From NCBI GenBank assembly GCA_039190745.1, contig JBCCXZ010000008.1, forward strand, positions 20,937 to 84,936: a stretch of DNA of 64,000 nucleotides, given 5' to 3'. The notes beneath the pieces are model-generated. The model was not told where the DNA came from. It saw only the letters and a list, made by a program, of their open reading frames with translations, and did no database searches. Shown in pieces: positions 1-64,000 of this stretch. How positions within the stretch are numbered: the stretch's first letter is position 1; the number at the start of each line of letters is the position of its first letter. The translations under genes were made by a program, and so were the position numbers. Source of the stretch: Planctomycetota bacterium. GTDB taxonomy: Bacteria > Planctomycetota > Planctomycetia > Pirellulales > Lacipirellulaceae.

Positions 1-494
1 TTGTAGAGGTCGTCAATTACCATTCCTGGTGACCCCGGGGCCTCAAGCCCTAATCTTGAGATCGTTGAGGTGACTCCTTCGGAATGCGAAAAGACACCAA
101 ACCCAAGAGAAGTAGTTGGGTGAGCACTAGCGTTGAAGACAACCTTCTCGCTGTCTGTGAAGTCGAACCTATCACCCCAGTCATTCAGTCCAAACGACAT
201 CTCGGGAGCATCGGGTTGAGGACTGCCCTGGGCTACGACAAGCCTGAAGGAATCATCAGCGCCAGCACCCTCCATCCAAATACCGTCCGCACCAAACTCT
301 GCCCCGCCAGACACATTGCCTGAGAAGGCAACAACCCCAGAGTTGTTGATCCGTGCGGCTGACAGGGACTCAAAGACCTGCCCGTCGAATCCGGTTGCAG
401 CGTCTCCTGAAACAGCCACGGCGCGATAGGGAATCGCATCTACCTCGCTTGGGCTAAAAAGCAAGAATATCAATGCTGCTAGAGGCCTTCGCAT
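1..494 (-). CDS. Secreted protein with NxxGxxAF-type (choice-of-anchor) tandem repeats; 5' part only, runs off the left edge
   Basis: Not in the ORF track. Manual translation from ATG 494 is open to base 1: MRRPLAALIFLLFSPSEVDA-IPYRAVAVSGDAATG...ARINNSGVVAFSG...GIW...LVVAQGSPQPD. Signal peptide plus INNSGVVAF motif; lower GC than neighbours. Confidence 0.75.
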   Translation of the reverse strand, partial: MRRPLAALIFLLFSPSEVDAIPYRAVAVSGDAATGFDGQVFESLSAARINNSGVVAFSGNVSGGAEFGADGIWMEGAGADDSFRLVVAQGSPQPDAPEMSFGLNDWGDRFDFTDSEKVVFNASAHPTTSLGFGVFSHSEGVTSTISRLGLEAPGSPGMVIDDLY

Positions 495-728
495 CGCAAC
501 CTGGGGGGGTAGGTTCGCGGGAGGTGGCGTACCGCTACGGTTGCAGAGATTAGCGGCTTGTGGCGTGCAGCCAAAGACCAACTGCCCGGTGCCATTGCCA
601 CGCTTGCGAGGCAATGCAGAATACCAATCCGCTGCCCGAATAGCGACAGCCGACCCAAGCCCGGCGCCATGGCCAAGCTCGCGTGAAGGTACCCGGGAAC
701 TGAGCTTGCACGCGACGCCCTAGGAATG

Positions 729-1018
729 GCCCCGGAGGGGCCACGGCGTGTAGCCCGGGGCAAGGACCGCGGGAGCGCAGCGAACCGGGCCGCAGCCCCG
801 GGTTACCGAGAGATTCTTGCCGCGGCCGAGCAGTTGACGCGATTGCGCTCGGCGCATGGCCGAGGCCGGAGCCGTCCTCGGATTGGTTGCGTCCTCGGCA
901 AAGCACCGTCTGCGGCGGCGTCCGACACTCGGACGCGGTGCTTTGCAAACCTCAACCCGGGGCTGCGACTGCCTGCGGCAGTCTTACCCCGGGCTACACG
1001 CTATCGCCCCTCCGGGGC
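729..1018. repeat. Inverted pair of REP-like palindromic units (729-804 and 954-1018) with internal hairpins
   Basis: GCCCCGGAGGGGCCACGGCGTGTAGCCCGGGG...CGCAGCCCCGGGTT versus AACCCGGGGCTGCG...CCCCGGGCTACACGCTATCGCCCCTCCGGGGC; internal GCAAAGCACCG...CGGTGCTTTGC stem. Confidence 0.75.
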
Positions 1019-1081
1019 TTCTTTCAGGGCATGGCAGTGCCGGATGCCAAGCTTCCGCCGCATGAGAGATTCTTGCCGGGG

Positions 1082-1432
1082 TTTCTTGTAGAAAATGGCC
1101 AACTGATCGGGTATACAGGTACCCGCCCTCAGCAACCGCTCTTTGAAAACTCAGCAGTCAGCCGTCAGCCCTGAGCCAGACGACGGCCGCACTCTCTTTG
1201 CGCCTCTGCGTCTCTGCGTGACACCCTTTCCGTCCCCAGAAGCCGCAGAGCCGCACGCAAAACCCGCCCCCGTTCTGTCCACCTCAGAGCGGCCGCGAAC
1301 CAGCAAACGCAGCCACAGACGCAGCAAGCAGCGGTCAAAAGAAAGCGACTTCTGCAAACGGCGCCACGCCAAAACTCCAGTAGTTCTGTCCGCCCGCAAA
1401 TAGCCGCGACTCTACGAGTCGCTGGGGAACCC
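1082..1432 (+). repeat. Partial/rearranged copy (D) of the dispersed ~255-bp element
   Basis: TTTCTTGTAGAAAATGGCC head at 1082; GTCCGCCCGCAAATAGCCGCGACTCTACGAGTCGCTGG core at ~1388-1425; short 7- and 8-bp tandem repeats in between. Confidence 0.65.
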
Positions 1433-1644
1433 CAGGCCCGCGCCGCGGAGAACTCCGCCCCGCCCGACAGAACGACCCGCTTCTGTCCCCGCGGCGCGAT
1501 TCCCGTCCAAGCGGGTCAAAAAACATGGGAGACGGGTGGCACCGACTGTCGGCCGCAGGCCGCGATGCTTCCGGGCAGACTCAATCGGCCGATTGTCGGT
1601 GTGCGAAGCACAGGAGGCAATCAAGCAAGCCCGCGAGCCGGCGC

Positions 1645-2553
1645 TCAGAAAGCATCCGCCGCCCGGTAGGCATCGATGACGGCCCGCTCGCCCTTCTTGC
1701 CCGGCAGCGAGTTCCCGTGCTCCATCCCCACGACGCCGTCAAACCCCTTCCCGTGCAGGTGCTTGAACACGTTGCGGTAGTTGATCTCCCCCGTCCCCGG
1801 CTCCTTGCGTCCCGGGTTGTCGCCCACCTGCACGTAGGCCACCTCGCTCCACGCCATGTCGAAGTTGGGGATGAGGTTCCCCTCCTCGATCTGCTGGTGG
1901 TACACGTCGAACAGGATTTTTACTGAGGGACTATCAACCGCACGGCAAATCTCGTAAGCCTGCGGGATCTTGTGCAGGAACATCCCCGCGTGGTTCGTCC
2001 ACCAGTTCAACGGCTCGAGCACCAGCACCAGCCCCGCCGGCTCGGCGATCTCAGCGCACCGCCGCAGGAGTTCCACACAGTTGGCGGTCTGGTATCCCCA
2101 CTCTTTCGAGCGGTCGTAGAAGCCCGGCACGAGCGTCGCCCACTTCGCGTTCACCCGCTTGGCGACCTCCACGCTCGCCCGCACGTCGTCGAGCACCTTC
2201 TCACGCAAGCCCTCGTCGCTGCCGGCGAAGTCGATCTCCTGGCTGTACCGCACCACAAACACGCCCATCCGCATCCCCAGCCGTTCCATCGCCTTCGCGA
2301 TGCGGTTGTGGTCGTCGACGCTCCGCCGGCGCATGTTGTTGTCTTCCCACGCGGTGAAGCCCTGCTCGGCCGCGAACTCAAGCTGCGCGACCGGGTCTTC
2401 ACCCGCCGACTGCTGGAACATCCCGAAGTGCGGCGCGTAGTGCAGCTTAAAGGGCTTCGCCGCCGCCTGCTCCGCAGCCGAAACCGCGGCCGAAGCCGCC
2501 AAGGCGCCTACGCCCGCCGCCGCACCCACTTTCATCGCGTCTCTACGGATCAT
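1645..2553 (-). CDS. Hydroxypyruvate isomerase-like TIM-barrel protein with twin-arginine signal
   Basis: MIRRDAMKVGAAAG Tat-like leader; LEPLN, KILFDVYHQQ, QVGDNPGRKEPGTGEINY and GMEH motifs. Confidence 0.85.
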   Translation of the reverse strand: MIRRDAMKVGAAAGVGALAASAAVSAAEQAAAKPFKLHYAPHFGMFQQSAGEDPVAQLEFAAEQGFTAWEDNNMRRRSVDDHNRIAKAMERLGMRMGVFVVRYSQEIDFAGSDEGLREKVLDDVRASVEVAKRVNAKWATLVPGFYDRSKEWGYQTANCVELLRRCAEIAEPAGLVLVLEPLNWWTNHAGMFLHKIPQAYEICRAVDSPSVKILFDVYHQQIEEGNLIPNFDMAWSEVAYVQVGDNPGRKEPGTGEINYRNVFKHLHGKGFDGVVGMEHGNSLPGKKGERAVIDAYRAADAF

Positions 2554-2594
2554 CACCACCGCCCCCCTTGTGAAGCCCCAACCAGCCGCGTCCG

Positions 2595-4130
2595 CTAGAC
2601 GTCGAACTTGATGCCCTGCGCCAGCGGCAGCTCGTCGGAGTAGTTGATCGTGTTGGTCGTCCGCCGCATGTACTGCTTCCACGAGTCGCTGCCCGACTCG
2701 CGGCCGCCGCCGGTCTCCTTCTCCCCGCCGAAAGCGCCGCCGATCTCGGCGCCGCTCGTGCCGATGTTCACGTTCACGATGCCGCAGTCCGAACCGGCCG
2801 GCGAGCAGAACCGCTCCGCCTCCTGCATGTCGGTCGTTAGGATAGCCGACGCGAGCCCCTGGGGCACGCTGTTGTGCAACTCGATCGCGTCCCCGAGGTC
2901 GCTGTAGCGGATCAGGTACAGGATCGGGGCGAACGTCTCCTTCTGCACCACGCCAGCCGAACCGTCGATCTCCACGATCGCCGGCCGCACGTACACGCCG
3001 CCCGGCACGCCCTCGGTCACCCGGCCCCCGCCGTGGACCGTGCCGCCCTGCTCCTGCGCCTCGGCGAGCGTCGCGTCCATCGCCTCGCCCGCCGCGGCGT
3101 CGATCAGCGGCCCGACCAGCGTGCCGGCGGCCGTCGGGTCTCCGATCGGCAGCTTCTCATAGACTTGCAGCAAGCGTTCTTTCAACTGATCGGCCAGCGA
3201 ATCATGCACAATCAGCCGCCGCAGCGACGTGCACCGCTGCCCGCATGTGCCGACCGCGGCGAACACGATCGACCGCACCGCCAGTTCCATGTCGGCCGAC
3301 GGCGTGACGATCAGCCCGTTGTTGCCGCCCAACTCCAAGAGCGACCGGCCCAGCCGGGCCGCCACGGTCTGCGCCACCGCGCGGCCCATCGGGATCGAAC
3401 CGGTCGCCGAAATCAGCGGCAGCTTCGGCGAGGCCGCCAGCCGCTGCCCCACGTCGGCGCCGCCGACCACCACGCTGGAGATTGCCGCCAGCACGCCCTC
3501 GGTCTCGTTCACCGTTTTCAGGAACAGGCTCTGGCAAGCCAGCGCCGTCAGCGGCGTCTTCTCCGAGGGCTTCCACACCAGCGTGTCGCCGCAGACCCAG
3601 GCGATCGCCGCGTTCCAAGCCCACACCGCGACGGGGAAGTTGAACGCGCTGATCACGCCGATCGGCCCCAGCGGGTGCCACTGCTCCATCAGCCGGTGCC
3701 CGGGACGCTCGCTGGCGATCGTCTTGCCGTAGAGCTGCCGGCTCAGGCCGACCGCGAAGTCGCAGATGTCGATCATCTCCTGCACCTCGCCGAGCGACTC
3801 CTGCAGGATCTTGCCCGCCTCCCAACTCACCAGCAGGCCCAGGTCGTCCTTGTGCTCGCGGAGCTTCTCGCCGAACCGCCGAACGAACTCGCCGCGGACC
3901 GGCGCGGGCACGCTCCGCCACTCGCGGAAGGCCGCGGCCGCCGCGTCGATCGCGCTGTCCACCTGCTCGGGCGTGGCCAGCTTCAGGGTCGCCAACGGCT
4001 CGCCGTCGATCGGCGAAAGCACCGTGTGCTCTGCGCCTTCGCCCGCGGCCCAGCGATCGGCCTCCGCCACCGCCAACGCGGGCGTCGGCACGCCCAGTTT
4101 CTTCAGTGCCGACTCGACCTGATCGTTCAT
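2595..4130 (-). CDS. Aldehyde dehydrogenase, ALDH7 / piperideine-6-carboxylate (aminoadipate-semialdehyde) dehydrogenase type
   Basis: GEVQEMIDICDFAVGLSRQLYG, SERPGH, LELGGNN, GQRCT and GGEKETGGGRESGSDSWKQYMRR, typical of ALDH7. Confidence 0.9.
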   Translation of the reverse strand: MNDQVESALKKLGVPTPALAVAEADRWAAGEGAEHTVLSPIDGEPLATLKLATPEQVDSAIDAAAAAFREWRSVPAPVRGEFVRRFGEKLREHKDDLGLLVSWEAGKILQESLGEVQEMIDICDFAVGLSRQLYGKTIASERPGHRLMEQWHPLGPIGVISAFNFPVAVWAWNAAIAWVCGDTLVWKPSEKTPLTALACQSLFLKTVNETEGVLAAISSVVVGGADVGQRLAASPKLPLISATGSIPMGRAVAQTVAARLGRSLLELGGNNGLIVTPSADMELAVRSIVFAAVGTCGQRCTSLRRLIVHDSLADQLKERLLQVYEKLPIGDPTAAGTLVGPLIDAAAGEAMDATLAEAQEQGGTVHGGGRVTEGVPGGVYVRPAIVEIDGSAGVVQKETFAPILYLIRYSDLGDAIELHNSVPQGLASAILTTDMQEAERFCSPAGSDCGIVNVNIGTSGAEIGGAFGGEKETGGGRESGSDSWKQYMRRTTNTINYSDELPLAQGIKFDV

Positions 4131-4381
4131 CTTTCTCTACTCGCCGTTGGGTGTGTGAAATGCAGGCGGGGTGCGTTGTGCCACCACGCCGGTCTCTGTT
4201 TTGCGGTCTCCGGTCGCCGCTACGCGCAGCTTTCTCCGGCCCGGCAGCAACACCAATTGAGCCCCGGGGAGCGTTATGTTTCACTAGCTCGTAGAGGGCT
4301 GTCAACCAGACGCAAATGCGTTTGCCTTCCCCGCAGCCCAGCCCGTCCATTGTGCCTTTCGTTACGCGTGGAAACCCGACC

Positions 4382-5755
<1,374 letters not shown>

Positions 5756-5777
5756 GCGCAACCTTCTTGGCGGCTCT

Positions 5778-6224
5778 TCAGAACGCCAGCCGCAGTAATT
5801 CCTCACCCTCCTCGACCTCGCCCGTCGCCTCGAAACCCAGCTTCTCGTAGAACCTACGCGCATTCCCTTCGCGGGGAATGACACTGGTCATGAGGCACGA
5901 CGCGCCCGGCTTCTGCCGTACGCGCTCAATCACCTGAAGCAGCGCGTCGCGGCCCAGCCCGCGCCCCTGGTGCCGCACGTCGATCATAAACCGCCACAAG
6001 AAGTACTCCGGCTTCGCCTCGTCCTCGCTCAGCATCACGAAGCCGACCGCTTCACCCCCGGCGTAGATCGCCCGGAACCAGGCCAGATCGGAGTAATGCC
6101 CCTGCGCGATCGAGGCGGCGTTCGACGCGACCAACCGCTTCTGGGTCTCGTGAACCGAAAGCCGGAGGACGTCGATCAGGTTGTCCTCGGTGATCTCACA
6201 CAGCTCGGTTTGGTAAACCGCCAT
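5778..6224 (-). CDS. GNAT N-acetyltransferase (spermidine/polyamine acetyltransferase-like)
   Basis: LWRFMIDVRHQGRGLG acetyl-CoA motif; N..ARRFYEKLGF. Confidence 0.85.
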   Translation of the reverse strand: MAVYQTELCEITEDNLIDVLRLSVHETQKRLVASNAASIAQGHYSDLAWFRAIYAGGEAVGFVMLSEDEAKPEYFLWRFMIDVRHQGRGLGRDALLQVIERVRQKPGASCLMTSVIPREGNARRFYEKLGFEATGEVEEGEELLRLAF

Positions 6225-6289
6225 GCTACCTTACCTCAGGATGGGCCGTGATTCGCGCATAGCGAAGACACACTTGGCCTAAAGCGGGT

Positions 6290-7408
6290 TCACCCAAATC
6301 GCACGGCAGACAGAAAACCAATCGGCAAATCTGTCCCGCCATCGATCGCCAACCCCACCAACGCCTCCCCCAACACCGGCGCAAACTTGAAGCCGTGCCC
6401 CGACAGCCCCGCCGCGATGGCCACGTTCGGCTCGCCTGGCAGACGGTCTACCACGAAGTGGCCGTCGGCAGTCATCGTGTACATGCACACCGCGTGATCG
6501 GCAAACGCCTCGCACGCCGCCGGCAAGCACTCTTGGCGGAAGGCGTCGACCCGCCCTAACTCCTCGGTGTCCAGCCCCCGGTCGATCGTCGACGGGTCCG
6601 CCACTTCGACGCCGCCCGAATGCTCCGCCAGTTTGAACCCGCGGCCGTCGAGCGGTTTCGTGCCGTAGTAATGCCCCTCGGGCGTCTCGAACAGGAACAC
6701 CGAGGGCACTGAGGACTCTTCGAAACCCTCGGAGGCGGCGCACCAATGCAAGGGCTTCCGCTGCACCTCCAAGGGTGTGCCTAAAGACGCGAGCAGTTCT
6801 CCCGCCCAGGGCCCCGCCGCGATCACCGCCGCCTTCGCGCTCCGATCACCCGCCTCGGTCTCAATCACGACCGTCTGCCCCGGGCGCCAGCCGTTCACGA
6901 CAACACCGGTCTCGATCTCCGCACCAAACTGCTTCGCGATCTCAAGGTGCGCCGCAACGCAGTCTTCCACGAGGAGGTACCCTGCCTTCGGCTCGAATGC
7001 CCCGACCGACCCCTCCGCCACCCGGATGCCCGGCCAACGCCGCAACACTTCTTCCCGGCTCAGCTGTTCGATGGCCAAACCGTGCAACCCTGCCGCGTGC
7101 AGCACTCCCGAAACCACCTCGCCCTCAGGAGGGCCGACCTGGAGCAACCCGGATTGGAAGAACAGTCGCCGGCCCGTCTCGGCCTCCAGCTCCGCCCACA
7201 GCCGGTACGCCTCCACCGCGAGCGGCACGTAATCGGGGTGTTCAAAGTAAGCCTGACGAATAATCCGCGAGTGCCCGTGCGAACTGCCCATGCCGTGCGG
7301 GGGCTCGAATCGGTCGATCCCCAGCACCCGCAGCCCACGCCGAGCCGCCGCGGCCAGCGCCGCGCTCCCAACGCCGCCCAGCCCTACCACAATCAGGTCG
7401 TAGTCCAT
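6290..7408 (-). CDS. solA: FAD-dependent N-methylamino-acid oxidase (SolA / sarcosine oxidase / pipecolate oxidase family)
   Basis: GLGGVG dinucleotide fold, GSSHGHSRIIRQAY, CMYT (FAD-linked Cys), SGHGFKFAP. Confidence 0.85.
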   Translation of the reverse strand: MDYDLIVVGLGGVGSAALAAAARRGLRVLGIDRFEPPHGMGSSHGHSRIIRQAYFEHPDYVPLAVEAYRLWAELEAETGRRLFFQSGLLQVGPPEGEVVSGVLHAAGLHGLAIEQLSREEVLRRWPGIRVAEGSVGAFEPKAGYLLVEDCVAAHLEIAKQFGAEIETGVVVNGWRPGQTVVIETEAGDRSAKAAVIAAGPWAGELLASLGTPLEVQRKPLHWCAASEGFEESSVPSVFLFETPEGHYYGTKPLDGRGFKLAEHSGGVEVADPSTIDRGLDTEELGRVDAFRQECLPAACEAFADHAVCMYTMTADGHFVVDRLPGEPNVAIAAGLSGHGFKFAPVLGEALVGLAIDGGTDLPIGFLSAVRFG

Positions 7409-7616
7409 GGTCTGCGTCGCGTTTCCCGCGGTTTATTCCGCCTCGTCTCACCGCGTAGCCGACGAAGCCGATGTTGAGCCGTCCCAACGATTTGGGTAAT
7501 TTACGTGCAACCCGCAAAGTGCGTAGCCGGACCCCGCCGGCCAGCACCAGCCGGGGCCTCTCCGGAGGGCCTCGTCGCCCTTTCGTTACGATCGATTCTC
7601 GCAAGGACGCGAACCC

Positions 7617-10604
7617 ATGAGAATCCTGAAACTCACGCTCCGCCCGAGTGGCGACTGGGCCGCCGCCGACAGTGTCGTCGCCTACGGTTCCGCAGCCGAC
7701 AGAGCTCCGCTGCGGGTGGACCTCTCCGACCGCCCGTTCACGGTCGTCCACAGCAACCAGCATCACAAGCTCAACGCCACGTCAGACGCCATACGGCATA
7801 CGCTCTACGGCACGCCGCGCAGCGATGGCTTATTCTTCTCTGCTGAACAGCCGTTGCTCGCGTCGGTGGGAGTCACCGCCGGCAACGCCGAGTATACCCT
7901 GCAACGACCGGGCGATGGCCCGCTGCGCTTCACAGCGGCAGACGGAGCAGGACCGGGCGAAGCCAAGCAGCTGTTCCCCGAACTAGAACGCCTCGCCCCG
8001 TCGGCGGCCGATACCCTTCACGCAGTCGACCTTCACGACGAAGCCGGCCTCAACGCCCTGCTCAACCCCGGGTTCACCCGCGAGTTCCGCCGCGCCGTCC
8101 ACGATCTCCGCGCCCCGACCTCCGTCGATCGCGCAAGCCTGCTCCACCGGCGCGACGCCCTCGCCAAACAGATCGAGGAGCTGCTTGCCGAGAGCCGCGC
8201 AACCAGCACCGATCTTACAGCCGCCATCGAACAGATCGACCATAAGCTCGCCGAGCTCGACCAGCACGCCGCCCGGCTCCGCGACGAGCTGCACGGCCTC
8301 AACACCGCCGCCGGTTGGGAGAAGGCCGAAGCCCTACGCCGCGAGATCGAATCCCGCGCCACGGTGCTCACCGAAGCCGACCGCAAACGCATCGAGTCGG
8401 AGGCCGCTGCGCTCGACCAACAAGTCGTCGACTGCCGCTCCACGGTCCGTCAGCTCGAAACGCGCCAGCAAGAGCTCCGGCGCGTCGTCGCCGAGACACA
8501 GCCAGACGGGCGTGCCGACGGCCCCGGCGGCGTCTTCCAACAACGCGAGGCCATCGCCTCCGCCGAGCGGGTGCTCGACGCGCTTGACGCCGAGGTCGGC
8601 CAAGTCGCCGCCGCCATCGAGTCGGACAAACCCATCGACCGCGCCGCCCACGCCAAGCTCCGCCCACTGGCTGCAATGCTCCGCGAGCAGCTCAACGGAC
8701 TCTGCAGTTTGGTTGTCGAGCAGCAACGCGCCCAGCAACGCCGCGACGCGGTCGCCGAGCAGCGTCAGCTCGAACGGGCGCTCGCTGAACTCGCCGACCG
8801 GCTTGAGCTGTTGCTCTCGCAACGCGAGTCGCTCGTCGCCCCGCTCAACACCCGCTGGACACCCCGCATACTGCCGCCCGAGAAGCGGCGAGGCGCTTAT
8901 GAAGCAACGCGGTCTTCGGAGAAACACTACCCGGAGAACCTCGCCGACGAGCAGCACCGCCTCGCCGCCGAACTCTGCCGCGTTGAGACCGGGGCCGAAG
9001 ACCTCCGCATCCGCAAGCAAGAGCTGCAAGACCAACGCGCAAGGCTGGTCACCACCGCCCGCGTCGACCGGCTCCAAGCGGAACTCGCCGACATCGAGAA
9101 CCGACTCCGCACCGGCGTGCCAGCGCAAGAAGACCAACCACCCGCCACGCTCCGCGCCTCCGACCTGCTCGCACAACTCACCGCCGGCGAGCTCGTCCAG
9201 CTCCGCCCCGCCGCCGACGGCCGCGCCGTCTCCGTCATCGACCGCCGCGGCGACAGGTGGGACTCTTCCCGCATCACCCCTCAGCTCCGCGACCAACTCT
9301 TTCTTGCCATGCAGCTCGCCATGGTGGACGCCTGCGCCGCACGCGGCATCCGCCTGCCCGTGGTGCTCAACGCCCCGTTCACCCGGCTCGACGGCCAAGC
9401 CTCCGCGGCCCTGGCCGCCGTGCTCGGCGACTTCGCCCTCCGCGGCAACCAGGTCGTCGTCCTCACCGACAGCGAACAAGCCCTCGGCCACTGCCTCGCC
9501 AGCGGAGCCGTGCTCTGCCGATTCAACGAGCCGGTGCAGCTACCAACACCCGCTCCCCCGGTCGCCTCCTCAAAACTCCGCGTCGTCCGCGAGCCCCGCG
9601 ACGGCTCCGACTCCTACAGCGCGAAGACCGACTGCGAATCCAGCGACCCCGACGATGTCTTCTACCTCCGCCTTACCAGCCAGATGCACGCGTTCCCCGT
9701 GCTCGGTGACGAGACCGGCGAGGCATTCTCCGCCGCCGGCATCACCACCGTCGCCGACCTGCTCGACGCCGATCCAGAAACCCTCGCCCGCCGCCTCGAC
9801 CGCCCCCGCATCACCTCCACCACCGTACGGCTCTGGCAGACGCACACGCGCCTGCTCTGCACCATCCCCGGCGTCACACTCGCCGACGCCCAGGTGCTCG
9901 CCGCCGCCGGCTTCGGCCCGCTCCGCACGCTGGCCGGCGCTACGGTCGACTCTATCCGCGACAGCGTTGACGACGTCCTCGCCACCGAAGAAGGCAGCCG
10001 CTTCAGCCGGGCCGCCGCCTACCTTACGCCCGACCGCCTCGAAGCCTGGATCGCCGCCGCCCAAGAGACTGTCCGCCGCGGAGCGGCCCGCCCCTCGAAC
10101 AAGCCCAAGCAACGCGCTCGCAAGACCGCCAAGACTGCCGCGGCCAGCAAACCCAAACCGACCGTCCGCAAGTTCTACCTCTCGCTCGACAGCGACGTCG
10201 AAGACGGCCCCTCCATCGGGCCCAAGACCGCCGAGAAGCTCGCCGCGGTCGGCGTCCGCACCGTTGCCGACCTGCTCAACGCCGACCCCGCCTCCGTCGC
10301 CGATGAGCTCGACGTGTCGCACATCCGCGCCGCCCAGCTCGTCGACTGGCAGCACCAGGCCCGCCTCGTCTGCCGCGTCCCCAACCTGCGGGGAACCGGT
10401 GCTCAACTGCTTGTCGCCTGCGGCTTCACCAAGGCCGAACAAATCGCCAGCGCCGAGCCCGAGTCCTTCGTCCGAAAGATCGCCGCCTTCTGCCGCTCCA
10501 AGCCCGGCGAGCGCATCCTCCGCGGCAGCAAAGCCCCCGCCCCCGAGCGGATCGCCGGTTGGATCAAGAACGCGGCCGCAGCACGCTCGCTGGAAGCGGC
10601 CTAG
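7617..10604 (+). CDS. Coiled-coil SbcC/YhaN-like protein with degenerate ATPase motifs and two C-terminal DUF4332-like helix-hairpin-helix domains
   Basis: Long coiled coil; RDQLFLAMQLA and LPVVLNAPFTRLD (decayed signature/Walker B); repeated GITTVADLLDADP / IGPKTAEKLAAVGVRTVADLL. Confidence 0.75.
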   Translation: MRILKLTLRPSGDWAAADSVVAYGSAADRAPLRVDLSDRPFTVVHSNQHHKLNATSDAIRHTLYGTPRSDGLFFSAEQPLLASVGVTAGNAEYTLQRPGDGPLRFTAADGAGPGEAKQLFPELERLAPSAADTLHAVDLHDEAGLNALLNPGFTREFRRAVHDLRAPTSVDRASLLHRRDALAKQIEELLAESRATSTDLTAAIEQIDHKLAELDQHAARLRDELHGLNTAAGWEKAEALRREIESRATVLTEADRKRIESEAAALDQQVVDCRSTVRQLETRQQELRRVVAETQPDGRADGPGGVFQQREAIASAERVLDALDAEVGQVAAAIESDKPIDRAAHAKLRPLAAMLREQLNGLCSLVVEQQRAQQRRDAVAEQRQLERALAELADRLELLLSQRESLVAPLNTRWTPRILPPEKRRGAYEATRSSEKHYPENLADEQHRLAAELCRVETGAEDLRIRKQELQDQRARLVTTARVDRLQAELADIENRLRTGVPAQEDQPPATLRASDLLAQLTAGELVQLRPAADGRAVSVIDRRGDRWDSSRITPQLRDQLFLAMQLAMVDACAARGIRLPVVLNAPFTRLDGQASAALAAVLGDFALRGNQVVVLTDSEQALGHCLASGAVLCRFNEPVQLPTPAPPVASSKLRVVREPRDGSDSYSAKTDCESSDPDDVFYLRLTSQMHAFPVLGDETGEAFSAAGITTVADLLDADPETLARRLDRPRITSTTVRLWQTHTRLLCTIPGVTLADAQVLAAAGFGPLRTLAGATVDSIRDSVDDVLATEEGSRFSRAAAYLTPDRLEAWIAAAQETVRRGAARPSNKPKQRARKTAKTAAASKPKPTVRKFYLSLDSDVEDGPSIGPKTAEKLAAVGVRTVADLLNADPASVADELDVSHIRAAQLVDWQHQARLVCRVPNLRGTGAQLLVACGFTKAEQIASAEPESFVRKIAAFCRSKPGERILRGSKAPAPERIAGWIKNAAAARSLEAA

Positions 10605-10885
10605 CACCCGGCCTCAGGGGAAAAAGCTTTCACCCCACAGACGGCCAGCCGCACCCTCCCATCCAAACCCCTCCTGCCCCAACCCGTTGCCCCGTCGCCC
10701 CGCCTTTGACACCTTTTTCACCGCCGTCCTATACTTGTAGTAGAGCGCAAGCCGCGTAGCCGTATAAGGCTCCCGCACGATCGCGTCTCGATTCGCGAGC
10801 CCGGGCCAAGACACCACCCCCCGGCTCGGAGCGGAAGGACACCCGCCAGCAGGCTGCACACACGAAGAAGGGACACCCCCACGCG

Positions 10886-11629
10886 ATGAATCCGTACAGC
10901 TCGCTTTCGGACGACTTCTACCTCAACCTCAATCTCAGCACCGAGATGGAGCTCCCCAGCGCCCGCGAAACGGTGCTGCACTACTTCGAGCAGATCCAGA
11001 AGAAGTTCCCCCAGATGCGGAACTTCTACTCCCGAGACAAGAACGACTTCGTCCTCGAAGAAGACAAAGACCGCGGCAACTACCGCTGGGCCACCGTCGA
11101 GCCCCGCCGCATCTGCTCCGGGCAAGTGAACCCCGAGTCGCTCGAAGACGCCCTCGTGCAGCACCGCCACGTGCTCGACACGGCGCCCTACGCCCTCTCG
11201 ATCAGCCCGCTCGACTGCGAGGCCCTCGACCTCATGCTGGGCTTCGACTTCACCTACCGCGGCAACCACAACCAGCTCATCGCCGAGGCCCTCGGCATCT
11301 GCCCCGCGATGGAACGGCTCAGCCACATCCCCGGCAGCACCATCATCAACAACGAGCCGAACCTCACGTTCGCCCTCGACGAAGAGTGCCGCCTGCAGTG
11401 CCGCCTGAGCGTCGAGCCCCGCACCAACGCCTACCAGATCCGCACCGGCGAGTACCAGGAAGACCAGATCAGCGTCTACGTCACCGCCCGCCAATACGGC
11501 AGCCTCGGCGCCGACGACACCTTCCTCAAGGCCCTCGACCGCCTCACCGACGTCTGCCGCGAAGTAGTAGACGACTACGTGGTCGACGCCATTCTCCAAC
11601 CGCTGGCGCGAACGATTTCGCTGGAGTAG
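10886..11629 (+). CDS. Conserved hypothetical protein
   Basis: 247-aa ORF with strong GC3 bias and upstream AGAAGGGA RBS-like sequence. Confidence 0.8.
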   Translation: MNPYSSLSDDFYLNLNLSTEMELPSARETVLHYFEQIQKKFPQMRNFYSRDKNDFVLEEDKDRGNYRWATVEPRRICSGQVNPESLEDALVQHRHVLDTAPYALSISPLDCEALDLMLGFDFTYRGNHNQLIAEALGICPAMERLSHIPGSTIINNEPNLTFALDEECRLQCRLSVEPRTNAYQIRTGEYQEDQISVYVTARQYGSLGADDTFLKALDRLTDVCREVVDDYVVDAILQPLARTISLE

Positions 11630-11693
11630 CTCGCACCCCTTCCGGGGTCAGTATTTCTCTCTGCTGCGCGACCCGTACGTCTGTCGTTCGAGA

Positions 11694-11921
11694 GTGAACG
11701 GCGAGATCGCCATCACCGAGTCGCTCACCATCGACGGCCTCGCCAACACACCCAACGGCGTCATCATCGACGCCTCCGGCAGCGACCCCGACGGGGACGC
11801 CCTCAACGGGGCCCGCATCTTCAACGTCACCGACACCGCTGGCAACGGCGCCGCCGCCAACTACCTCTTCCGCTGCCTCACGCTCACCGGCGGCGAATCT
11901 TCACACCCCATAGCCGCCTGA
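11694..11921 (+). pseudogene. Isolated gene fragment homologous to the conserved box segment of the downstream surface protein
   Basis: GEIAITESLTIDG...GVIIDASGSDPD...NGARIFNV...YLFRCLTLTGGE aligns with GQLDITNPIIIDG...GVTIIADDPD...DGSRIFEF...YLLKGLTLTGGD at 13971-14165. Confidence 0.75.
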
Positions 11922-11979
11922 TTCGGCTACAACGATAATCATCGCCGAACATTACTCACCCGGTTCGAAAGCGCTTCCC

Positions 11980-13024
11980 ATGCGAAGACTCTGCTACATC
12001 GTGGCTGCGTTAACATCTGCCCCTCTCAGCCCGGCAACAGGCGCCGCCATCTTCGAGAGCGGTACGCTCGGGCAGACCGGGCAATCGTTCCAAGAGGTAC
12101 CCGGCACTAGCGTCCAGTCTGGCATATTCACCGGCGTCCGCTTCGAGCTGGCTAAGCCGGTGTTTGCAACGGAGATTGGCGGCCACTTCGTTTCCACAAC
12201 TCCGGGAAGCTTCTTTGGAGCAGTTGTGTCGCTAGACGACGAGAACGATTTCCCCGATTCCCTTGATTTATCCACGCCCGATGTCCTAGGAACTGCATTG
12301 CTAACATTTCCTGCTCTCTCCGATGAGGTCTTCGGAAGCGTATCCTTGCGCCTCGATCCGGGTTGGTACGCTCTCGCTTTCGGCAGTGGCCTCTTTGGAG
12401 CTACTGGGTCGGGAGGTGCGACACGAAATAATTATTGGAGAGCAAGACTATATTGGTTTATTAACAGACCCCGGTTGGTTCCAGCTCTCTGATCTAAGTG
12501 ACGTAGTTCTCTTTGTGGACCATCGTTTCGTGATTAACGGCTTTGTGGTACCTGAGCCAGCCACTAGCAGCTTGCTCTCGCTCATACTGTGCTACATTCT
12601 GAAGCGCCGTCCGACTCGAAAGCAACCTTCGCAAGCAGGCCGCAAATTGCGGGTGGAAGCCTTTGAAGACCGTCGTGTCCTTGCGCAGTTCGTCGTTGAT
12701 TCATCGCTCGATGTTGTTGACCCAAACGATGGCTTGGTAACTCTTCGTGAAGCAGTGCAAGCTGCAGATCTCAGCACGAACCAAGACGAGATCATCTTTG
12801 ACCTCGACCCTGTAATCGATGGCACCACGATTCAGCTCACCCAAGGCCAGATCTCCATTGCCAACCCCGTCATCATCGACGGCCTCTCCCAAGGCCCCGA
12901 CGGGGTAACCATCGTCGCCGACGACCCCGACACGCAAGTCGACGGCAACGGCTCTCGGATCTTCAACATCGAGATCTCCCCGAACGGCGGAGACGGCGTC
13001 ATTCCATTCGCTGTCGCAGCGTGA
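11980..13024 (+). pseudogene. Orphan N-terminal cassette: signal peptide + ~190-aa domain + PEP-CTERM + planctomycete export motif + CSLREA-like start; frameshifted near 12430 and truncated
   Basis: ORFs 11980-12492 and 12323-13024 together align end to end with 13089-14090. Frame break at ACACGAAATAATTATTGGA (RNN..IG). Ends about 19 codons after the homology box. Confidence 0.8.
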
Positions 13025-13088
13025 CCCGGGTACACTCAATGAAATCATTGTGCGTTCTCATACCATTCGTCTTCCGCGGAGATCCGAC

Positions 13089-16000
13089 ATGCGACTCCTG
13101 TTCTGCCTGCTCCTGAGCGCAGCGTTCATTAACACTACGGCTCATGCGGCAACTATCTTCGAGAGCGGCACGCTCGGCCAGACCGGCCTGACCGTCCAAG
13201 ACATCTTCGATGGAGTCACCGGCGGCACCAATGTCCAACCATCCATCTTCACCGGCGTACGCTTCGAGCTAACCGAGCCGGTGCGTACCACGGAAGTCGG
13301 CGGGCATTTTGTGGCCTCGTCCCCGGGAACGTTCTTTGGAGCAATCGTCGCACTCGACGACGAAGATGATTTTCCGGACTCGGAAGACCTCTCGACCCCG
13401 GACGTTCTAGGAGTCACCGAACTTGCGTTTCCAGTTGAATCGGAACAGGTATTCGGCGATCTATCGCTACTCCTCCAACCCGGTTGGTACGCGCTCGCCT
13501 TCGGCAGCGGGCTGTTTGGCACTTCCGGTCAAGGAGCGGCTCTCAGAAACAACCCGGACATCGGAAGCCCAACTTACATCGGCCTCCAATCGCGCCCGGG
13601 GCGGTTCAATCTATCCGATCTAAGCGATGCAATCCTCTTTGAAGATCATCATTTCGTGGTCAAGGGCATTGTAGTTCCAGAACCCGGAGGAGCAGGCTTG
13701 TTCGCTTCACTGGCATGCTGGCTGCTCAAACGTCCTAGACCACAACGATCCACGCCTCAACATGGTCGCAGACTACGACTGGAAGCGTGCGAAGAACGGC
13801 GTGCCTTGGCTACACTGACGGTGGATTCTACGCTAGACGTAGTCGACCCCAATGACGGAGTTACGACCCTCCGAGAAGCAGTAGAGGCAGCGGAGGGAAA
13901 CTTCGAACCAGACGAAATCCTCTTCGACCTAGACGAAGTCGTCGACGGGACCACCATCCAACTCACCTAAGGCCAGCTTGACATCACCAACCCCATCATC
14001 ATCGACGGCCTCTCCCAAGGCCCCGACGGGGTCACGATCATCGCCGACGACCCGGACACGCAAGTCGACGGCGACGGCTCTCGCATCTTCGAGTTCGACA
14101 TCTTCACCGGCCCTGCCGACGACGAACAGTATCTGCTCAAGGGCCTGACCCTCACCGGCGGAGACGCGACCAGCGATGGCGGAGCCGTCTTATTCGACAA
14201 AAGCGGCAACGGCGCCGTTGAGTTTCGAATCGAAGACAGCACATTCCTCAGCAACCAAACCGCGAGAGCGGGCGGAGCTGTTTATGTTTCATCTAGCAAC
14301 AGACTTTCGCTCTATGTCGAGCGGACCGTGGTCTCTGGCAATCAAGCCGGGCTAGATTCCAGCGCCGGCCGTGGAGGCGGTATCGGAGTCCGCGAGGCAG
14401 AGTCGGTCAACATCACCGATAGCATCTTCTTCGGCAACGAGACCGTCGACACTCTTGGAGGAAAAGGAGGCGGCCTGTACCTCTACTTCGGGTCCTCTTT
14501 GTCGAACCCACAAGACGCGACCATCACTAGGAGTGTGTTTCGGCAGAACAAATCTCTGGGCGAAGCAAACGAGACGGGCGGGGGCGGCATCTACGCCAAC
14601 CTCGAAGGAGACCGCGCGGCCGGCAGCTCGATACCTACGCTTGAAATTGTAGACTCCACCATCAGCGGCAACGAAGCCCGAGAAGACGGCGGCGGCCTCT
14701 GGGTGTGCACCAAATACGGAGCGGTCTTCGAGATGCGTGGCAGCACCGTCTCAGGAAATCAGACAGGACGCATCGAAGGAACAGGAGGCTACGGAGACCC
14801 GCTGGTGTTTACCGGAGACGGGGGCGGCGTTTGGATTGGGATGCTTGGAGATCGACCAGAAGTCTACCTAGATTCTTCGATCGCGAACGTGACCGTCTCA
14901 GGGAACAGCGCGATAAGTCGTGGCGGCGGCATGTGGGCAGGCATCGTGCCCAGTGGGCCCGAAGGCGATTTTGATCTCGCCTTGGATCACACAACCATCA
15001 CCGACAACCGCTCCCCAAATGGCGGCGGCCTCTACAGCGACCCCGACGCCACCCTCCTCCGCATCGACACCCTCCTCAGCAACACGATCGTCTCCGCCAA
15101 CCAAGTCTCCGACACCAACGCCGCTCCCAACAACATCGCCGGCGCCATCAACCAGACGTCCGACTACAACCTCTGGGGCACGAGTACCGCCGTTCTGCCA
15201 TCGCTCAACAACATCATTAATGACAACCCCGGCCTCACCCCGCTCCAGGACAACAACGGCTTCACGCTCCCAGACGGCAGCACGATCCTCACCCACGAGC
15301 CGCTCGCCGACAGCCCTGCCATTAACAACGGCGACCCTGCAGTCCTGTTCGACCCCAACGACTTCGACCAACGCGGCGCCGGCTTCGAACGGGTCATCGG
15401 GAACCGAGTTGACATCGGAGCTGTAGAGTTCCAGCCCGACGACGGCGGACCCAAAGTCATCGACATCCGCATCGACGGCTCCGGCTGGGGCAGAGACGCC
15501 TACTCGTTCGCCGCGATCGTCCCCGCGGGCGAGCAGCTCCGGCCGATCTTCACGCAGGGCGCAGACACCATCGAGATCCAGTTCGATCAGAACGTCGTCC
15601 TGGCCGGCAGCGGCTCTGAACTGACCCTCAAGACCGACAACGGCGTCGCCCTCCCGGGCGTCACCTACGTTGGGTTTGACCCCATACTCAATGTGGCGAC
15701 ATGGACCGTCGCCGGCGGGTTGCCCGACGGCAAGTACGCCATCCACCTCGACAACACCATCACCAACGGCGCCGGCACGCTGCTCGACGCCGACTGGGTC
15801 AACCCCGACAACAATACCCCCGATTACTACCCAGACGACATTTACGACCCAGAGTACGTCTCGTCCTTCACACCCGGCGACGGCATGCCGGGCGCCAGCG
15901 GTGGCGGGTTCCGCTTCCACTTCGCTCTGTTGGCCGGCGACTACGACGGAGACGGCCTCGTCGAGGGCGAAGCCACCGGAGACGACTTTCTACAAGCGTT

Positions 16001-17342
16001 CGGCCCCGACCCCAACCCTAATGCCGATGGAGACGGAGACGGGAACGGCGGGCTGTTTTCCGATGCGCTGGTCGCGGTCAGCAATAACGGAGCAAAGCTC
16101 TCCCTCAAGGCATTCGGCGACGCCGACTTCAACGACGACGAGGTTGTCGACGATCTGGACCTGGCCTTGTGGGAGATCACCGTCGGCGAAACCATGTTCG
16201 AAGAGGCGGAGCGCGGGGACGGCGACGCGGACGGCGACGGCAAGGTCGATTCACTCGACCTCGCTTACTGGGAAGCCCAGTTCGGCGCCACGCCGCCCAC
16301 TGACGGCTCACCCAGCGCCGATTTCGATGACGATATGGATGTCGATAACGCCGACCTCCTCATCTGGCAAACCGGCTTCGGCAAGGGCACCGGCAACGCA
16401 GACAACGATTCCGACGTCGGCATCGCCGACCTGCTGATCTGGAACAGCTCCTTCGGCCGAGAGTCCGCCTGGTACGTCTCCACCGCAAGCGTCATCGCGA
16501 CCGTCACCGCCGGCGACTTCGCACCCTGGTTAGATGACGTCGTCATCAGCGGCTCGATCTCGATCCACAACCCCTACTCATTCGACGCGGTCGTTGACGG
16601 CTCGGGCGACCAGCTCATCACCGTCCCCGTCGGCGGGGCCGACACCATCGCCATTACCTTTAGTGAACCGGTAAACGTCAGCGCCGGCAGCCTTTCGGTC
16701 GTCGGGCTCACCCAGTCGTTCGTCCCGTTGGTCGCCCAGTTCGACTACAACCCCGGCACACACACCGCCACGTGGCGGCTTGAGAACTGGAACATCCACG
16801 GAGACCAGTACCTGCTGAGCCTGACCGACGCCGTCACCGACGCCGACGGAAACCGGCTCGATGGAGAATGGACCAACCCGCAATCGGTCAACACAACGGC
16901 CGGATCGGCCAGCAACTTCCCCTCCGGAGACGGTGACCCCGGGGGCCGCTTTGACTTCCTGATGACCCTGCTGCCGGGCGACGCCGACCTCGACAACGAC
17001 GTCGATATGGACGACTGGGACATCTTTGACGCCAACATGGGAATCACCAACGGCACATTCACCACGGCCGACTTTAGCGGCGACGGCATCGTCTCACTCT
17101 TCGGCGACGGCTTCGTTATTGTCGCCTACATGGACTGGAACCTGCAGAACGCAACGCTCTCCGCAGACCTCGATGGCGACGGGGACGTCGACGGAGACGA
17201 CCTCGAAACCGTCCTCGACAACCTCGGCATGACCAACCCCACGGCCGCCGATGGCGACCTCGACGGCGACGGGGACATCGATATCGAGGACCTCGACCAC
17301 GCCTTCAGGCTGTTCGGCATCGAACTCGACCTCGTCGCGTAG
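13089..17342 (+). pseudogene. Giant surface protein (~1417 codons): signal peptide, N-terminal domain, internal PEP-CTERM, RRLRLEACEERRALA motif, CSLREA-like, beta-helix GGG repeats, choice-of-anchor-Q-like, Ig-like and dockerin/EF-hand-like repeats; one in-frame TAA at 13968-13970
   Basis: Frame continues without shift from 13971 into ORF 14328-17342 (357 nt = 119 codons). The paralogous cassette has CAA at the same codon. Motifs VTTLREAV, SPAINNG...DQRG...VDIGAVE and many DxDxDGxVD. Confidence 0.8.
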
Positions 17343-17385
17343 CCGCCGGCGAGGCCTCGGGTTCTCCTCATTTCCTTGCTGACCA

Positions 17386-17639
17386 TTTTCTTGCTGAAAA
17401 TGGCCGCGCGTTCTGATAAACAGAAGGCGTGCAGTCAACCGCTCCGCAACGCGACCGCGTGCGAACCCGTTCCGTCACCGAAAACTCGACACGAATGAAC
17501 GCAAACGCAAAGAATTAAGTCCGCCCGCAACTAGCCGCGACGCTACGCGTCGCTGGCGAACCCGCATCGGAGCCTGACAAAAGAAAAGACTTTTGGCGTA
17601 TCGCCGCGTGTACGCGATTTCGTGCCTAAAGACAAAACC
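17386..17639 (+). repeat. Dispersed ~255-bp non-coding element, copy A
   Basis: Colinear with 38013-38272 and with the reverse complement of 49280-49538. Confidence 0.8.
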
Positions 17640-17651
17640 AGGAGGAGGAGA

Positions 17652-18056
17652 TCAACCCAGCAAACGATTCACGCTCTGGATCAGCCGGTCCATCGGGAAC
17701 GGCTTCCGCACGTAGTCGTCGACGCCCAGCATCTCGGCGTACGCCTTGTGCCGGGCGCCCTCGTTCGCCGTGATCATGATCACCCGCTGACGCCGGTCGC
17801 CCTCGGCCATCCGCTTCAGCCGCTCCAGCACCAGGAACCCGCTCCGCTTGGGCATCATCATGTCGAGGATCACCAAATCCGGCTGCTCGCGCTCGATCAG
17901 CGCGAGCCCCTGGTTCCCGTCGCGGGCCACCAGAACCTCGTAGTCCTGGGCCTCCAGCGCCAAACGCAGCGACTCGATAATCTCCGCGTCGTCGTCAACC
18001 AACAAAATCCGCTTCGCACCGGAACCGGAGTCTTTTTTCGATTTATCGTCAGCCAT
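17652..18056 (-). CDS. Single-domain response regulator
   Basis: RILLVDDD, PDLVILDMMMPKRSG, IMITA, DDYVRKPF. Confidence 0.9.
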   Translation of the reverse strand: MADDKSKKDSGSGAKRILLVDDDAEIIESLRLALEAQDYEVLVARDGNQGLALIEREQPDLVILDMMMPKRSGFLVLERLKRMAEGDRRQRVIMITANEGARHKAYAEMLGVDDYVRKPFPMDRLIQSVNRLLG

Positions 18057-18215
18057 TTCAGCCTTGAGCCGGCAGCTTGAATGTGATGGAAACCGGCAGC
18101 ACCAGCCCCAACCGGCCGGCTCCTGCCAAGCGGCCCACCCTACCACTTCCCCCCGGATTTTCAACCGGCGCCCCCGCGCTTCACACGCCGTCGCCTAGCG
18201 GGGTCTAATGGCCCA

Positions 18216-19307
18216 ATGGGAAACCCGTCCGCCGCCGTCCAGCCGCCCGACCTCGCCTACCTCCCGCCCCTGCCGCGGGGCGCCCCGCCGGAGATCGGCC
18301 TGATCGGCTGCGGCGGCATCACCGAGGTCCACCTCCGGGCCTACCGGCAAGCAGGCTGGCCCGTGACCGCCCTCTGCGACCTCGACGCAAAAGCCGCCGA
18401 GGCCCGCCGCAAGGGGTTCTACCCCAGGGCCCGCGTCACCACCGATCACCACGAAATCCTCGCCAACCCAGCCATCGGCGTGGTCGACATCGCTACCCAC
18501 CCCGAGGCCCGTGGCCCGCTGATCGAAGACGCCCTCCGGGCGGGCAAACACGTCCTCAGCCAGAAGCCGTTCGTCACCGACCTGGAGGAAGGCGAGCGGC
18601 TCGCCGACCTCGCCGACGAACTCGGCCTGCTGCTCGCGGTGAACCAAAACGCCCGCTGGGCGCCGCACTTCGCGTACCTCCGCGAAGCAGCTCGCGGCGG
18701 GTTGATCGGCTGCCCCATCGGCGTGCACGCCGCCGTCCACTGGGACCACAGCTGGGTGGAAAACTCACCGTTCAACGAGATCGAAGCGTTGATCCTCTAC
18801 GACTTCGGCATCCACTGGTTCGACTTCATCGCCACCGTCATGCAGGGCCAGGAGCCGCGACGCGTCTACGCTTCCAGCCGCCGCACGCCCTACCAAACCG
18901 CCAAGCCGCCGCTGCTCGCGCAGGCCGTCGTCGAGTACGACCACGCCCAAGCCACGCTGGTGTTCGACGGCAACACGCCCGCGGCAACGTGGGACGCCAC
19001 CGTCATCACCGGCGAACAAGGCATCGTCCGCAGCGAAGGCGTCGACATCAAGCACCAGAGCGTCCGCGTCTCGACCGCCCGTGGGGTCGCCAAGCCGCGG
19101 CTCAAGGGCAAGTGGTTCCCCGACGGCTTCCGCGGCGCGATGGGCGAACTCCTGCAGGCGATCGAACAAGGCCGGCAACCCTCGCACAACGCACGAGACA
19201 ACCTGGCGAGCCTCGAGCTCTGCTTCGCCGCGGTCGAGAGCGCAAACACCGGTCGGGCGGTCGTCCCGGGGAGCATCAGAAGGCTCCCAAAGCAATCCAA
19301 CGCCTAA
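18216..19307 (+). CDS. Gfo/Idh/MocA family oxidoreductase
   Basis: IGLIGCGGI, AGKHVLSQKP, DFGIHWFD. Confidence 0.9.
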   Translation: MGNPSAAVQPPDLAYLPPLPRGAPPEIGLIGCGGITEVHLRAYRQAGWPVTALCDLDAKAAEARRKGFYPRARVTTDHHEILANPAIGVVDIATHPEARGPLIEDALRAGKHVLSQKPFVTDLEEGERLADLADELGLLLAVNQNARWAPHFAYLREAARGGLIGCPIGVHAAVHWDHSWVENSPFNEIEALILYDFGIHWFDFIATVMQGQEPRRVYASSRRTPYQTAKPPLLAQAVVEYDHAQATLVFDGNTPAATWDATVITGEQGIVRSEGVDIKHQSVRVSTARGVAKPRLKGKWFPDGFRGAMGELLQAIEQGRQPSHNARDNLASLELCFAAVESANTGRAVVPGSIRRLPKQSNA

Positions 19308-20458
19308 GCCGCTCGGAGCAGAGCCTCCGGCTGACGGCCGTACAGCGCGTCGAGCACGACCGCGGCGATCTCGCCCGCGGCGTCCGGCTGGGCCATCGAA
19401 CGCATCGACGCCGCCATCCGGCTGCGTAGCCGGTCGTCCGTCATCAAGGGCGCCATTTCCCGGGTGAGCAGCTCGGCAAGCGGCTGTGCAGAGAGCTCGT
19501 TGACAACCCGCGCCGCGCCGGCCTCCTCGAAGATCCGCGCGTTCGCCCAGTGCTCGTCCGCCCTCCCGCCGGCGTAGGGCACCAACACCGCCGGAAGCGA
19601 CGCCAAAGCCATTTCTGAGAGCAGCGTCCCGCCTGGACGGCCGATCAATAGGTCGCTGGCGAAGCAAACCGAAGCGACCTCGTCGATGTAGGTCACCACC
19701 AACGCATCGACCCCGGCGTCGCGGTACCGCTTCTCCGTCTCCTGGAGCTGCCGTTCACCGGTCTGGTGGACGATCTGCCAGTCTCGCGCCGCGGGCCCCA
19801 TCGCCGCGAGGGCTTCTGGGACCGACTCATTGAGCGACCGCGCACCGTCCACGCCGCCCATCACTAGCAGCCGGCGACTCGGCCCACGCCAGTCCGCCGG
19901 GCGGGCGGCGCGACGATCCTCGCGGGCTTCGTGCAATTTGAGGAACGACGGCCGTGCCGGAGCACCGGTCACGAGGCTCTCCGCTCGCATCTGCAAGTGC
20001 GGCCGCGCCTCTTCGTAGGCCAAGCAAATCGTGGCCTCGGTCGCCGAGAGCAACCGCGTGGCCCGCTCGGGCAATGCGTTCCGCTCGAGCACCACCACCG
20101 GCAGCCCGCGCGAAAGACCCGCCCGGCAAACGGCCGTGCTGGTCGAGCCGCCCAACCCGACCACGCCTGAAACCCCTTGCTCCCGCAGCAGCCACCTAGA
20201 GGCGCAGAACCCCAGCAGGTTGTCCGCCACGTAGCGCACGGCCTCCAATGTCCGTTCGGGAGTGCGGCTAGCCGGCAGGGCCGCGTAGTGATAACCGGCG
20301 GCCCGCACGCGGTGGAGCTCGGCGGTCTTCCCCGGCCCCGCAAAGGTAATGCGGCACCGCGGCATCAGCCGGGAGAGACGCTCCGCCACCGCGATCCCGG
20401 CCGAGAGGTGACCGGGGGCGCCGCCCCCGGCGAACACAACGTGCGGGTCACAAGGCAT
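19304..20458 (-). CDS. Divergent MurG-like glycosyltransferase (GT28)
   Basis: VVFAGGGAPGH, LERNALP, GGVDGARSLN, IVHQTG, RPGGTLLSE: MurG layout with substituted consensus residues. Confidence 0.8.
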   Translation of the reverse strand: MPCDPHVVFAGGGAPGHLSAGIAVAERLSRLMPRCRITFAGPGKTAELHRVRAAGYHYAALPASRTPERTLEAVRYVADNLLGFCASRWLLREQGVSGVVGLGGSTSTAVCRAGLSRGLPVVVLERNALPERATRLLSATEATICLAYEEARPHLQMRAESLVTGAPARPSFLKLHEAREDRRAARPADWRGPSRRLLVMGGVDGARSLNESVPEALAAMGPAARDWQIVHQTGERQLQETEKRYRDAGVDALVVTYIDEVASVCFASDLLIGRPGGTLLSEMALASLPAVLVPYAGGRADEHWANARIFEEAGAARVVNELSAQPLAELLTREMAPLMTDDRLRSRMAASMRSMAQPDAAGEIAAVVLDALYGRQPEALLRAA

Positions 20459-20724
20459 CGGCGGGGTCCTCGCACCGGCGCCGCCTGAGCGGGCCGCTGA
20501 ATCCGCTGAGTCGCCGGGGCAGCACAAGGCCGCCCCGGCGCTCAGGCGTGAAGTCTCATCGCGAAGCACCCAGTCCAGCAGCAGACCCAGAAGCCGCCGC
20601 ACTGAGCATCAAGGCTCCAACCCCAGGGAGGGCGGCCCGTCGGACCCCGCAATCCAACAAAGCCAACGATGAGACTCCAATTATGGTTCCAGTGTTTCCT
20701 TCAACAGCATTCCCGAAAGGTGGA

Positions 20725-22197
20725 TCAAGCCACCAGCTTCAGCGTGGTTCGTTCGCGGCCGTAGAGCAGGTCTCGCAACGTCTCGACCTCGCCGTCGGCC
20801 TGCTCGCCAAAACCGCCCGTGGGCGTTGAGGCGCTCCCGGCGATCACCACCACGTCGCCCGGCTCCGCTGCGGTGACGGCCATCGCAATCGCTTCGCCAC
20901 GGTCGGCAGCGACCTCCATGCACGAATCAGAATCCCGATTCTCAATGTCGATCCGGCGATTTCCCGCGGAGGTCAGGATCGCCAAATCAGACATCTTGTT
21001 CAGCACCTGACGGAACGCGGCGCCCTTTGAGCCCGGCCCGCTGGCCTCGGGGCCGGCGACGCAAATCACACGACCCTCGGCAAGTTGTTTCGCGGTCCGC
21101 AGACTGGCCCGGACGCCGTCCAGCGTCGAAGCCGAGTCGACGAATACCGGGAAGCCCTGACCGCAGTCCACCCGCTGCATCCGTCCGGGCAAGGCGTCGA
21201 CTGCTTCGATCCCCGCGGCGATGTCGTGGAGGTCGATGCCTAAGGCGAGAGCAGCTGTCGCGGCCGCCAGGCAGTTGTAGATGTGATGCGTCCCCACCAT
21301 GCCGGTGCGGACGGCTGCCGATTCCCTGCCGACCGTGAGCACAAAGTACTGCTCGCTCGAATGCTGCTCGAACAACTCGGCGGTTACCTCGGCGCCGTTG
21401 CGTATGCCGTAGGTCAGCGCCGGGCCGTGGTAGTCGCTGATCCAACGCATCGACTCGGCGTCGTCGGCGTTGAGCACGGCCAAGCCGTCACCTGAAAGGA
21501 GGTCGAGCAGACGCCGCTCGGCCTGCCGGTAGTTGCGCACCGACTGGTGCACCTCGAGGTGGGCCTGCGTGATGTTCGTCACGCACGCCACGCTGAGCTC
21601 GATGCCGGACCAGGCCGCCTGGCTCAGGCCGGGGCTGCTGATCTCGGCCACACCGTGGGTACAACCGGAAGACTCCATCGCCGCCAGTTTGGCCGCGAGC
21701 TCCATCGGGTCGGGCACGGCGGCGACGGGCCGGCCGTGAGTCATGCCGTCGTAGCTGCCAAGGCCGTTGAGCACGCCTGCGCTGCCGCCGGAGCGATCGA
21801 TGATCGACTGCAACAAGGCCGTTGTCGTGGTCTTGCCCTGCGTGCCGCCGACGCCAATGGTCGGGAGCCCGCGTGTCGGGTTTCCAACCAACGCCTGGCA
21901 CAGCGCTCCCAGAGCGGCCCGTGAGTCGGGCACGACATAAACCGGGCGGTGGAACACGGGCACCTGCTGCTCGCACACCACCGCCGACGCGCCGCGTGCA
22001 ATCGCACGGGTGGCGTCCGCGTGGCCGTCGTGCAAGCCGTCGTCAAGGGCGACGAAAGCATCGCCGGGCCGCACGGCCCGCCAGTCGGTCACGCACGCGG
22101 GGACACGAGCCCCAAGGGCGCCGGTCTTGCGTGTATTGGGGAAGAGGTCGTCGAGCGCAACGCCCAACGCTGGGTCTTGATCCACAGGATCAGCCAT
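20725..22197 (-). CDS. Divergent MurE-like Mur ligase family protein
   Basis: GTQGKTTT P-loop, EISS, TNITQAHLEVH, VLNADD, PGRMQ, GDVVVIAG; C-terminal substrate motifs altered. Confidence 0.8.
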   Translation of the reverse strand: MADPVDQDPALGVALDDLFPNTRKTGALGARVPACVTDWRAVRPGDAFVALDDGLHDGHADATRAIARGASAVVCEQQVPVFHRPVYVVPDSRAALGALCQALVGNPTRGLPTIGVGGTQGKTTTTALLQSIIDRSGGSAGVLNGLGSYDGMTHGRPVAAVPDPMELAAKLAAMESSGCTHGVAEISSPGLSQAAWSGIELSVACVTNITQAHLEVHQSVRNYRQAERRLLDLLSGDGLAVLNADDAESMRWISDYHGPALTYGIRNGAEVTAELFEQHSSEQYFVLTVGRESAAVRTGMVGTHHIYNCLAAATAALALGIDLHDIAAGIEAVDALPGRMQRVDCGQGFPVFVDSASTLDGVRASLRTAKQLAEGRVICVAGPEASGPGSKGAAFRQVLNKMSDLAILTSAGNRRIDIENRDSDSCMEVAADRGEAIAMAVTAAEPGDVVVIAGSASTPTGGFGEQADGEVETLRDLLYGRERTTLKLVA

Positions 22198-22499
22198 CCG
22201 CAAGCCTCCTTGCCTGCGTCGGAAAACCAATTCGAGCCAGCCAACAGACCAACCCGAAACAGCCTCCGAACTGGTTATGCGGCAGACATCCGTGCCCGCC
22301 GTTGTGCCGCAGCTGCTCGGGTCCGTGAGCGTTCTGGCGGCGTGTCCAAGCAGCCGGGAATTGCGGGCCGACAACTCGAACGCCCGGGATTATGGCGAAG
22401 GCTGAAATCGGGTCAAGACGAATTCCGTTGCCAGCACCCCGCCTGCGGAAACCGGCATCTGTGTGGACAGCGATTGCAGATTACCCAGACAATAACCGC

Positions 22500-23381
22500 A
22501 TGGATGCAGCAGCCATGGTTGACAGCCGAGTCCGACGATCGCACCCGGAACCCTCGAAGGTCGAGGCCTGGCTGGTCGGCCCTTGGCGACGGGGCGAGTT
22601 TCGCTGCGTGAGGCCGGAAGCCGCCCCGGGCGAACAGTGGTTCGAACTCGATCGCATCGAGGCGGCTGAAGACGCGATCGCGGCGGGTCAACTCCCACAA
22701 CCTTTGGTCTTGCTGCTGGCAGCGCCGCGACCGGACTGGACGACGCCCGCCATGCTAGAGAACTTACTCGCAAGGGCCCCGCTTACACGCACGGTAGTCG
22801 TCGCCGGCTCGTGGTGTGAGGGCGAACTACGCACCGGAAGAGCCTCCGCCGGCGTCCACCGCGTGTACTGGCACCAGTTCCCCGCTTGGTGGCGCCGCAG
22901 CAGGAGCCGGATCGAACAGGGCTTGCCTCCGCTGTGGTCGTACCCGCCCGGCATGCCCGTTAGCGAGTCGCTGTATCCTCCGACGGAAACGCGGTCTGTG
23001 CTCGTCTCGGCGCCTGACTACGCCGTGTTCCAAACACTGCGCGACACGCTCGCCCCCCAAGGGCTGTCCTGTGAATGGCAACAGTCGCCGACAAACCGGC
23101 GGCCCGACAGCGACCACTCTCCCTATACTGCCACTGCCGAAACCTATGCCGCGGGCATCGTCGACGGCGGCCAACTCGACGCCCGCGACTCGCAACGCCT
23201 AAAGCATGCCCGGCAGATCCTCGGCGCAGCGGCCCCGGTCACGCTGTTGCTCGACTACCCCCGCGCCGAGCACCTGGCTCGATCCGCGGAAGCAGGCGCT
23301 ACCACGGTGCTCGGCAAGCCCTATGGACTGGACGACCTTATCGACTCCCTGCAGGTCACCACGCCTCCCCGAGCAAAGTAA
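22500..23381 (+). CDS. Hypothetical protein with receiver-like C-terminus
   Basis: Open frame; GSWCEGELRTG; C-terminal AGATTVLGKPYGLDDL resembles the end of a receiver domain. Start uncertain (could be 22392). Confidence 0.6.
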   Translation: MDAAAMVDSRVRRSHPEPSKVEAWLVGPWRRGEFRCVRPEAAPGEQWFELDRIEAAEDAIAAGQLPQPLVLLLAAPRPDWTTPAMLENLLARAPLTRTVVVAGSWCEGELRTGRASAGVHRVYWHQFPAWWRRSRSRIEQGLPPLWSYPPGMPVSESLYPPTETRSVLVSAPDYAVFQTLRDTLAPQGLSCEWQQSPTNRRPDSDHSPYTATAETYAAGIVDGGQLDARDSQRLKHARQILGAAAPVTLLLDYPRAEHLARSAEAGATTVLGKPYGLDDLIDSLQVTTPPRAK

Positions 23382-24111
23382 GGAGGATCTCCCGCTCCCA
23401 GCCCGGCTCGTGAACCGGCCAGCACCGCACCGAAGCAACGCCCGAGGGCAGCCCGAGCGCGTCGATCTCCACCGCCTCACCCAAAGAGCGGCAGCGACGC
23501 CAGCAACGCTCTTCGGCGTCGGCGAGCCGCGGCGGCCGCCCCCAACCGCCGCCCGATCCCCCGCTCCCTCGTCGCCAAGTGACTCGTCCGCCGTCGAACA
23601 GGGTCACGATCGCCGCCGGCCCCGCCAGCAGCATCTGCCGGGCGATCAACTCGTGACTCGCGGTCGCGTACCGGCGTTTCAGCCAAGCCAAGTCCCAGCC
23701 GCACCGCCGGCCGTCGGGAACAAACCACTCCGGCGGAAGCAGCAGCAAGCCCGCCAAGCGATTCGCGACCCACTCCCGGGCGTCGGCGGCTTCCTCTCGC
23801 GGCGCAGCGCCGAGCAGATCAAACACCCGCTCGGCAAACACCTCACCCAGTTCGTGTGCCACTGCCCATTGCCGCCGCTCGGGGCGGGGTTCTTCTGCCA
23901 ACAGGATCGTCTCGCCCCCGGGGCGACCGCCCATCGCCACGCGCTGGGCCCGCGGCGAGGCGTCCCTCCCCTGGACGACCGCGATCCCGAGCTTCTTCGC
24001 CAGGGCAAAGGAGTCGACCGGCGGAGCCACTGCGCCGGCTTCGGCGAGCACCTCGGCGGCGCACGCCTCGCAAGCGGCGGCGATCTGCTCTGGCGGGTAG
24101 TCGGTGAACAT
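23356..24111 (-). CDS. ImmA/IrrE (DUF955)-like metallopeptidase family protein
   Basis: APPVD, RPERRQWAVAHELGE, EWVANRLAGLLLLP. Confidence 0.8.
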   Translation of the reverse strand: MFTDYPPEQIAAACEACAAEVLAEAGAVAPPVDSFALAKKLGIAVVQGRDASPRAQRVAMGGRPGGETILLAEEPRPERRQWAVAHELGEVFAERVFDLLGAAPREEAADAREWVANRLAGLLLLPPEWFVPDGRRCGWDLAWLKRRYATASHELIARQMLLAGPAAIVTLFDGGRVTWRRGSGGSGGGWGRPPRLADAEERCWRRCRSLGEAVEIDALGLPSGVASVRCWPVHEPGWEREILLTLLGEAW

Positions 24112-24323
24112 CGTGCCTCACCAAATCCAAATAGTGTACATGCGTACCTTAATTGCGATGCGGCCGCTCGGCAACCCTTTCTTGGCCGCGTTTTCCGCGA
24201 CTGGCGCCACTCCCCTCCTGCAAACACCGCCGCACTTCCCCGCTTAACGCCGGCGGCGCCGCGGCATAGAATGCGGGACTGCCCAAACACGCCTCCCAAA
24301 GACCAACAGAAGCAAACCCGCCG

Positions 24324-25703
24324 ATGAGCCAGCAGCTCGCCCAGCCCCAGCTCGACGAACCCAAAGGTCGTTACGCCTTCGTCAGCCTCGGCTGCCCCAA
24401 GAACCTTGTGGACAGCGAGCGGATGCTCGGGCTGCTGCAGATCGACGGCTACCAGCTCGTCGACGACCCGCGCAACGCCGACTTCGCCGTGGTCAACACC
24501 TGCGGCTTCATCGAGCAGGCCCGGGCCGAGTCGTTCTCCGTCATCGACGAGATGCTCGAGCTCAAGCGGGGCGGCGACCTCCGCGGCGTTATCGTCAGCG
24601 GCTGCTTGGCCGAACGCCAGAAGGAGTCGCTCCTCGAAGATCGGCCCGACATCGACCACCTCGTCGGCGTCTTCGGCCGCGAAGAAATCACCAAAGTCGC
24701 CGACCGACTCATCGGCCGGCTCGAAGAGCAGCGGACCGTCTTCCAGCCCGCACCGATCAACCCCCTGCCCGACCGCTCGCGGCTCCGCGTGACGCCGAAG
24801 CACTTCGCCTACCTGAAGATCTCCGAGGGCTGCGACCGGCTCTGCACGTTCTGCGCAATCCCCGGAATGCGCGGCAAGCACTTCAGCAAGCCGATCGAAG
24901 AAGTCGTCGCAGAGGCCGCGGAACTCGCCGCCGACGGCGTCCGCGAGCTGGTGATCGTCGCACAGGACACCACCTACTACGGCATCGACCGCTACGGCGA
25001 GCCCCGCCTCGCAGAGCTGCTCCGCAAGCTGGAGGACGTCCCCGGCCTCGACTGGGCCCGGCTGATGTACTTCTACCCCATGTACATCTCCGACGAGTTG
25101 CTCGAAGTGATCGGCGGCTCGTCGCGGATCGTCCCCTACATCGACATGCCGCTGCAGCACGCCAACGACACGATGCTCAAGCGGATGCAACGCCGCGTGA
25201 ACCGCGCCGACACCGAAGACCTGCTCCACCGCATGCGCGAGGCGATCCCCGACCTCGTGCTCCGTACGACATTCATCACCGGCTTCCCCGGCGAGACCGA
25301 CGCCCAGTTCGACGAGCTCGAGCAGTTTGTCCGCGACCATCGGTTCGAGCGTATGGGCGCGTTCACTTACTCGATCGAGCCCGGCACGCCGGCCGTGAAG
25401 CTGCCCGACCACCTGCCGGACGAAGTCAAAGAAGAACGCCGCGATCGGCTCATGGCCGTCCAGCAAGAGATCGCCTTCGAGTGGAACGACCGCCAAGCGG
25501 GCCGGCGCCTGCCGGTGCTGATCGACGGCCCCGTCCCCGAGCAACCCGGCGCCTGGATCGGCCGCACCTTCGCCGACGCCCCGGACGTCGACGGCTTGGT
25601 GTACGTCTCCACTGCGGAAAAGGCCGAGCTTGTGCCCGGCGAGTTCGTCGAGTGCGAGATCGTCGGCAGCCAAGGGTACGACCTCATCGCCGCCGCGGTC
25701 TGA
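24324..25703 (+). CDS. rimO: Ribosomal protein S12 methylthiotransferase
   Basis: [31 protein letters not shown] radical-SAM motif, C-terminal TRAM domain (APDVDG). Confidence 0.95.
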
Positions 25704-25736
25704 GCCATAGAAGATGCATACCGGCGGATTCCTTTT

Positions 25737-25799
25737 GTAGGAGGCCTCTCCGAGGCCGATTACGGTCAACTAGGCGAAGCGAAGTCGGCCCTCCCACAG
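25737..25799. repeat. GTAG-type REP-like doublet (second unit truncated)
   Basis: GTAGGAGGCCTCTCCGAGGCCGAT ... GTCGGCCCTCCCACAG; near-identical unit at 27607. Confidence 0.7.
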
Positions 25800-25814
25800 C
25801 GAGAACCAGCTTTC

Positions 25815-26453
25815 ATGAGTTCCTCTGATTCCACCGCCCCAGCGTCGGGCAAGCTGTGGAACGTCCCCAACCAGATCACCACCGCCCGCATCGCGCTGGC
25901 GCTGGTGATGTTCGCCGCGATGGCCTTCGGCTGGTACGGCTGGGCACTCGGCCTGTTTATCGTCGCCGCCGGCACCGACTGGATGGACGGCTATTGGGCA
26001 CGCAAATACAACCTCATCACCCAGCTCGGCCGCATCCTCGACCCCTTTGCCGACAAGCTCATCATCTGCGGCGCGTACACCTTCCTGGCAGCCGTCCCGC
26101 CGCTGGCCGACGGCACGCGGCCCTCGGGCGTCGCGGCGTGGATGGCCGTGGTTGTCCTCGGCCGTGAGTTGCTCGTGACCGCGCTCCGCAGCTTCATCGA
26201 GCAGCACGGCGGCGACTTCTCCGCCCGCTGGGTCGGCAAGTGGAAGATGGTGCTGCAATGCGCTGCGGTGGCGTGGAGCCTCTACGCCCTCACGCACCTC
26301 GCCCCCGGCGGCGACCGGTGGCAAACCGAGCCCGCCGCCTGGCTCACCACGGGCCTGCACGCCGTGGTCTGGTCTTCGGTGCTGCTGACGCTGTACTCCG
26401 GCGTAGAGTATGTTCGTGCAGGAGCCAAGGTGCTGCTCAAAGCACCAGACTAA
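25815..26453 (+). CDS. pgsA: CDP-diacylglycerol--glycerol-3-phosphate 3-phosphatidyltransferase
   Basis: NVPNQIT..RI, TDWMDGYWAR...GRILDPFADK, GKWKMVLQ. Confidence 0.9.
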   Translation: MSSSDSTAPASGKLWNVPNQITTARIALALVMFAAMAFGWYGWALGLFIVAAGTDWMDGYWARKYNLITQLGRILDPFADKLIICGAYTFLAAVPPLADGTRPSGVAAWMAVVVLGRELLVTALRSFIEQHGGDFSARWVGKWKMVLQCAAVAWSLYALTHLAPGGDRWQTEPAAWLTTGLHAVVWSSVLLTLYSGVEYVRAGAKVLLKAPD

Positions 26454-26528
26454 TAACCCTGCAAGACAACTGTGAGTTACTCAACCACCAAAAAAGACGA
26501 GGCAAGCAAAGCAAGTCAAAGAAGGATC

Positions 26529-26593
26529 GGAACACTAATCTCCGCTAATCCTCACTAATCTGATTAGCGGTCATTAGCGACGATTAGTGTTCC
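26529..26593. repeat. 65-bp palindrome made of 3+3 ten-bp CTAATC/GATTAG units
   Basis: GG AACACTAATC TCCGCTAATC CTCACTAATC TGATTAGCGG TCATTAGCGA CGATTAGTGT TCC. Confidence 0.85.
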
Positions 26594-26635
26594 TAAGATT
26601 TCTTTCTTATCTTGGTGGATCACTTACGGAGTAGC

Positions 26636-27529
26636 ATGCCCGACGCACCCGTCTTGACCGTTCGCGTCCTCTACCTGGCTTGCGGCTGCGCCAGTCTGCT
26701 CGCGCTGTTCTGGCTCTTCCAGCGGCACATCGGCGGCTACCGGCTGCTGCGACCCGAGCCCCGCCGCCCCGTGCCGTGGGGCCCCGAGGCCGGGCTGCTC
26801 GTCGTCGGCTGGATGATGTTGATGTTCATCCCCAAGCTGCTCGGAAACGGCACCGGCTCCGAAGACTTCTCCGATGAGCAGTTCATCCGCACCGGCTGGG
26901 CCTCCGCCGCGGTGATGATCGCCCTCGCCCTCGGCGGGCTCGCCGCGCTCGGCCCCGTCTACGGGGCCACGCGGCGCGACCTCGGCCTCCCCGGCAACAC
27001 GGCAGAAACCGCACGCGACCTGTGGATCGGCTTGGTCGGCTGCCTCGCCGCGCTGCTGCCGGTCTACGGCGTCCTTATCACGCTGAAGCTCGCGTTCCAA
27101 CCCGAAGAGGCCCATCCGCTGCTCGAGCGGCTCGCCACGCAGTCGTCGCCGGGCCTGTTCCTCATGGCCTACGTCACCGCAGTGATCGCGGCGCCGCTCT
27201 TCGAGGAATTCACCTTCCGACTCATCTTGCAGGGTTGGCTAGAAAAGCACTTCGCCGGCCGAGGCGTATCCCCAGTCGAGGGAGAACCCGCCGAGGACGC
27301 CGCCGCGCCCGCCACGTACATCCCCCAGAGCTGGGCGCCGATCGTGGTCTCCAGCACCCTGTTCGGCCTGGCCCACTACGGCCACGGCGCCGACCCCGTG
27401 CCGCTGATCCTCTTCGGCGTGGTTCTCGGCTACCTCTACGAACGCACGCACCGCATCCTGCCGTGCATCTTCGCCCACCTCGTCTTCAACGGCATCTCAC
27501 TCGCGGCGCTGTGGTCGCGGATTGCGTGA
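26636..27529 (+). CDS. CPBP (Abi/CAAX) intramembrane glutamic endopeptidase
   Basis: APLFEEFTFR, FGLAH, AHLVFN; multiple TM helices. Confidence 0.9.
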   Translation: MPDAPVLTVRVLYLACGCASLLALFWLFQRHIGGYRLLRPEPRRPVPWGPEAGLLVVGWMMLMFIPKLLGNGTGSEDFSDEQFIRTGWASAAVMIALALGGLAALGPVYGATRRDLGLPGNTAETARDLWIGLVGCLAALLPVYGVLITLKLAFQPEEAHPLLERLATQSSPGLFLMAYVTAVIAAPLFEEFTFRLILQGWLEKHFAGRGVSPVEGEPAEDAAAPATYIPQSWAPIVVSSTLFGLAHYGHGADPVPLILFGVVLGYLYERTHRILPCIFAHLVFNGISLAALWSRIA

Positions 27530-27545
27530 GCGTCGGTATGAAAAT

Positions 27546-27722
27546 CGCAGAGGACGCACAGTGCACAGAGACAAACAATGCACAGAGACAAATAGGAGAG
27601 AGATATCTGTGAGAGGCCTCTCCGAGGCCGATAACGTGTTCCTCTTCGGAGCGAAATCGGGCTCAGAGAACCCTCCTACAGAATTCTCTAGCTCTCTCTG
27701 CGACCTCCGCGCCCTCTGCGGT
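27546..27722. repeat. Inverted 3x9-bp tandem-repeat arms enclosing a GTAG-type REP-like doublet (27607-27681)
   Basis: CGCAGAGGA CGCACAGTG CACAGAGAC ... CTCTGCGAC CTCCGCGCC CTCTGCGGT; inner CTGTGAGAGGCCTCTCCGAGGCCGAT...ATCGGGCTCAGAGAACCCTCCTACAG. Confidence 0.75.
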
Positions 27723-27732
27723 GAATCCTGAT

Positions 27733-29202
27733 CTAAACCGCCACGGTGACGGTCTTCGTCTCCAGGTAAGCCTCCAGCCCGGCTTCGCCCAGTTCGCGGC
27801 CGATGCCGCTCTGCTTGAAGCCACCGAAGGGCGCCGCCGCGTCGAACACGTCGTAGCAGTTCACCCACACCGTGCCCGCCCGCACCTTGCTCGCGAAGCG
27901 GTGCGCCTTCGCCACGTCCTTCGTCCACACCGCCGCGGCCAGGCCGAAATTGGTGTCGTTCGCCCGGGCGGCGATATCGTCGACGTCGTCGAACTTCAGC
28001 ACGCTCATCACCGGGCCGAAGATCTCCTCGCGGGCGATCCGCATGTCGTCGGTCACATCGGCGAACAGCGTCGGCTCGACAAAGTAGCCGCGGTCGCCAT
28101 GCCGCTCGCCGCCGGAGAGCATCCGGGCGCCGTCCTGCTTGCCGTACTCCACGTAGGACAGGATCTTCTCGAACTGCGCCCGGTCGACCTGCGGGCCCTG
28201 CTGCGTCTCGGGGTCGAACGGGTCGCCCACGCGGGTCTGGCCGTTCTTGTCGGCGAGCCGCTCGCACACCTCGTCGTACACGCTGGACTGAACGAACAAC
28301 CGGCTCCCGGCACAGCAGCACTGCCCCTGGTTGAAGTAGAGCCCGAAGTGGGCGCCGTCGACCGCCTGCTCCATGTCGGCGTCGGCGAAGATCACGTTCG
28401 GGCTCTTGCCGCCCAGTTCGAAGGTGAGCCGCTTAGTGGTCTCGGCCGCCGCACGCTGGATGATCTTCGCCGTCGTGCCCTCGCCGGTGAAGGCGATCTT
28501 GTCCACGCCCGGGTGCTCCACCAGCGCCGCGCCGGCGGTCGGCCCGTAGCCGGGGACGACATTGATCACCCCGTCGGGGATGCCCGCCTCTTGGGCCAGC
28601 TTCGCCATCCGCAGGCAGCTGAGCGGCGTCTGCTCGGCGGGCTTCATCACGATCGTGCAGCCGGTGGCCAGCGCCGGCCCCCACTTCCACGCGGCCATCA
28701 GAGCCGGGAAGTTCCACGGGATGATCTGCCCCACCACGCCCACCGGCTCACGCCGCGTGTAGCAGAAGTAGTCGCCCCGCAGCGGGATCGTGTCGCCCTG
28801 AATCTTGTCCGCCCACCCGGCGTAGTAGCGGATGCAGTCGATCACCAGCGGGATGTCGGCGTTGCGCGAGTCGTTGATCGGCTTGCCGTTGTCTAGCGTC
28901 TCGAGCGCCGCGAGGTTCTCCGCGTCCTTCTCCAAGAGGTCGGCCAGTTGGTACATCAGCCGGCCCCGGTCGCGGGGGTTCATCTTCGACCACTCGCCGC
29001 CGTCGAACTGCGACCGCGCCGCGTCGACCGCCAACGCAACGTCCGCCGCGTCCCCCTCGGCCACTTCGGCGACCACCTCCTCGGTGGCCGGGTGGATGGT
29101 CTCAAACGTCTTGCCGCTGGCCGAGGAAACCCACTTGCCGCCGATAAAGCACTCGGTCTGCTCGACCTTCGGCCGCGCAACGGTTTGTTCGATCGTCGCC
29201 AT
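27733..29202 (-). CDS. NAD-dependent aldehyde dehydrogenase (ALDH1/2-like)
   Basis: [47 protein letters not shown]. Confidence 0.95.
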
Positions 29203-29399
29203 AGAAATCGCCCTCCGGGGGAAAACGCTTAGTTTATTGAGTTGGAAAACGCAGGCCCGCTGGCTGCGTCAGAGGAGTTACGCCGCAACCCAAGAATCTA
29301 CCACTATCCTCACGAGACAAGCTAGGCCGGGCAAGAAGGTCAGCCTAAGGCTTAGGCGGGGCAGCTGTGCTCTTACCGAGCCGTGTGCGCTCGCAAAGC

Positions 29400-30224
29400 T
29401 CAATCTAGTAGCACCTCGCTCACCGACGCCTCGATCCCCGTACAAATCCCCTCCAGGTCGACGTGGTCTTCCTCCACGCCGAAGGGCTCCTCGACGTACT
29501 GCGCAATGCCCTCGCCCGCGACGACAAAGTAGGCCAACAGCATCGAGATCGGCACCGCGAACCAGCCGAAGTCGTCGTCCAATCCCCAGGGCAGCACCAG
29601 CAGGTACGCGATCACGCAGTGCTGCACGAACCGCCGCCACGAGACGCTCATCAGCGTGTTCTTGATCCGTTCGCACGCGCCCGCCACTTCAAGCAGCTCG
29701 CGGGCCTCCGAGTCGAGCACCCAGAGCTGCCCGTCGGTCAACCGGCCCTGCGACCGCCACGACGCGAACTCCGCGTAGATGTGCCGCACGACGAAACTTG
29801 GCAAGTGCTTGGGCGGTCGCTTGGTCTCTTCGAAGCCGGGTAGCACGGTCACGTCTGGCTGATTGCGCAGGTGGTCTTTCAGCCCGTAGCAGAACGCCAC
29901 GATTAAGTCGCGCACCCGGCTTCGCTCCGCTTCGTCGAGCTCGTGCAGCTCGCGCGCCTTCACGGCCAGATTGCGGCTCACGTTCACCAGCTTGCCCCAC
30001 AGCGTGCGGGCCTCCCACCAGCGTTCGTAGGCCCGGTTCACGCGGAACACCACAATGAGCGTGATCGCGAACGCCAGCCCCGCGTCGATGCCCGCCGGGA
30101 TGTCCGGCACGCGCGAGCCGACCGCTTCGTCGACCAGCACAACCAGCGCGCTGTACACGCCGGCCGCCAGGGCCCACACCCACACCCGCCGCAGGGGCAC
30201 CGTCACCGCGAAGCTCTTGGCCAA
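29400..30224 (-). CDS. Bestrophin family ion channel (YneE-like)
   Basis: FRVNRAYERWWEARTLWG, GACERIKNT, VEEPFG; TTG start inferred. Confidence 0.9.
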   Translation of the reverse strand: MAKSFAVTVPLRRVWVWALAAGVYSALVVLVDEAVGSRVPDIPAGIDAGLAFAITLIVVFRVNRAYERWWEARTLWGKLVNVSRNLAVKARELHELDEAERSRVRDLIVAFCYGLKDHLRNQPDVTVLPGFEETKRPPKHLPSFVVRHIYAEFASWRSQGRLTDGQLWVLDSEARELLEVAGACERIKNTLMSVSWRRFVQHCVIAYLLVLPWGLDDDFGWFAVPISMLLAYFVVAGEGIAQYVEEPFGVEEDHVDLEGICTGIEASVSEVLLD

Positions 30225-30232
30225 CCGACCGC

Positions 30233-31330
30233 CTACCTGGGTTGAAGGCGACAACGCCGCACGGCGCGCATCGCCAATGTGGGCAACAACGCCGAGCACA
30301 TCGCGAGCCCCGACGGCTCGGGGACCAATGCGACCGAAACCGCAGCGCCGTCCTCCACGACGCGGGCCCGCCAGTCGGTGAGCACCGAACCTCCCCACGC
30401 CGCCTGCGCTTCGTCGCGCTGCCAACGGAGCAGGTCGCCCAGGTCGGCGTCGCCGTCGCCGTCGACGTCGCCCGCGTGGTTCGGCAGCCGCGCGATCGGC
30501 AGCTCGCCAAAAAACTCGGCGATGTACCGCAGGTGCGCCAGATGAGCGTCGCCGTCTTCGCCGGTCGCCCCCCACAACCGGAACTTGCCGCTCTCCGCGG
30601 AGCGGTAAAACTGCAGCGTCCCGAGCCCGGCCTTCCGGTACGGCCCCGCCAGCACGCCGAGGTGGTCGAGCAGCTCGTCGCCCGTCTCTAGCGTGCTCTC
30701 ATAGGTGAACGTCGGCACCTGCGAGTGCGAGAACAAAAACGTCTTCTCGCCCGCCGCGGCCAGGTCGGCGAACGCCTTGTAGTCGACCATCTGCGAATCG
30801 AGCGGCGTGCCGTCGCCGGCCGTCGTCGCGTACAGCGAGTCGGCGGCCAGCACCGCGTCGATCTGCTCGACATAAGCCGGCGTCTTCAAGACCTGCCGCA
30901 CCGCCCCGTAGCCCGCGCTGAACGACGAGACCGCCACCGCGTCCCACTCCAAGTCGCTCGGCAGGTCGCGCTGCCCCCGGGCGGTCGCCAGCGCATCGTT
31001 GATCAACGTTTGAAAGAGGCCCGCATCGGAAAACGGCCCCGTGTAAGCGCTCGAAAGCCCCGGGTAGTTGACGGTCACGATCAATGCGTTGAGATCCGCC
31101 GCCAACGCATTGTTCCAGACCGTCTGAGGATCGCCGTGAAAGTGGACGAGAAGGTCCGCCACCCGCCCGGGCCGCTGCTCATAGGTGCTGGGGACAAACA
31201 GCTTCCAAGCGGGGTCGCTCAGCGCCAGCTGCCGCCCCGTCGCCGCCGGCAACTGCGCCACGGCCGCATGAGGGCCTAACAACACGCCGCTGAGGACGAT
31301 CAGAACGAGGAGTCTCGGAAAGGAACCCAT
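30233..31330 (-). CDS. Secreted alpha/beta-hydrolase-like protein with dockerin-like repeat and PEP-CTERM anchor
   Basis: Signal peptide; LLVHFHG, SSFSAGYG nucleophile-elbow-like motif; GDVDGDGDADLGDLLRWQR; VPEPSG + hydrophobic stretch + RR. Confidence 0.75.
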   Translation of the reverse strand: MGSFPRLLVLIVLSGVLLGPHAAVAQLPAATGRQLALSDPAWKLFVPSTYEQRPGRVADLLVHFHGDPQTVWNNALAADLNALIVTVNYPGLSSAYTGPFSDAGLFQTLINDALATARGQRDLPSDLEWDAVAVSSFSAGYGAVRQVLKTPAYVEQIDAVLAADSLYATTAGDGTPLDSQMVDYKAFADLAAAGEKTFLFSHSQVPTFTYESTLETGDELLDHLGVLAGPYRKAGLGTLQFYRSAESGKFRLWGATGEDGDAHLAHLRYIAEFFGELPIARLPNHAGDVDGDGDADLGDLLRWQRDEAQAAWGGSVLTDWRARVVEDGAAVSVALVPEPSGLAMCSALLPTLAMRAVRRCRLQPR

Positions 31331-31367
31331 CCCTACACCATAACGGATCGGGATGAGCGGGGCACGC

Positions 31368-32372
31368 TCAGGCGTCGGCGACGGCCGCGATGCCGTCGTG
31401 CGAGCCGGTTTCCAGCTCAGCCAAGGCCCGCTTGCGGTACACCAGCCCGTGGTCCACCTCGGTAAACCCAAGCCGCTTGTAGAACGCCTGGGCCGCTTCG
31501 TTGGTCGACATCGTCTGGGCCTCGACCGTGATCACCCCGCGACGCCGGAGCGCCTTGAACGCTTCGCTCAGCAGGTAAGAGCCGTAGCCCTGCCGGCGGA
31601 ACTCGGGCCGAACCTCGATTTCGTGCAACCCGGCTGTACAGATGCCCCAAGAAGAGGAAAGAGGCTGGACGTCCCACAGGCCCGCGTTCGCCACCGGTTC
31701 GCCGGTCCGACGCTGGACCATCTCAAACCGGTCCTGCTGCAGCCCGCCCCACACACACGCCTCCCACCAGTTGCCCGCCGGAGGGTCGAGCTTCTCCACG
31801 ACGTTGGTCGAGCGTTTCAACAGCCGCGCGCCGCGAGAAACCGGAGCCTTGAACCGCGCTAGGTCGCACTGCAGGATGCACACGCGGGCCGACTCGTCGT
31901 AGCCGCTCCGTTGGCACGCCCCGTGGAGTGTCTCGTTCGACTGGAGCACGCCGGGGATCTCGCTCCCGCCGTACAGCCCGAGGTAGAACGAATTGAGCGG
32001 CCGGATGCCGCCGGCGTACAGCACTGTTGCTCCGCGGCTTCGCAGGTAGGCCTCGCTGGCGTGGAGCAACTCGTCGGCTAACCCGCCCCCTTCTGCAGGG
32101 TCGACCATCAGCATGTAGGTCGTCCCCAACGAGCAGTCGATCGCGCTGCCGTCCTCGTTCGGCCCAAAGCCCGCGTGCGCAAAGCCCACCGGCTTGCCGT
32201 CTTTCGTGGCGACGATCAATCCGTTGCGGTCGAAGTGCGCCTTCGAGAAGACGGCGTACTCCAGAAGCGGGGGCGTCACCGGCTGCAGCAGCCCGCGCTG
32301 GGGCGGCTGGCTCCGCCAGATCGCCGCGAGGTGCGGCGGGTCTGAATTCAGGAAAGGCCGGAGACGGTACAC
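31368..32372 (-). CDS. Tandem GNAT acetyltransferase
   Basis: Two GNAT-like halves; VRPEFRRQGYG, NEAAQAFYKRLGF. Confidence 0.85.
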   Translation of the reverse strand: MYRLRPFLNSDPPHLAAIWRSQPPQRGLLQPVTPPLLEYAVFSKAHFDRNGLIVATKDGKPVGFAHAGFGPNEDGSAIDCSLGTTYMLMVDPAEGGGLADELLHASEAYLRSRGATVLYAGGIRPLNSFYLGLYGGSEIPGVLQSNETLHGACQRSGYDESARVCILQCDLARFKAPVSRGARLLKRSTNVVEKLDPPAGNWWEACVWGGLQQDRFEMVQRRTGEPVANAGLWDVQPLSSSWGICTAGLHEIEVRPEFRRQGYGSYLLSEAFKALRRRGVITVEAQTMSTNEAAQAFYKRLGFTEVDHGLVYRKRALAELETGSHDGIAAVADA

Positions 32373-32400
32373 GCGTTGTCGATGCTCCTGCCGGTTTACG

Positions 32401-32748
32401 TTACGCCTGCGACCCGCCGTCCGAATCGCTCTCAACGCCCAAGGCCCGCTCTCCAACAAGTATTCTATCGGTCTCGATCCGCACCGGAAAACAGGCCTGA
32501 CGCACACTCGGGCTCACGGTGTACGCACCGTCGGGCAGCCTGTACTGCCAACCGTGCCAAGGACAGGTCACCACCCCGCTGTCGACCTTGCCCTCGGCAA
32601 GGGGCCCGCCCTGGTGGCTGCACACGCCGTCTAACCCGTAGAACTTTCCCTCCGCGTGGTAAACCGCAACTAGCCGGCCAGACACAACAGCCTCCATCGC
32701 CGAACCTTCCGGCAGGTCTGCAGCAGGGCCGATGTCGATCCAGGCCAT
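32401..32748 (-). CDS. Rieske [2Fe-2S] ferredoxin
   Basis: CSHQGGPL and CPWHGWQY. Confidence 0.92.
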   Translation of the reverse strand: MAWIDIGPAADLPEGSAMEAVVSGRLVAVYHAEGKFYGLDGVCSHQGGPLAEGKVDSGVVTCPWHGWQYRLPDGAYTVSPSVRQACFPVRIETDRILVGERALGVESDSDGGSQA

Positions 32749-32865
32749 CGGGCAGCAAGGCGGGGGTCTGGGCGGGCGGGGAGACGCCGGGCCACCGCCC
32801 TACGTCAAAGAGCGATTATCCTCACCGCGTCGCCCGTGGCAAGCTTCTCGCCAAAGCGACCGTGG

Positions 32866-33843
32866 TTACGCCGCCCGAGCCTTTTTCCTCAGCCGCCTCA
32901 GCGTCCGCCGGTCGAGTTGGTCGTCCCGCCAACGCCGGTGCAGCCACCAGTATTGGTCGGGAGACTCCCGGATCTGCTGCTCCAGTTCCGTCGTATACCA
33001 CTGGGCAACCTCAGAAACAGTCCGCAGCTCGAAGTCTTCCGCCAACGGGTCTACGATCGAGGTAATCCGCCCCTCAATCTCCAAGGGCCCCCCGGTCCGC
33101 ACCATCCCGCAAAAGCACGTCGGCGCGTCCGAACCCAGCGTAAAGATCGAGACCGCCTTGTGCGTCGAAGCCGGCCGGCCAAAGAAATCGACCCAGCACC
33201 CCGTCGGCCCCGCGTTCTGATCGCCCAACAGCACCAGCGTCCCGCCCCGACGCATCAGCTCGGTGATCTCCGGCCCGCTGCCGTCCTTCGGAAGCATGTG
33301 CTGCCCGGTCGCTCCGCGGAAGCGGTTCACGAAGTCGTGCAAGAAGCGATTGTCCAACGGCCGCGCCACCGTGTGCGTGGGGAAACCGTGGAGCCCCATC
33401 TGGTAGCCGCCCATCTCGAAGTTACCCAAGTGGCCCGAGATGATCACCACCGGCCGCTCGTCCAGCAGCATCCTCGTCAGCTCCGCCATCCGCGGCATCG
33501 AGCCGTGCTCCCGCCAGTTCGTGCGGCGGATCTTCCGCGGGGTCTGGGCGATCTCCGCCAGCATCAGCAGCAGGTGCTCCCACATCCCACGCACGATCGC
33601 CTTACGTTCTGCGGCGCTAGATTCAGGAAACGCCGTCCGCAGGTTTTCGTCCACCACCTTGCCGCGTACCCGCAACACGTCGCCCAGCAACCACGCCAGC
33701 CACTTCGCGATCTCGTGACAAAACCCCAACGGCAACGCCTGAATGACGCATACGAACAGCCGCACGGCTACGTACACTGCGTAGTCGAGAGCCAGCTGCA
33801 AGCCGCCGCGTGGTTTGCCGTCCGCCAAACAAATGCCTCGCAT
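32866..33843 (-). CDS. Lipid A late acyltransferase family (LpxL/HtrB-like)
   Basis: SGHLGNFE, LLGDQ, VDFFGRPA, PDQYWWLHRRW. Confidence 0.9.
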   Translation of the reverse strand: MRGICLADGKPRGGLQLALDYAVYVAVRLFVCVIQALPLGFCHEIAKWLAWLLGDVLRVRGKVVDENLRTAFPESSAAERKAIVRGMWEHLLLMLAEIAQTPRKIRRTNWREHGSMPRMAELTRMLLDERPVVIISGHLGNFEMGGYQMGLHGFPTHTVARPLDNRFLHDFVNRFRGATGQHMLPKDGSGPEITELMRRGGTLVLLGDQNAGPTGCWVDFFGRPASTHKAVSIFTLGSDAPTCFCGMVRTGGPLEIEGRITSIVDPLAEDFELRTVSEVAQWYTTELEQQIRESPDQYWWLHRRWRDDQLDRRTLRRLRKKARAA

Positions 33844-33987
33844 CAGTGAGCGCCGAATCGGCCGCGCTTCCAGCCCAGCTTCCAATAGGGGCCAGAACGT
33901 CACTAGAATGAGGGCCCACAGGAAGTGGACCCGCCGGCCAGGGGCCGCGGATTGTGCCCCAGAACCGCCCCGCGGGTGAAGACCGAT

Positions 33988-34494
33988 TTGAACCCCGCCC
34001 CCGCTTACCGGCCCCGGCTGCACGTGGTGCTCTACCAGCCGGAAATCCCCTACAACACCGGCAGCGTCGGCCGCACCTGCGTCGCGGTGGAAGCCAAGCT
34101 CTGGCTGGTCAAACCCTTGGGGTTCCGGGTCGACGACTACCACCTCCGGCGGGCCGGCCTCGACTACTGGCAGCACCTCGACTGGGAGGTCTGCGACCAT
34201 TGGCAGCAGCTCACCGAGCGCCTGGCGGGCTCACGGCTCTTCCTCTTCTCCAAGAAAGCCCGCCGCAACTACTCCGAGGTCGAATACCAGCCCGGAGACG
34301 CCCTCGTCTTCGGCAGCGAGTCGGCCGGCCTCCCGGAGACGCTGCTCGACCCAACCGCGGCCGAAGCGCTCCGCATCCCCACCTCGGGCCACGTCCGCAG
34401 CCTCAACCTCTCCAACACCGTCGCCGTCGCGGCTTACGAGGCCGTTCGCCAGTGGGACCCCGGCTGGGGCCCTTCGCCGGCCGGAGCGCCTTGA
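33988..34494 (+). CDS. trmL: tRNA (cytidine/uridine-34 2'-O)-methyltransferase
   Basis: PEIPYNTG, LRRAGLDYW, FGSESAGLP, VRSLNLSN. Confidence 0.92.
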   Translation: MNPAPAYRPRLHVVLYQPEIPYNTGSVGRTCVAVEAKLWLVKPLGFRVDDYHLRRAGLDYWQHLDWEVCDHWQQLTERLAGSRLFLFSKKARRNYSEVEYQPGDALVFGSESAGLPETLLDPTAAEALRIPTSGHVRSLNLSNTVAVAAYEAVRQWDPGWGPSPAGAP

Positions 34495-34750
34495 GCGAAT
34501 CCCCGCGATCTGTCATCAAAATGAACTCGGCCGCTGCCCCTCCGCCGGCAGGACCCGCAAACAACCGGCCGGCGTGAACCCGCTCCGCACAATCGCCGAT
34601 CTGCCTCCGAGGGGTACACTTCTGCCATCCCTAGCGCGGCTGCCCACCCAAACGACTCGGCCCAACCAACGAGTCGGCGGAAAACGGGCGAGAATTGACG
34701 GACGAACGCAGAAACGTAAACATGGGGCATCTTTCCCCAGGGCTTTGCAA

Positions 34751-35629
34751 ATGACGCTGGTTAGCGGATTCGAGAAGATCGTCCGAACCGAGGAGCCGCT
34801 CGCTGAGCGGACTTGGCTCAAGGTCGGCGGCCCGGCTCGATTCTACGCCGAACCCAAGTCAGCGCAAGAACTTGCCGCGCTCATCCGCCGCTGCCGAGAG
34901 GAGGATGTCTCCGTCCGCGTGCTCGGCGGGGGATCCAACGTCCTGGTCCGCGACGAGGGCGTCGAGGGCATGGTCATCAGCTTCGCCCACCCGTTCTTCT
35001 CCGAGATCCAGCTCCGCGGAAACTCCATCACGGTCGGAGGCGGCGCCCGACTCGCACACGCCATCAGCGAATCGGTCCGCGCCGGCCTCGCCGGGCTCGA
35101 GCCGCTCGTCGGCATCCCGGGCACCGTCGGCGGAGCCCTGCACGGCAACTCCGGCAGCCACGGCGGAGACATCGGCCAGTGGGCCTCAGCCGCCACCGTC
35201 GTCACCCGCAACGGCGAAATCGCCAAGCGCGAACGCGAAGACCTCGTCTTCGCCTACCGCCAGAGCAGCCTCGACGAACTCGCCATCCTCAGCGCCGAGT
35301 TCCAGCTGGAAGAAGACGACCCCGAGAAGCTCACCAAACGCATGCAGAAGCAGTGGATCGTCCGCAAGGCCGGCCAGCCGCTCTCCCACCAAAATGTCTG
35401 CAACGTCTTCAAGAGCCCCCGCGGCATGAGTGCGGGCATGCTGATCGACAACGCCGGCCTCAAGGGCACGCGCGTCGGCGGCGCCGAGGTCAGCCAGAGG
35501 CACGCAAACTTCATCGTCGCCGACGATACCGCCACCAGCAACGACGTGCTCCGCTTGATCGACTTGGTAAGAAGCCGGGTCGCCGAACGACTCGGAGTCG
35601 AACTCGAAACTCAGTTGGAAATCTGGTAG
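34751..35629 (+). CDS. murB: UDP-N-acetylenolpyruvoylglucosamine reductase
   Basis: VGGPA, LGGGSNVL, GIPGTVGGAL, FAYRQS, HANFIV. Confidence 0.9.
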   Translation: MTLVSGFEKIVRTEEPLAERTWLKVGGPARFYAEPKSAQELAALIRRCREEDVSVRVLGGGSNVLVRDEGVEGMVISFAHPFFSEIQLRGNSITVGGGARLAHAISESVRAGLAGLEPLVGIPGTVGGALHGNSGSHGGDIGQWASAATVVTRNGEIAKREREDLVFAYRQSSLDELAILSAEFQLEEDDPEKLTKRMQKQWIVRKAGQPLSHQNVCNVFKSPRGMSAGMLIDNAGLKGTRVGGAEVSQRHANFIVADDTATSNDVLRLIDLVRSRVAERLGVELETQLEIW

Positions 35630-35673
35630 CCTCCGCCCGCCCATACCATCAAGCAGCACATGGAGGTGTTGCC

Positions 35674-36618
35674 GTGGCGAAAAAGAAACCTGCCGAAGGC
35701 GCGGAACCAACCGGCGTTCTTGCCCTCCTCAACGCCGTCGCCCAGCGCTGGCGGACCCTCGCGGTTCTGCTGCTGGTCGTCGCCGCTGCGCCGCTCTCAG
35801 AACGAGCTTGGCGCTCCTTCGAGCCCCGTATCGCCAGCCAGCCGCAGTACCTCGTGCGGCCCGAAAACGTCAGCATGACGCCCAACCCCGAGTGGGTCAC
35901 CGCCGACGTGCTCGGCGACGTCCTCCGCTCGTCGGGCCTCACCCAACAGCTCTCCGTCCTCGACCGCAGAGCGCCCGACCTGGTGCAAGACGCCTTCGGC
36001 GTCCACCCGTGGGTCGCCTCGGTCGACCGTGTCGAGAAACGCTACCCCCCAGCCCTCCACGTCGAGGTCACCTACCGCAAGCCCGTCGCCGCCATCGAGA
36101 TGCCCGGCCAAGGCGGCAGCGAGCTGCTGCCGATCGACCGCCTCGGCACGCTCCTGCCCGCCGCCGACGTGCCCGAAATCCGCCGCCGCTACCTGCCCCG
36201 CATCCGAGGGATCGTCGGCCGCCCCCCGGTCGGCCAGGTCTGGACCGACCCCCGCGTCACCGGAGCCGCCAAACTCGCCCACCGACTCGCCGCCAAGTGG
36301 GAAGAGCTCCACCTCGTCGACATCCTCCCCTCGGCCCGCCCAGAGATCCGCGCCGGGCAGCGTTACTACGTCTACGATCTCATCACCCGCGGCGGCACCC
36401 GCATCGTCTGGGGAGCCGCCCCCGACGCTGGCCCCCAACGCGAAGACCCCTTCGAGAACAAACTCAATCGGCTCCTCGCCTACGTCCGCCAGAACGGCCC
36501 GCTCGACTCGGTCCTCGGCCCGCAGTCCATCGAGGTCCGCAGCACGCTGCTCGTCACCGCCCGCACGGCCAAGCTCCCCGCCGACCCCGAAGACGAAGAA
36601 GCCACCAAGAAGCGCTAA
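35674..36618 (+). CDS. FtsQ/DivIB-like POTRA-domain membrane protein
   Basis: N-terminal TM; HPWVASVDRVEKRYPPALHVEVTYRKPVA (FtsQ POTRA end); directly after murB. Confidence 0.7.
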   Translation: MAKKKPAEGAEPTGVLALLNAVAQRWRTLAVLLLVVAAAPLSERAWRSFEPRIASQPQYLVRPENVSMTPNPEWVTADVLGDVLRSSGLTQQLSVLDRRAPDLVQDAFGVHPWVASVDRVEKRYPPALHVEVTYRKPVAAIEMPGQGGSELLPIDRLGTLLPAADVPEIRRRYLPRIRGIVGRPPVGQVWTDPRVTGAAKLAHRLAAKWEELHLVDILPSARPEIRAGQRYYVYDLITRGGTRIVWGAAPDAGPQREDPFENKLNRLLAYVRQNGPLDSVLGPQSIEVRSTLLVTARTAKLPADPEDEEATKKR

Positions 36619-36672
36619 CCACGCTCTTTTCTTCTCGCGGCGCACACGCAGAGTCTCGTCTCACACCGTGCG

Positions 36673-36700
36673 CAATAGCCGCGACGCTACGCGTCGCTGG
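36673..36700 (+). repeat. Core hairpin fragment (copy E) of the dispersed element
   Basis: CAATAGCCGCGACGCTACGCGTCGCTGG; hairpin identical to copy A. Confidence 0.7.
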
Positions 36701-36848
36701 GGCCCCGCCAGACCGCCCAGAAAAAAATCTGCGTGCTCCGTAAGGAACTCCCCCGCCCCCCGTCACCCTTTACAACAAGCGAGGAACATCAGCCTCGCAA
36801 ACCACCCATCCCACCTAGGGCCCTTCGGCCCGCCCAAGGAGGCAAGTC

Positions 36849-37436
36849 ATGTCGTCCTTCACGATCCACACCGTAGAAACCGCCCCAGAAAACGCCCGCC
36901 CGGCTCTCGAGCGTGCAGCGAAGGCCTACGGCGCCGTCCCAAACCTGATCGGCATCCTCGCCGAGGCCCCCGTAGCCGTCGAGGCGTACCAAGCACTCGG
37001 CAATCTCGTGAAGCTGAGTAGCTTTACCCCGACCGAAAGGACAGTCGTCTGGCAGACGCTCAACGCCTACCACAACTGCGAGTACTGCATGGCCGCCCAC
37101 ACTACGATCGCCCACACAGAGAAGATCGACCAGGCGGTGATCGAAACCGCTCGCAACGTCGGGTCGTACGACGACCCGCGCCTCGAAGCGCTCCGCGTTT
37201 TCACGCTGACGCTCGCAGACAAACGCGGTTGGGCTGAAGACCACGAGGTCGATGCCTTCCTCGCCGCCGGGTTCACCCGCCAGAACATCCTCGAGGTCAT
37301 CACCACCATCGCGCAGAAGGTGATGAGCAACTACACCAACCACTTGGCCAAGACGCCGGTCGATGACGGTTTCGCCAAGCACGAATGGAAACACCCGAAT
37401 CCTCGGCAAGAGGCTGCAGAAGCCGTCGCCGGCTAG
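36849..37436 (+). CDS. Carboxymuconolactone decarboxylase / AhpD-like protein
   Basis: GAVPNL, HNCEYCMAAH, SNYTNHLAKTPVD; AGGAGG RBS. Confidence 0.9.
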   Translation: MSSFTIHTVETAPENARPALERAAKAYGAVPNLIGILAEAPVAVEAYQALGNLVKLSSFTPTERTVVWQTLNAYHNCEYCMAAHTTIAHTEKIDQAVIETARNVGSYDDPRLEALRVFTLTLADKRGWAEDHEVDAFLAAGFTRQNILEVITTIAQKVMSNYTNHLAKTPVDDGFAKHEWKHPNPRQEAAEAVAG

Positions 37437-37667
37437 ACCATCGCGGTCCACGCCGTCGAGCTAGGCCTCGACGACGGCTTTAGAGAGGAACACGCAACCG
37501 ACCCCCAACCCGACTGGGCCTCCGCAACCCGCCCACTCGCATGTGAGGCAAACCGCGGAGGCCCGGTTTGTTATGCGCACACGAAACCACGGTAAACATC
37601 CGATCCACCACGGCAAGCCCGGCACGGCTAGTATCGAAGCAGGACAGCTTCTAAGCAGAGAGCGGGC

Positions 37668-37871
37668 TCAAGCCCCTTCGTCGACAGCCGCCTCGGCGGC
37701 CTGCTGCTCGGCTTGGCGGAGCTGCTCAGCCAACTCCTCGCGGACGACCGCCAGTTCTTTCGGCGCATCAATCCCAATACGAACGCCGCCGCCGCCGACC
37801 TTCACCACGGTCAGCGCGATGTTGTCGCCAATCAGAATCCGTTCGCCCGGCTTGCGGAATACTACCAGCAC
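37668..37871 (-). CDS. csrA: Carbon storage regulator
   Basis: MLVVFRKPGERILIGDNI...VRIGIDAPKELAVVREEL. Confidence 0.9.
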   Translation of the reverse strand: MLVVFRKPGERILIGDNIALTVVKVGGGGVRIGIDAPKELAVVREELAEQLRQAEQQAAEAAVDEGA

Positions 37872-38012
37872 GGCTTGTGCGCCTCCTGTCGCCCCACGGC
37901 GTCCATCGGCCCGTGAACTGCCAGGAAGTTACAGCCTGCCTACGCGAAATGCAAGCAGCCGGCGGCCCCGGCCCCGCATCGGCGACACGCTGAGTACCGC
38001 TCAAAACCGTTG

Positions 38013-38272
38013 TTTTCTTGCAGAAAATGGCCACCCAAGGCGAGATAATGAGCTGCTTCACCGCCATCCCCGGTAACCAAACCACCACGCTGAGAGCCCG
38101 ATAGTGTTCTCGAAAACAAAGCACGAACGGACGCAAACTCGAAATGTTAAGACCGCCCGTAGATAGCCGCGACGCTACAAATCGCTGGCTAGCTCAGCCA
38201 TCGACCCGGACAAAACAGCCGACTTTTGGCGTATCGCCGCGTGTACCCGATTCCGTGCCAAAAGACAAAACC
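38013..38272 (+). repeat. Dispersed ~255-bp non-coding element, copy B
   Basis: Shares TTTTCTTGCAGAAAATGGCC, CGAAAAC..ACGCAAAC..TTAAG.CCGCCC, TAGCCGCGAC and GACTTTTGGCGTATCGCCGCGTGTA...AAAGACAAAACC blocks with copies A and C. Confidence 0.8.
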
Positions 38273-38298
38273 GGGGCCAACCCAAAGCGCGCCCAACT

Positions 38299-39312
38299 TC
38301 ACATCAGCGAGTTCAGCGTGTCCGTATAGAACGAGAAGATCCGGAAGATCATCACAATGATCAATGCAGCGACCCCAACCCAGACCGTGTACCCCGCCAG
38401 CTGCGCGAGCATCGACATCGCGTCCGCCGCCCGCCGCTGGTACTCCCGGCTCTGGTACTTCATCGCCTCGACGAGGCTCCCCGCCTCGTCCCCCGCGGCG
38501 ATCGCGTCCAGCAGGTCGCCGGGAATGGCCCCGGTCTTCGCCAGCGACACCGGCAGTGACATCCCGCGTTGGATCCGCTCCGCCACCGCCGGACCGTGCT
38601 TCGACAAGAACTCGTTCCCGCTCGCGTCCAGCGCCAGCGGCAACGCCACCCGCAAGTCCATCGGCGTATCCAACACCAGCTGCAACGCCCACGCAAACCT
38701 AGCTAACGCCAGCGTCCGGATCGCGTCGCCCACCACCGGCGCCCGCGTCGCGAGCCGCTGCAGAGGACGGACCCACACAGCCCGCCGACGCACAGACTCC
38801 AACACCACGAACACCCCAATCGCCAGAGCGATCACGAGGTTCAGATAAATCACCAACCCACGAGTACCCGTGAGCCCGAACCCGAGGATATCCACTTCCA
38901 GGAAGCCCATGATGTAGATCAACAGACCGATCACAAACGCGGCGACGCCCAGCTGCATCATCGGCCATGCGATCCGCGAAAGGAAATCCCGCTTCGCGGC
39001 GCGGGTGCGGTCGTAGTGCTCCGCCAACCGCCGGTAGGTCACGTCCAGCCGGCCTGTAGCCTCGCCCATTTCCACCATCCGCCGGAACAACGGCGGGAAG
39101 AACTCGCCCGTACGCGGCAGCGCGTCGCCGATCCCAGAGCCCGCCGCCACGTCGTCGGCGATCGAACCCACGGCACGCTGCATCGCTCCGCTCGACCGCC
39201 TGGCCTCGTCCGACCAGGTCTTGCGGTCCTCGATGCCGGCCTTGCTCGACAACGCCAACCGGTGGCAGAGCTGCGACAGCGGATACAAACGAGCACGAGG
39301 GCTTAACAACAT
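38299..39312 (-). CDS. Type II secretion system F / PilC family platform protein
   Basis: Two T2SSF repeats: FPPLFRRMVEMGEATGRLD and DAIAAGDEAGSL; three TM segments. Confidence 0.9.
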   Translation of the reverse strand: MLLSPRARLYPLSQLCHRLALSSKAGIEDRKTWSDEARRSSGAMQRAVGSIADDVAAGSGIGDALPRTGEFFPPLFRRMVEMGEATGRLDVTYRRLAEHYDRTRAAKRDFLSRIAWPMMQLGVAAFVIGLLIYIMGFLEVDILGFGLTGTRGLVIYLNLVIALAIGVFVVLESVRRRAVWVRPLQRLATRAPVVGDAIRTLALARFAWALQLVLDTPMDLRVALPLALDASGNEFLSKHGPAVAERIQRGMSLPVSLAKTGAIPGDLLDAIAAGDEAGSLVEAMKYQSREYQRRAADAMSMLAQLAGYTVWVGVAALIIVMIFRIFSFYTDTLNSLM

Positions 39313-39385
39313 GCCACACCCAACAGAACAAAGACGGGAACCCAGATCGCCTCGGTCGGCCAGACGGCTGTTCGCGACCGAACGG

Positions 39386-39826
39386 CTACTCGCCGATGTC
39401 CTCGTCCCACAACTCGGGCCGGGCAGCGGCGAACTCCCGCATCAATCGTTTGCATTCTTCGTCGTCCACAACCGTAAGGTCAACTCCGCGGGAACGCACA
39501 TAGTCCTCCGGCCCCCGGAAAATGCTGTTCTCCCCGGCGATTACTTTGGGGATGCCGTACAGCAGCACCGCCCCGCTGCACATGTCGCAAGGCGACAGCG
39601 TCGAGTAGAGCGTCGCCCGCCGGTAGTCCGCCGCCCGCAGCCGGCCGGCACGCTCCAGGCAATCCATCTCGGCGTGCAGCACCACGCTGCCCTGCTGCAC
39701 CCGGCGGTTGTGACCCCGGCCGACAATCTCACCGTCGATCACCAACACCGAACCGATCGGGATCCCGCCTTCTTCCAGCCCCAGCCGGGCCTCCTCGATC
39801 GCCGCCTGCAAGAACGGGTCGCTCAC
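39386..39826 (-). CDS. Cytosine/nucleoside deaminase (CDA fold)
   Basis: GGIPIGSVL, HAEMDCL, LSPCDMC; GTG start overlaps the ade stop. Confidence 0.9.
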   Translation of the reverse strand: MSDPFLQAAIEEARLGLEEGGIPIGSVLVIDGEIVGRGHNRRVQQGSVVLHAEMDCLERAGRLRAADYRRATLYSTLSPCDMCSGAVLLYGIPKVIAGENSIFRGPEDYVRSRGVDLTVVDDEECKRLMREFAAARPELWDEDIGE

Positions 39827-41472
39827 GACCGGCCCTCCACCAAGTCCGTGAACGCGAACCGGCCGCCGTCGAACAGACCTAGGTCGCTCAGTTTCAACTC
39901 GGGAATCACCAACAAAGCCATGAAAGAAAGCGTCATGTACGGCGCCCGCAGCGGCGAGCCCCAACCCTTTACCGCCCGGTCCAGCGCCTGGTACGCATCG
40001 GCCACCTCCTCGCACGTGCCCGTGGCCATCAGCCCCGCCACCGGCAGCGGCAGCACCAGCCGCGTCTGCTCGGCGGCGCAGACCGCGCTCAACCCGCCGC
40101 CCTCGTCCATTACCGCGTTGATCGCTTCGGTCAGGTCCCCGTCCTCGGCGCCCACCGCGATCACGTTGTGCGAGTCGTGCGCCACGCTCGAAGCCATCGC
40201 CCCGCGGCTCAGCCCGAAATTCTTGATGAACGCAACGGCCGGCTCCGCCTTTCGGTATCGGTTCACCACTACCAACTTCAGCACGTCGGCAGACGGGTCC
40301 GAGACAATCGCCCCGCCTTCGACCTTCGGTTCCACCGACAACCGGTTGGTGATCAACTGCCCGTCCAACGCCTCGATCACCTGCAAGAGTCCATCCGCAG
40401 CCGGAACGCGGAGCTGCGCCGCATCGACGCGGTTCGGCACAAACCGATTCGCTACCGGCGGCTCGACGCGTTCGAGCTTCGTTCGCCCCGTCTCCGCGAC
40501 CAAGCGGCCGTCGATCCAAGTCCGCTTAACGCGGAAGTCTGCAAGCGATTGAACCTCGATAAAATCGGCGGGGTCCCCCACACGCAACAACCCCACATCG
40601 AGGCCGTAGTGCTGAACCGGGTTCACACAAGCCGCCCGCAACACATCATAGGCATCAACTCCATTGGCTACCGCCCTGCGGACCAATGCGTCGATGTGCC
40701 CCTCGACCAACTCGTCGGGGTGCTTGTCGTCGCTGCACAGCATCGTCATCTCCGGGTGCTCGGAGAGAAGGGTGTACAACGCATCGAAGTTCCGCGCGGC
40801 CGAACCTTCCCGGATCGCGATCTTGCAGCCCGCCGCCAGCTTGTCGAGCGCTTCTTCCTTGGTGAAGCACTCGTGGTCGGTCGTCATACCCGCCGCGACG
40901 TACCGTGCCGCCTCCTCTCCCCGCAGTCCAGGGGCGTGGCCGTCGACCGGCTTGCCCCGGGACAGAGCCGCCTCGATCTTCGCCAGGCAGCCCGGGTCCC
41001 CGTGCAGAACGCCCGGGAAATTCATCATCTCGCTCAGGTACCGCACCCGCGGATCGTCCAGGAGGGCCTCGACTTCGGCGGTCGTGATCTCCGCACCCGC
41101 GGTCTCGAAGGTCGTCGCCGGAACGCAAGAGGGGGCCCCGAAGTTGAACTTCAGCGGCGAGCCCTCCGCCTCAGCCAACATGTACCGGACGCCCTCCACG
41201 CCAAGCACGTTGCCGATCTCGTGCGGGTCGCTCACCGTCGCAACGGTCCCGTGGACCACCGCCTTCCGAGCGAACTCGGTCGGCACGAGCATCGAGCTCT
41301 CAATGTGCACGTGGGCGTCGACAAACCCCGGCAGCAAGAACGTATCGGGGGCCTCGGAAACCGACTCGATGGCTACAATCCGGCCGGACTCGACTCGTAC
41401 CTTCGACGGCACGGCCTCGCGTTTTTCGATGTCGACCACCCGGCCTACAACTTCAAACGACGGCGCACTCAT
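39823..41472 (-). CDS. ade: Adenine deaminase
   Basis: DAHVHIESS, DPHEIGNV, EMMNFPG, DGHAP, DHEC, REGSAA, SDDKHP, AHDSHN. Confidence 0.95.
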   Translation of the reverse strand: MSAPSFEVVGRVVDIEKREAVPSKVRVESGRIVAIESVSEAPDTFLLPGFVDAHVHIESSMLVPTEFARKAVVHGTVATVSDPHEIGNVLGVEGVRYMLAEAEGSPLKFNFGAPSCVPATTFETAGAEITTAEVEALLDDPRVRYLSEMMNFPGVLHGDPGCLAKIEAALSRGKPVDGHAPGLRGEEAARYVAAGMTTDHECFTKEEALDKLAAGCKIAIREGSAARNFDALYTLLSEHPEMTMLCSDDKHPDELVEGHIDALVRRAVANGVDAYDVLRAACVNPVQHYGLDVGLLRVGDPADFIEVQSLADFRVKRTWIDGRLVAETGRTKLERVEPPVANRFVPNRVDAAQLRVPAADGLLQVIEALDGQLITNRLSVEPKVEGGAIVSDPSADVLKLVVVNRYRKAEPAVAFIKNFGLSRGAMASSVAHDSHNVIAVGAEDGDLTEAINAVMDEGGGLSAVCAAEQTRLVLPLPVAGLMATGTCEEVADAYQALDRAVKGWGSPLRAPYMTLSFMALLVIPELKLSDLGLFDGGRFAFTDLVEGRS

Positions 41473-41514
41473 GGCCTGCTCCTGGAGCCGGGTTTGTTGA
41501 TCCGCTGCACGGCG

Positions 41515-42897
41515 TCAGTTCTTCGGTCCGCCGTCTCCGCGTCCGCCTCCTCCTCCACCGCCACGCCGACGCCCACCGCGGCCGCCCCGGCCCCCGCGGC
41601 CCCGCGAAGACGAAGCCCGCGACGGCGCCCGACTACGCCCCTCGAGGTTGGCATCGACAATCACATTGATTGCCTCCGACCAACTGGGGATGCTGCGGTG
41701 GCTCGATCGGCGAGGGGCGCCTTCTTCCGCCTCGGCGTCGTCGCCTTCGAGCCCTTGCCCAAAACCGACGTTGGCAAGATCATCGTCTTCGTCCGCCGAA
41801 TCAGAAACCGATCCGGTCTCGGCGCCGCTCTCAGCCGGCTTGCGTCGACGGCGACGCGAACGGCGGCGACGCGGTCGGCGTTCTTCGCCGTCTTCGTCGT
41901 CTCCGCTTTCCTCTTTCTCGGCAGGTCCGAGCCCGGCTCCAAACCCATCATCGGCGTCTTCCGCTCCACTGCGAGAACCCAGCCCATCGTCCGAGTCCGC
42001 CAAGTCAGCGTTCTCCGCGGCAGGGCTATCGCCCGATCGGCCGCCGCGTCCGCGACGCCCCCTCCGCCGGCGACGCCGGCGCTTGGGCTTGTCGCCTGGC
42101 TCATCCGACTCGTCGCTATCACCTTCGGCTGCGACCTCCTCGGAACTGGCTTCGCTTTCAGTGGCATCGATCCCCTCGCCAAAGGCCGATCCTGTGTCGT
42201 TAACATCCGGGCCCTCAGAGGCGTCCTCGGGTTCGGAAGACGCCGGACGAAACCGCGAAGGTATCCGGGAGAACAATGCATCGAAGGCGCTACGCGCAGC
42301 TTCACCGGCAACGCCTCGTGGCTGATCCTCGACGTCATCCGCGTCAGCAGATTCATCCGCCGATTCTTCCACCTCCCCGAAAGCCGTGTCCAACGCCGTT
42401 TCCGTATCCGCCATGGAGACTTCGGAATCGGCCGCTGAGACTTCCTCCACGCTCTCTTCTGCGATCTCTTCTGCATCGTCGAGGCCATCGTCGGGGTCGG
42501 CAAACCCGATGAAAGGCTCCGGTTCGGGCTCTTCGATCGATTGCTCGCTCCCACCTACTTCATCCGCCGGTTCGGCTGCCGGGGGCAGAGCCTCCTGAAC
42601 CGAGGCGGCCTCTCCTTCACCGAAATCGAAGTCATCATCAATCCGCTCAGGCGAGCCGAGCACCGATTCGCCCTCCGCCTCGATCGGCGTTTCGATCCCC
42701 AATTGGCCAGCCAGCTCCGCCCAATCGCTGTCCGAGGGCTGCACGGGCTCCGGCTCCGATTGCGGAACTGGCGACGCAGCCTCAGGCTCAGGCAGAGCGT
42801 TCGCCGGCTGCTTGCGCTCGAATGCGTCTGCGGCGGGCTCGGCGCCCAATTCACTAAGAAGGTCGTCCCAGCCCGATTCGTCTTGTTGGTCTTGCAT
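41515..42897 (-). CDS. Acidic, low-complexity, probably disordered protein with Arg-rich patches
   Basis: 461-codon open frame; D/E-rich; RRRRRRRGRRGRG and RG-rich tail. Confidence 0.7.
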   Translation of the reverse strand: MQDQQDESGWDDLLSELGAEPAADAFERKQPANALPEPEAASPVPQSEPEPVQPSDSDWAELAGQLGIETPIEAEGESVLGSPERIDDDFDFGEGEAASVQEALPPAAEPADEVGGSEQSIEEPEPEPFIGFADPDDGLDDAEEIAEESVEEVSAADSEVSMADTETALDTAFGEVEESADESADADDVEDQPRGVAGEAARSAFDALFSRIPSRFRPASSEPEDASEGPDVNDTGSAFGEGIDATESEASSEEVAAEGDSDESDEPGDKPKRRRRRRRGRRGRGGRSGDSPAAENADLADSDDGLGSRSGAEDADDGFGAGLGPAEKEESGDDEDGEERRPRRRRSRRRRRKPAESGAETGSVSDSADEDDDLANVGFGQGLEGDDAEAEEGAPRRSSHRSIPSWSEAINVIVDANLEGRSRAPSRASSSRGRGGRGGRGGRRRGGGGGGGRGDGGPKN

Positions 42898-43083
42898 ACC
42901 ACCCAGGCATAGAAATGAGGTGCCAGAGACACCAGGATTCGGTCGCACTCTCCCTCGGCTAAGGCCTTCGGGAGATCTAACCACGAACAGCCGTTCTCAC
43001 GCGGCGAGTAATCCACGAATATAAGGCGACGCGGCCATACGGGGAACCCGCAGTTGGTCCCGAGCCACACCGGAGGCGACGTT

Positions 43084-44370
43084 TTGAAACCTCAAGAGGC
43101 AGGCAAACCGGAACCAGCCGGAGACGACCGTTTTCCCTACTTCGAGGAAACCGAGCTCAGCGGCCACATCATCGACAGCCTCCTGTTGCCCAAAGTGCTG
43201 GATTGCATCCTGACCGCCGGGGGGCGTTTTAAGCTCAAGAATATCTCAATCGGCGAGGGCAGGTCTGATCCGAGCCGGGTACTGATCGAGGTTCACGCAT
43301 CGGACGAAGCGACCCTGCGGGCGATTGTCGCTCAGGCGGGAGGCCACGGAGCCGTGCCGACCGCAGGGGCCGATGCTCATCTGGTTGTGGCCGATCTTGA
43401 CGGTGCGTTTCCCGAAGGTTTCTACGCGACAACAAACCAACGGACCGAGGTCCGGCTGGCGGGGCAGTGGCTGCCCGTCGCGGACCCGGAAATGGATTGC
43501 GGCATCCTGGTCGATACCGACCTGGAAACCGCGAGGTGCGTGGCGATGTCCGACGTAGTTCGAGGCTCGAAGATCGTGGTCGGCTACAAGGGCGTCCGCG
43601 TACACCCCTACCAGCGGCCGGCCGAGGATCACGGATTTGCTTTCATGAACAGCAACGTCTCGACCGAGAAGCCCAAAGGCGTCGTCATCCGCCAGGTCGC
43701 CGAGCGGTTGTTCGAGAACAAGCAGCGCGGCGAGAAGACGCTGCTCGTCGGCGGCCCGGCCATCGTCCACACCGGCAGTGGAGCCCTGCTGACCAAGCTC
43801 ATCACTGGCGGGTACATCCACAAGCTCTTCGCCGGGAACGCGCTCGCCACGCACGACATCGAGCAAGCGCTCTACGGAACCAGCCTGGGCGTGAACCTGC
43901 ACGAGGGCAGCCTCGCCGACGCTGGACACGAGCACCACCTGCGCGCGATCAACCGCATCCGCCGGGCCGGTTCCATCGCTGCGGCCGTAAAGTCGGGCGT
44001 GCTCACTTCCGGGATCATGCACGCCTGCATCGACCAAGGAGTCGAGTTCTTGCTCTCAGGCAGTATCCGCGACGACGGCCCCCTGCCGGACGTGGTCACC
44101 GACGCAATTGAGAACCAACGGCTCATGCGTGCGGCGGTCCGCGACGTCTCGTTCTGCTTGATGATCGCAACAACCCTGCACTCTATCGCGGTGGGCAACC
44201 TCCTGCCGGCAGAGGTCGGCGTTGTGTGCGTCGACATCAACCCCTCGACCGTCATCAAGCTCAGCGACCGCGGCAGCTTTCAAACCGTCGGCCTCGTCAC
44301 CGATGTCGAGCCGTTCCTTAGGGCAGTGGTCAATGAGATCGAGGCACTGGAACAACAAGAGGCCGAATGA
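43084..44370 (+). CDS. TIGR00300-family protein (LOR/SDH-type; ornithine cyclodeaminase like the ArgZ/AgrE C-terminal part)
   Basis: GHIIDSL, FYATTN, EMDCGI, FAFMNSNVSTEK, GNALATHDIE, GSIRDDGPLPD, LHSIAVGN, KLSDRGS; GGAGG RBS before TTG. Confidence 0.9.
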   Translation: MKPQEAGKPEPAGDDRFPYFEETELSGHIIDSLLLPKVLDCILTAGGRFKLKNISIGEGRSDPSRVLIEVHASDEATLRAIVAQAGGHGAVPTAGADAHLVVADLDGAFPEGFYATTNQRTEVRLAGQWLPVADPEMDCGILVDTDLETARCVAMSDVVRGSKIVVGYKGVRVHPYQRPAEDHGFAFMNSNVSTEKPKGVVIRQVAERLFENKQRGEKTLLVGGPAIVHTGSGALLTKLITGGYIHKLFAGNALATHDIEQALYGTSLGVNLHEGSLADAGHEHHLRAINRIRRAGSIAAAVKSGVLTSGIMHACIDQGVEFLLSGSIRDDGPLPDVVTDAIENQRLMRAAVRDVSFCLMIATTLHSIAVGNLLPAEVGVVCVDINPSTVIKLSDRGSFQTVGLVTDVEPFLRAVVNEIEALEQQEAE

Positions 44371-45194
44371 AACCGACCGTCCTGATGTGCCGTCCGGATT
44401 TCTACGGGGTCCAGTACGAGATCAATCCGTGGATGGACACTGCCCGTGAGGTGGATCATGCCGAAGCGGTCCGCCAGTGGGAGAGGCTGCGCCAACTCAT
44501 CGAGGGAGCAGGGGCCGAGGTGGGCCTTGTTCCCCCGGTTAAAGGACTGCCGGACCTGGTTTTTACTGCGAACGCTGCGTTGATCTATCGCCGAAGGGCC
44601 GTTCTCTCCTGTTTTCGCCACTCCCAGCGGCAGGGCGAAGAGGCACACTTCCGCGTTGCGTTGGAAGCCCAAGGCTTTGGGGTGTGTGAACCTCCCGGCA
44701 GCAGGTCGTTCGAAGGGGCCGGCGATGCGTTGTTCTGCGGTGATGCACTCTTTGCCGGCTACATGAGCCGCAGCGACGCGGCGGGGCACCAAAGGATTGC
44801 AGAGTTGCTGGGCATTGGCGTGCTCCCGCTTGAGCTGGTCGACCCTTACTACTACCACCTCGATACCTGCTTCTGCCCGCTTGTCCCAGGCGTCGCTGCT
44901 TACTTCCCTAGGGCGTTCGACGATTACGGAAGGCGAGTGCTGCGTGAAAATGTACCGGTGCTCATCGAAGTTGCCGAAGGCGAAGCACGCGAGTTTGCCT
45001 GCAACGCCGTTGTCATCGGCAAGCGGGTGATCACCAACGAAGGCTGCCCCGATTTCCACCGATCACTCGGCGGGCTTGGTTTCGATCCCGTAGCTACCCC
45101 GCTTCACGAATTCGTGAAAGCCGGCGGCAGCGCGAAGTGCTTGACCCTACGGCTCGACGGGGAGGACGCGGCCGGGTGGCGGAGCAGCGGTTAG
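44367..45194 (+). CDS. Amidinotransferase-family (pentein) hydrolase, arginine dihydrolase / DDAH-like
   Basis: LMCRPDFYGVQYEINPWM, GLPDLVFTANA, FEGAGD, YHLDTCF, FACNAV, GGSAKCLTL. Confidence 0.9.
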   Translation: MKPTVLMCRPDFYGVQYEINPWMDTAREVDHAEAVRQWERLRQLIEGAGAEVGLVPPVKGLPDLVFTANAALIYRRRAVLSCFRHSQRQGEEAHFRVALEAQGFGVCEPPGSRSFEGAGDALFCGDALFAGYMSRSDAAGHQRIAELLGIGVLPLELVDPYYYHLDTCFCPLVPGVAAYFPRAFDDYGRRVLRENVPVLIEVAEGEAREFACNAVVIGKRVITNEGCPDFHRSLGGLGFDPVATPLHEFVKAGGSAKCLTLRLDGEDAAGWRSSG

Positions 45195-45796
45195 GCTGCG
45201 GGCGGTTGCTCCTTGGCGAGGGTGCTGATGGTCTTGAACTGAGGGTGATCCGCCCCGCCGCACCATTCGAACAGGGCGGCTTCAGTAGTTGTAAGCGTGA
45301 CGCCGGCGGACTGCATCCGCTGCAGGGCTGTCTTGTGGTCGACGGCATACCTTGAACCGACAGCGTCAACCGCTAAGAAAACCAGGTATCCGGCGGACGC
45401 CAAGTCGAGCGCCGTCTGCTGCACGCAGACGTGGGTCTCGATCCCGCAGAGCAGTACGCGGTCTATCTCGGCGGCAACCCAGTCGGCGACCGCGGCGGGG
45501 CAAGCCGCTGCGCTGAAGTCGGACTTGGCCTCGGCGGGTCGCCCGATCGCGGCGGCGACTGAAGCAACAGTCGGCCCTAACTTCTGGGGGACTTGCTCGG
45601 TTGCGGCCGCACGAACTCCGAGGGCTCGAGCCCCGTCGGCGAGCCGGCGTGCGTTCCAGGCAATCGTCGCCGCTTGGGGCTGAGCCGCCATCAGCTTTTC
45701 TTGCAGGTCGATCACCAGCAACGCCGTCTGCTCAGGCCGCATGAGCATGGGGCTGCGGGGCGGGGTGGATGCGGGTTGTCCATCGTTTTGATTCAT
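45191..45796 (-). CDS. Isochorismatase-family hydrolase
   Basis: LLVIDLQEKL, TEQVPQKLGPT, GIETHVCVQQTALD. Confidence 0.9.
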   Translation of the reverse strand: MNQNDGQPASTPPRSPMLMRPEQTALLVIDLQEKLMAAQPQAATIAWNARRLADGARALGVRAAATEQVPQKLGPTVASVAAAIGRPAEAKSDFSAAACPAAVADWVAAEIDRVLLCGIETHVCVQQTALDLASAGYLVFLAVDAVGSRYAVDHKTALQRMQSAGVTLTTTEAALFEWCGGADHPQFKTISTLAKEQPPAA

Positions 45797-45911
45797 CGCA
45801 GCAGCATAGGCTTGAGGCACACGGCCGTCCAAGGCCACGCCGCGGCCCCCTGACCGCAGGCCGCGGGCCCGGTAAGATTGGGTGTTTCACATTCCTGGGA
45901 ACGGACAAGCA

Positions 45912-46445
45912 ATGAAGACACGCTCGACGACCATCCTGACTGTGCGTCGCAACGGCAAGGTCGCCATCGGCGGCGACGGCCAGGTAAGCCTCGGCGACAC
46001 GGTTGTGAAGTCCGACGCCCAGAAGATCCGGAAGCTGGTCGACGCCAAAGTGTTGGTGGGCTTCGCCGGGGCCGCGGCCGATGCTTTCGCTCTGATGGAG
46101 CGGCTCGAAGCAAAGCTGAAGGACCACCCGGCCAACCTGCCGCGGGCGGCGACGGAGCTGGCCAAGGACTGGCGGATGGACCGGGCCCTTCGTCGTCTCG
46201 AAGCGTTGGTCGCCGTGGTGGACGCGGACCACACGCTGCTGCTGTCGGGCACGGGGGACGTGATCCAGCCGAGTGACGGCATCCTCGGCATCGGCTCGGG
46301 AGGCAACTACGCCCTCTCGGCGGCCCGGGCGCTGGCGGCGAACACCGACCTGTCTGCGGCTGAGATTGTGCGTAAGTCGCTGGAGATCGCCGGGGATATC
46401 TGCGTGTACTCAAATCAAAACCTCGCCATTGAGGAACTGCCTTGA
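45912..46445 (+). CDS. hslV: ATP-dependent protease peptidase subunit
   Basis: [46 protein letters not shown]. Confidence 0.95.
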
Positions 46446-47785
46446 AGAACTTGACCCCCCGCGAGATCGTCTCGGAGCTCGACCGCCACATCGTCGGCCA
46501 AGCAAAGGCGAAACGCGCCGTGGCGGTCGCGATCCGCAATCGCTGGCGGCGGCGGCAGCTGGACGAAGAGCTCCGGAAGGAGGTGGCGCCTAAGAATATC
46601 CTCATGATCGGCCCTACCGGCGTCGGCAAGACCGAGATCGCCCGGCGGCTGGCGAAGCTGACCGGCGCCCCGTTCATCAAGGTCGAGGCCACGAAGTACA
46701 CCGAGGTCGGTTACTACGGCCGCGACGTGGAGAGCATGATCCGAGAGCTGGTCGAGAACGCGATTGGCATCGTCCGCGAGCAAGAGATGGCAGGCGTCGA
46801 GGAAGAGGCCAAGAAGCGGGTGACCGAGCGGTTGCTCGACCTGGTCGCCCCGCAGCCGACCTCCTTCGACGTCGGCGTCGACAGCGACGACTCGCCTGAG
46901 CGGTACGAGCGGACCCGCGAGAAGATGCGGGCCATGCTCGTCGCCGGCGAGCTGGAACAGCGCGAGGTCGAGATCGCGATTGAGCAGAAGGCCCAGGCGA
47001 TGATGCTGCCCGGCATGGGCCCCGGCGGGGACCAGATGGATTTCGACGTGCAAGGAATGCTTGAGAAAATCCTCCCGAAAAACGTCGTCCGCCGAAAGAT
47101 GACCGTCGAGCAGGCCCGCAAGGTGCTGTTCGATCAGGAGTGCGAAGCGCTCATCAACGAAGAGACGGTCAACGCCAAGGCGGTGGAGCTGGCCGAGGAG
47201 ACCGGCATCATCTTCCTGGACGAGGTCGACAAGGTGGTCGCGACCGAGGGCGGGAAGGGGAACGACGTCTCGCGGCAGGGCGTGCAGCGGGATTTGTTGC
47301 CGATCGTCGAGGGCACGACCGTGCAGACGCGGTATGGCTATGTCCGGACCGACCACGTGCTGTTCGTCGCGGCGGGGGCGTTCCACAGCACGCGGCCGAG
47401 CGACCTGATGCCGGAGCTGCAGGGCCGGTTCCCGATCCGGGTGGAGCTGGACGACCTGACGAAGGACGACTTCGTGCGGATCCTTTCGGAGCCGCGGAGT
47501 GCGCTCACCAAGCAGTACGTTGCCTTGTTGCAGACCGAGGGGGTGGAGATCGAGTTCCAGCCTGACTCGATCGAGGCCTTGGCTCTCTACTCGCACCGGG
47601 TGAACCAGTCGACGCAGAACATCGGCGCCAGGCGGCTGCACACGCTGCTGGAGCGGCTGCTTGAGGAGCTGAGCTTCGAGGCGCCGGATATGGGTATGGG
47701 CAAGGTCGAGATCAACGAGGCCTACGTCCGGGAGCGGCTCGACGAGATCGCCCAGGACGAGGACCTCAGCCGGTACATCCTCTAA
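46442..47785 (+). CDS. hslU: ATP-dependent protease ATPase subunit
   Basis: [59 protein letters not shown]. Confidence 0.97.
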
Positions 47786-47807
47786 GCGTGCATCTGCCGG
47801 CGCGGTC

Positions 47808-48299
47808 CTAACCATGGGCGATGTCCTCGGCGTGGCTGGCCAATGCGTCGATGAACGCTGCGGACTGCGGACCGGCGCCGGTGACAGCGAAGGTCCGATC
47901 GCCGTTCTCTTGCGGCTCGATGTCCACGCGGACGTGGTCTGCCGGGAGGGAGGCGGCCACGCGGTCGGCCCATTCGACGAATGCGACCCCGCCGGACTGG
48001 AAGTACTCGTCGGGGCCGAGCTCTTGGAACTCGTCGTCATCGCGGAGGCGGTAGGCGTCGAAATGGTACACCGGCAGGCGGGCTTGGGGGTATTCGTTCA
48101 CGAGGACGAAGGTGGGGCTGGTGACCTCGTCTGCGGGGACGCCCAGGGCCTGGGCGACGGCCTGGACGAAGCGGGTCTTGCCGGCGCCGAGCGTGCCGAT
48201 GAGGGCGACGACCGTCGAGGGCTGGAGTACGGCGGCGAAGGCGGCGCCGAGCCGGTCGGTGTCGGCCTCCGATCGTGCGTTGAACTCGAAGGCGGTCAC
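47808..48299 (-). CDS. tsaE: tRNA threonylcarbamoyladenosine biosynthesis ATPase
   Basis: GTLGAGKT, VTSPTFVLVNEY, HFDAYRL, VEWAD. Confidence 0.93.
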   Translation of the reverse strand: MTAFEFNARSEADTDRLGAAFAAVLQPSTVVALIGTLGAGKTRFVQAVAQALGVPADEVTSPTFVLVNEYPQARLPVYHFDAYRLRDDDEFQELGPDEYFQSGGVAFVEWADRVAASLPADHVRVDIEPQENGDRTFAVTGAGPQSAAFIDALASHAEDIAHG

Positions 48300-49240
48300 T
48301 CTTGCTCTCCGTGCTGGTAGCCGGCGGGTGCGATGGCGGCGGGTTGGCCGTCGGCGGCGGTGGACCAGACGCCGAGGGTTTCGGTGAACGTGCCAATGCG
48401 GGTGAGCGGGATGCCGTCGAGCGGTTGGTCGGCGAGGAGCCTGTCGGCTTCGGCGGCGGGGACGGCGAGCAGCAACTCGAAGTCTTCGCCGTCGCCGAGG
48501 GCGTGGTCGAGCGGCGAACGGCCGGTCTGCTCGGCTAGCCGGACGGCAGCATCGGCCACGGGGACGCTGTCGATATCCAGCTCGACGCCGCAGCGGCTCG
48601 CCTTGCAGAGGCGGTCGAGGTCGAGCGTGAGGCCGTCGCTGACGTCCATGCCGGCGTGGAGCTGGTAGTTCTCGCGGAGGAGTAACGCCGCTTCGACGCG
48701 GGGCTCGAAGGCGAAGTGGCTGCCGAGGATGCTGCCGCCGAAGCTGCCGGTGACCAGCAGTGCGTCGCCGGGTTGGGCGCCGCTGCGGGTGAGCGGTCCG
48801 TGTTTGGTGACTTGGCCGAGGGCGGTCACAGAAATCACCAGCCCGCCGCCCCACGTGTTGGTGTCTCCGCCGGCAAGCGTGGCTCCGTAGCGGTCGGCCA
48901 GCGGGAGCAGGCCGGCGTAGAGGGCTTGGGCGAGTTCGAGCGGCGGGAGCGGCTGATCGGCGGCGTCGGGCAGCAGCAGCGAGACGAAGCAGGCGACCGG
49001 CTTGGCGGCCATCGCGGCGAGGTCGCTAAGGTTCACGGCGAGCGCCTTGCGGCCGATGGCGGCGGGGTCGGCCTCGCCGAGGATGAAGTCGACGCGGTCG
49101 CTGAGCAGGTCGGTGGTGACGACCGTGCCTCGATCGGCGGCTTGCAGGACTGCGGCGTCGTCGCCGATGCCGAGTTCGAGGTCTGGTGCGGCGCCGGTTT
49201 GCTCGCGTAGCCAGTGGATGAGGTCTTGTTCGAGGGGCAT
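48296..49240 (-). CDS. thiL: Thiamine-monophosphate kinase
   Basis: GIGDDAAV, AVNLSDLAAM, GGDTN, DVSDGL, GEDFELL. Confidence 0.95.
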   Translation of the reverse strand: MPLEQDLIHWLREQTGAAPDLELGIGDDAAVLQAADRGTVVTTDLLSDRVDFILGEADPAAIGRKALAVNLSDLAAMAAKPVACFVSLLLPDAADQPLPPLELAQALYAGLLPLADRYGATLAGGDTNTWGGGLVISVTALGQVTKHGPLTRSGAQPGDALLVTGSFGGSILGSHFAFEPRVEAALLLRENYQLHAGMDVSDGLTLDLDRLCKASRCGVELDIDSVPVADAAVRLAEQTGRSPLDHALGDGEDFELLLAVPAAEADRLLADQPLDGIPLTRIGTFTETLGVWSTAADGQPAAIAPAGYQHGEQE

Positions 49241-49279
49241 GCCGGGGGAGTGGGAGTTGGGTGAGGGAGTGGGAGCCTT

Positions 49280-49538
49280 GGTTTTGTCTTTTGGCGCGGA
49301 TTCGGGAACACGCGGCGATATGCCAAAAGTCGCTTGTTTTGTCAGGGTCGAGAGCGGGTTTGCCTACGACGCATAGGGTCGCGGCTATCAGGGGGCGGAC
49401 TTAACAATTTGAGTTTGCGTCATTTCGTGTCGAGTTTTCGGGGCGGTTGGATGCTGCGGGGGGGCTTGCGCGCCGGGCCCTGCGGGTTGCGAGGCAGGCG
49501 TATTATCTGAAATGAAGTGGCCACTCGCGAGCGGAAAA
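49280..49538 (-). repeat. Dispersed ~255-bp non-coding element, copy C (reverse orientation)
   Basis: Reverse complement reads CGAAAACTCGACACGAAATGACGCAAAC...TTAAGTCCGCCC...TAGCCGCGAC...GACTTTTGGCATATCGCCGCGTGT...GCCAAAAGACAAAACC. Confidence 0.8.
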
Positions 49539-49570
49539 TCTGCGGCGGAATGATTTCCGCGGAGGCATAG

Positions 49571-49605
49571 AAAAAGCCCGCTCGCCGGGTTCGGCAAGCG
49601 GGCTT
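49571..49605 (-). terminator. Rho-independent terminator of the minus-strand chemoreceptor gene
   Basis: Minus strand: AAGCCCGCTTGCCG-AACC-CGGCGAGCGGGC-TTTTT, about 30 nt after the stop. Confidence 0.75.
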
Positions 49606-49637
49606 GGCTTCGTCGTGGCCGAACTAGGCTTTTCGGC

Positions 49638-50969
49638 TTAGATGAGGGTTTTCAGCTCTGAGGACATCTCGCTGATGCGGGACATCGTCACGCTCTGCTC
49701 CTCAACGGCCGCCGCAATGGTGTTGGCGTTTCCGGAGACCTCAGATACAGACTGCGAGATCGAGCCGTTGGCGCTGACGACCTTCTCGATGCTCTCCTGG
49801 ATCGACTGCACAGAGCCTTCGATGTTTCCGGTGGAGTCGGAGGTCTGCTTGGCGAGGTCTTTCACCTCTTGGGCGACAACCGCGAAGCTGCGACCGGAGT
49901 CGCCGGCGCGGGCGGCCTCGATAGTGGCGTTGAGCGCGAGCAGGTTGGTTTGCTCGGCGAGGTCGCGGATGACCTCGACGACCGAACCGATCTCGTTGCT
50001 CCGCACGTTAAGGTCGTTGACGTGGTCGGTCGTTTGGGCGATGAGCGTCTCGGCACTGCGGGCCAGCTCGGCGGCTTGGTTGACGCTGACGGAGATCTCT
50101 TTGACCGTCGTGGTCATTTCCTCGGTGCTGGTGGCGACGTCCTGGGTCATCTGGCGGGCCATGGCCTGCTTGGTGACGTCGGTGGCGAACTTGACCACCT
50201 TGTAGGGCTTGCCCTTGGCGTCGAGGATCGGGTTGTAGCTGGCCTGGATCCAGATCTCTTTGCCGCCGCGGCCGACACGCTTGTACTCGCCGGCGTCGAA
50301 CTCGCCGTGGCGGAGCTTCTCCCAAAAGGCGGCGTACTCGGTGCTGGCTGCGTACTCGGGTTCGACGAACATGCGGTGGTGCTTGCCCTGGATCTCGCTG
50401 AGGCTGTAGCCCACGGTGTCGGTGAAGTTGCGGTTGGCGGTGAGGATCGTGCCGTCGAGCTCGAACTCAATAACCGCCTGCGACTTGTTGATGGCCTCGA
50501 TCTGGCCGAGGTGGTTGACGCTGGTGAGCTTGGCCTCGGTGATGTCCGAGGCGTACTTGACGACCTTGATCTGCTTGCCGTGGTCGTCGAAGACGGGGTT
50601 GTAGCTGGCCTGGATCCAGATCTCGCGGCCGCCCTTGGCGACCCGCATGTACTCGCCGGAGTCGAACTCGCCGCGTCCGAGCTTCTGCCAGAACTCGCGG
50701 TACTCGGGGGACTGGGCGTAGGCGGGCTCGACGAAGATGCGGTGGTGCTGGCCGCGGATTTCTTCGAGGGAATACCCCACCGCGGCGAGGAAGTTGTCGT
50801 TGGCGGTGAGGATCGTGCCGTCGGGCTCGAACTCGATGACGGCTTGGGAGCGGTTGATCGCTTCCAGCTGACCGAGTGCATCGAGCTGATCGTCGGTGAG
50901 CGCCTGATTGGGTCCGATGCTGGCGTTGGATTTGGTTGCTTCTTGCTGACGAGACCGGAAACCAAACAT
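49638..50969 (-). CDS. Soluble methyl-accepting chemotaxis protein with two PAS domains (BdlA-like)
   Basis: Two [15 protein letters not shown]...WIQASYNP repeats; [17 protein letters not shown] hairpin; no TM. Confidence 0.92.
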
Positions 50970-51554
50970 AAAGTGAACTCCCCTGCTGTGCTCTGTAGCG
51001 GCAATCAGTAGCCCGCAGCGGCCTAGCGGCTGCTGGAACGCGGCTGCTGAAACTCTGTCGGACGGCAGTCGGAGTCCCTTGGGCAGACAGGTCGAACGCC
51101 GTGGATTGAGGGCTTGGGGGCGGCACGTCTTGGCATTCCCAAGCCTTCACTCTTGTCGAAGAGTAGGTCAGCACGGAGGGAGGCAGGCTCGAAAAACTCG
51201 CTTGTTTACGGCGCCTAGCGGTGACCTTCGCTCGCGTGGTTAGGGTGGAAGCCGCATGGGAGTTGGGTACTGTTCCGAAAGGCGCCCGGAAACGCGGACA
51301 ACCACGGGCCATCTATTCAAACAACAGTCTGTGTGTGTTCTTTGCTAACGGCTCTAAGGGTTCTGAGGGTCGGGTTCTTTCTGCCAGACTTGCCGTCGCT
51401 CGTTTGACAGGTTCCGGTTTTTGCAAATTGCCATGTGGTCGATGCACTTTTTTTAATCCTACGTTTAGGGGTCGCTCAAGACATCGCACCCAAGGCGTCG
51501 AGCGCGACTGATCGTGATTGATTGCACTGCCTAACGTGTTTGAGGGACCCGCCC

Positions 51555-52886
51555 ATGCTTCCGATGGTATCGCTGTTGTTCGGTAAGAGTTCGAAGACGG
51601 AAAACGCTGAAGCGGGCGTGCAGCCGGGCGCGGCCGAGTGGCACCGGATGGTGGACCAGATTCCGGCCAATGTCATGATGGCTGACGCCGAGTTCCGGCT
51701 GGTCTACGCGAACCCCGCGGCGGTGCGGACTCTGGAGACGATCGCCGACCAGGTCCGGGAGACGTTCAACGTCGAGTTGAAGGACCTCATGGGCGGCTCG
51801 ATCCACCGCTTCCACCGGAACCCGCACGCGGTTGAGGAGATTCTACGCGACCCGCGGAACCTGCCGCACACGACCGAGTTCTCGTTTGGCGGCGTGACCC
51901 TGTCAGCCACGATCAATGGCGTGCGCGAGGAAGCGGGCGAGCTGACGGGCTACATCGTGAGCTGGGAAGACGTGACGGCGCGTGCGACGAGCGAGGCGCA
52001 CATGACGCGGCTGACGCAGATGGTGGAGAACCTGCCGACGAACGTGATCTTTGCCGACCGCGACAACATCGTGCGGTACATGAACCCGGCTTCTTCGCGG
52101 ACCCTGAAATCGATCCAGCACCTGCTGCCGATGCCGGTGGACTCGATCGTGGGCAGCTCGATCGACGCGTTCCACAAAGACCCGTCGTACCAGCAGCGTA
52201 TTTTGGCCGACCCGTCGAATCTTCCGGTCGAGTCGGTCATCAACCTGGGCGATCAAGTGCTCGACTTGCTGGTGAGCCCGATCTACGACAAGGCTGGGGC
52301 GTATATCGGGGCGATGGCTTCTTGGTCGGTTGTGACCGAGGCCCACAACACCAAGCAGGAGGCCCGCCGCGTGAGTGACGCTGTCACCCAAAGTGCCGGC
52401 GAAATGTCTCAGACGATCAAGGAGATCTCCAGCAGCGTGTACCGGACAGCTGATAAAGCGAAGGAAGCGGACGAGCTGAGCCGGCAGACGACCGCCTACG
52501 TCGGCGAGTTGAACGACCACAGCGGCGAGATCGGGCGGATTATCGAGGTGATCCGCGACCTTTCGGACCAGACCAACCTGTTGGCGCTCAACGCGACGAT
52601 CGAGGCCGCACGGGCGGGCGAGTCGGGCCGGAGCTTCGCGGTGGTGGCCGAGGAGGTGAAGACCCTGGCCCACCACACGGCGGAGTCGGTCGAGGGGATC
52701 GAGAGCCTAGTCGGCCAGATCCGCGGCAGCATCGACCAAGTGACCGGAGCGACGAACTCGATCAACGAGTCGGTCGAGGCGGTCTCTCGCGACGCGGCGA
52801 CGATCGCCTCGGCGGTCGAGGAGCAGTCGGTAACGATGGGCCGGCTGAGCGAGATGAGCGAGACGCTCAACAAGATCACGCAGTAA
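51555..52886 (+). CDS. Soluble methyl-accepting chemotaxis protein with two Aer2-type PAS domains
   Basis: [11 protein letters not shown] and [32 protein letters not shown]; no TM. Confidence 0.9.
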
Positions 52887-52911
52887 CGCCGCGTGCGAGA
52901 AGGATGATACG

Positions 52912-52951
52912 GACGGGGGTCGCCTCAGAGGGGGGCGGCCCCCGTCTTTCT
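52912..52951 (+). terminator. Terminator-like hairpin between convergent genes
   Basis: GACGGGGGTCGCC...GGCGGCCCCCGTC followed by TTTCT. Confidence 0.65.
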
Positions 52952-52987
52952 GCGCAGTGTTTCTGCGCGGTGCTTCTACGCCGAGAC

Positions 52988-53734
52988 TCAGCGGCGGAGT
53001 TGGTCGGCGGACGTCGCTAATCGGACGCGGGCCAGCCGGCTGGAGAGATGCTCGGTCTTCGGGCCGGCGAGAAAGCCGGTGAGCGTCTGGGGCTCGTTCT
53101 TGATGAGCCAGCTGGTCCAGGCCCACGACTCGGCGTACTGTAGCTCGGTCATAGCACCGGCGTCGGTGAGGGCTTCCAGCTTGGCGAGGTTGGGGCTCCA
53201 ACCGGCGACCGCGGAGGCTTCGCGGAGTGTCGCGACGTGCTCTGGGTGCCCGCCGACGGACGGGCCGACCTCGAAGTACTCGGCCAGGCCCTCGTCGAGC
53301 CAGAGCGGCAGGTTTTCGTAAGTGGCGTGCAAGAAGCCGTGGGTGGCTTCGTGCCGGAGGTCGGTGAGCAGTTGCGGGCCGCGGTGGGCGTAGACGGCCA
53401 GCTCTGCGGTGCTCTCGACGAACAACGCCCGCCGGTAGGGGAACTCTGGGAAGTGCTTGCGGACGAATGCGGCGTAGGCGTCTTCGTCGTCGAAAAGGTA
53501 GATGTGCACCGGCTGCTCGGCGAGACGGAGGCGGAGCGTGTTCTGGATGCTGGCACGGGTCTCCGCGACTTCGGCGAGGAGCTTGTTACTGTCTTCGAGG
53601 GGTTTGTCAGAGTGGAGAACGACGTTGGGCCGCTCGACGGCGACTTGGAAGGGCTCGCTGCGGAACGGGCGCGGGATCGCGGCGCAGCCGAGGGCTGTCA
53701 GGAGCAGGACGGCGGTGACGTGTGGACGCGGCAT
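52988..53734 (-). CDS. Putative lipoprotein zinc metallopeptidase (DUF1570-like)
   Basis: LTALGC lipobox-like; LRHEATHGFLH and PLWLDEGLAEYFE. Confidence 0.8.
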   Translation of the reverse strand: MPRPHVTAVLLLTALGCAAIPRPFRSEPFQVAVERPNVVLHSDKPLEDSNKLLAEVAETRASIQNTLRLRLAEQPVHIYLFDDEDAYAAFVRKHFPEFPYRRALFVESTAELAVYAHRGPQLLTDLRHEATHGFLHATYENLPLWLDEGLAEYFEVGPSVGGHPEHVATLREASAVAGWSPNLAKLEALTDAGAMTELQYAESWAWTSWLIKNEPQTLTGFLAGPKTEHLSSRLARVRLATSADQLRR

Positions 53735-53769
53735 CGCGAGCGGACGGTACGCGACGGCCCTGCGGCGGG

Positions 53770-54918
53770 TCAACCGGAGTTGGCGGCTGTGGCTGCGATC
53801 AACGCGTCGAGTTCCTGCTTGAGCCGCGGCAGGATGTCGTCGTAGGAGAATTGGCCGAGGGACTCTTCGCCGCGCTTGAGATTCACGTAGTTGGGGCCGC
53901 ACCAGAGGCCGAGGTCGGCGTCGTCGGTTTCGCCGGGGCCGTTCACGCGGCAGCCCATCACCGCGATGGTGAGGGCGTGGTCGGCGGCGTAGCGGGTCAT
54001 TTCTTTGACGTCTTCTGCGAGCTCGACGAAGGCCTCGTTCTCGACGCGGGAGCAGCTCGGGCAGCTGATGATATTGAGCGTGTCGAGGCCGAAGTCGACG
54101 ACCGAGCGGACCCGGCCGGCGGCGATGTCGGCGAGGATGCCGCGGCCGGCTTCGATTTCTTCGGGTTTGCGGGCGTTGGAGACAGTGAGCGAGACTCGGA
54201 TGGTATCGCCGATGCCGCGGCTGATGAGCTGTTCGAAGGCGATGCGGGTTTTGATGATGCCGTCGGGGGGCATGCCGGCTTCGGTGACGCCGAGGTGGAG
54301 CGGCACATCGGGGCGTGCATCGGCGAAGCGGCGGTTGACGTCGATTACTTTCTGAGGGTCGGAGTCTTTGAGCGACACGCAGTAGCGTTGAAAGCCGAGG
54401 TCGTCCAGTGCTTCGCAGTGTTCGAGCGCGCTGTCGAGCATTGGGGAGATCGAATCGTCGGCGTCGTACTGGGCGAGCTTGTCGGGGTCGACGCTGCCAC
54501 AGTTGACGCCGATGCGCATCGCGCAGTCGTGGTCGACGGCGATGCGGGCGAGGTAGGCGACCTTCTCCCGCCAGGGCTTGGTGCGTTCGTGGTGGTAGAG
54601 GTGCCCGGGGTTGTAGCGGAGCTTGTCGACGTGCGGGGCGACGATCTCAGCGAGGCGGTAGTTCTCTTGCAGGTCGACGACGAGGTTGGCCTCGGTCTGG
54701 CCGCGGACCTCAACGAGGGCGGCGGCGTCGGCCTTGGTGTCGATAGCAACGCGGACGACGTCGGCTCCGGCTTCGTGCAGGGCGCTGACCTGGGCGACGG
54801 TGGCGTCGATGTCGGTGGTCCGGGTGGCCGTCATGCTCTGGACGGCGATCGGGTGCTCTCCGCCGATGGTGACGGAGCCGATGCGGACGGAGCGGGTGGG
54901 GTTGCGGTCGATTTGCAC
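53770..54918 (-). CDS. ispG: 4-hydroxy-3-methylbut-2-en-1-yl diphosphate synthase
   Basis: [54 protein letters not shown]. Confidence 0.95.
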
Positions 54919-55180
54919 GGGGCGGGCTAGCGGAGTGATTCAGGGTGTTTCCGGCATTGTAGAGACCGCGTTTCTGGCTTGGAATGCACACGGTGAACCG
55001 GGCCAGTATGGACCCCTGAGGACGCGGAGTTCGCTGAGGGGTGCAGGTTGCCTCTTCGGTCTACGCCGTTGATTTGGTTCCGAAAACGCCTTGTTGCAAT
55101 CCCCGGCGGGCTGCGCTTTATAGGGGAACGTCTGCGGGTTAGGCTGGAAGTCTGACTTTTGTTCGGCCCCAAGGAATTGA

Positions 55181-55780
55181 TTGGCTGTGAACAGCTCGGC
55201 CCCTAAACCCTCCGAAAGCTCCCAGCGGGCGATGACGGTGCTGCTGCAGCGGGCCAGCGGCGGGGACGACTCCGCGCGGTCGCGGCTGCTGCAGGAGGTT
55301 TACGGGCAGCTGCACGGCATGGCGGAGAACAAGCTGCGGCGGGAGAACACCGGGCACTCGATGCAGGCCACGATGCTGGTGCACGACGCCTACATGCAAC
55401 TGATCGGGCCGGGGCAGGACGTGGCGTTCAACGACCGAAATCACTTCTACGTGCTGGCGGCCAACGCGATGCGGCGGCTGCTGGTCGACCACGCGCGGAA
55501 GCGGCGGGCGGCCAAACGGGGCGGGCCCCATTGGAAACGCTCCGCCGGCGACGTGGAAGAGCTGGCCGACAAACAAGACAGCGACCTGCTGAGCCTGCAC
55601 ACGGCCCTGAAACGGCTGCAGGAAGTGGACGAGCGGCAGGCGTCGATCGTCGAGCTGCGGCACTTCGGCGGCTACACGGTGGAAGAGACGGCGGAGCTGA
55701 TTGGCGTCTCTGAGCGGACCGTGAAAGCGGACTTTGCGGCGGCGAAGGCGTGGTTGTTCCGGGAGCTGCAGCCCCAGTAA
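55181..55780 (+). CDS. ECF sigma factor (planctomycete-enriched, kinase-associated type)
   Basis: MQATMLVHDAY, HFYVLAANAMRRLLVDHAR, KRGG, VELRHFGG, GVSERTV. Confidence 0.92.
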   Translation: MAVNSSAPKPSESSQRAMTVLLQRASGGDDSARSRLLQEVYGQLHGMAENKLRRENTGHSMQATMLVHDAYMQLIGPGQDVAFNDRNHFYVLAANAMRRLLVDHARKRRAAKRGGPHWKRSAGDVEELADKQDSDLLSLHTALKRLQEVDERQASIVELRHFGGYTVEETAELIGVSERTVKADFAAAKAWLFRELQPQ

Positions 55781-55798
55781 AGGTCGGAGCGGGAGCGT

Positions 55799-58636
55799 AT
55801 GGCAGATTCACCCGGCCGCTCCGACGCGGGGCCTCCCTCTCGCACGCCGACGGGCTTGCTGGCGGAGGCGATGGAGCTGTCGCCCGACGAGCAGGCGGCG
55901 TTCTTGGCCGGGCTGCGGCGGGAGGACTCGGAGATGGCGGCGGAGGTCGCCTCGCTGCTGGAAGCGCACCACTCAGCCGAGGCGGCGGGCTTTCTGGTGG
56001 TCGGCCCTTCTTCCGATCCGGCGGCGACGCACCACCACCCAGGTTCGGAACCGAAGGACCAGGCCGCTCCGAGCGACCCGCTCGACACGATCGCACAGGG
56101 CGCGACCGAGACCGAAGACGCGGCAGAGCCTTCCGAGGATGGGGCGGTTTCGTACGAGACGCGGCCGCCGACGGCTCCTCCGCTTAGCGGCAGCGCGTCG
56201 GGCGGGGTCGCGGGGAGCGACTCGGAGACGATCGCCGAAGCCCCCCGCTCGGGGCCGATTCCTGGCGCGGCGGCCCCCGGGCCGGTCGGCGCGCCGGGCT
56301 CGGTCGTGGCAGACGACTACGAGATCCGCGACAAGCTCGGCGCCGGCGGCATGGGGACGGTCTACCGGGCGTGGCAGCGGAGCCTGAAACGGTGGGTGGC
56401 GCTGAAGATCATCCCCTCGCAGCTGCTCTCGTCAAGCGAGCAGGCGGCGCGGTTCTACCTCGAGGCCGAGGCGGCGGCGGGCTTGGATCACCCTGGGATT
56501 GTGCGGGTGGAAGATGTCGGCGAAACCGCCGGGGTGCACTACTACGCGATGGCGCTGGTGGAGGGCGGCAGCCTGGCGAAGCACTCTCGGGGCAAGCACC
56601 TGTTCGGGCCGCGGCGGGCGGCGGAGATCATGGAGCAGGTCTGCCGGGCGGTGCAGCACGCGCACGACCGGGCGGTGATCCACCGGGATATCAAGCCGGC
56701 GAACATCATGCTCGACCTGGAGGGCCAGCCGCGGCTGACCGACTTCGGGCTGGCGAAGCTCGCCCACGGCGGCGACGAGCTGACAGTGACCGGGCAGGTG
56801 ATGGGCACGCCGAGCTTCATGGCGCCCGAGCAAGCGGAGGGGAAGAACTTCGCGATCTCGACGAGGACAGACGTGTACTCGCTGGGGGCAACGCTGTACG
56901 CACTGTTGGCCGGGCGGCCGCCGTTCGAGGGGGGGACGCTGCTCAACACGCTGCGTCAGGTGCAGAAGGCCCCGCCGGCGGCGCTCTCGAAGTCGGTGCC
57001 TGCCGATTTGCGGACGATCTGCGAGAAGTGCTTGGAGAAGCAGCCCGACGAACGATACGCCTCGGCGGCGGCGCTCGCGGACGACTTGCGGAGCTACCTG
57101 CGGGGGTACCCGATCGCGGCGCGGAAGGTCTCGGCGGCAACGCACGCGGTGCGGTGGGCGAAGCGGAACCCGGCGGTGGCGTCGCTGCTGGCGTTGGTGG
57201 CCGTGGTCCTGGTCGGGGCGTCTATTGTGTCGACTGCGTTTGGGATCCAAGCCCGGGCGGCGCAGGCCGAGGCCGAGGCGGCCCGGGAGGTGGCGGAAAC
57301 GCGGGCGCGAGACCTGGAATCGGCCATCGAGGAGGTGATCCTCTTCGCGAGCGAGAACGAACTGGGCGAAGAGCCCGGGATGCAGGTTGCCCGGCAGACG
57401 CTGCTGGAAGCGGGTGAGCGATACTACGAAAAGCTGATCGCCAGCGGGGCGGGTTCGCCGGAGAAGCTGGCCGCGGCTTCGCTGAAACTCGGCAGCGTGC
57501 AGAAGGAGCTCGGCCAGTGGGACGACGCACGGGCGTCGCTCGAAAAGGCGATTGAGCTTCAGGAGTCGCTCGTCTCGGAAGCGCCGGGCGACGCGCAGCG
57601 TCTGTTGGCTGCGGGGAAGATGCACAACGAGCTGGCGCGACTTGGCGAGGCGGTCTGGAGCAACGACGGGGCGGCGCTGGACGAGGCGGCCCGGGAGGCC
57701 GCGTTCCGGCAGTGGTCGGAGCAGTCCAAACTCTGCGTCGAGAAGCGGCGGCGGGCGGCGGAGCTTGAGCCGGAAAACACCGAGACCAAGCGGCTGTTGG
57801 CGAACGGGATCATGAACGCCGGGTGGGCGGAAAGCGAACAGGCCAGGAGCGCCGGCGACGCAGCGGCGTTAGAAGACGCGGCGGAGATGCTCGCCGAGGC
57901 GCAGCGGGTGCGGCGCTCGGTCTTGTCCGAGGACGAGGCGGCGTATACGGTGCGACGCGACTTGGCATACGGGCTGCTGGCTGAGGCCGACGCGGCGGAG
58001 ATCGCTGGCGGGCTCGCGTCGGACGCCGGGGGGGAAGACCGAGCGCTGCAGCGGGCGCTGGAGCTGCGGACCAAAGCGGCCGAGGTGCTCAGCGGTCTGC
58101 CCTCGTTCGTGAAGACGAGCCAGATCGAACTTCGGCTGGCGTTCTGCTACCAACTTTGCGGCAACAGCCATTTCATGCTCGGCGACGTCGACGCGGCGAT
58201 CGCCGCGTTCCAGGAAGCCCAAGCCACGATGGAGGTGCTGCTGCTGCGGAACCCGAGCGTGGTGCGGTACCGGACGGGGCTCGCCGCGGTGGAATTCAAC
58301 CTGGCGCAGATCATGTTCGCTTCGGGGAACGACCTCGGTTACGGGGTGTTCGGCGGGTGCCAGAACACGCTGGTGGAGGGGCTGATGGTCGACCCCAACA
58401 ACCCGGCGCCGCTGGAAGTGCTGGTCGACTACACGACGGGGCTGACGTCGGAACTCGCGGCCCAGGGGCGTGCGGACGACGCGGTGCGACTGCTGCGTCG
58501 GGGGGCCGAACTGCTCGAGCGGATCGACCCGAGCCGGTCGCGGTTGGAGGAGGCGACCAAGACGCGGATCGAAGGGGCGATCCGGCAGTTGCGCGAGGCG
58601 GCTGAAGAGCTGGTCGATGCGCAGTCGGTAGCTTAG
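55799..58636 (+). CDS. Membrane-anchored Ser/Thr protein kinase with C-terminal TPR-like helical region
   Basis: LGAGGMGTVY, VALK, HRDIKPAN, DFGLAK, GTPSFMAPEQ, DVYSLG; TM after the kinase domain. Confidence 0.95.
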   Translation: MADSPGRSDAGPPSRTPTGLLAEAMELSPDEQAAFLAGLRREDSEMAAEVASLLEAHHSAEAAGFLVVGPSSDPAATHHHPGSEPKDQAAPSDPLDTIAQGATETEDAAEPSEDGAVSYETRPPTAPPLSGSASGGVAGSDSETIAEAPRSGPIPGAAAPGPVGAPGSVVADDYEIRDKLGAGGMGTVYRAWQRSLKRWVALKIIPSQLLSSSEQAARFYLEAEAAAGLDHPGIVRVEDVGETAGVHYYAMALVEGGSLAKHSRGKHLFGPRRAAEIMEQVCRAVQHAHDRAVIHRDIKPANIMLDLEGQPRLTDFGLAKLAHGGDELTVTGQVMGTPSFMAPEQAEGKNFAISTRTDVYSLGATLYALLAGRPPFEGGTLLNTLRQVQKAPPAALSKSVPADLRTICEKCLEKQPDERYASAAALADDLRSYLRGYPIAARKVSAATHAVRWAKRNPAVASLLALVAVVLVGASIVSTAFGIQARAAQAEAEAAREVAETRARDLESAIEEVILFASENELGEEPGMQVARQTLLEAGERYYEKLIASGAGSPEKLAAASLKLGSVQKELGQWDDARASLEKAIELQESLVSEAPGDAQRLLAAGKMHNELARLGEAVWSNDGAALDEAAREAAFRQWSEQSKLCVEKRRRAAELEPENTETKRLLANGIMNAGWAESEQARSAGDAAALEDAAEMLAEAQRVRRSVLSEDEAAYTVRRDLAYGLLAEADAAEIAGGLASDAGGEDRALQRALELRTKAAEVLSGLPSFVKTSQIELRLAFCYQLCGNSHFMLGDVDAAIAAFQEAQATMEVLLLRNPSVVRYRTGLAAVEFNLAQIMFASGNDLGYGVFGGCQNTLVEGLMVDPNNPAPLEVLVDYTTGLTSELAAQGRADDAVRLLRRGAELLERIDPSRSRLEEATKTRIEGAIRQLREAAEELVDAQSVA

Positions 58637-58750
58637 CTAGCAATGCTTCCCCAGGGGCCGTACGAATCGGCTCAACCCGTATCACCCGCACATCCGATAC
58701 CACCGGTAGATTCTAACATTCAGCCGGCCAAAGCTTGGGGGGAACGGCAG

Positions 58751-60541
58751 GTGTCTACCAGTATTCGCGGGATTGTTGCCCTGTGGCTGCTCTCGGCCGG
58801 CGTGCTTTGTCACTGTGCGGCTTCGGCCCTCGGCCAGACTGCGGCCCAGCAGCCCGACGTGATTGTCTCGGACGAGCCTCCCGCTGCGCAAGCGCCGGTT
58901 ACGGTGAACCCGCCGAGCCCGCTCGACGCGCCGCGGATCCCCGGGCTGCTGCCGCCCACAACGGCACCGGCGCCGGGCCCGTCGCCTTTCGCTTCGACCC
59001 CTTCCACGACAGCCTCCGCTTCGCAAGGGCCACGGGCTCCGCAGACCGGTTACAACGTGCGGCTGGCACGGGCGCCGAAGATGCTGGGAGACTTCTTCGG
59101 GCGCGGCAACACAACCGTGACGATGCCCGGGATGGACCAGAACATTGTGTACAACCCTTTCATGGGTCAGCGAGATTTCTTCGGGCTGGGCGACTCGGTC
59201 GATTTTGGTTCGGCGCGTCTTGTCGTGTTGCCGAGCGGGCTCGGTGAGTTCCGCCCGGGCACGGTGTTCGGTCAGTCGGTCAACGGCGTGGCTTTCCGGA
59301 CGCTGACCCCAGTGGCGGGTTTGACTGCGGGGACTATCCCGCTGGAGATCGTCGGCCAAGACGGGTCGGGCGTCTCGGATGCAGACGCACTGATGCAGGT
59401 GCAGAACAACGCGGACGCGTTCTTGCCGTTTGACGCCCAGGCCGACCTTGCGTCTCAGCAGTCGGTGATCGCCGGCGAGACGGGCGGCACTTTCGTGCCG
59501 ATCGGTCCCGATACGACGACTGTGCTGGACCCCGAGGCGGAGGCTTCTGCAGGGCCGATCGACGAGACGACTCCCTTCCAGTTGCGGCTGCCGTACGATG
59601 TGATTTTCTCCGACGCGGTTTTCACGCCGGAATCGATGACAATCGTGGTTCCCTCGCCCACTGCGGGCGACATCGTGGGCCGGGTGCGGATGCAGGACAA
59701 CAACAGCCCGCTGCCGCAGGACCGGGTGTTCTTTGACTACAACTTCTTCTACAACGTGCCGCTGACGTCGGCGGGCACAAACGTGAACCGGTTTACGCCC
59801 GGCGCGGAGAAGACCTTTCTGGACGGGATGGCGTCGGCGGAGATCCGCGTGCCGATGGGACTGACGCTCGACAGCCAAGTGTCGACCGACCTGCCGGCGA
59901 ACGTCGACTCGTACGAGTTCGGCAACCTGACGGTGGCGACCAAGTTTCTGCTTACGTCGAACGACGAGCTGGCCGTGGCCGCGGGCCTGGGCGTTTCGAT
60001 CCCGACGGCGGACGACATCGAGATCGGGCTCTCGGACGGCACGGCGCTCGTGTCGATCGACAACGACTCGGTACACATCCTGCCGTACCTCGCGTTCCTG
60101 TACCTGCCGCGGGGGGGCAACTGCTTCCTGCAGTCGTTCCTCACGCTCGACATCGACGCGAACGGCACGCCGGTGGCCGCGAACGTGAACGGGACCGGGC
60201 TCGAGTCGATCGGCGTCTGGAACGACCAGAACCTGATCACCTGGAGCGTCTCGGGCGGTACTTTCCTGTACGAGAACTTCAGCCGCAACGCATCGCTGAA
60301 GCGGGTCGCTTGGTCGGGCGAGATCCACTGGACCGAGACGCTCAACGACGCGGACTCGGCCGTGAGCGGGTCGTACATCGTGGGCGACCCCAACGCGGAG
60401 CTTTCGCTGGTGAACGCCACATTCGGCCTGCACACGACCGTGGAGCAAACGACGTTTACGTTCGGCTACACGGTGCCGCTGACCAGCGACGACCGGGTGT
60501 TCGACGGGGAGTTCCGGGCGTTTGCGAACCGGCCTTTCTAA
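58751..60541 (+). CDS. Secreted protein, probable outer-membrane beta-barrel C-terminus
   Basis: Signal peptide, Pro-rich linker, NNSPLPQDRVFFDYNFF, alternating-pattern strands, terminal Phe. Confidence 0.65.
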   Translation: MSTSIRGIVALWLLSAGVLCHCAASALGQTAAQQPDVIVSDEPPAAQAPVTVNPPSPLDAPRIPGLLPPTTAPAPGPSPFASTPSTTASASQGPRAPQTGYNVRLARAPKMLGDFFGRGNTTVTMPGMDQNIVYNPFMGQRDFFGLGDSVDFGSARLVVLPSGLGEFRPGTVFGQSVNGVAFRTLTPVAGLTAGTIPLEIVGQDGSGVSDADALMQVQNNADAFLPFDAQADLASQQSVIAGETGGTFVPIGPDTTTVLDPEAEASAGPIDETTPFQLRLPYDVIFSDAVFTPESMTIVVPSPTAGDIVGRVRMQDNNSPLPQDRVFFDYNFFYNVPLTSAGTNVNRFTPGAEKTFLDGMASAEIRVPMGLTLDSQVSTDLPANVDSYEFGNLTVATKFLLTSNDELAVAAGLGVSIPTADDIEIGLSDGTALVSIDNDSVHILPYLAFLYLPRGGNCFLQSFLTLDIDANGTPVAANVNGTGLESIGVWNDQNLITWSVSGGTFLYENFSRNASLKRVAWSGEIHWTETLNDADSAVSGSYIVGDPNAELSLVNATFGLHTTVEQTTFTFGYTVPLTSDDRVFDGEFRAFANRPF

Positions 60542-60593
60542 GGGCGGCCCGCTTGCAGGACACTGCTGGGCGAGCCAGCAGTGCCGCCCGAGA

Positions 60594-61994
60594 CTAGCGG
60601 CGGACGCCGCGGGGTGAGCGTACGGCGAGCTCTTCGAAGTAGGTCTTGCCGTCGCGGACGATGTAGAACTTGACCGACCCGCTGCTGGACAAGGCGCCGG
60701 CGTTGTTGACGATGCGGCGGATGTCGTTGTTGGAGGTGGTGGTCCAGCGGTGGAGGCGGACGAGGATGTCGTCCTCCTGCACTCCGCGGGCGGCGGCGGA
60801 ACTGCCTGCCCGGACCTTCAGCACCCGCATGCCGCCTCGGTACGGCAGGTCGAGGCCGTTGAAGCTGGAGGAGGGTTCTTGCTCGAGTACGAGGCCGAGG
60901 GTTTCCCACGTGGCCCGCTGCAGGTCGGTGAGCCCGGTCGAGGAAGACTGCGACTTGCCGGGGAGGCGGGCGACCTTCAGCTGCAGGTTGAGCGTGTTGC
61001 CGTTACGCTCGACGAGCACGGGCACGGTTTCGCCGGCCCGGCGGCCCAGCAGCGATCGCTCTACGTCATGCTGACGGGCAATGGGGACCTCGCCGATTTC
61101 GACGAGCACGTCGCCGCCCTGCAGGCCGCCGGCGGAGGCCGGGCTGCGGCGGGAGACGTTGGCGACCGTGACGCCGCTCCGAGGGTCGCGGGCCGAGGCG
61201 GTTCGGATGCCGTGCCAGTTGTTCTCCAGCCGCTCGATGCTGAGCAGGTTGGCGGCGATCTCAAGGGCCTTGTTGACGGGGATAGCGAAGCCGATGCCCT
61301 GGGCGCCGGCCCTTACGGCGACGTTCACGCCGATCATCTCGCCGTCGATGTTCAGCAGCGGCCCGCCGGAGTTGCCGGGGTTGATGCTGGCGTCGGTCTG
61401 GATGAGGTCGAGGTAGGGCTGGTTCTCGTTGGCCTGCACGTTGCGGTGCAGAGCGCTGACGATGCCGCGGGTGACGGTGTGTTCGTAGCCGTAGGCGTTG
61501 CCGACGGCGAGGACGGTTTCGCCGATCATGAGGTCGTGCGAGCTGCCGAGCCGGATAACGGGCATCGACTTGCCCGTTCGGATGCGGATGACGGCCAGGT
61601 CGGTGGCGGAGTCGTGGGCGACGACCTTGGCGATGTAGGTCTGGCCGTCTTCGAGCGTGACGTTGATGCGGCGGACACCGTCGACGACGTGGAAGTTGGT
61701 GAGGATGAACCCGCGGGGGTCGATCACCACGCCGGTGCCCATGCCGTTCACTTGGCGGGGGGCGACCGAGCGGCCCTCAGCGTCTTGCGAAACCGACTTG
61801 TGGCCGTGGATGTTCACCACGGACGGCCCGGCGTCACGGACGGCCTCGACGATCGGCGAGACGCGGTTGGGGGAGATGTCCGAGCCGGCGGCAGGCCCCG
61901 TCGGCAAGACCGCTGCAGCGAGCAGCAAAGCTGTCAGGCAGCGGCGGCCGGCAGGGGAATGGACGCGAGCCGAGCGGGCGGGCGGGTCTTGCAT
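60594..61994 (-). CDS. HtrA/DegP-like trypsin serine protease with two PDZ domains
   Basis: GTGVVID, LTNFHVV, DLAVI, IQTDASINPGNSGGPL. Confidence 0.93.
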   Translation of the reverse strand: MQDPPARSARVHSPAGRRCLTALLLAAAVLPTGPAAGSDISPNRVSPIVEAVRDAGPSVVNIHGHKSVSQDAEGRSVAPRQVNGMGTGVVIDPRGFILTNFHVVDGVRRINVTLEDGQTYIAKVVAHDSATDLAVIRIRTGKSMPVIRLGSSHDLMIGETVLAVGNAYGYEHTVTRGIVSALHRNVQANENQPYLDLIQTDASINPGNSGGPLLNIDGEMIGVNVAVRAGAQGIGFAIPVNKALEIAANLLSIERLENNWHGIRTASARDPRSGVTVANVSRRSPASAGGLQGGDVLVEIGEVPIARQHDVERSLLGRRAGETVPVLVERNGNTLNLQLKVARLPGKSQSSSTGLTDLQRATWETLGLVLEQEPSSSFNGLDLPYRGGMRVLKVRAGSSAAARGVQEDDILVRLHRWTTTSNNDIRRIVNNAGALSSSGSVKFYIVRDGKTYFEELAVRSPRGVRR

Positions 61995-62310
61995 GCTGTG
62001 GGTCGTCGCGGTGTGGGACCGGCGCAAAGTAAGCCCATAGCGTCGCGTGCGGGGGTTGCACGGCGGCGGGTGCGGGGCCAGCTCCAGGACCGGCAAGCGG
62101 CGGGACACCCTGGGACGGGCCCCCTGGAAACACTGGCAACGCTGTGGCGACGCGGAAGGGGCCCGGGGTTTGCGCAGACTTGGCTGAGCTGGCACTCGGC
62201 TAACAAGGGCAAGATCGGCCCGGCCGAGCAACCCGCTTAAACGGCGCAACCGGGCGTCGTCACAAGCTGCCTAGCTTGACGGCGGTCGGGCCGCGGGGCC
62301 TGGATGGGGC

Positions 62311-62802
62311 TCAGTAGCCGACGGGCAGGTGCAGGTACGAGCCGGGAGCGGTGGGGACAACCGTCGGGATCAGGTGCGAGGCCTGTGCCTGCATCGGCGT
62401 GTAGACCGGTGCGGCCGGCACGGGCAGAAACGTCGAGGGCTTTGGCGGCAGCGCGGAGTACGGCGGCGGGCCCTTCTGGACGTGCTTGCGGATGGGGAAG
62501 AAGTCGCGGCAGCGATGGGCCCAGTCGTGGCAGAGCACGGGGCAGTGGGCGCAGCCGCCCAAGACAGGGCAAGGGCACGCGCAGTACGGCGAGGCGGTGC
62601 AGGCCGAGCCGCAGTGGACTCCGTAAACGCCGCCGGCGTGCGGCTCTGGCTGGTCGACAGGGGTCGCTTGGCGTCCGTGCGGATTGAGACCTGCAACCGG
62701 CATCGGGTCGACCGGCTCCTGGGCGATAGCAAACGGTCCGAAGGCCGCTGCCAGCAGGACGGTGCCGGCGATGTGCTTGATCGTAGGTGTTTGCGATAGC
62801 AT
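62311..62802 (-). CDS. Small secreted Cys/Pro-rich hypothetical protein
   Basis: Signal-like N-terminus; eight Cys in a central cluster. Confidence 0.55.
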   Translation of the reverse strand: MLSQTPTIKHIAGTVLLAAAFGPFAIAQEPVDPMPVAGLNPHGRQATPVDQPEPHAGGVYGVHCGSACTASPYCACPCPVLGGCAHCPVLCHDWAHRCRDFFPIRKHVQKGPPPYSALPPKPSTFLPVPAAPVYTPMQAQASHLIPTVVPTAPGSYLHLPVGY

Positions 62803-62917
62803 TCCTCACCCCGCTGCGGGTCCCTGTGCCCGTATTGGTCTATCGGACGGTTGCCGCCGCAGACTCCGGCGGATCGGCAAAGATTGCCCAGACGGCACAA
62901 CCCGGAAACGGACCGCG

Positions 62918-64000
62918 TCAGTCGCCGGCGGGGTCGGCGTTCTGCTCTGGTTTGGAGAAGAGCAGCTTGGGGATGGCCTGCAGGGAAAGGAACAACGCCA
63001 GCAGCACCAGCAGCACGTGCGGCCAGTAACGGGCCACGGGCAGGCCGACCAAGCCCATCACCCAGCCGACCAGGACCAGCACCGGCGGGAGCAGCAGCAG
63101 CACCCCGCAGCCGAGGGCCGACATTGTGCCGCGGAAGGCGAGGTCTTCGGAAAGCTGCTGGTCGTGGACCTCGATCATGCGGCCGCGGCGGAGACTGATC
63201 TCGATCGTGTCGGCGAGTTCCATGGCGTGAACCGCCTCGGGCCAGTTGGAGGCGTCCCCGCTGTGAGGGGCCTGGATCGCGGCGGCGAAGCGGGCGATGG
63301 CGGCCGAGGCGGCGTCGCGGGCGGGCGCTTCCAGGGCGGTCGTTCCGCTGGGCTGGACCAGCTGCACGGCGCGGCCCTCGGCGTCGAATTCAACCGCGGC
63401 CCTGCCCCGCTCGCCGACCAGCGTGAGCCGGGCCTCGGCCCCGCCCTCGCGCGGGACGACCGACCAGCGGACCGGCAGGTTGGCTTTGCCGACCAATTGC
63501 ACGCTGAGGGCGTGGTAGTTGCTGCCCGCCTCGTCGGCCCCGTGGGCGCTGAGCCGGTTGACGGGGTTGGCGACCGCTTCGAGCAGCTGCGAATCGCGGG
63601 CGAAATGGCGGACGACGACCTCTGGGGCTTTCTCATCCAGGGACCGCTCGAAGGTGACCAGCTCGATGGCGCCCAGTTCTGGGTGCCCGTCGCGGATCCA
63701 GCCGCGGCAGAGCTCGATCGCGGCGGGGTTTTCCAAGATCGGGTTGAACGTCTGAAGCGGGGCGCGGCCGTCGGCCCGCGCCATGTCGATTTCGTGGTGG
63801 GTGAGGACCTCGTCGACCAAGGGGAAACAGGCGAGCAGCGGGACGCCGTTCTTCGCCAGCTGCGCGGCCTGCAGGGCGGTGCGTTCCTGCTGGCCGGGGA
63901 CGGGGCCCATCAGGACGGCCGCGGTTCGTTCCGGATCGAGCAGGTGCTCGCCGCCGACTACCCCCGGGTCGTCCTCTCCGGGAAGTTCTGAGCGTGCCAC
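62918..64000 (-). CDS. Degenerate Gfo/Idh/MocA-like protein with two C-terminal TM helices; 5' end outside the window
   Basis: EAVHAMELADTIEISLRRGRMI resembles the end of a Gfo/Idh/MocA domain; followed by hydrophobic helices. Confidence 0.6.
   Translation of the reverse strand: MARSELPGEDDPGVVGGEHLLDPERTAAVLMGPVPGQQERTALQAAQLAKNGVPLLACFPLVDEVLTHHEIDMARADGRAPLQTFNPILENPAAIELCRGWIRDGHPELGAIELVTFERSLDEKAPEVVVRHFARDSQLLEAVANPVNRLSAHGADEAGSNYHALSVQLVGKANLPVRWSVVPREGGAEARLTLVGERGRAAVEFDAEGRAVQLVQPSGTTALEAPARDAASAAIARFAAAIQAPHSGDASNWPEAVHAMELADTIEISLRRGRMIEVHDQQLSEDLAFRGTMSALGCGVLLLLPPVLVLVGWVMGLVGLPVARYWPHVLLVLLALFLSLQAIPKLLFSKPEQNADPAGD

Follow-up and report, generated by a model that had tools for sequence, protein, structure and literature searches.

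How do truncated copies of the 5' end of a giant gene come to be stacked in front of that gene, and what becomes of fragments that retain a promoter and a start codon? The question is raised by a locus in the window, the stretch of 64,000 nucleotides analysed here, from a marine planctomycete (Planctomycetota bacterium, genome G000, a 95% complete assembly of 125 contigs). Sequence comparison suggests that the window carries a broken copy of an array that recurs among related planctomycetes. Its units have probably been stacked by recombination at a box, and its displaced heads often finish in an ssrA-like tail predicted to be recognized by ClpXP.

Layout of the array

The array and its flanks comprise the following features:

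10886..11629, + strand, conserved hypothetical gene of 247 aa, outside the array, flanking the variable insertion site on the left
11694..11921, + strand, box1, the oldest remnant, with the box and, from a diverged head allele, the initial beta-helix residues (from its translation)
11922..11979, + strand, spacer 1, putative promoter/RBS region, from its position between the stub stop and the next ATG
11980..12646, + strand, PEP-CTERM gene 2, with signal peptide, predicted jelly-roll domain, VPEP at 12548, transmembrane helix and basic tail
12647..13024, + strand, head stub 2, with a Planc_extracel-like motif, a CSLREA-like segment, box2, a 19-codon tail and FAVAA-stop
12861..12964, + strand, box2, homogenized tract, identical to box3 at 97 of 104 positions
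13025..13088, + strand, spacer 2, putative promoter/RBS region with GGAG ahead of the ATG
13089..13772, + strand, PEP-CTERM gene 3, with its mature domain from 13149 and VPEP at 13674
13773..13970, + strand, head 3, with a PLE motif and a CSLREA-like segment, ending at a premature TAA (13968-13970)
13971..17342, + strand, C-part of the giant gene, 1123 aa, ending LDLVA-stop (from profile matches)
13987..14090, + strand, box3
17383..17431, + strand, short non-coding element, promoter-like by sequence

The initial annotation had proposed that N-terminal modules are exchanged at the box on a constant giant protein, and much of its description holds: box2 matches box3 except at 7 of 104 nt and shares with it an uninterrupted run of at most 37 nt, the modules are homologous but diverged (68% identical) and lower in GC (54% and 57%, versus 66% in the boxes), cassette 2 stops 19 codons past box2, and box1 has no N-module. 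Divergence is pronounced at fourfold sites, which are identical at 22/52 positions in the N-domain and 2/19 in the PLE and CSLREA head, compared with 13/17 in the box. Several features had been overlooked, namely that box1 and box2 share just 68% identity across 129 nt, that PEP-CTERM gene 2 has lost 5 nt near 12435 and is thereby frameshifted, and that both stubs have hydrophobic-Ala-Ala-stop ends (HPIAA in box1, whose GC3 is 0.97, and FAVAA in stub 2). Unit 3 had been read as an open frame leading into a constant C-terminus of about 1100 aa, a reading that fails on two counts. Its TAA, where unit 2 carries CAA and which is crossed by an assembly contig of read run X1 with 0 differences, cuts unit 3 off from the C-part, and the C-part is not uniformly constant, since its beta-helix portion (14130-15000) is also low in GC3. 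With a stop in unit 3 and a frameshift in unit 2, the window copy is broken and the array is in decay.

What had been called the N-module has two parts, a PEP-CTERM gene and, behind it, the head (5' end) of a beta-helix/choice-of-anchor-Q gene. In the window, the tail of PEP-CTERM gene 2 continues in frame into head 2, PEP-CTERM gene 3 has no stop ahead of head 3 (a possible internal TTG start lies at 13698, with GGAGG 7 nt upstream), and the PEP motif is internal because of this fusion. The two are separate genes in most relatives, the fusion having been seen only in G000 (2 units) and the same-genus genome G001 (1 locus); the PEP-CTERM genes of genus g1 continue in frame into the giant Planc_extracel gene. 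Of the N-module, no more than the head of about 90-110 aa would be swapped on the giant protein, and the payload would mainly be a separate PEP-CTERM gene, in some cases of an unrelated family.

The Pro-Glu pair of the PEP motif is invariant in 18/18 aligned rows and is followed by a hydrophobic, then a mostly basic stretch; signal peptides were called by eye. TIGR02595 scores 15.6 bits in unit 2 (cut-off 16) and has no match at E 0.1 in unit 3, and an exosortase-family gene of G000 matches TIGR04178 above cut-off. The N-domain is predicted to be a lectin-like jelly-roll: the model of PEP-CTERM gene 3 (pLDDT 91.9) has as its best folds a PBCV-1 capsid chain (Z 13.8) and the Cwp84 lectin-like domain (Z 13.2), with weak Foldseek matches only (best E 7e-4) and only unnamed clusters in the Atlas, at 0.92-0.93. 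The stub model is of low confidence (pLDDT 55) and was left aside. Sub-threshold matches lie at the expected place in both heads, PF07595 in head 2 (E 0.0076, 16.4 against a cut-off of 25.5) and TIGR04214 in head 3 (E 0.015, 15.1 against 25). The C-part runs from beta-helix/PMP repeats through choice-of-anchor Q (15225-15434) and dockerin-like repeats to an Ig-like domain, and is matched by NF041518 (choice-of-anchor Q, E 7e-14), PF02415 (E 5e-9), PF13205, PF13229 and PF00404. Pfam and NCBIfam scans returned no Rhs, haemagglutinin or toxin family, and instead beta-helix, choice-of-anchor Q, Big_5 and dockerin.

Recurrence in relatives

The gene at 10886..11629 is matched in 110 of 120 family genomes, and identity to G001 stops at 11630, beyond which G001 holds 3.5 kb of unrelated DNA at the orthologous site. 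The array is present at 0 of the 20 orthologous sites fetched from relatives, a comparison that the initial annotation had suggested. BLASTN of the box finds no copy outside the array, and no other box-bounded cassette turned up in this 95%-complete genome. Six other contigs of G000 carry CSLREA/box paralogues, all in ORFs of at least 521 aa. The element at 17383..17431 also lies 3' of both homologous giant genes in G001.

The layout of a stub followed by the next unit nevertheless recurs in at least seven other family genomes, and cassette number and content differ between relatives, one of the checks that the initial annotation had named. The one-contig genome G069 (locus L183) has three units and an outer remnant ending FLAA-stop. 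Further arrays occur in G083 (L185), G063 (L074/L188), G030 (L035), G027 (L034), G125 (L075, L209), G116 (L204, whose last PEP gene has no giant gene after it), and metagenome contigs L120/L121 and L137. Reading by eye, short of a full count, shows in-frame starts (MRSQ.., MSSY.. and the like) upstream in stub heads of relatives. Among 267 order-level genomes outside the family, 7 match the head profile at E 1e-25; in the 2 contigs fetched from one of these 7, G245, the heads run off the contig ends.

Homogenized boxes and mixed payloads

Is the box a recombining tract, or simply a conserved one? Five of the seven arrays compared have box or post-box tracts 90-97% identical: box identity reaches 90% in G000, 97/84/85% in G069, 95% in G083 and 94% in G063, and in G027 the box is at 78% and the post-box tract at 93%. 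The other two lack a high peak (G030, 55%; G125, 69%). The identity peak at the box, suggested as a check on the window, is thus found there and in most other arrays compared. Between genomes, box identity averages 56% (maximum 80%, 263 pairs), while N-domains are 57-71% identical within arrays and average 60% between genomes (220 pairs). Since the box falls below the N-domain in family-wide conservation yet lies far above it within arrays, its identity does not come from purifying selection alone. The box is not the sole homogenized tract, promoter/signal and intergenic tracts being homogenized as well.

The trees of box and N-module are discordant, as expected under exchange at the box. Starred per-genome clades appear in 6 of 8 groups in the box tree, and in 1 of 6 in the N-domain tree (the three N-domains of G069, 100/98), which also holds a starred cross-genus pair (G083u1 and G030u1, 99/98). 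Payloads fall into three classes, the jelly-roll N-domain, an FGE-sulfatase-like class (PF03781, 2/2 tested) and one unnamed family, and a single array can hold non-homologous payloads. Modules may move between lineages, to judge by this discordance and the non-homologous payloads; no conspecific pair with a swapped module was seen, and in G000 the units may be sisters.

Could the arrays instead stem from an ordinary tandem duplication, in which a PEP-CTERM gene and its giant gene were copied together and then truncated, the box undergoing passive gene conversion and the Ala-Ala ends being incidental or one inherited accident? In the window much would agree with this: units 2 and 3 of G000 are weak sisters (71/95 in the N-domain tree, 90/84 in the head tree), share the PEP-head fusion and are both now broken, and a search of G000 turned up no donor locus. 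The window copy is compatible with an old local duplication whose box was converted afterwards, and the single clade of G069 N-domains points the same way. As a general account it is unlikely, as it sits poorly with non-homologous payloads within one array, with the starred cross-genus pair, and with Ala-Ala ends that lie 5-184 aa past the head and differ in codons across four genera and one metagenome lineage.

Ala-Ala ends of the stubs

A hydrophobic-Ala-Ala-stop end is found in 8/15 stubs, 0/17 frameshifted or broken genes, 0/19 full genes and 3/13 of the undetermined class, and in 6 of 11 genomes or samples. In G000 the Ala-Ala background amounts to 3.3% among 1932 likely genes and to 0.5% of in-frame positions. 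New LAA-stop ends came to light in L204, L205 and L209 when a second set, 20 loci picked by short ORF length alone, was examined. Fisher's test gives p 1e-5, although the p-values overstate independence because the new second-set cases belong to one genus and the L205 and L209 tails are homologous. The seven stubs without such an end finish in FALAG, VALAV, AALCT, SALPT, RAKLS or GGIFN, or are frameshifted (one, HALAA in the original frame). Most stubs have an aromatic residue at -5 (YSLAA, YTLAA, FALAA, FAVAA, FRLAA, FGLAA, YMVAA), and stub ends resemble the tmRNA tag of the family (YALAA): the tags of three relatives end NYALAA. A search of G000 itself found no tmRNA; clpX is present. In the available text of an E. 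coli screen, the strong-degron consensus is [LFYW]-[LAR]-L-A-A and 39% of Ala-Ala tags are weak (10.1101/2024.01.29.576913); the window tails HPIAA and FAVAA fit this consensus, which is that of E. coli, only in part.

Two other origins of the tails were considered and rejected. A DNA recombination site at the stub ends was suggested by GCCGCCTGA in two genomes, but Ala and stop codons vary by lineage, and no common DNA motif was seen there by eye. Copying from tmRNA DNA was likewise set aside, blastn having found no match.

Another explanation is that internal deletions joined heads to the C-terminus of the giant gene, the Ala-Ala being a drifted FG-x-x-L-x-x-VA and the stubs perhaps having a role of their own as small proteins, secreted or regulatory, instead of being waste. 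Two collapsed genes (the second unit of L035, and L072) do join a head to the family C-terminus, 6/19 full genes end in VA, and some tails read F-x-[LV]-AA. Yet no full gene ends in Ala-Ala, most tails directly follow a GG(G/A)(I/L)(Y/F/H) beta-helix motif or LTGGD without DLD..FG.L, and the DNA past stub stops enters the next PEP gene, unlike that past full genes, all of which makes this origin unlikely.

Proposed mechanism

Under stacking by recombination, the reading preferred here, each unit comprises a spacer, a PEP-CTERM gene and the head from the 5' end of a giant beta-helix gene, and homologous recombination at the box probably placed these units upstream of the giant gene. A donor, at another locus or in a relative, would supply box, tail, Ala-Ala and stop, then promoter, PEP gene B, head B and a second box, with one crossover at the resident box and one in the box or C-part. 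After exchange, head B would drive the giant gene, and displaced head A would be joined in frame to the incoming Ala-Ala tail. PEP gene A would retain its own promoter and remain usable, so that the cell would accumulate lectin-like surface proteins, like orphan immunity genes in Rhs, CDI and T6SS loci. Since start signals are lost from 3' orphans whereas a 5' orphan still has its promoter and its start codon, the tail would be the silencer, sending displaced heads to ClpXP.

There is an even chance that this amounts to a self-silencing N-terminal displacement, each incoming cassette starting with an in-frame ssrA mimic, such that a single crossover would both equip the giant adhesin with a new promoter, PEP-CTERM gene and head and mark the old head for ClpXP. 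The locus could then stockpile surface lectins and spare heads without proteotoxic cost. The parallel term, C-terminal displacement, is reportedly from the title of Jackson et al. 2009.

An active switch, along the lines of the initial annotation, would have circles integrate at the box and entire N-modules replaced on an otherwise constant giant protein, so producing variation of the antigenic type. The identity peak and variable cassette number would fit, and a crossover between box2 and box3 would join the stop-free head 2 in frame to the C-part. An active switch is improbable, however, as PEP gene and head are separate in most relatives, no recombinase adjoins the window array (its flanks being the hypothetical gene and a response regulator), and contig depth over unit 3 (6.7) is close to that of the left flank (7.4). 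Unequal double crossover yields the same product as single crossover of circles.

These depths come from run X1, possibly the source run of the assembly; the region is absent from runs X2 and X3. X1 contigs end at the 37-nt repeat, whose two-copy core forms its own contig at depth 14.9. The runs consist of contigs only, in which a box2-to-box3 deletion would create no new joint, and no joint indicating deletion products or circles was listed. A metagenome assembly chimera of related strains, to which the 125 contigs and the breaks at the repeat might point, is very improbable given depth that is even and doubled on the repeat, both unique junctions lying inside X1 contigs with 0 differences, and an equal layout in the one-contig genome (L183).

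Comparison with known systems

The closest parallels are orphan cdiA-CT/cdiI and Rhs-CT arrays, in which, in the available text of Poole et al. 2011 (PMC3150448), a long gene stands beside a series of gene fragments delimited by a conserved stretch; every fragment is accompanied by an intact small partner gene, and exchange is proposed at that stretch. The window array lies 5' of its long gene instead, its fragments being N-terminal heads rather than 3' C-terminal tips, and the partner is a PEP-CTERM surface protein, with no toxin/immunity function seen and no Rhs/YD core or CdiA/VENN in the Pfam and NCBIfam scans. CDI orphans are there described as generally without translation initiation signals (PMC3150448), whereas planctomycete stubs still have a start and in many cases finish with an ssrA-like tail.

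T6SS effector-immunity arrays of Vibrio cholerae are similar in that sequential addition retains old partner genes, members do not cluster by genome and payload types are mixed; the available text proposes homology-facilitated illegitimate recombination, old effectors being mostly deleted (Kirchberger et al. 2017, PMC5361080), while in the planctomycete arrays there is a homology block on either side, and old heads remain in place as stubs with a putative tag. Another example is the tandem esaG and tipC paralogues of S. aureus and streptococci, where short high-identity blocks (here promoter, intergenic and box) drive unit gain and loss; those are whole immunity genes, with no truncated partner or degron mentioned in the available text (Garrett et al. 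2022, PMC9484751). The stub ends share the terminal hydrophobic-Ala-Ala of the tmRNA/ssrA tag and ClpXP C-terminal degrons, as far as the accessible parts of these sources describe them (PMC7652416; 10.1101/2024.01.29.576913), but are chromosomally encoded, forming the last codons of a gene fragment, whereas the tag proper is attached by tmRNA in the course of ribosome rescue. The PEP-CTERM genes have the signal peptide, Pro-Glu-Pro, transmembrane helix and basic cluster of the PEP-CTERM/exosortase system and, unlike those in the available text of Haft et al. 2006 (PMC1569441), belong to putatively recombining arrays associated with a giant Planc_extracel gene. No published description of a 5' array with degron-like stub ends was found in a search whose coverage excluded most subscription journals and supplements.

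Taken together, the best reading is that the array is a 5'-side counterpart of Rhs/CDI displacement arrays, collecting PEP-CTERM genes and likely tagging still-translatable heads for ClpXP. If confirmed, this would be natural ssrA mimicry making gene shuffling safe, it would explain how planctomycetes diversify their PEP-CTERM surface repertoires, and a short ORF ending LAA-stop behind a homology box would serve as a search signature. The orphan arrays compared here grow at the 3' end, and their leftovers are silent for want of a start; a 5' array leaves translatable fragments with an export-type signal, to which a degradation tag at the cassette edge suggests a solution.

Repeat structure of the array

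Units 2 and 3 each comprise a spacer, a PEP-CTERM gene and the head of a giant beta-helix gene, with a repeated box inside or after the head:

11694-11921, region of box1
12861-12964, box2
13987-14090, box3
13971-17342, C-part of the giant gene, with beta-helix/PMP repeats, choice-of-anchor Q, and dockerin-like and Ig-like domains

The near identity of the boxes claimed in the initial annotation is borne out by 7 differences in 104 nt between box2 and box3, and by a sliding comparison of the two units (50-nt windows), in which identity is 44-78% in the modules, 86-90% at the box and about 40% past it; box1 is a diverged allele (68% identity over 129 nt). The synonymous divergence and lower GC ascribed to the modules also hold, with identical fourfold sites at 22/52 in the N-domain (the 175-aa domain of the PEP-CTERM genes), 2/19 in the head and 13/17 in the box, and with GC3 of 0.53-0.59 in module 2 and 0.89 in box2 (0.91 in a flanking host gene). 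GC3 is low (0.54-0.72) in the beta-helix part at 14130-15000 but high on either side, in the box and in choice-of-anchor Q; this part is possibly a second segment open to exchange.

Unit 3 is not, as had been claimed, open into the giant C-part, since its counterpart to a CAA codon of unit 2 is a TAA, at 13968-13970; unit 2 has lost 5 nt near 12435, and the array copy in the window is decaying. Both changes lie, with zero differences, inside contigs of X1, a marine metagenome and the one run that holds the window, an agreement that is not independent of the assembly (3.9 Mb, 125 contigs, 95% complete) since X1 may be its source run. The 37-nt exact core of box2/box3 has doubled depth in these contigs.

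Protein anatomy

The 175-aa domain in each module follows a signal peptide and precedes VPEP, a hydrophobic helix and a basic tail, the layout of a PEP-CTERM protein; 3' of these come the Planc_extracel-like motif, the CSLREA-like segment and, last, the box. Planc_extracel was reportedly the concern of a study by Studholme et al. 2004. The motif is counted among signal peptides in PMC10952558.

The 175-aa domain is modelled as a jelly-roll (pLDDT 91.9), whose top match is a PBCV-1 capsid chain (Z 13.8, rmsd 2.7, 140 aligned); it also matches the Cwp84 lectin-like domain (Z 13.2, rmsd 3.0, 148 aligned), with PHR domains and CBMs next, and judging from its fold it may bind sugar. At locus L046, the jelly-roll domain is repeated internally in a long protein of a different family.

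PEP and head genes are normally separate in relatives, in-frame fusion being seen only in both units of the source genome (G000) and at one locus of G001, from the same genus. A PEP or N-domain gene lies within 220 nt upstream of 52 of 72 distinct heads, a proportion biased by loci mostly fetched via the N-domain. The TTG at 13698, preceded by GGAGG, is predicted from the sequence as a start that could serve head 3 separately.

Recurrence and genomic neighbourhood

Matches to the N-domain profile (E 1e-20) occur in 59 of 120 family genomes, and the loci compared are a part of the N-domain and head matches in the family, not a census. The layout in which a stub (a displaced, cut-off 5' head) precedes the next unit recurs in genomes G069, G083, G063, G030, G027, G125 and G116, as well as on the metagenome contigs L120/L121 and L137; G069, a genome in 1 contig, has an outer remnant, two stubs and one full gene, arranged as in the window. 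The initial annotation had proposed comparing cassette number at orthologous loci; the array was present at 0 of 20 such sites. The gap between the flanking genes ranges from 24 bp to 5.5 kb (18 orthologous sites where both were seen), and the insertion site is a hotspot.

A second array type, with tandem PEP-CTERM genes and no head stubs between them, occurs at L043, L090, L084, L094, L205, L211 and L212. At L187 and L189, N-domain PEP genes and adjacent head genes lie on different strands, possibly by inversion, and head remnants are very short. In collapsed giant genes (L035 2290-2676, L072 10783-11390), the family's extreme C-terminal motif is joined directly to the head.

Neighbouring features of the window are:

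7617-10604, 995-aa coiled-coil protein with C-terminal DUF4332/helix-hairpin-helix domains, last residues LEAA
10886-11629, 247-aa protein outside any Pfam family, matched in 110/120 family genomes (mostly 60-80% identity), its gene and that of a single-domain response regulator usually converging
17383-17431, short promoter-like element 3' of the giant gene, also present after both homologous giant genes of G001 (L031 ~12960 and ~17900), these two genes being oriented towards each other at a distance of about 5 kb
17467-17640, MITE/REP-like non-coding repeat of ~170 bp with an internal palindrome, related copies lying, among the matches listed, on over 20 further contigs of the source genome and elsewhere on the same contig

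Probable module exchange at conserved tracts

Within arrays, box identity reaches 90% in G000, 97/84/85% in G069, 95% in G083 and 94% in G063, while between genomes it averages 56% with a maximum of 80% (263 pairs). N-domain identity is 57-71% inside arrays versus 60% across genomes (220 pairs). G027 has a box at 78% and a post-box tract at 93%, G030 (55%) and G125 (69%) show no high box peak, and other homogenised tracts cover promoter/signal regions in G083 and G063 and the intergenic/head start in G063.

Trees were built from 22-24 selected units (midpoint root, short alignments). The box tree gives per-genome clades with starred support in 6/8 groups. The N-domain tree, whose bootstrap is incompletely settled, groups by genome G069 (100/98) and weakly G000 (71/95), but not G083, G063, G030 or G001, and places G083u1 as sister to G030u1 from another genus (99/98). 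Payloads, the PEP-CTERM genes carried by units, include FGE-sulfatase-like and unnamed PEP-CTERM proteins. For the source genome alone, an old duplication followed by box conversion may suffice; across the family, the identity contrast, the discordant trees and the varied payloads together argue, at the sequence level, that modules are exchanged at conserved tracts. The PEP domains were under selection, since inside arrays they keep 57-75% amino-acid identity despite fourfold sites near saturation.

Ala-Ala ends of the stubs

Every distinct head ORF in 173 scanned loci was classed by the DNA past its stop, never by the ORF end; a few extra loci contributed zero closed stubs, and 14 head ORFs were open at contig ends. 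Ends of the form hydrophobic-Ala-Ala-stop occur in 8/15 stubs, 0/17 broken genes with continuing beta-helix, 0/19 full genes and 3/13 ORFs of undetermined class (enrichment in stubs, Fisher p 1e-5, with limited independence). They are found in 6/11 genomes or samples, from genera g1, g6, g9 and g22 and one metagenome lineage; as background, the ending occurs in 3.3% of 1932 likely genes of the source genome and at 0.5% of 6810 in-frame positions. FALAG, VALAV and a frameshifted stub with HALAA in its original frame come close to it, while AALCT, SALPT, RAKLS and GGIFN clearly do not match. Stub tails run 5-184 aa past the head, and the terminal codons vary (GCC GCC TGA, GCA GCG TGA, GCA GCT TGA, GCT GCT TAG, GCG GCG TAA).

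In a follow-up set of 20 loci chosen for their short ORFs, broken full genes accounted for 12 heads, with 0 such ends; among the 5 remaining closed short ORFs, one was the frameshifted case and 3 end in LAA, these being of limited independence since a single genus supplied them and two of the tails are homologous.

ARAGORN tmRNA tags in G069, G083 and G001 are AEGNYALAA and ANGNYALAA; a tmRNA sought in G000 and G125 was not found. clpX is present in 4/5 genomes checked, the source genome included. For E. coli ClpXP, the terminal Ala-Ala weighs most, according to PMC7652416; in 10.1101/2024.01.29.576913, the strongest E. coli pentapeptides match [LFYW]-[LAR]-L-A-A, and 39% of Ala-Ala tags are weak.

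Proposed mechanism and comparison with known systems

Donor DNA would consist of box-tail-AA-stop, promoter, PEP gene, head and box, and an unequal double crossover would insert the unit adjoining the giant gene, so that the old head receives an in-frame cap; integration of a circle at the box would lead to an identical product. The most eroded units in G000 and G069 are the outer ones, which lends weak support to addition at the inner end.

The arrays form a real system that recurs, a variant of displacement arrays located on the 5' side, with an extra feature for which the literature searches, over partly available sources, returned no prior account. CDI orphans generally lack initiation signals, according to PMC3150448, whereas the 5' stubs described here retain them, which would account for the need of a tag, truncated beta-helix heads being assumed harmful to the cell.
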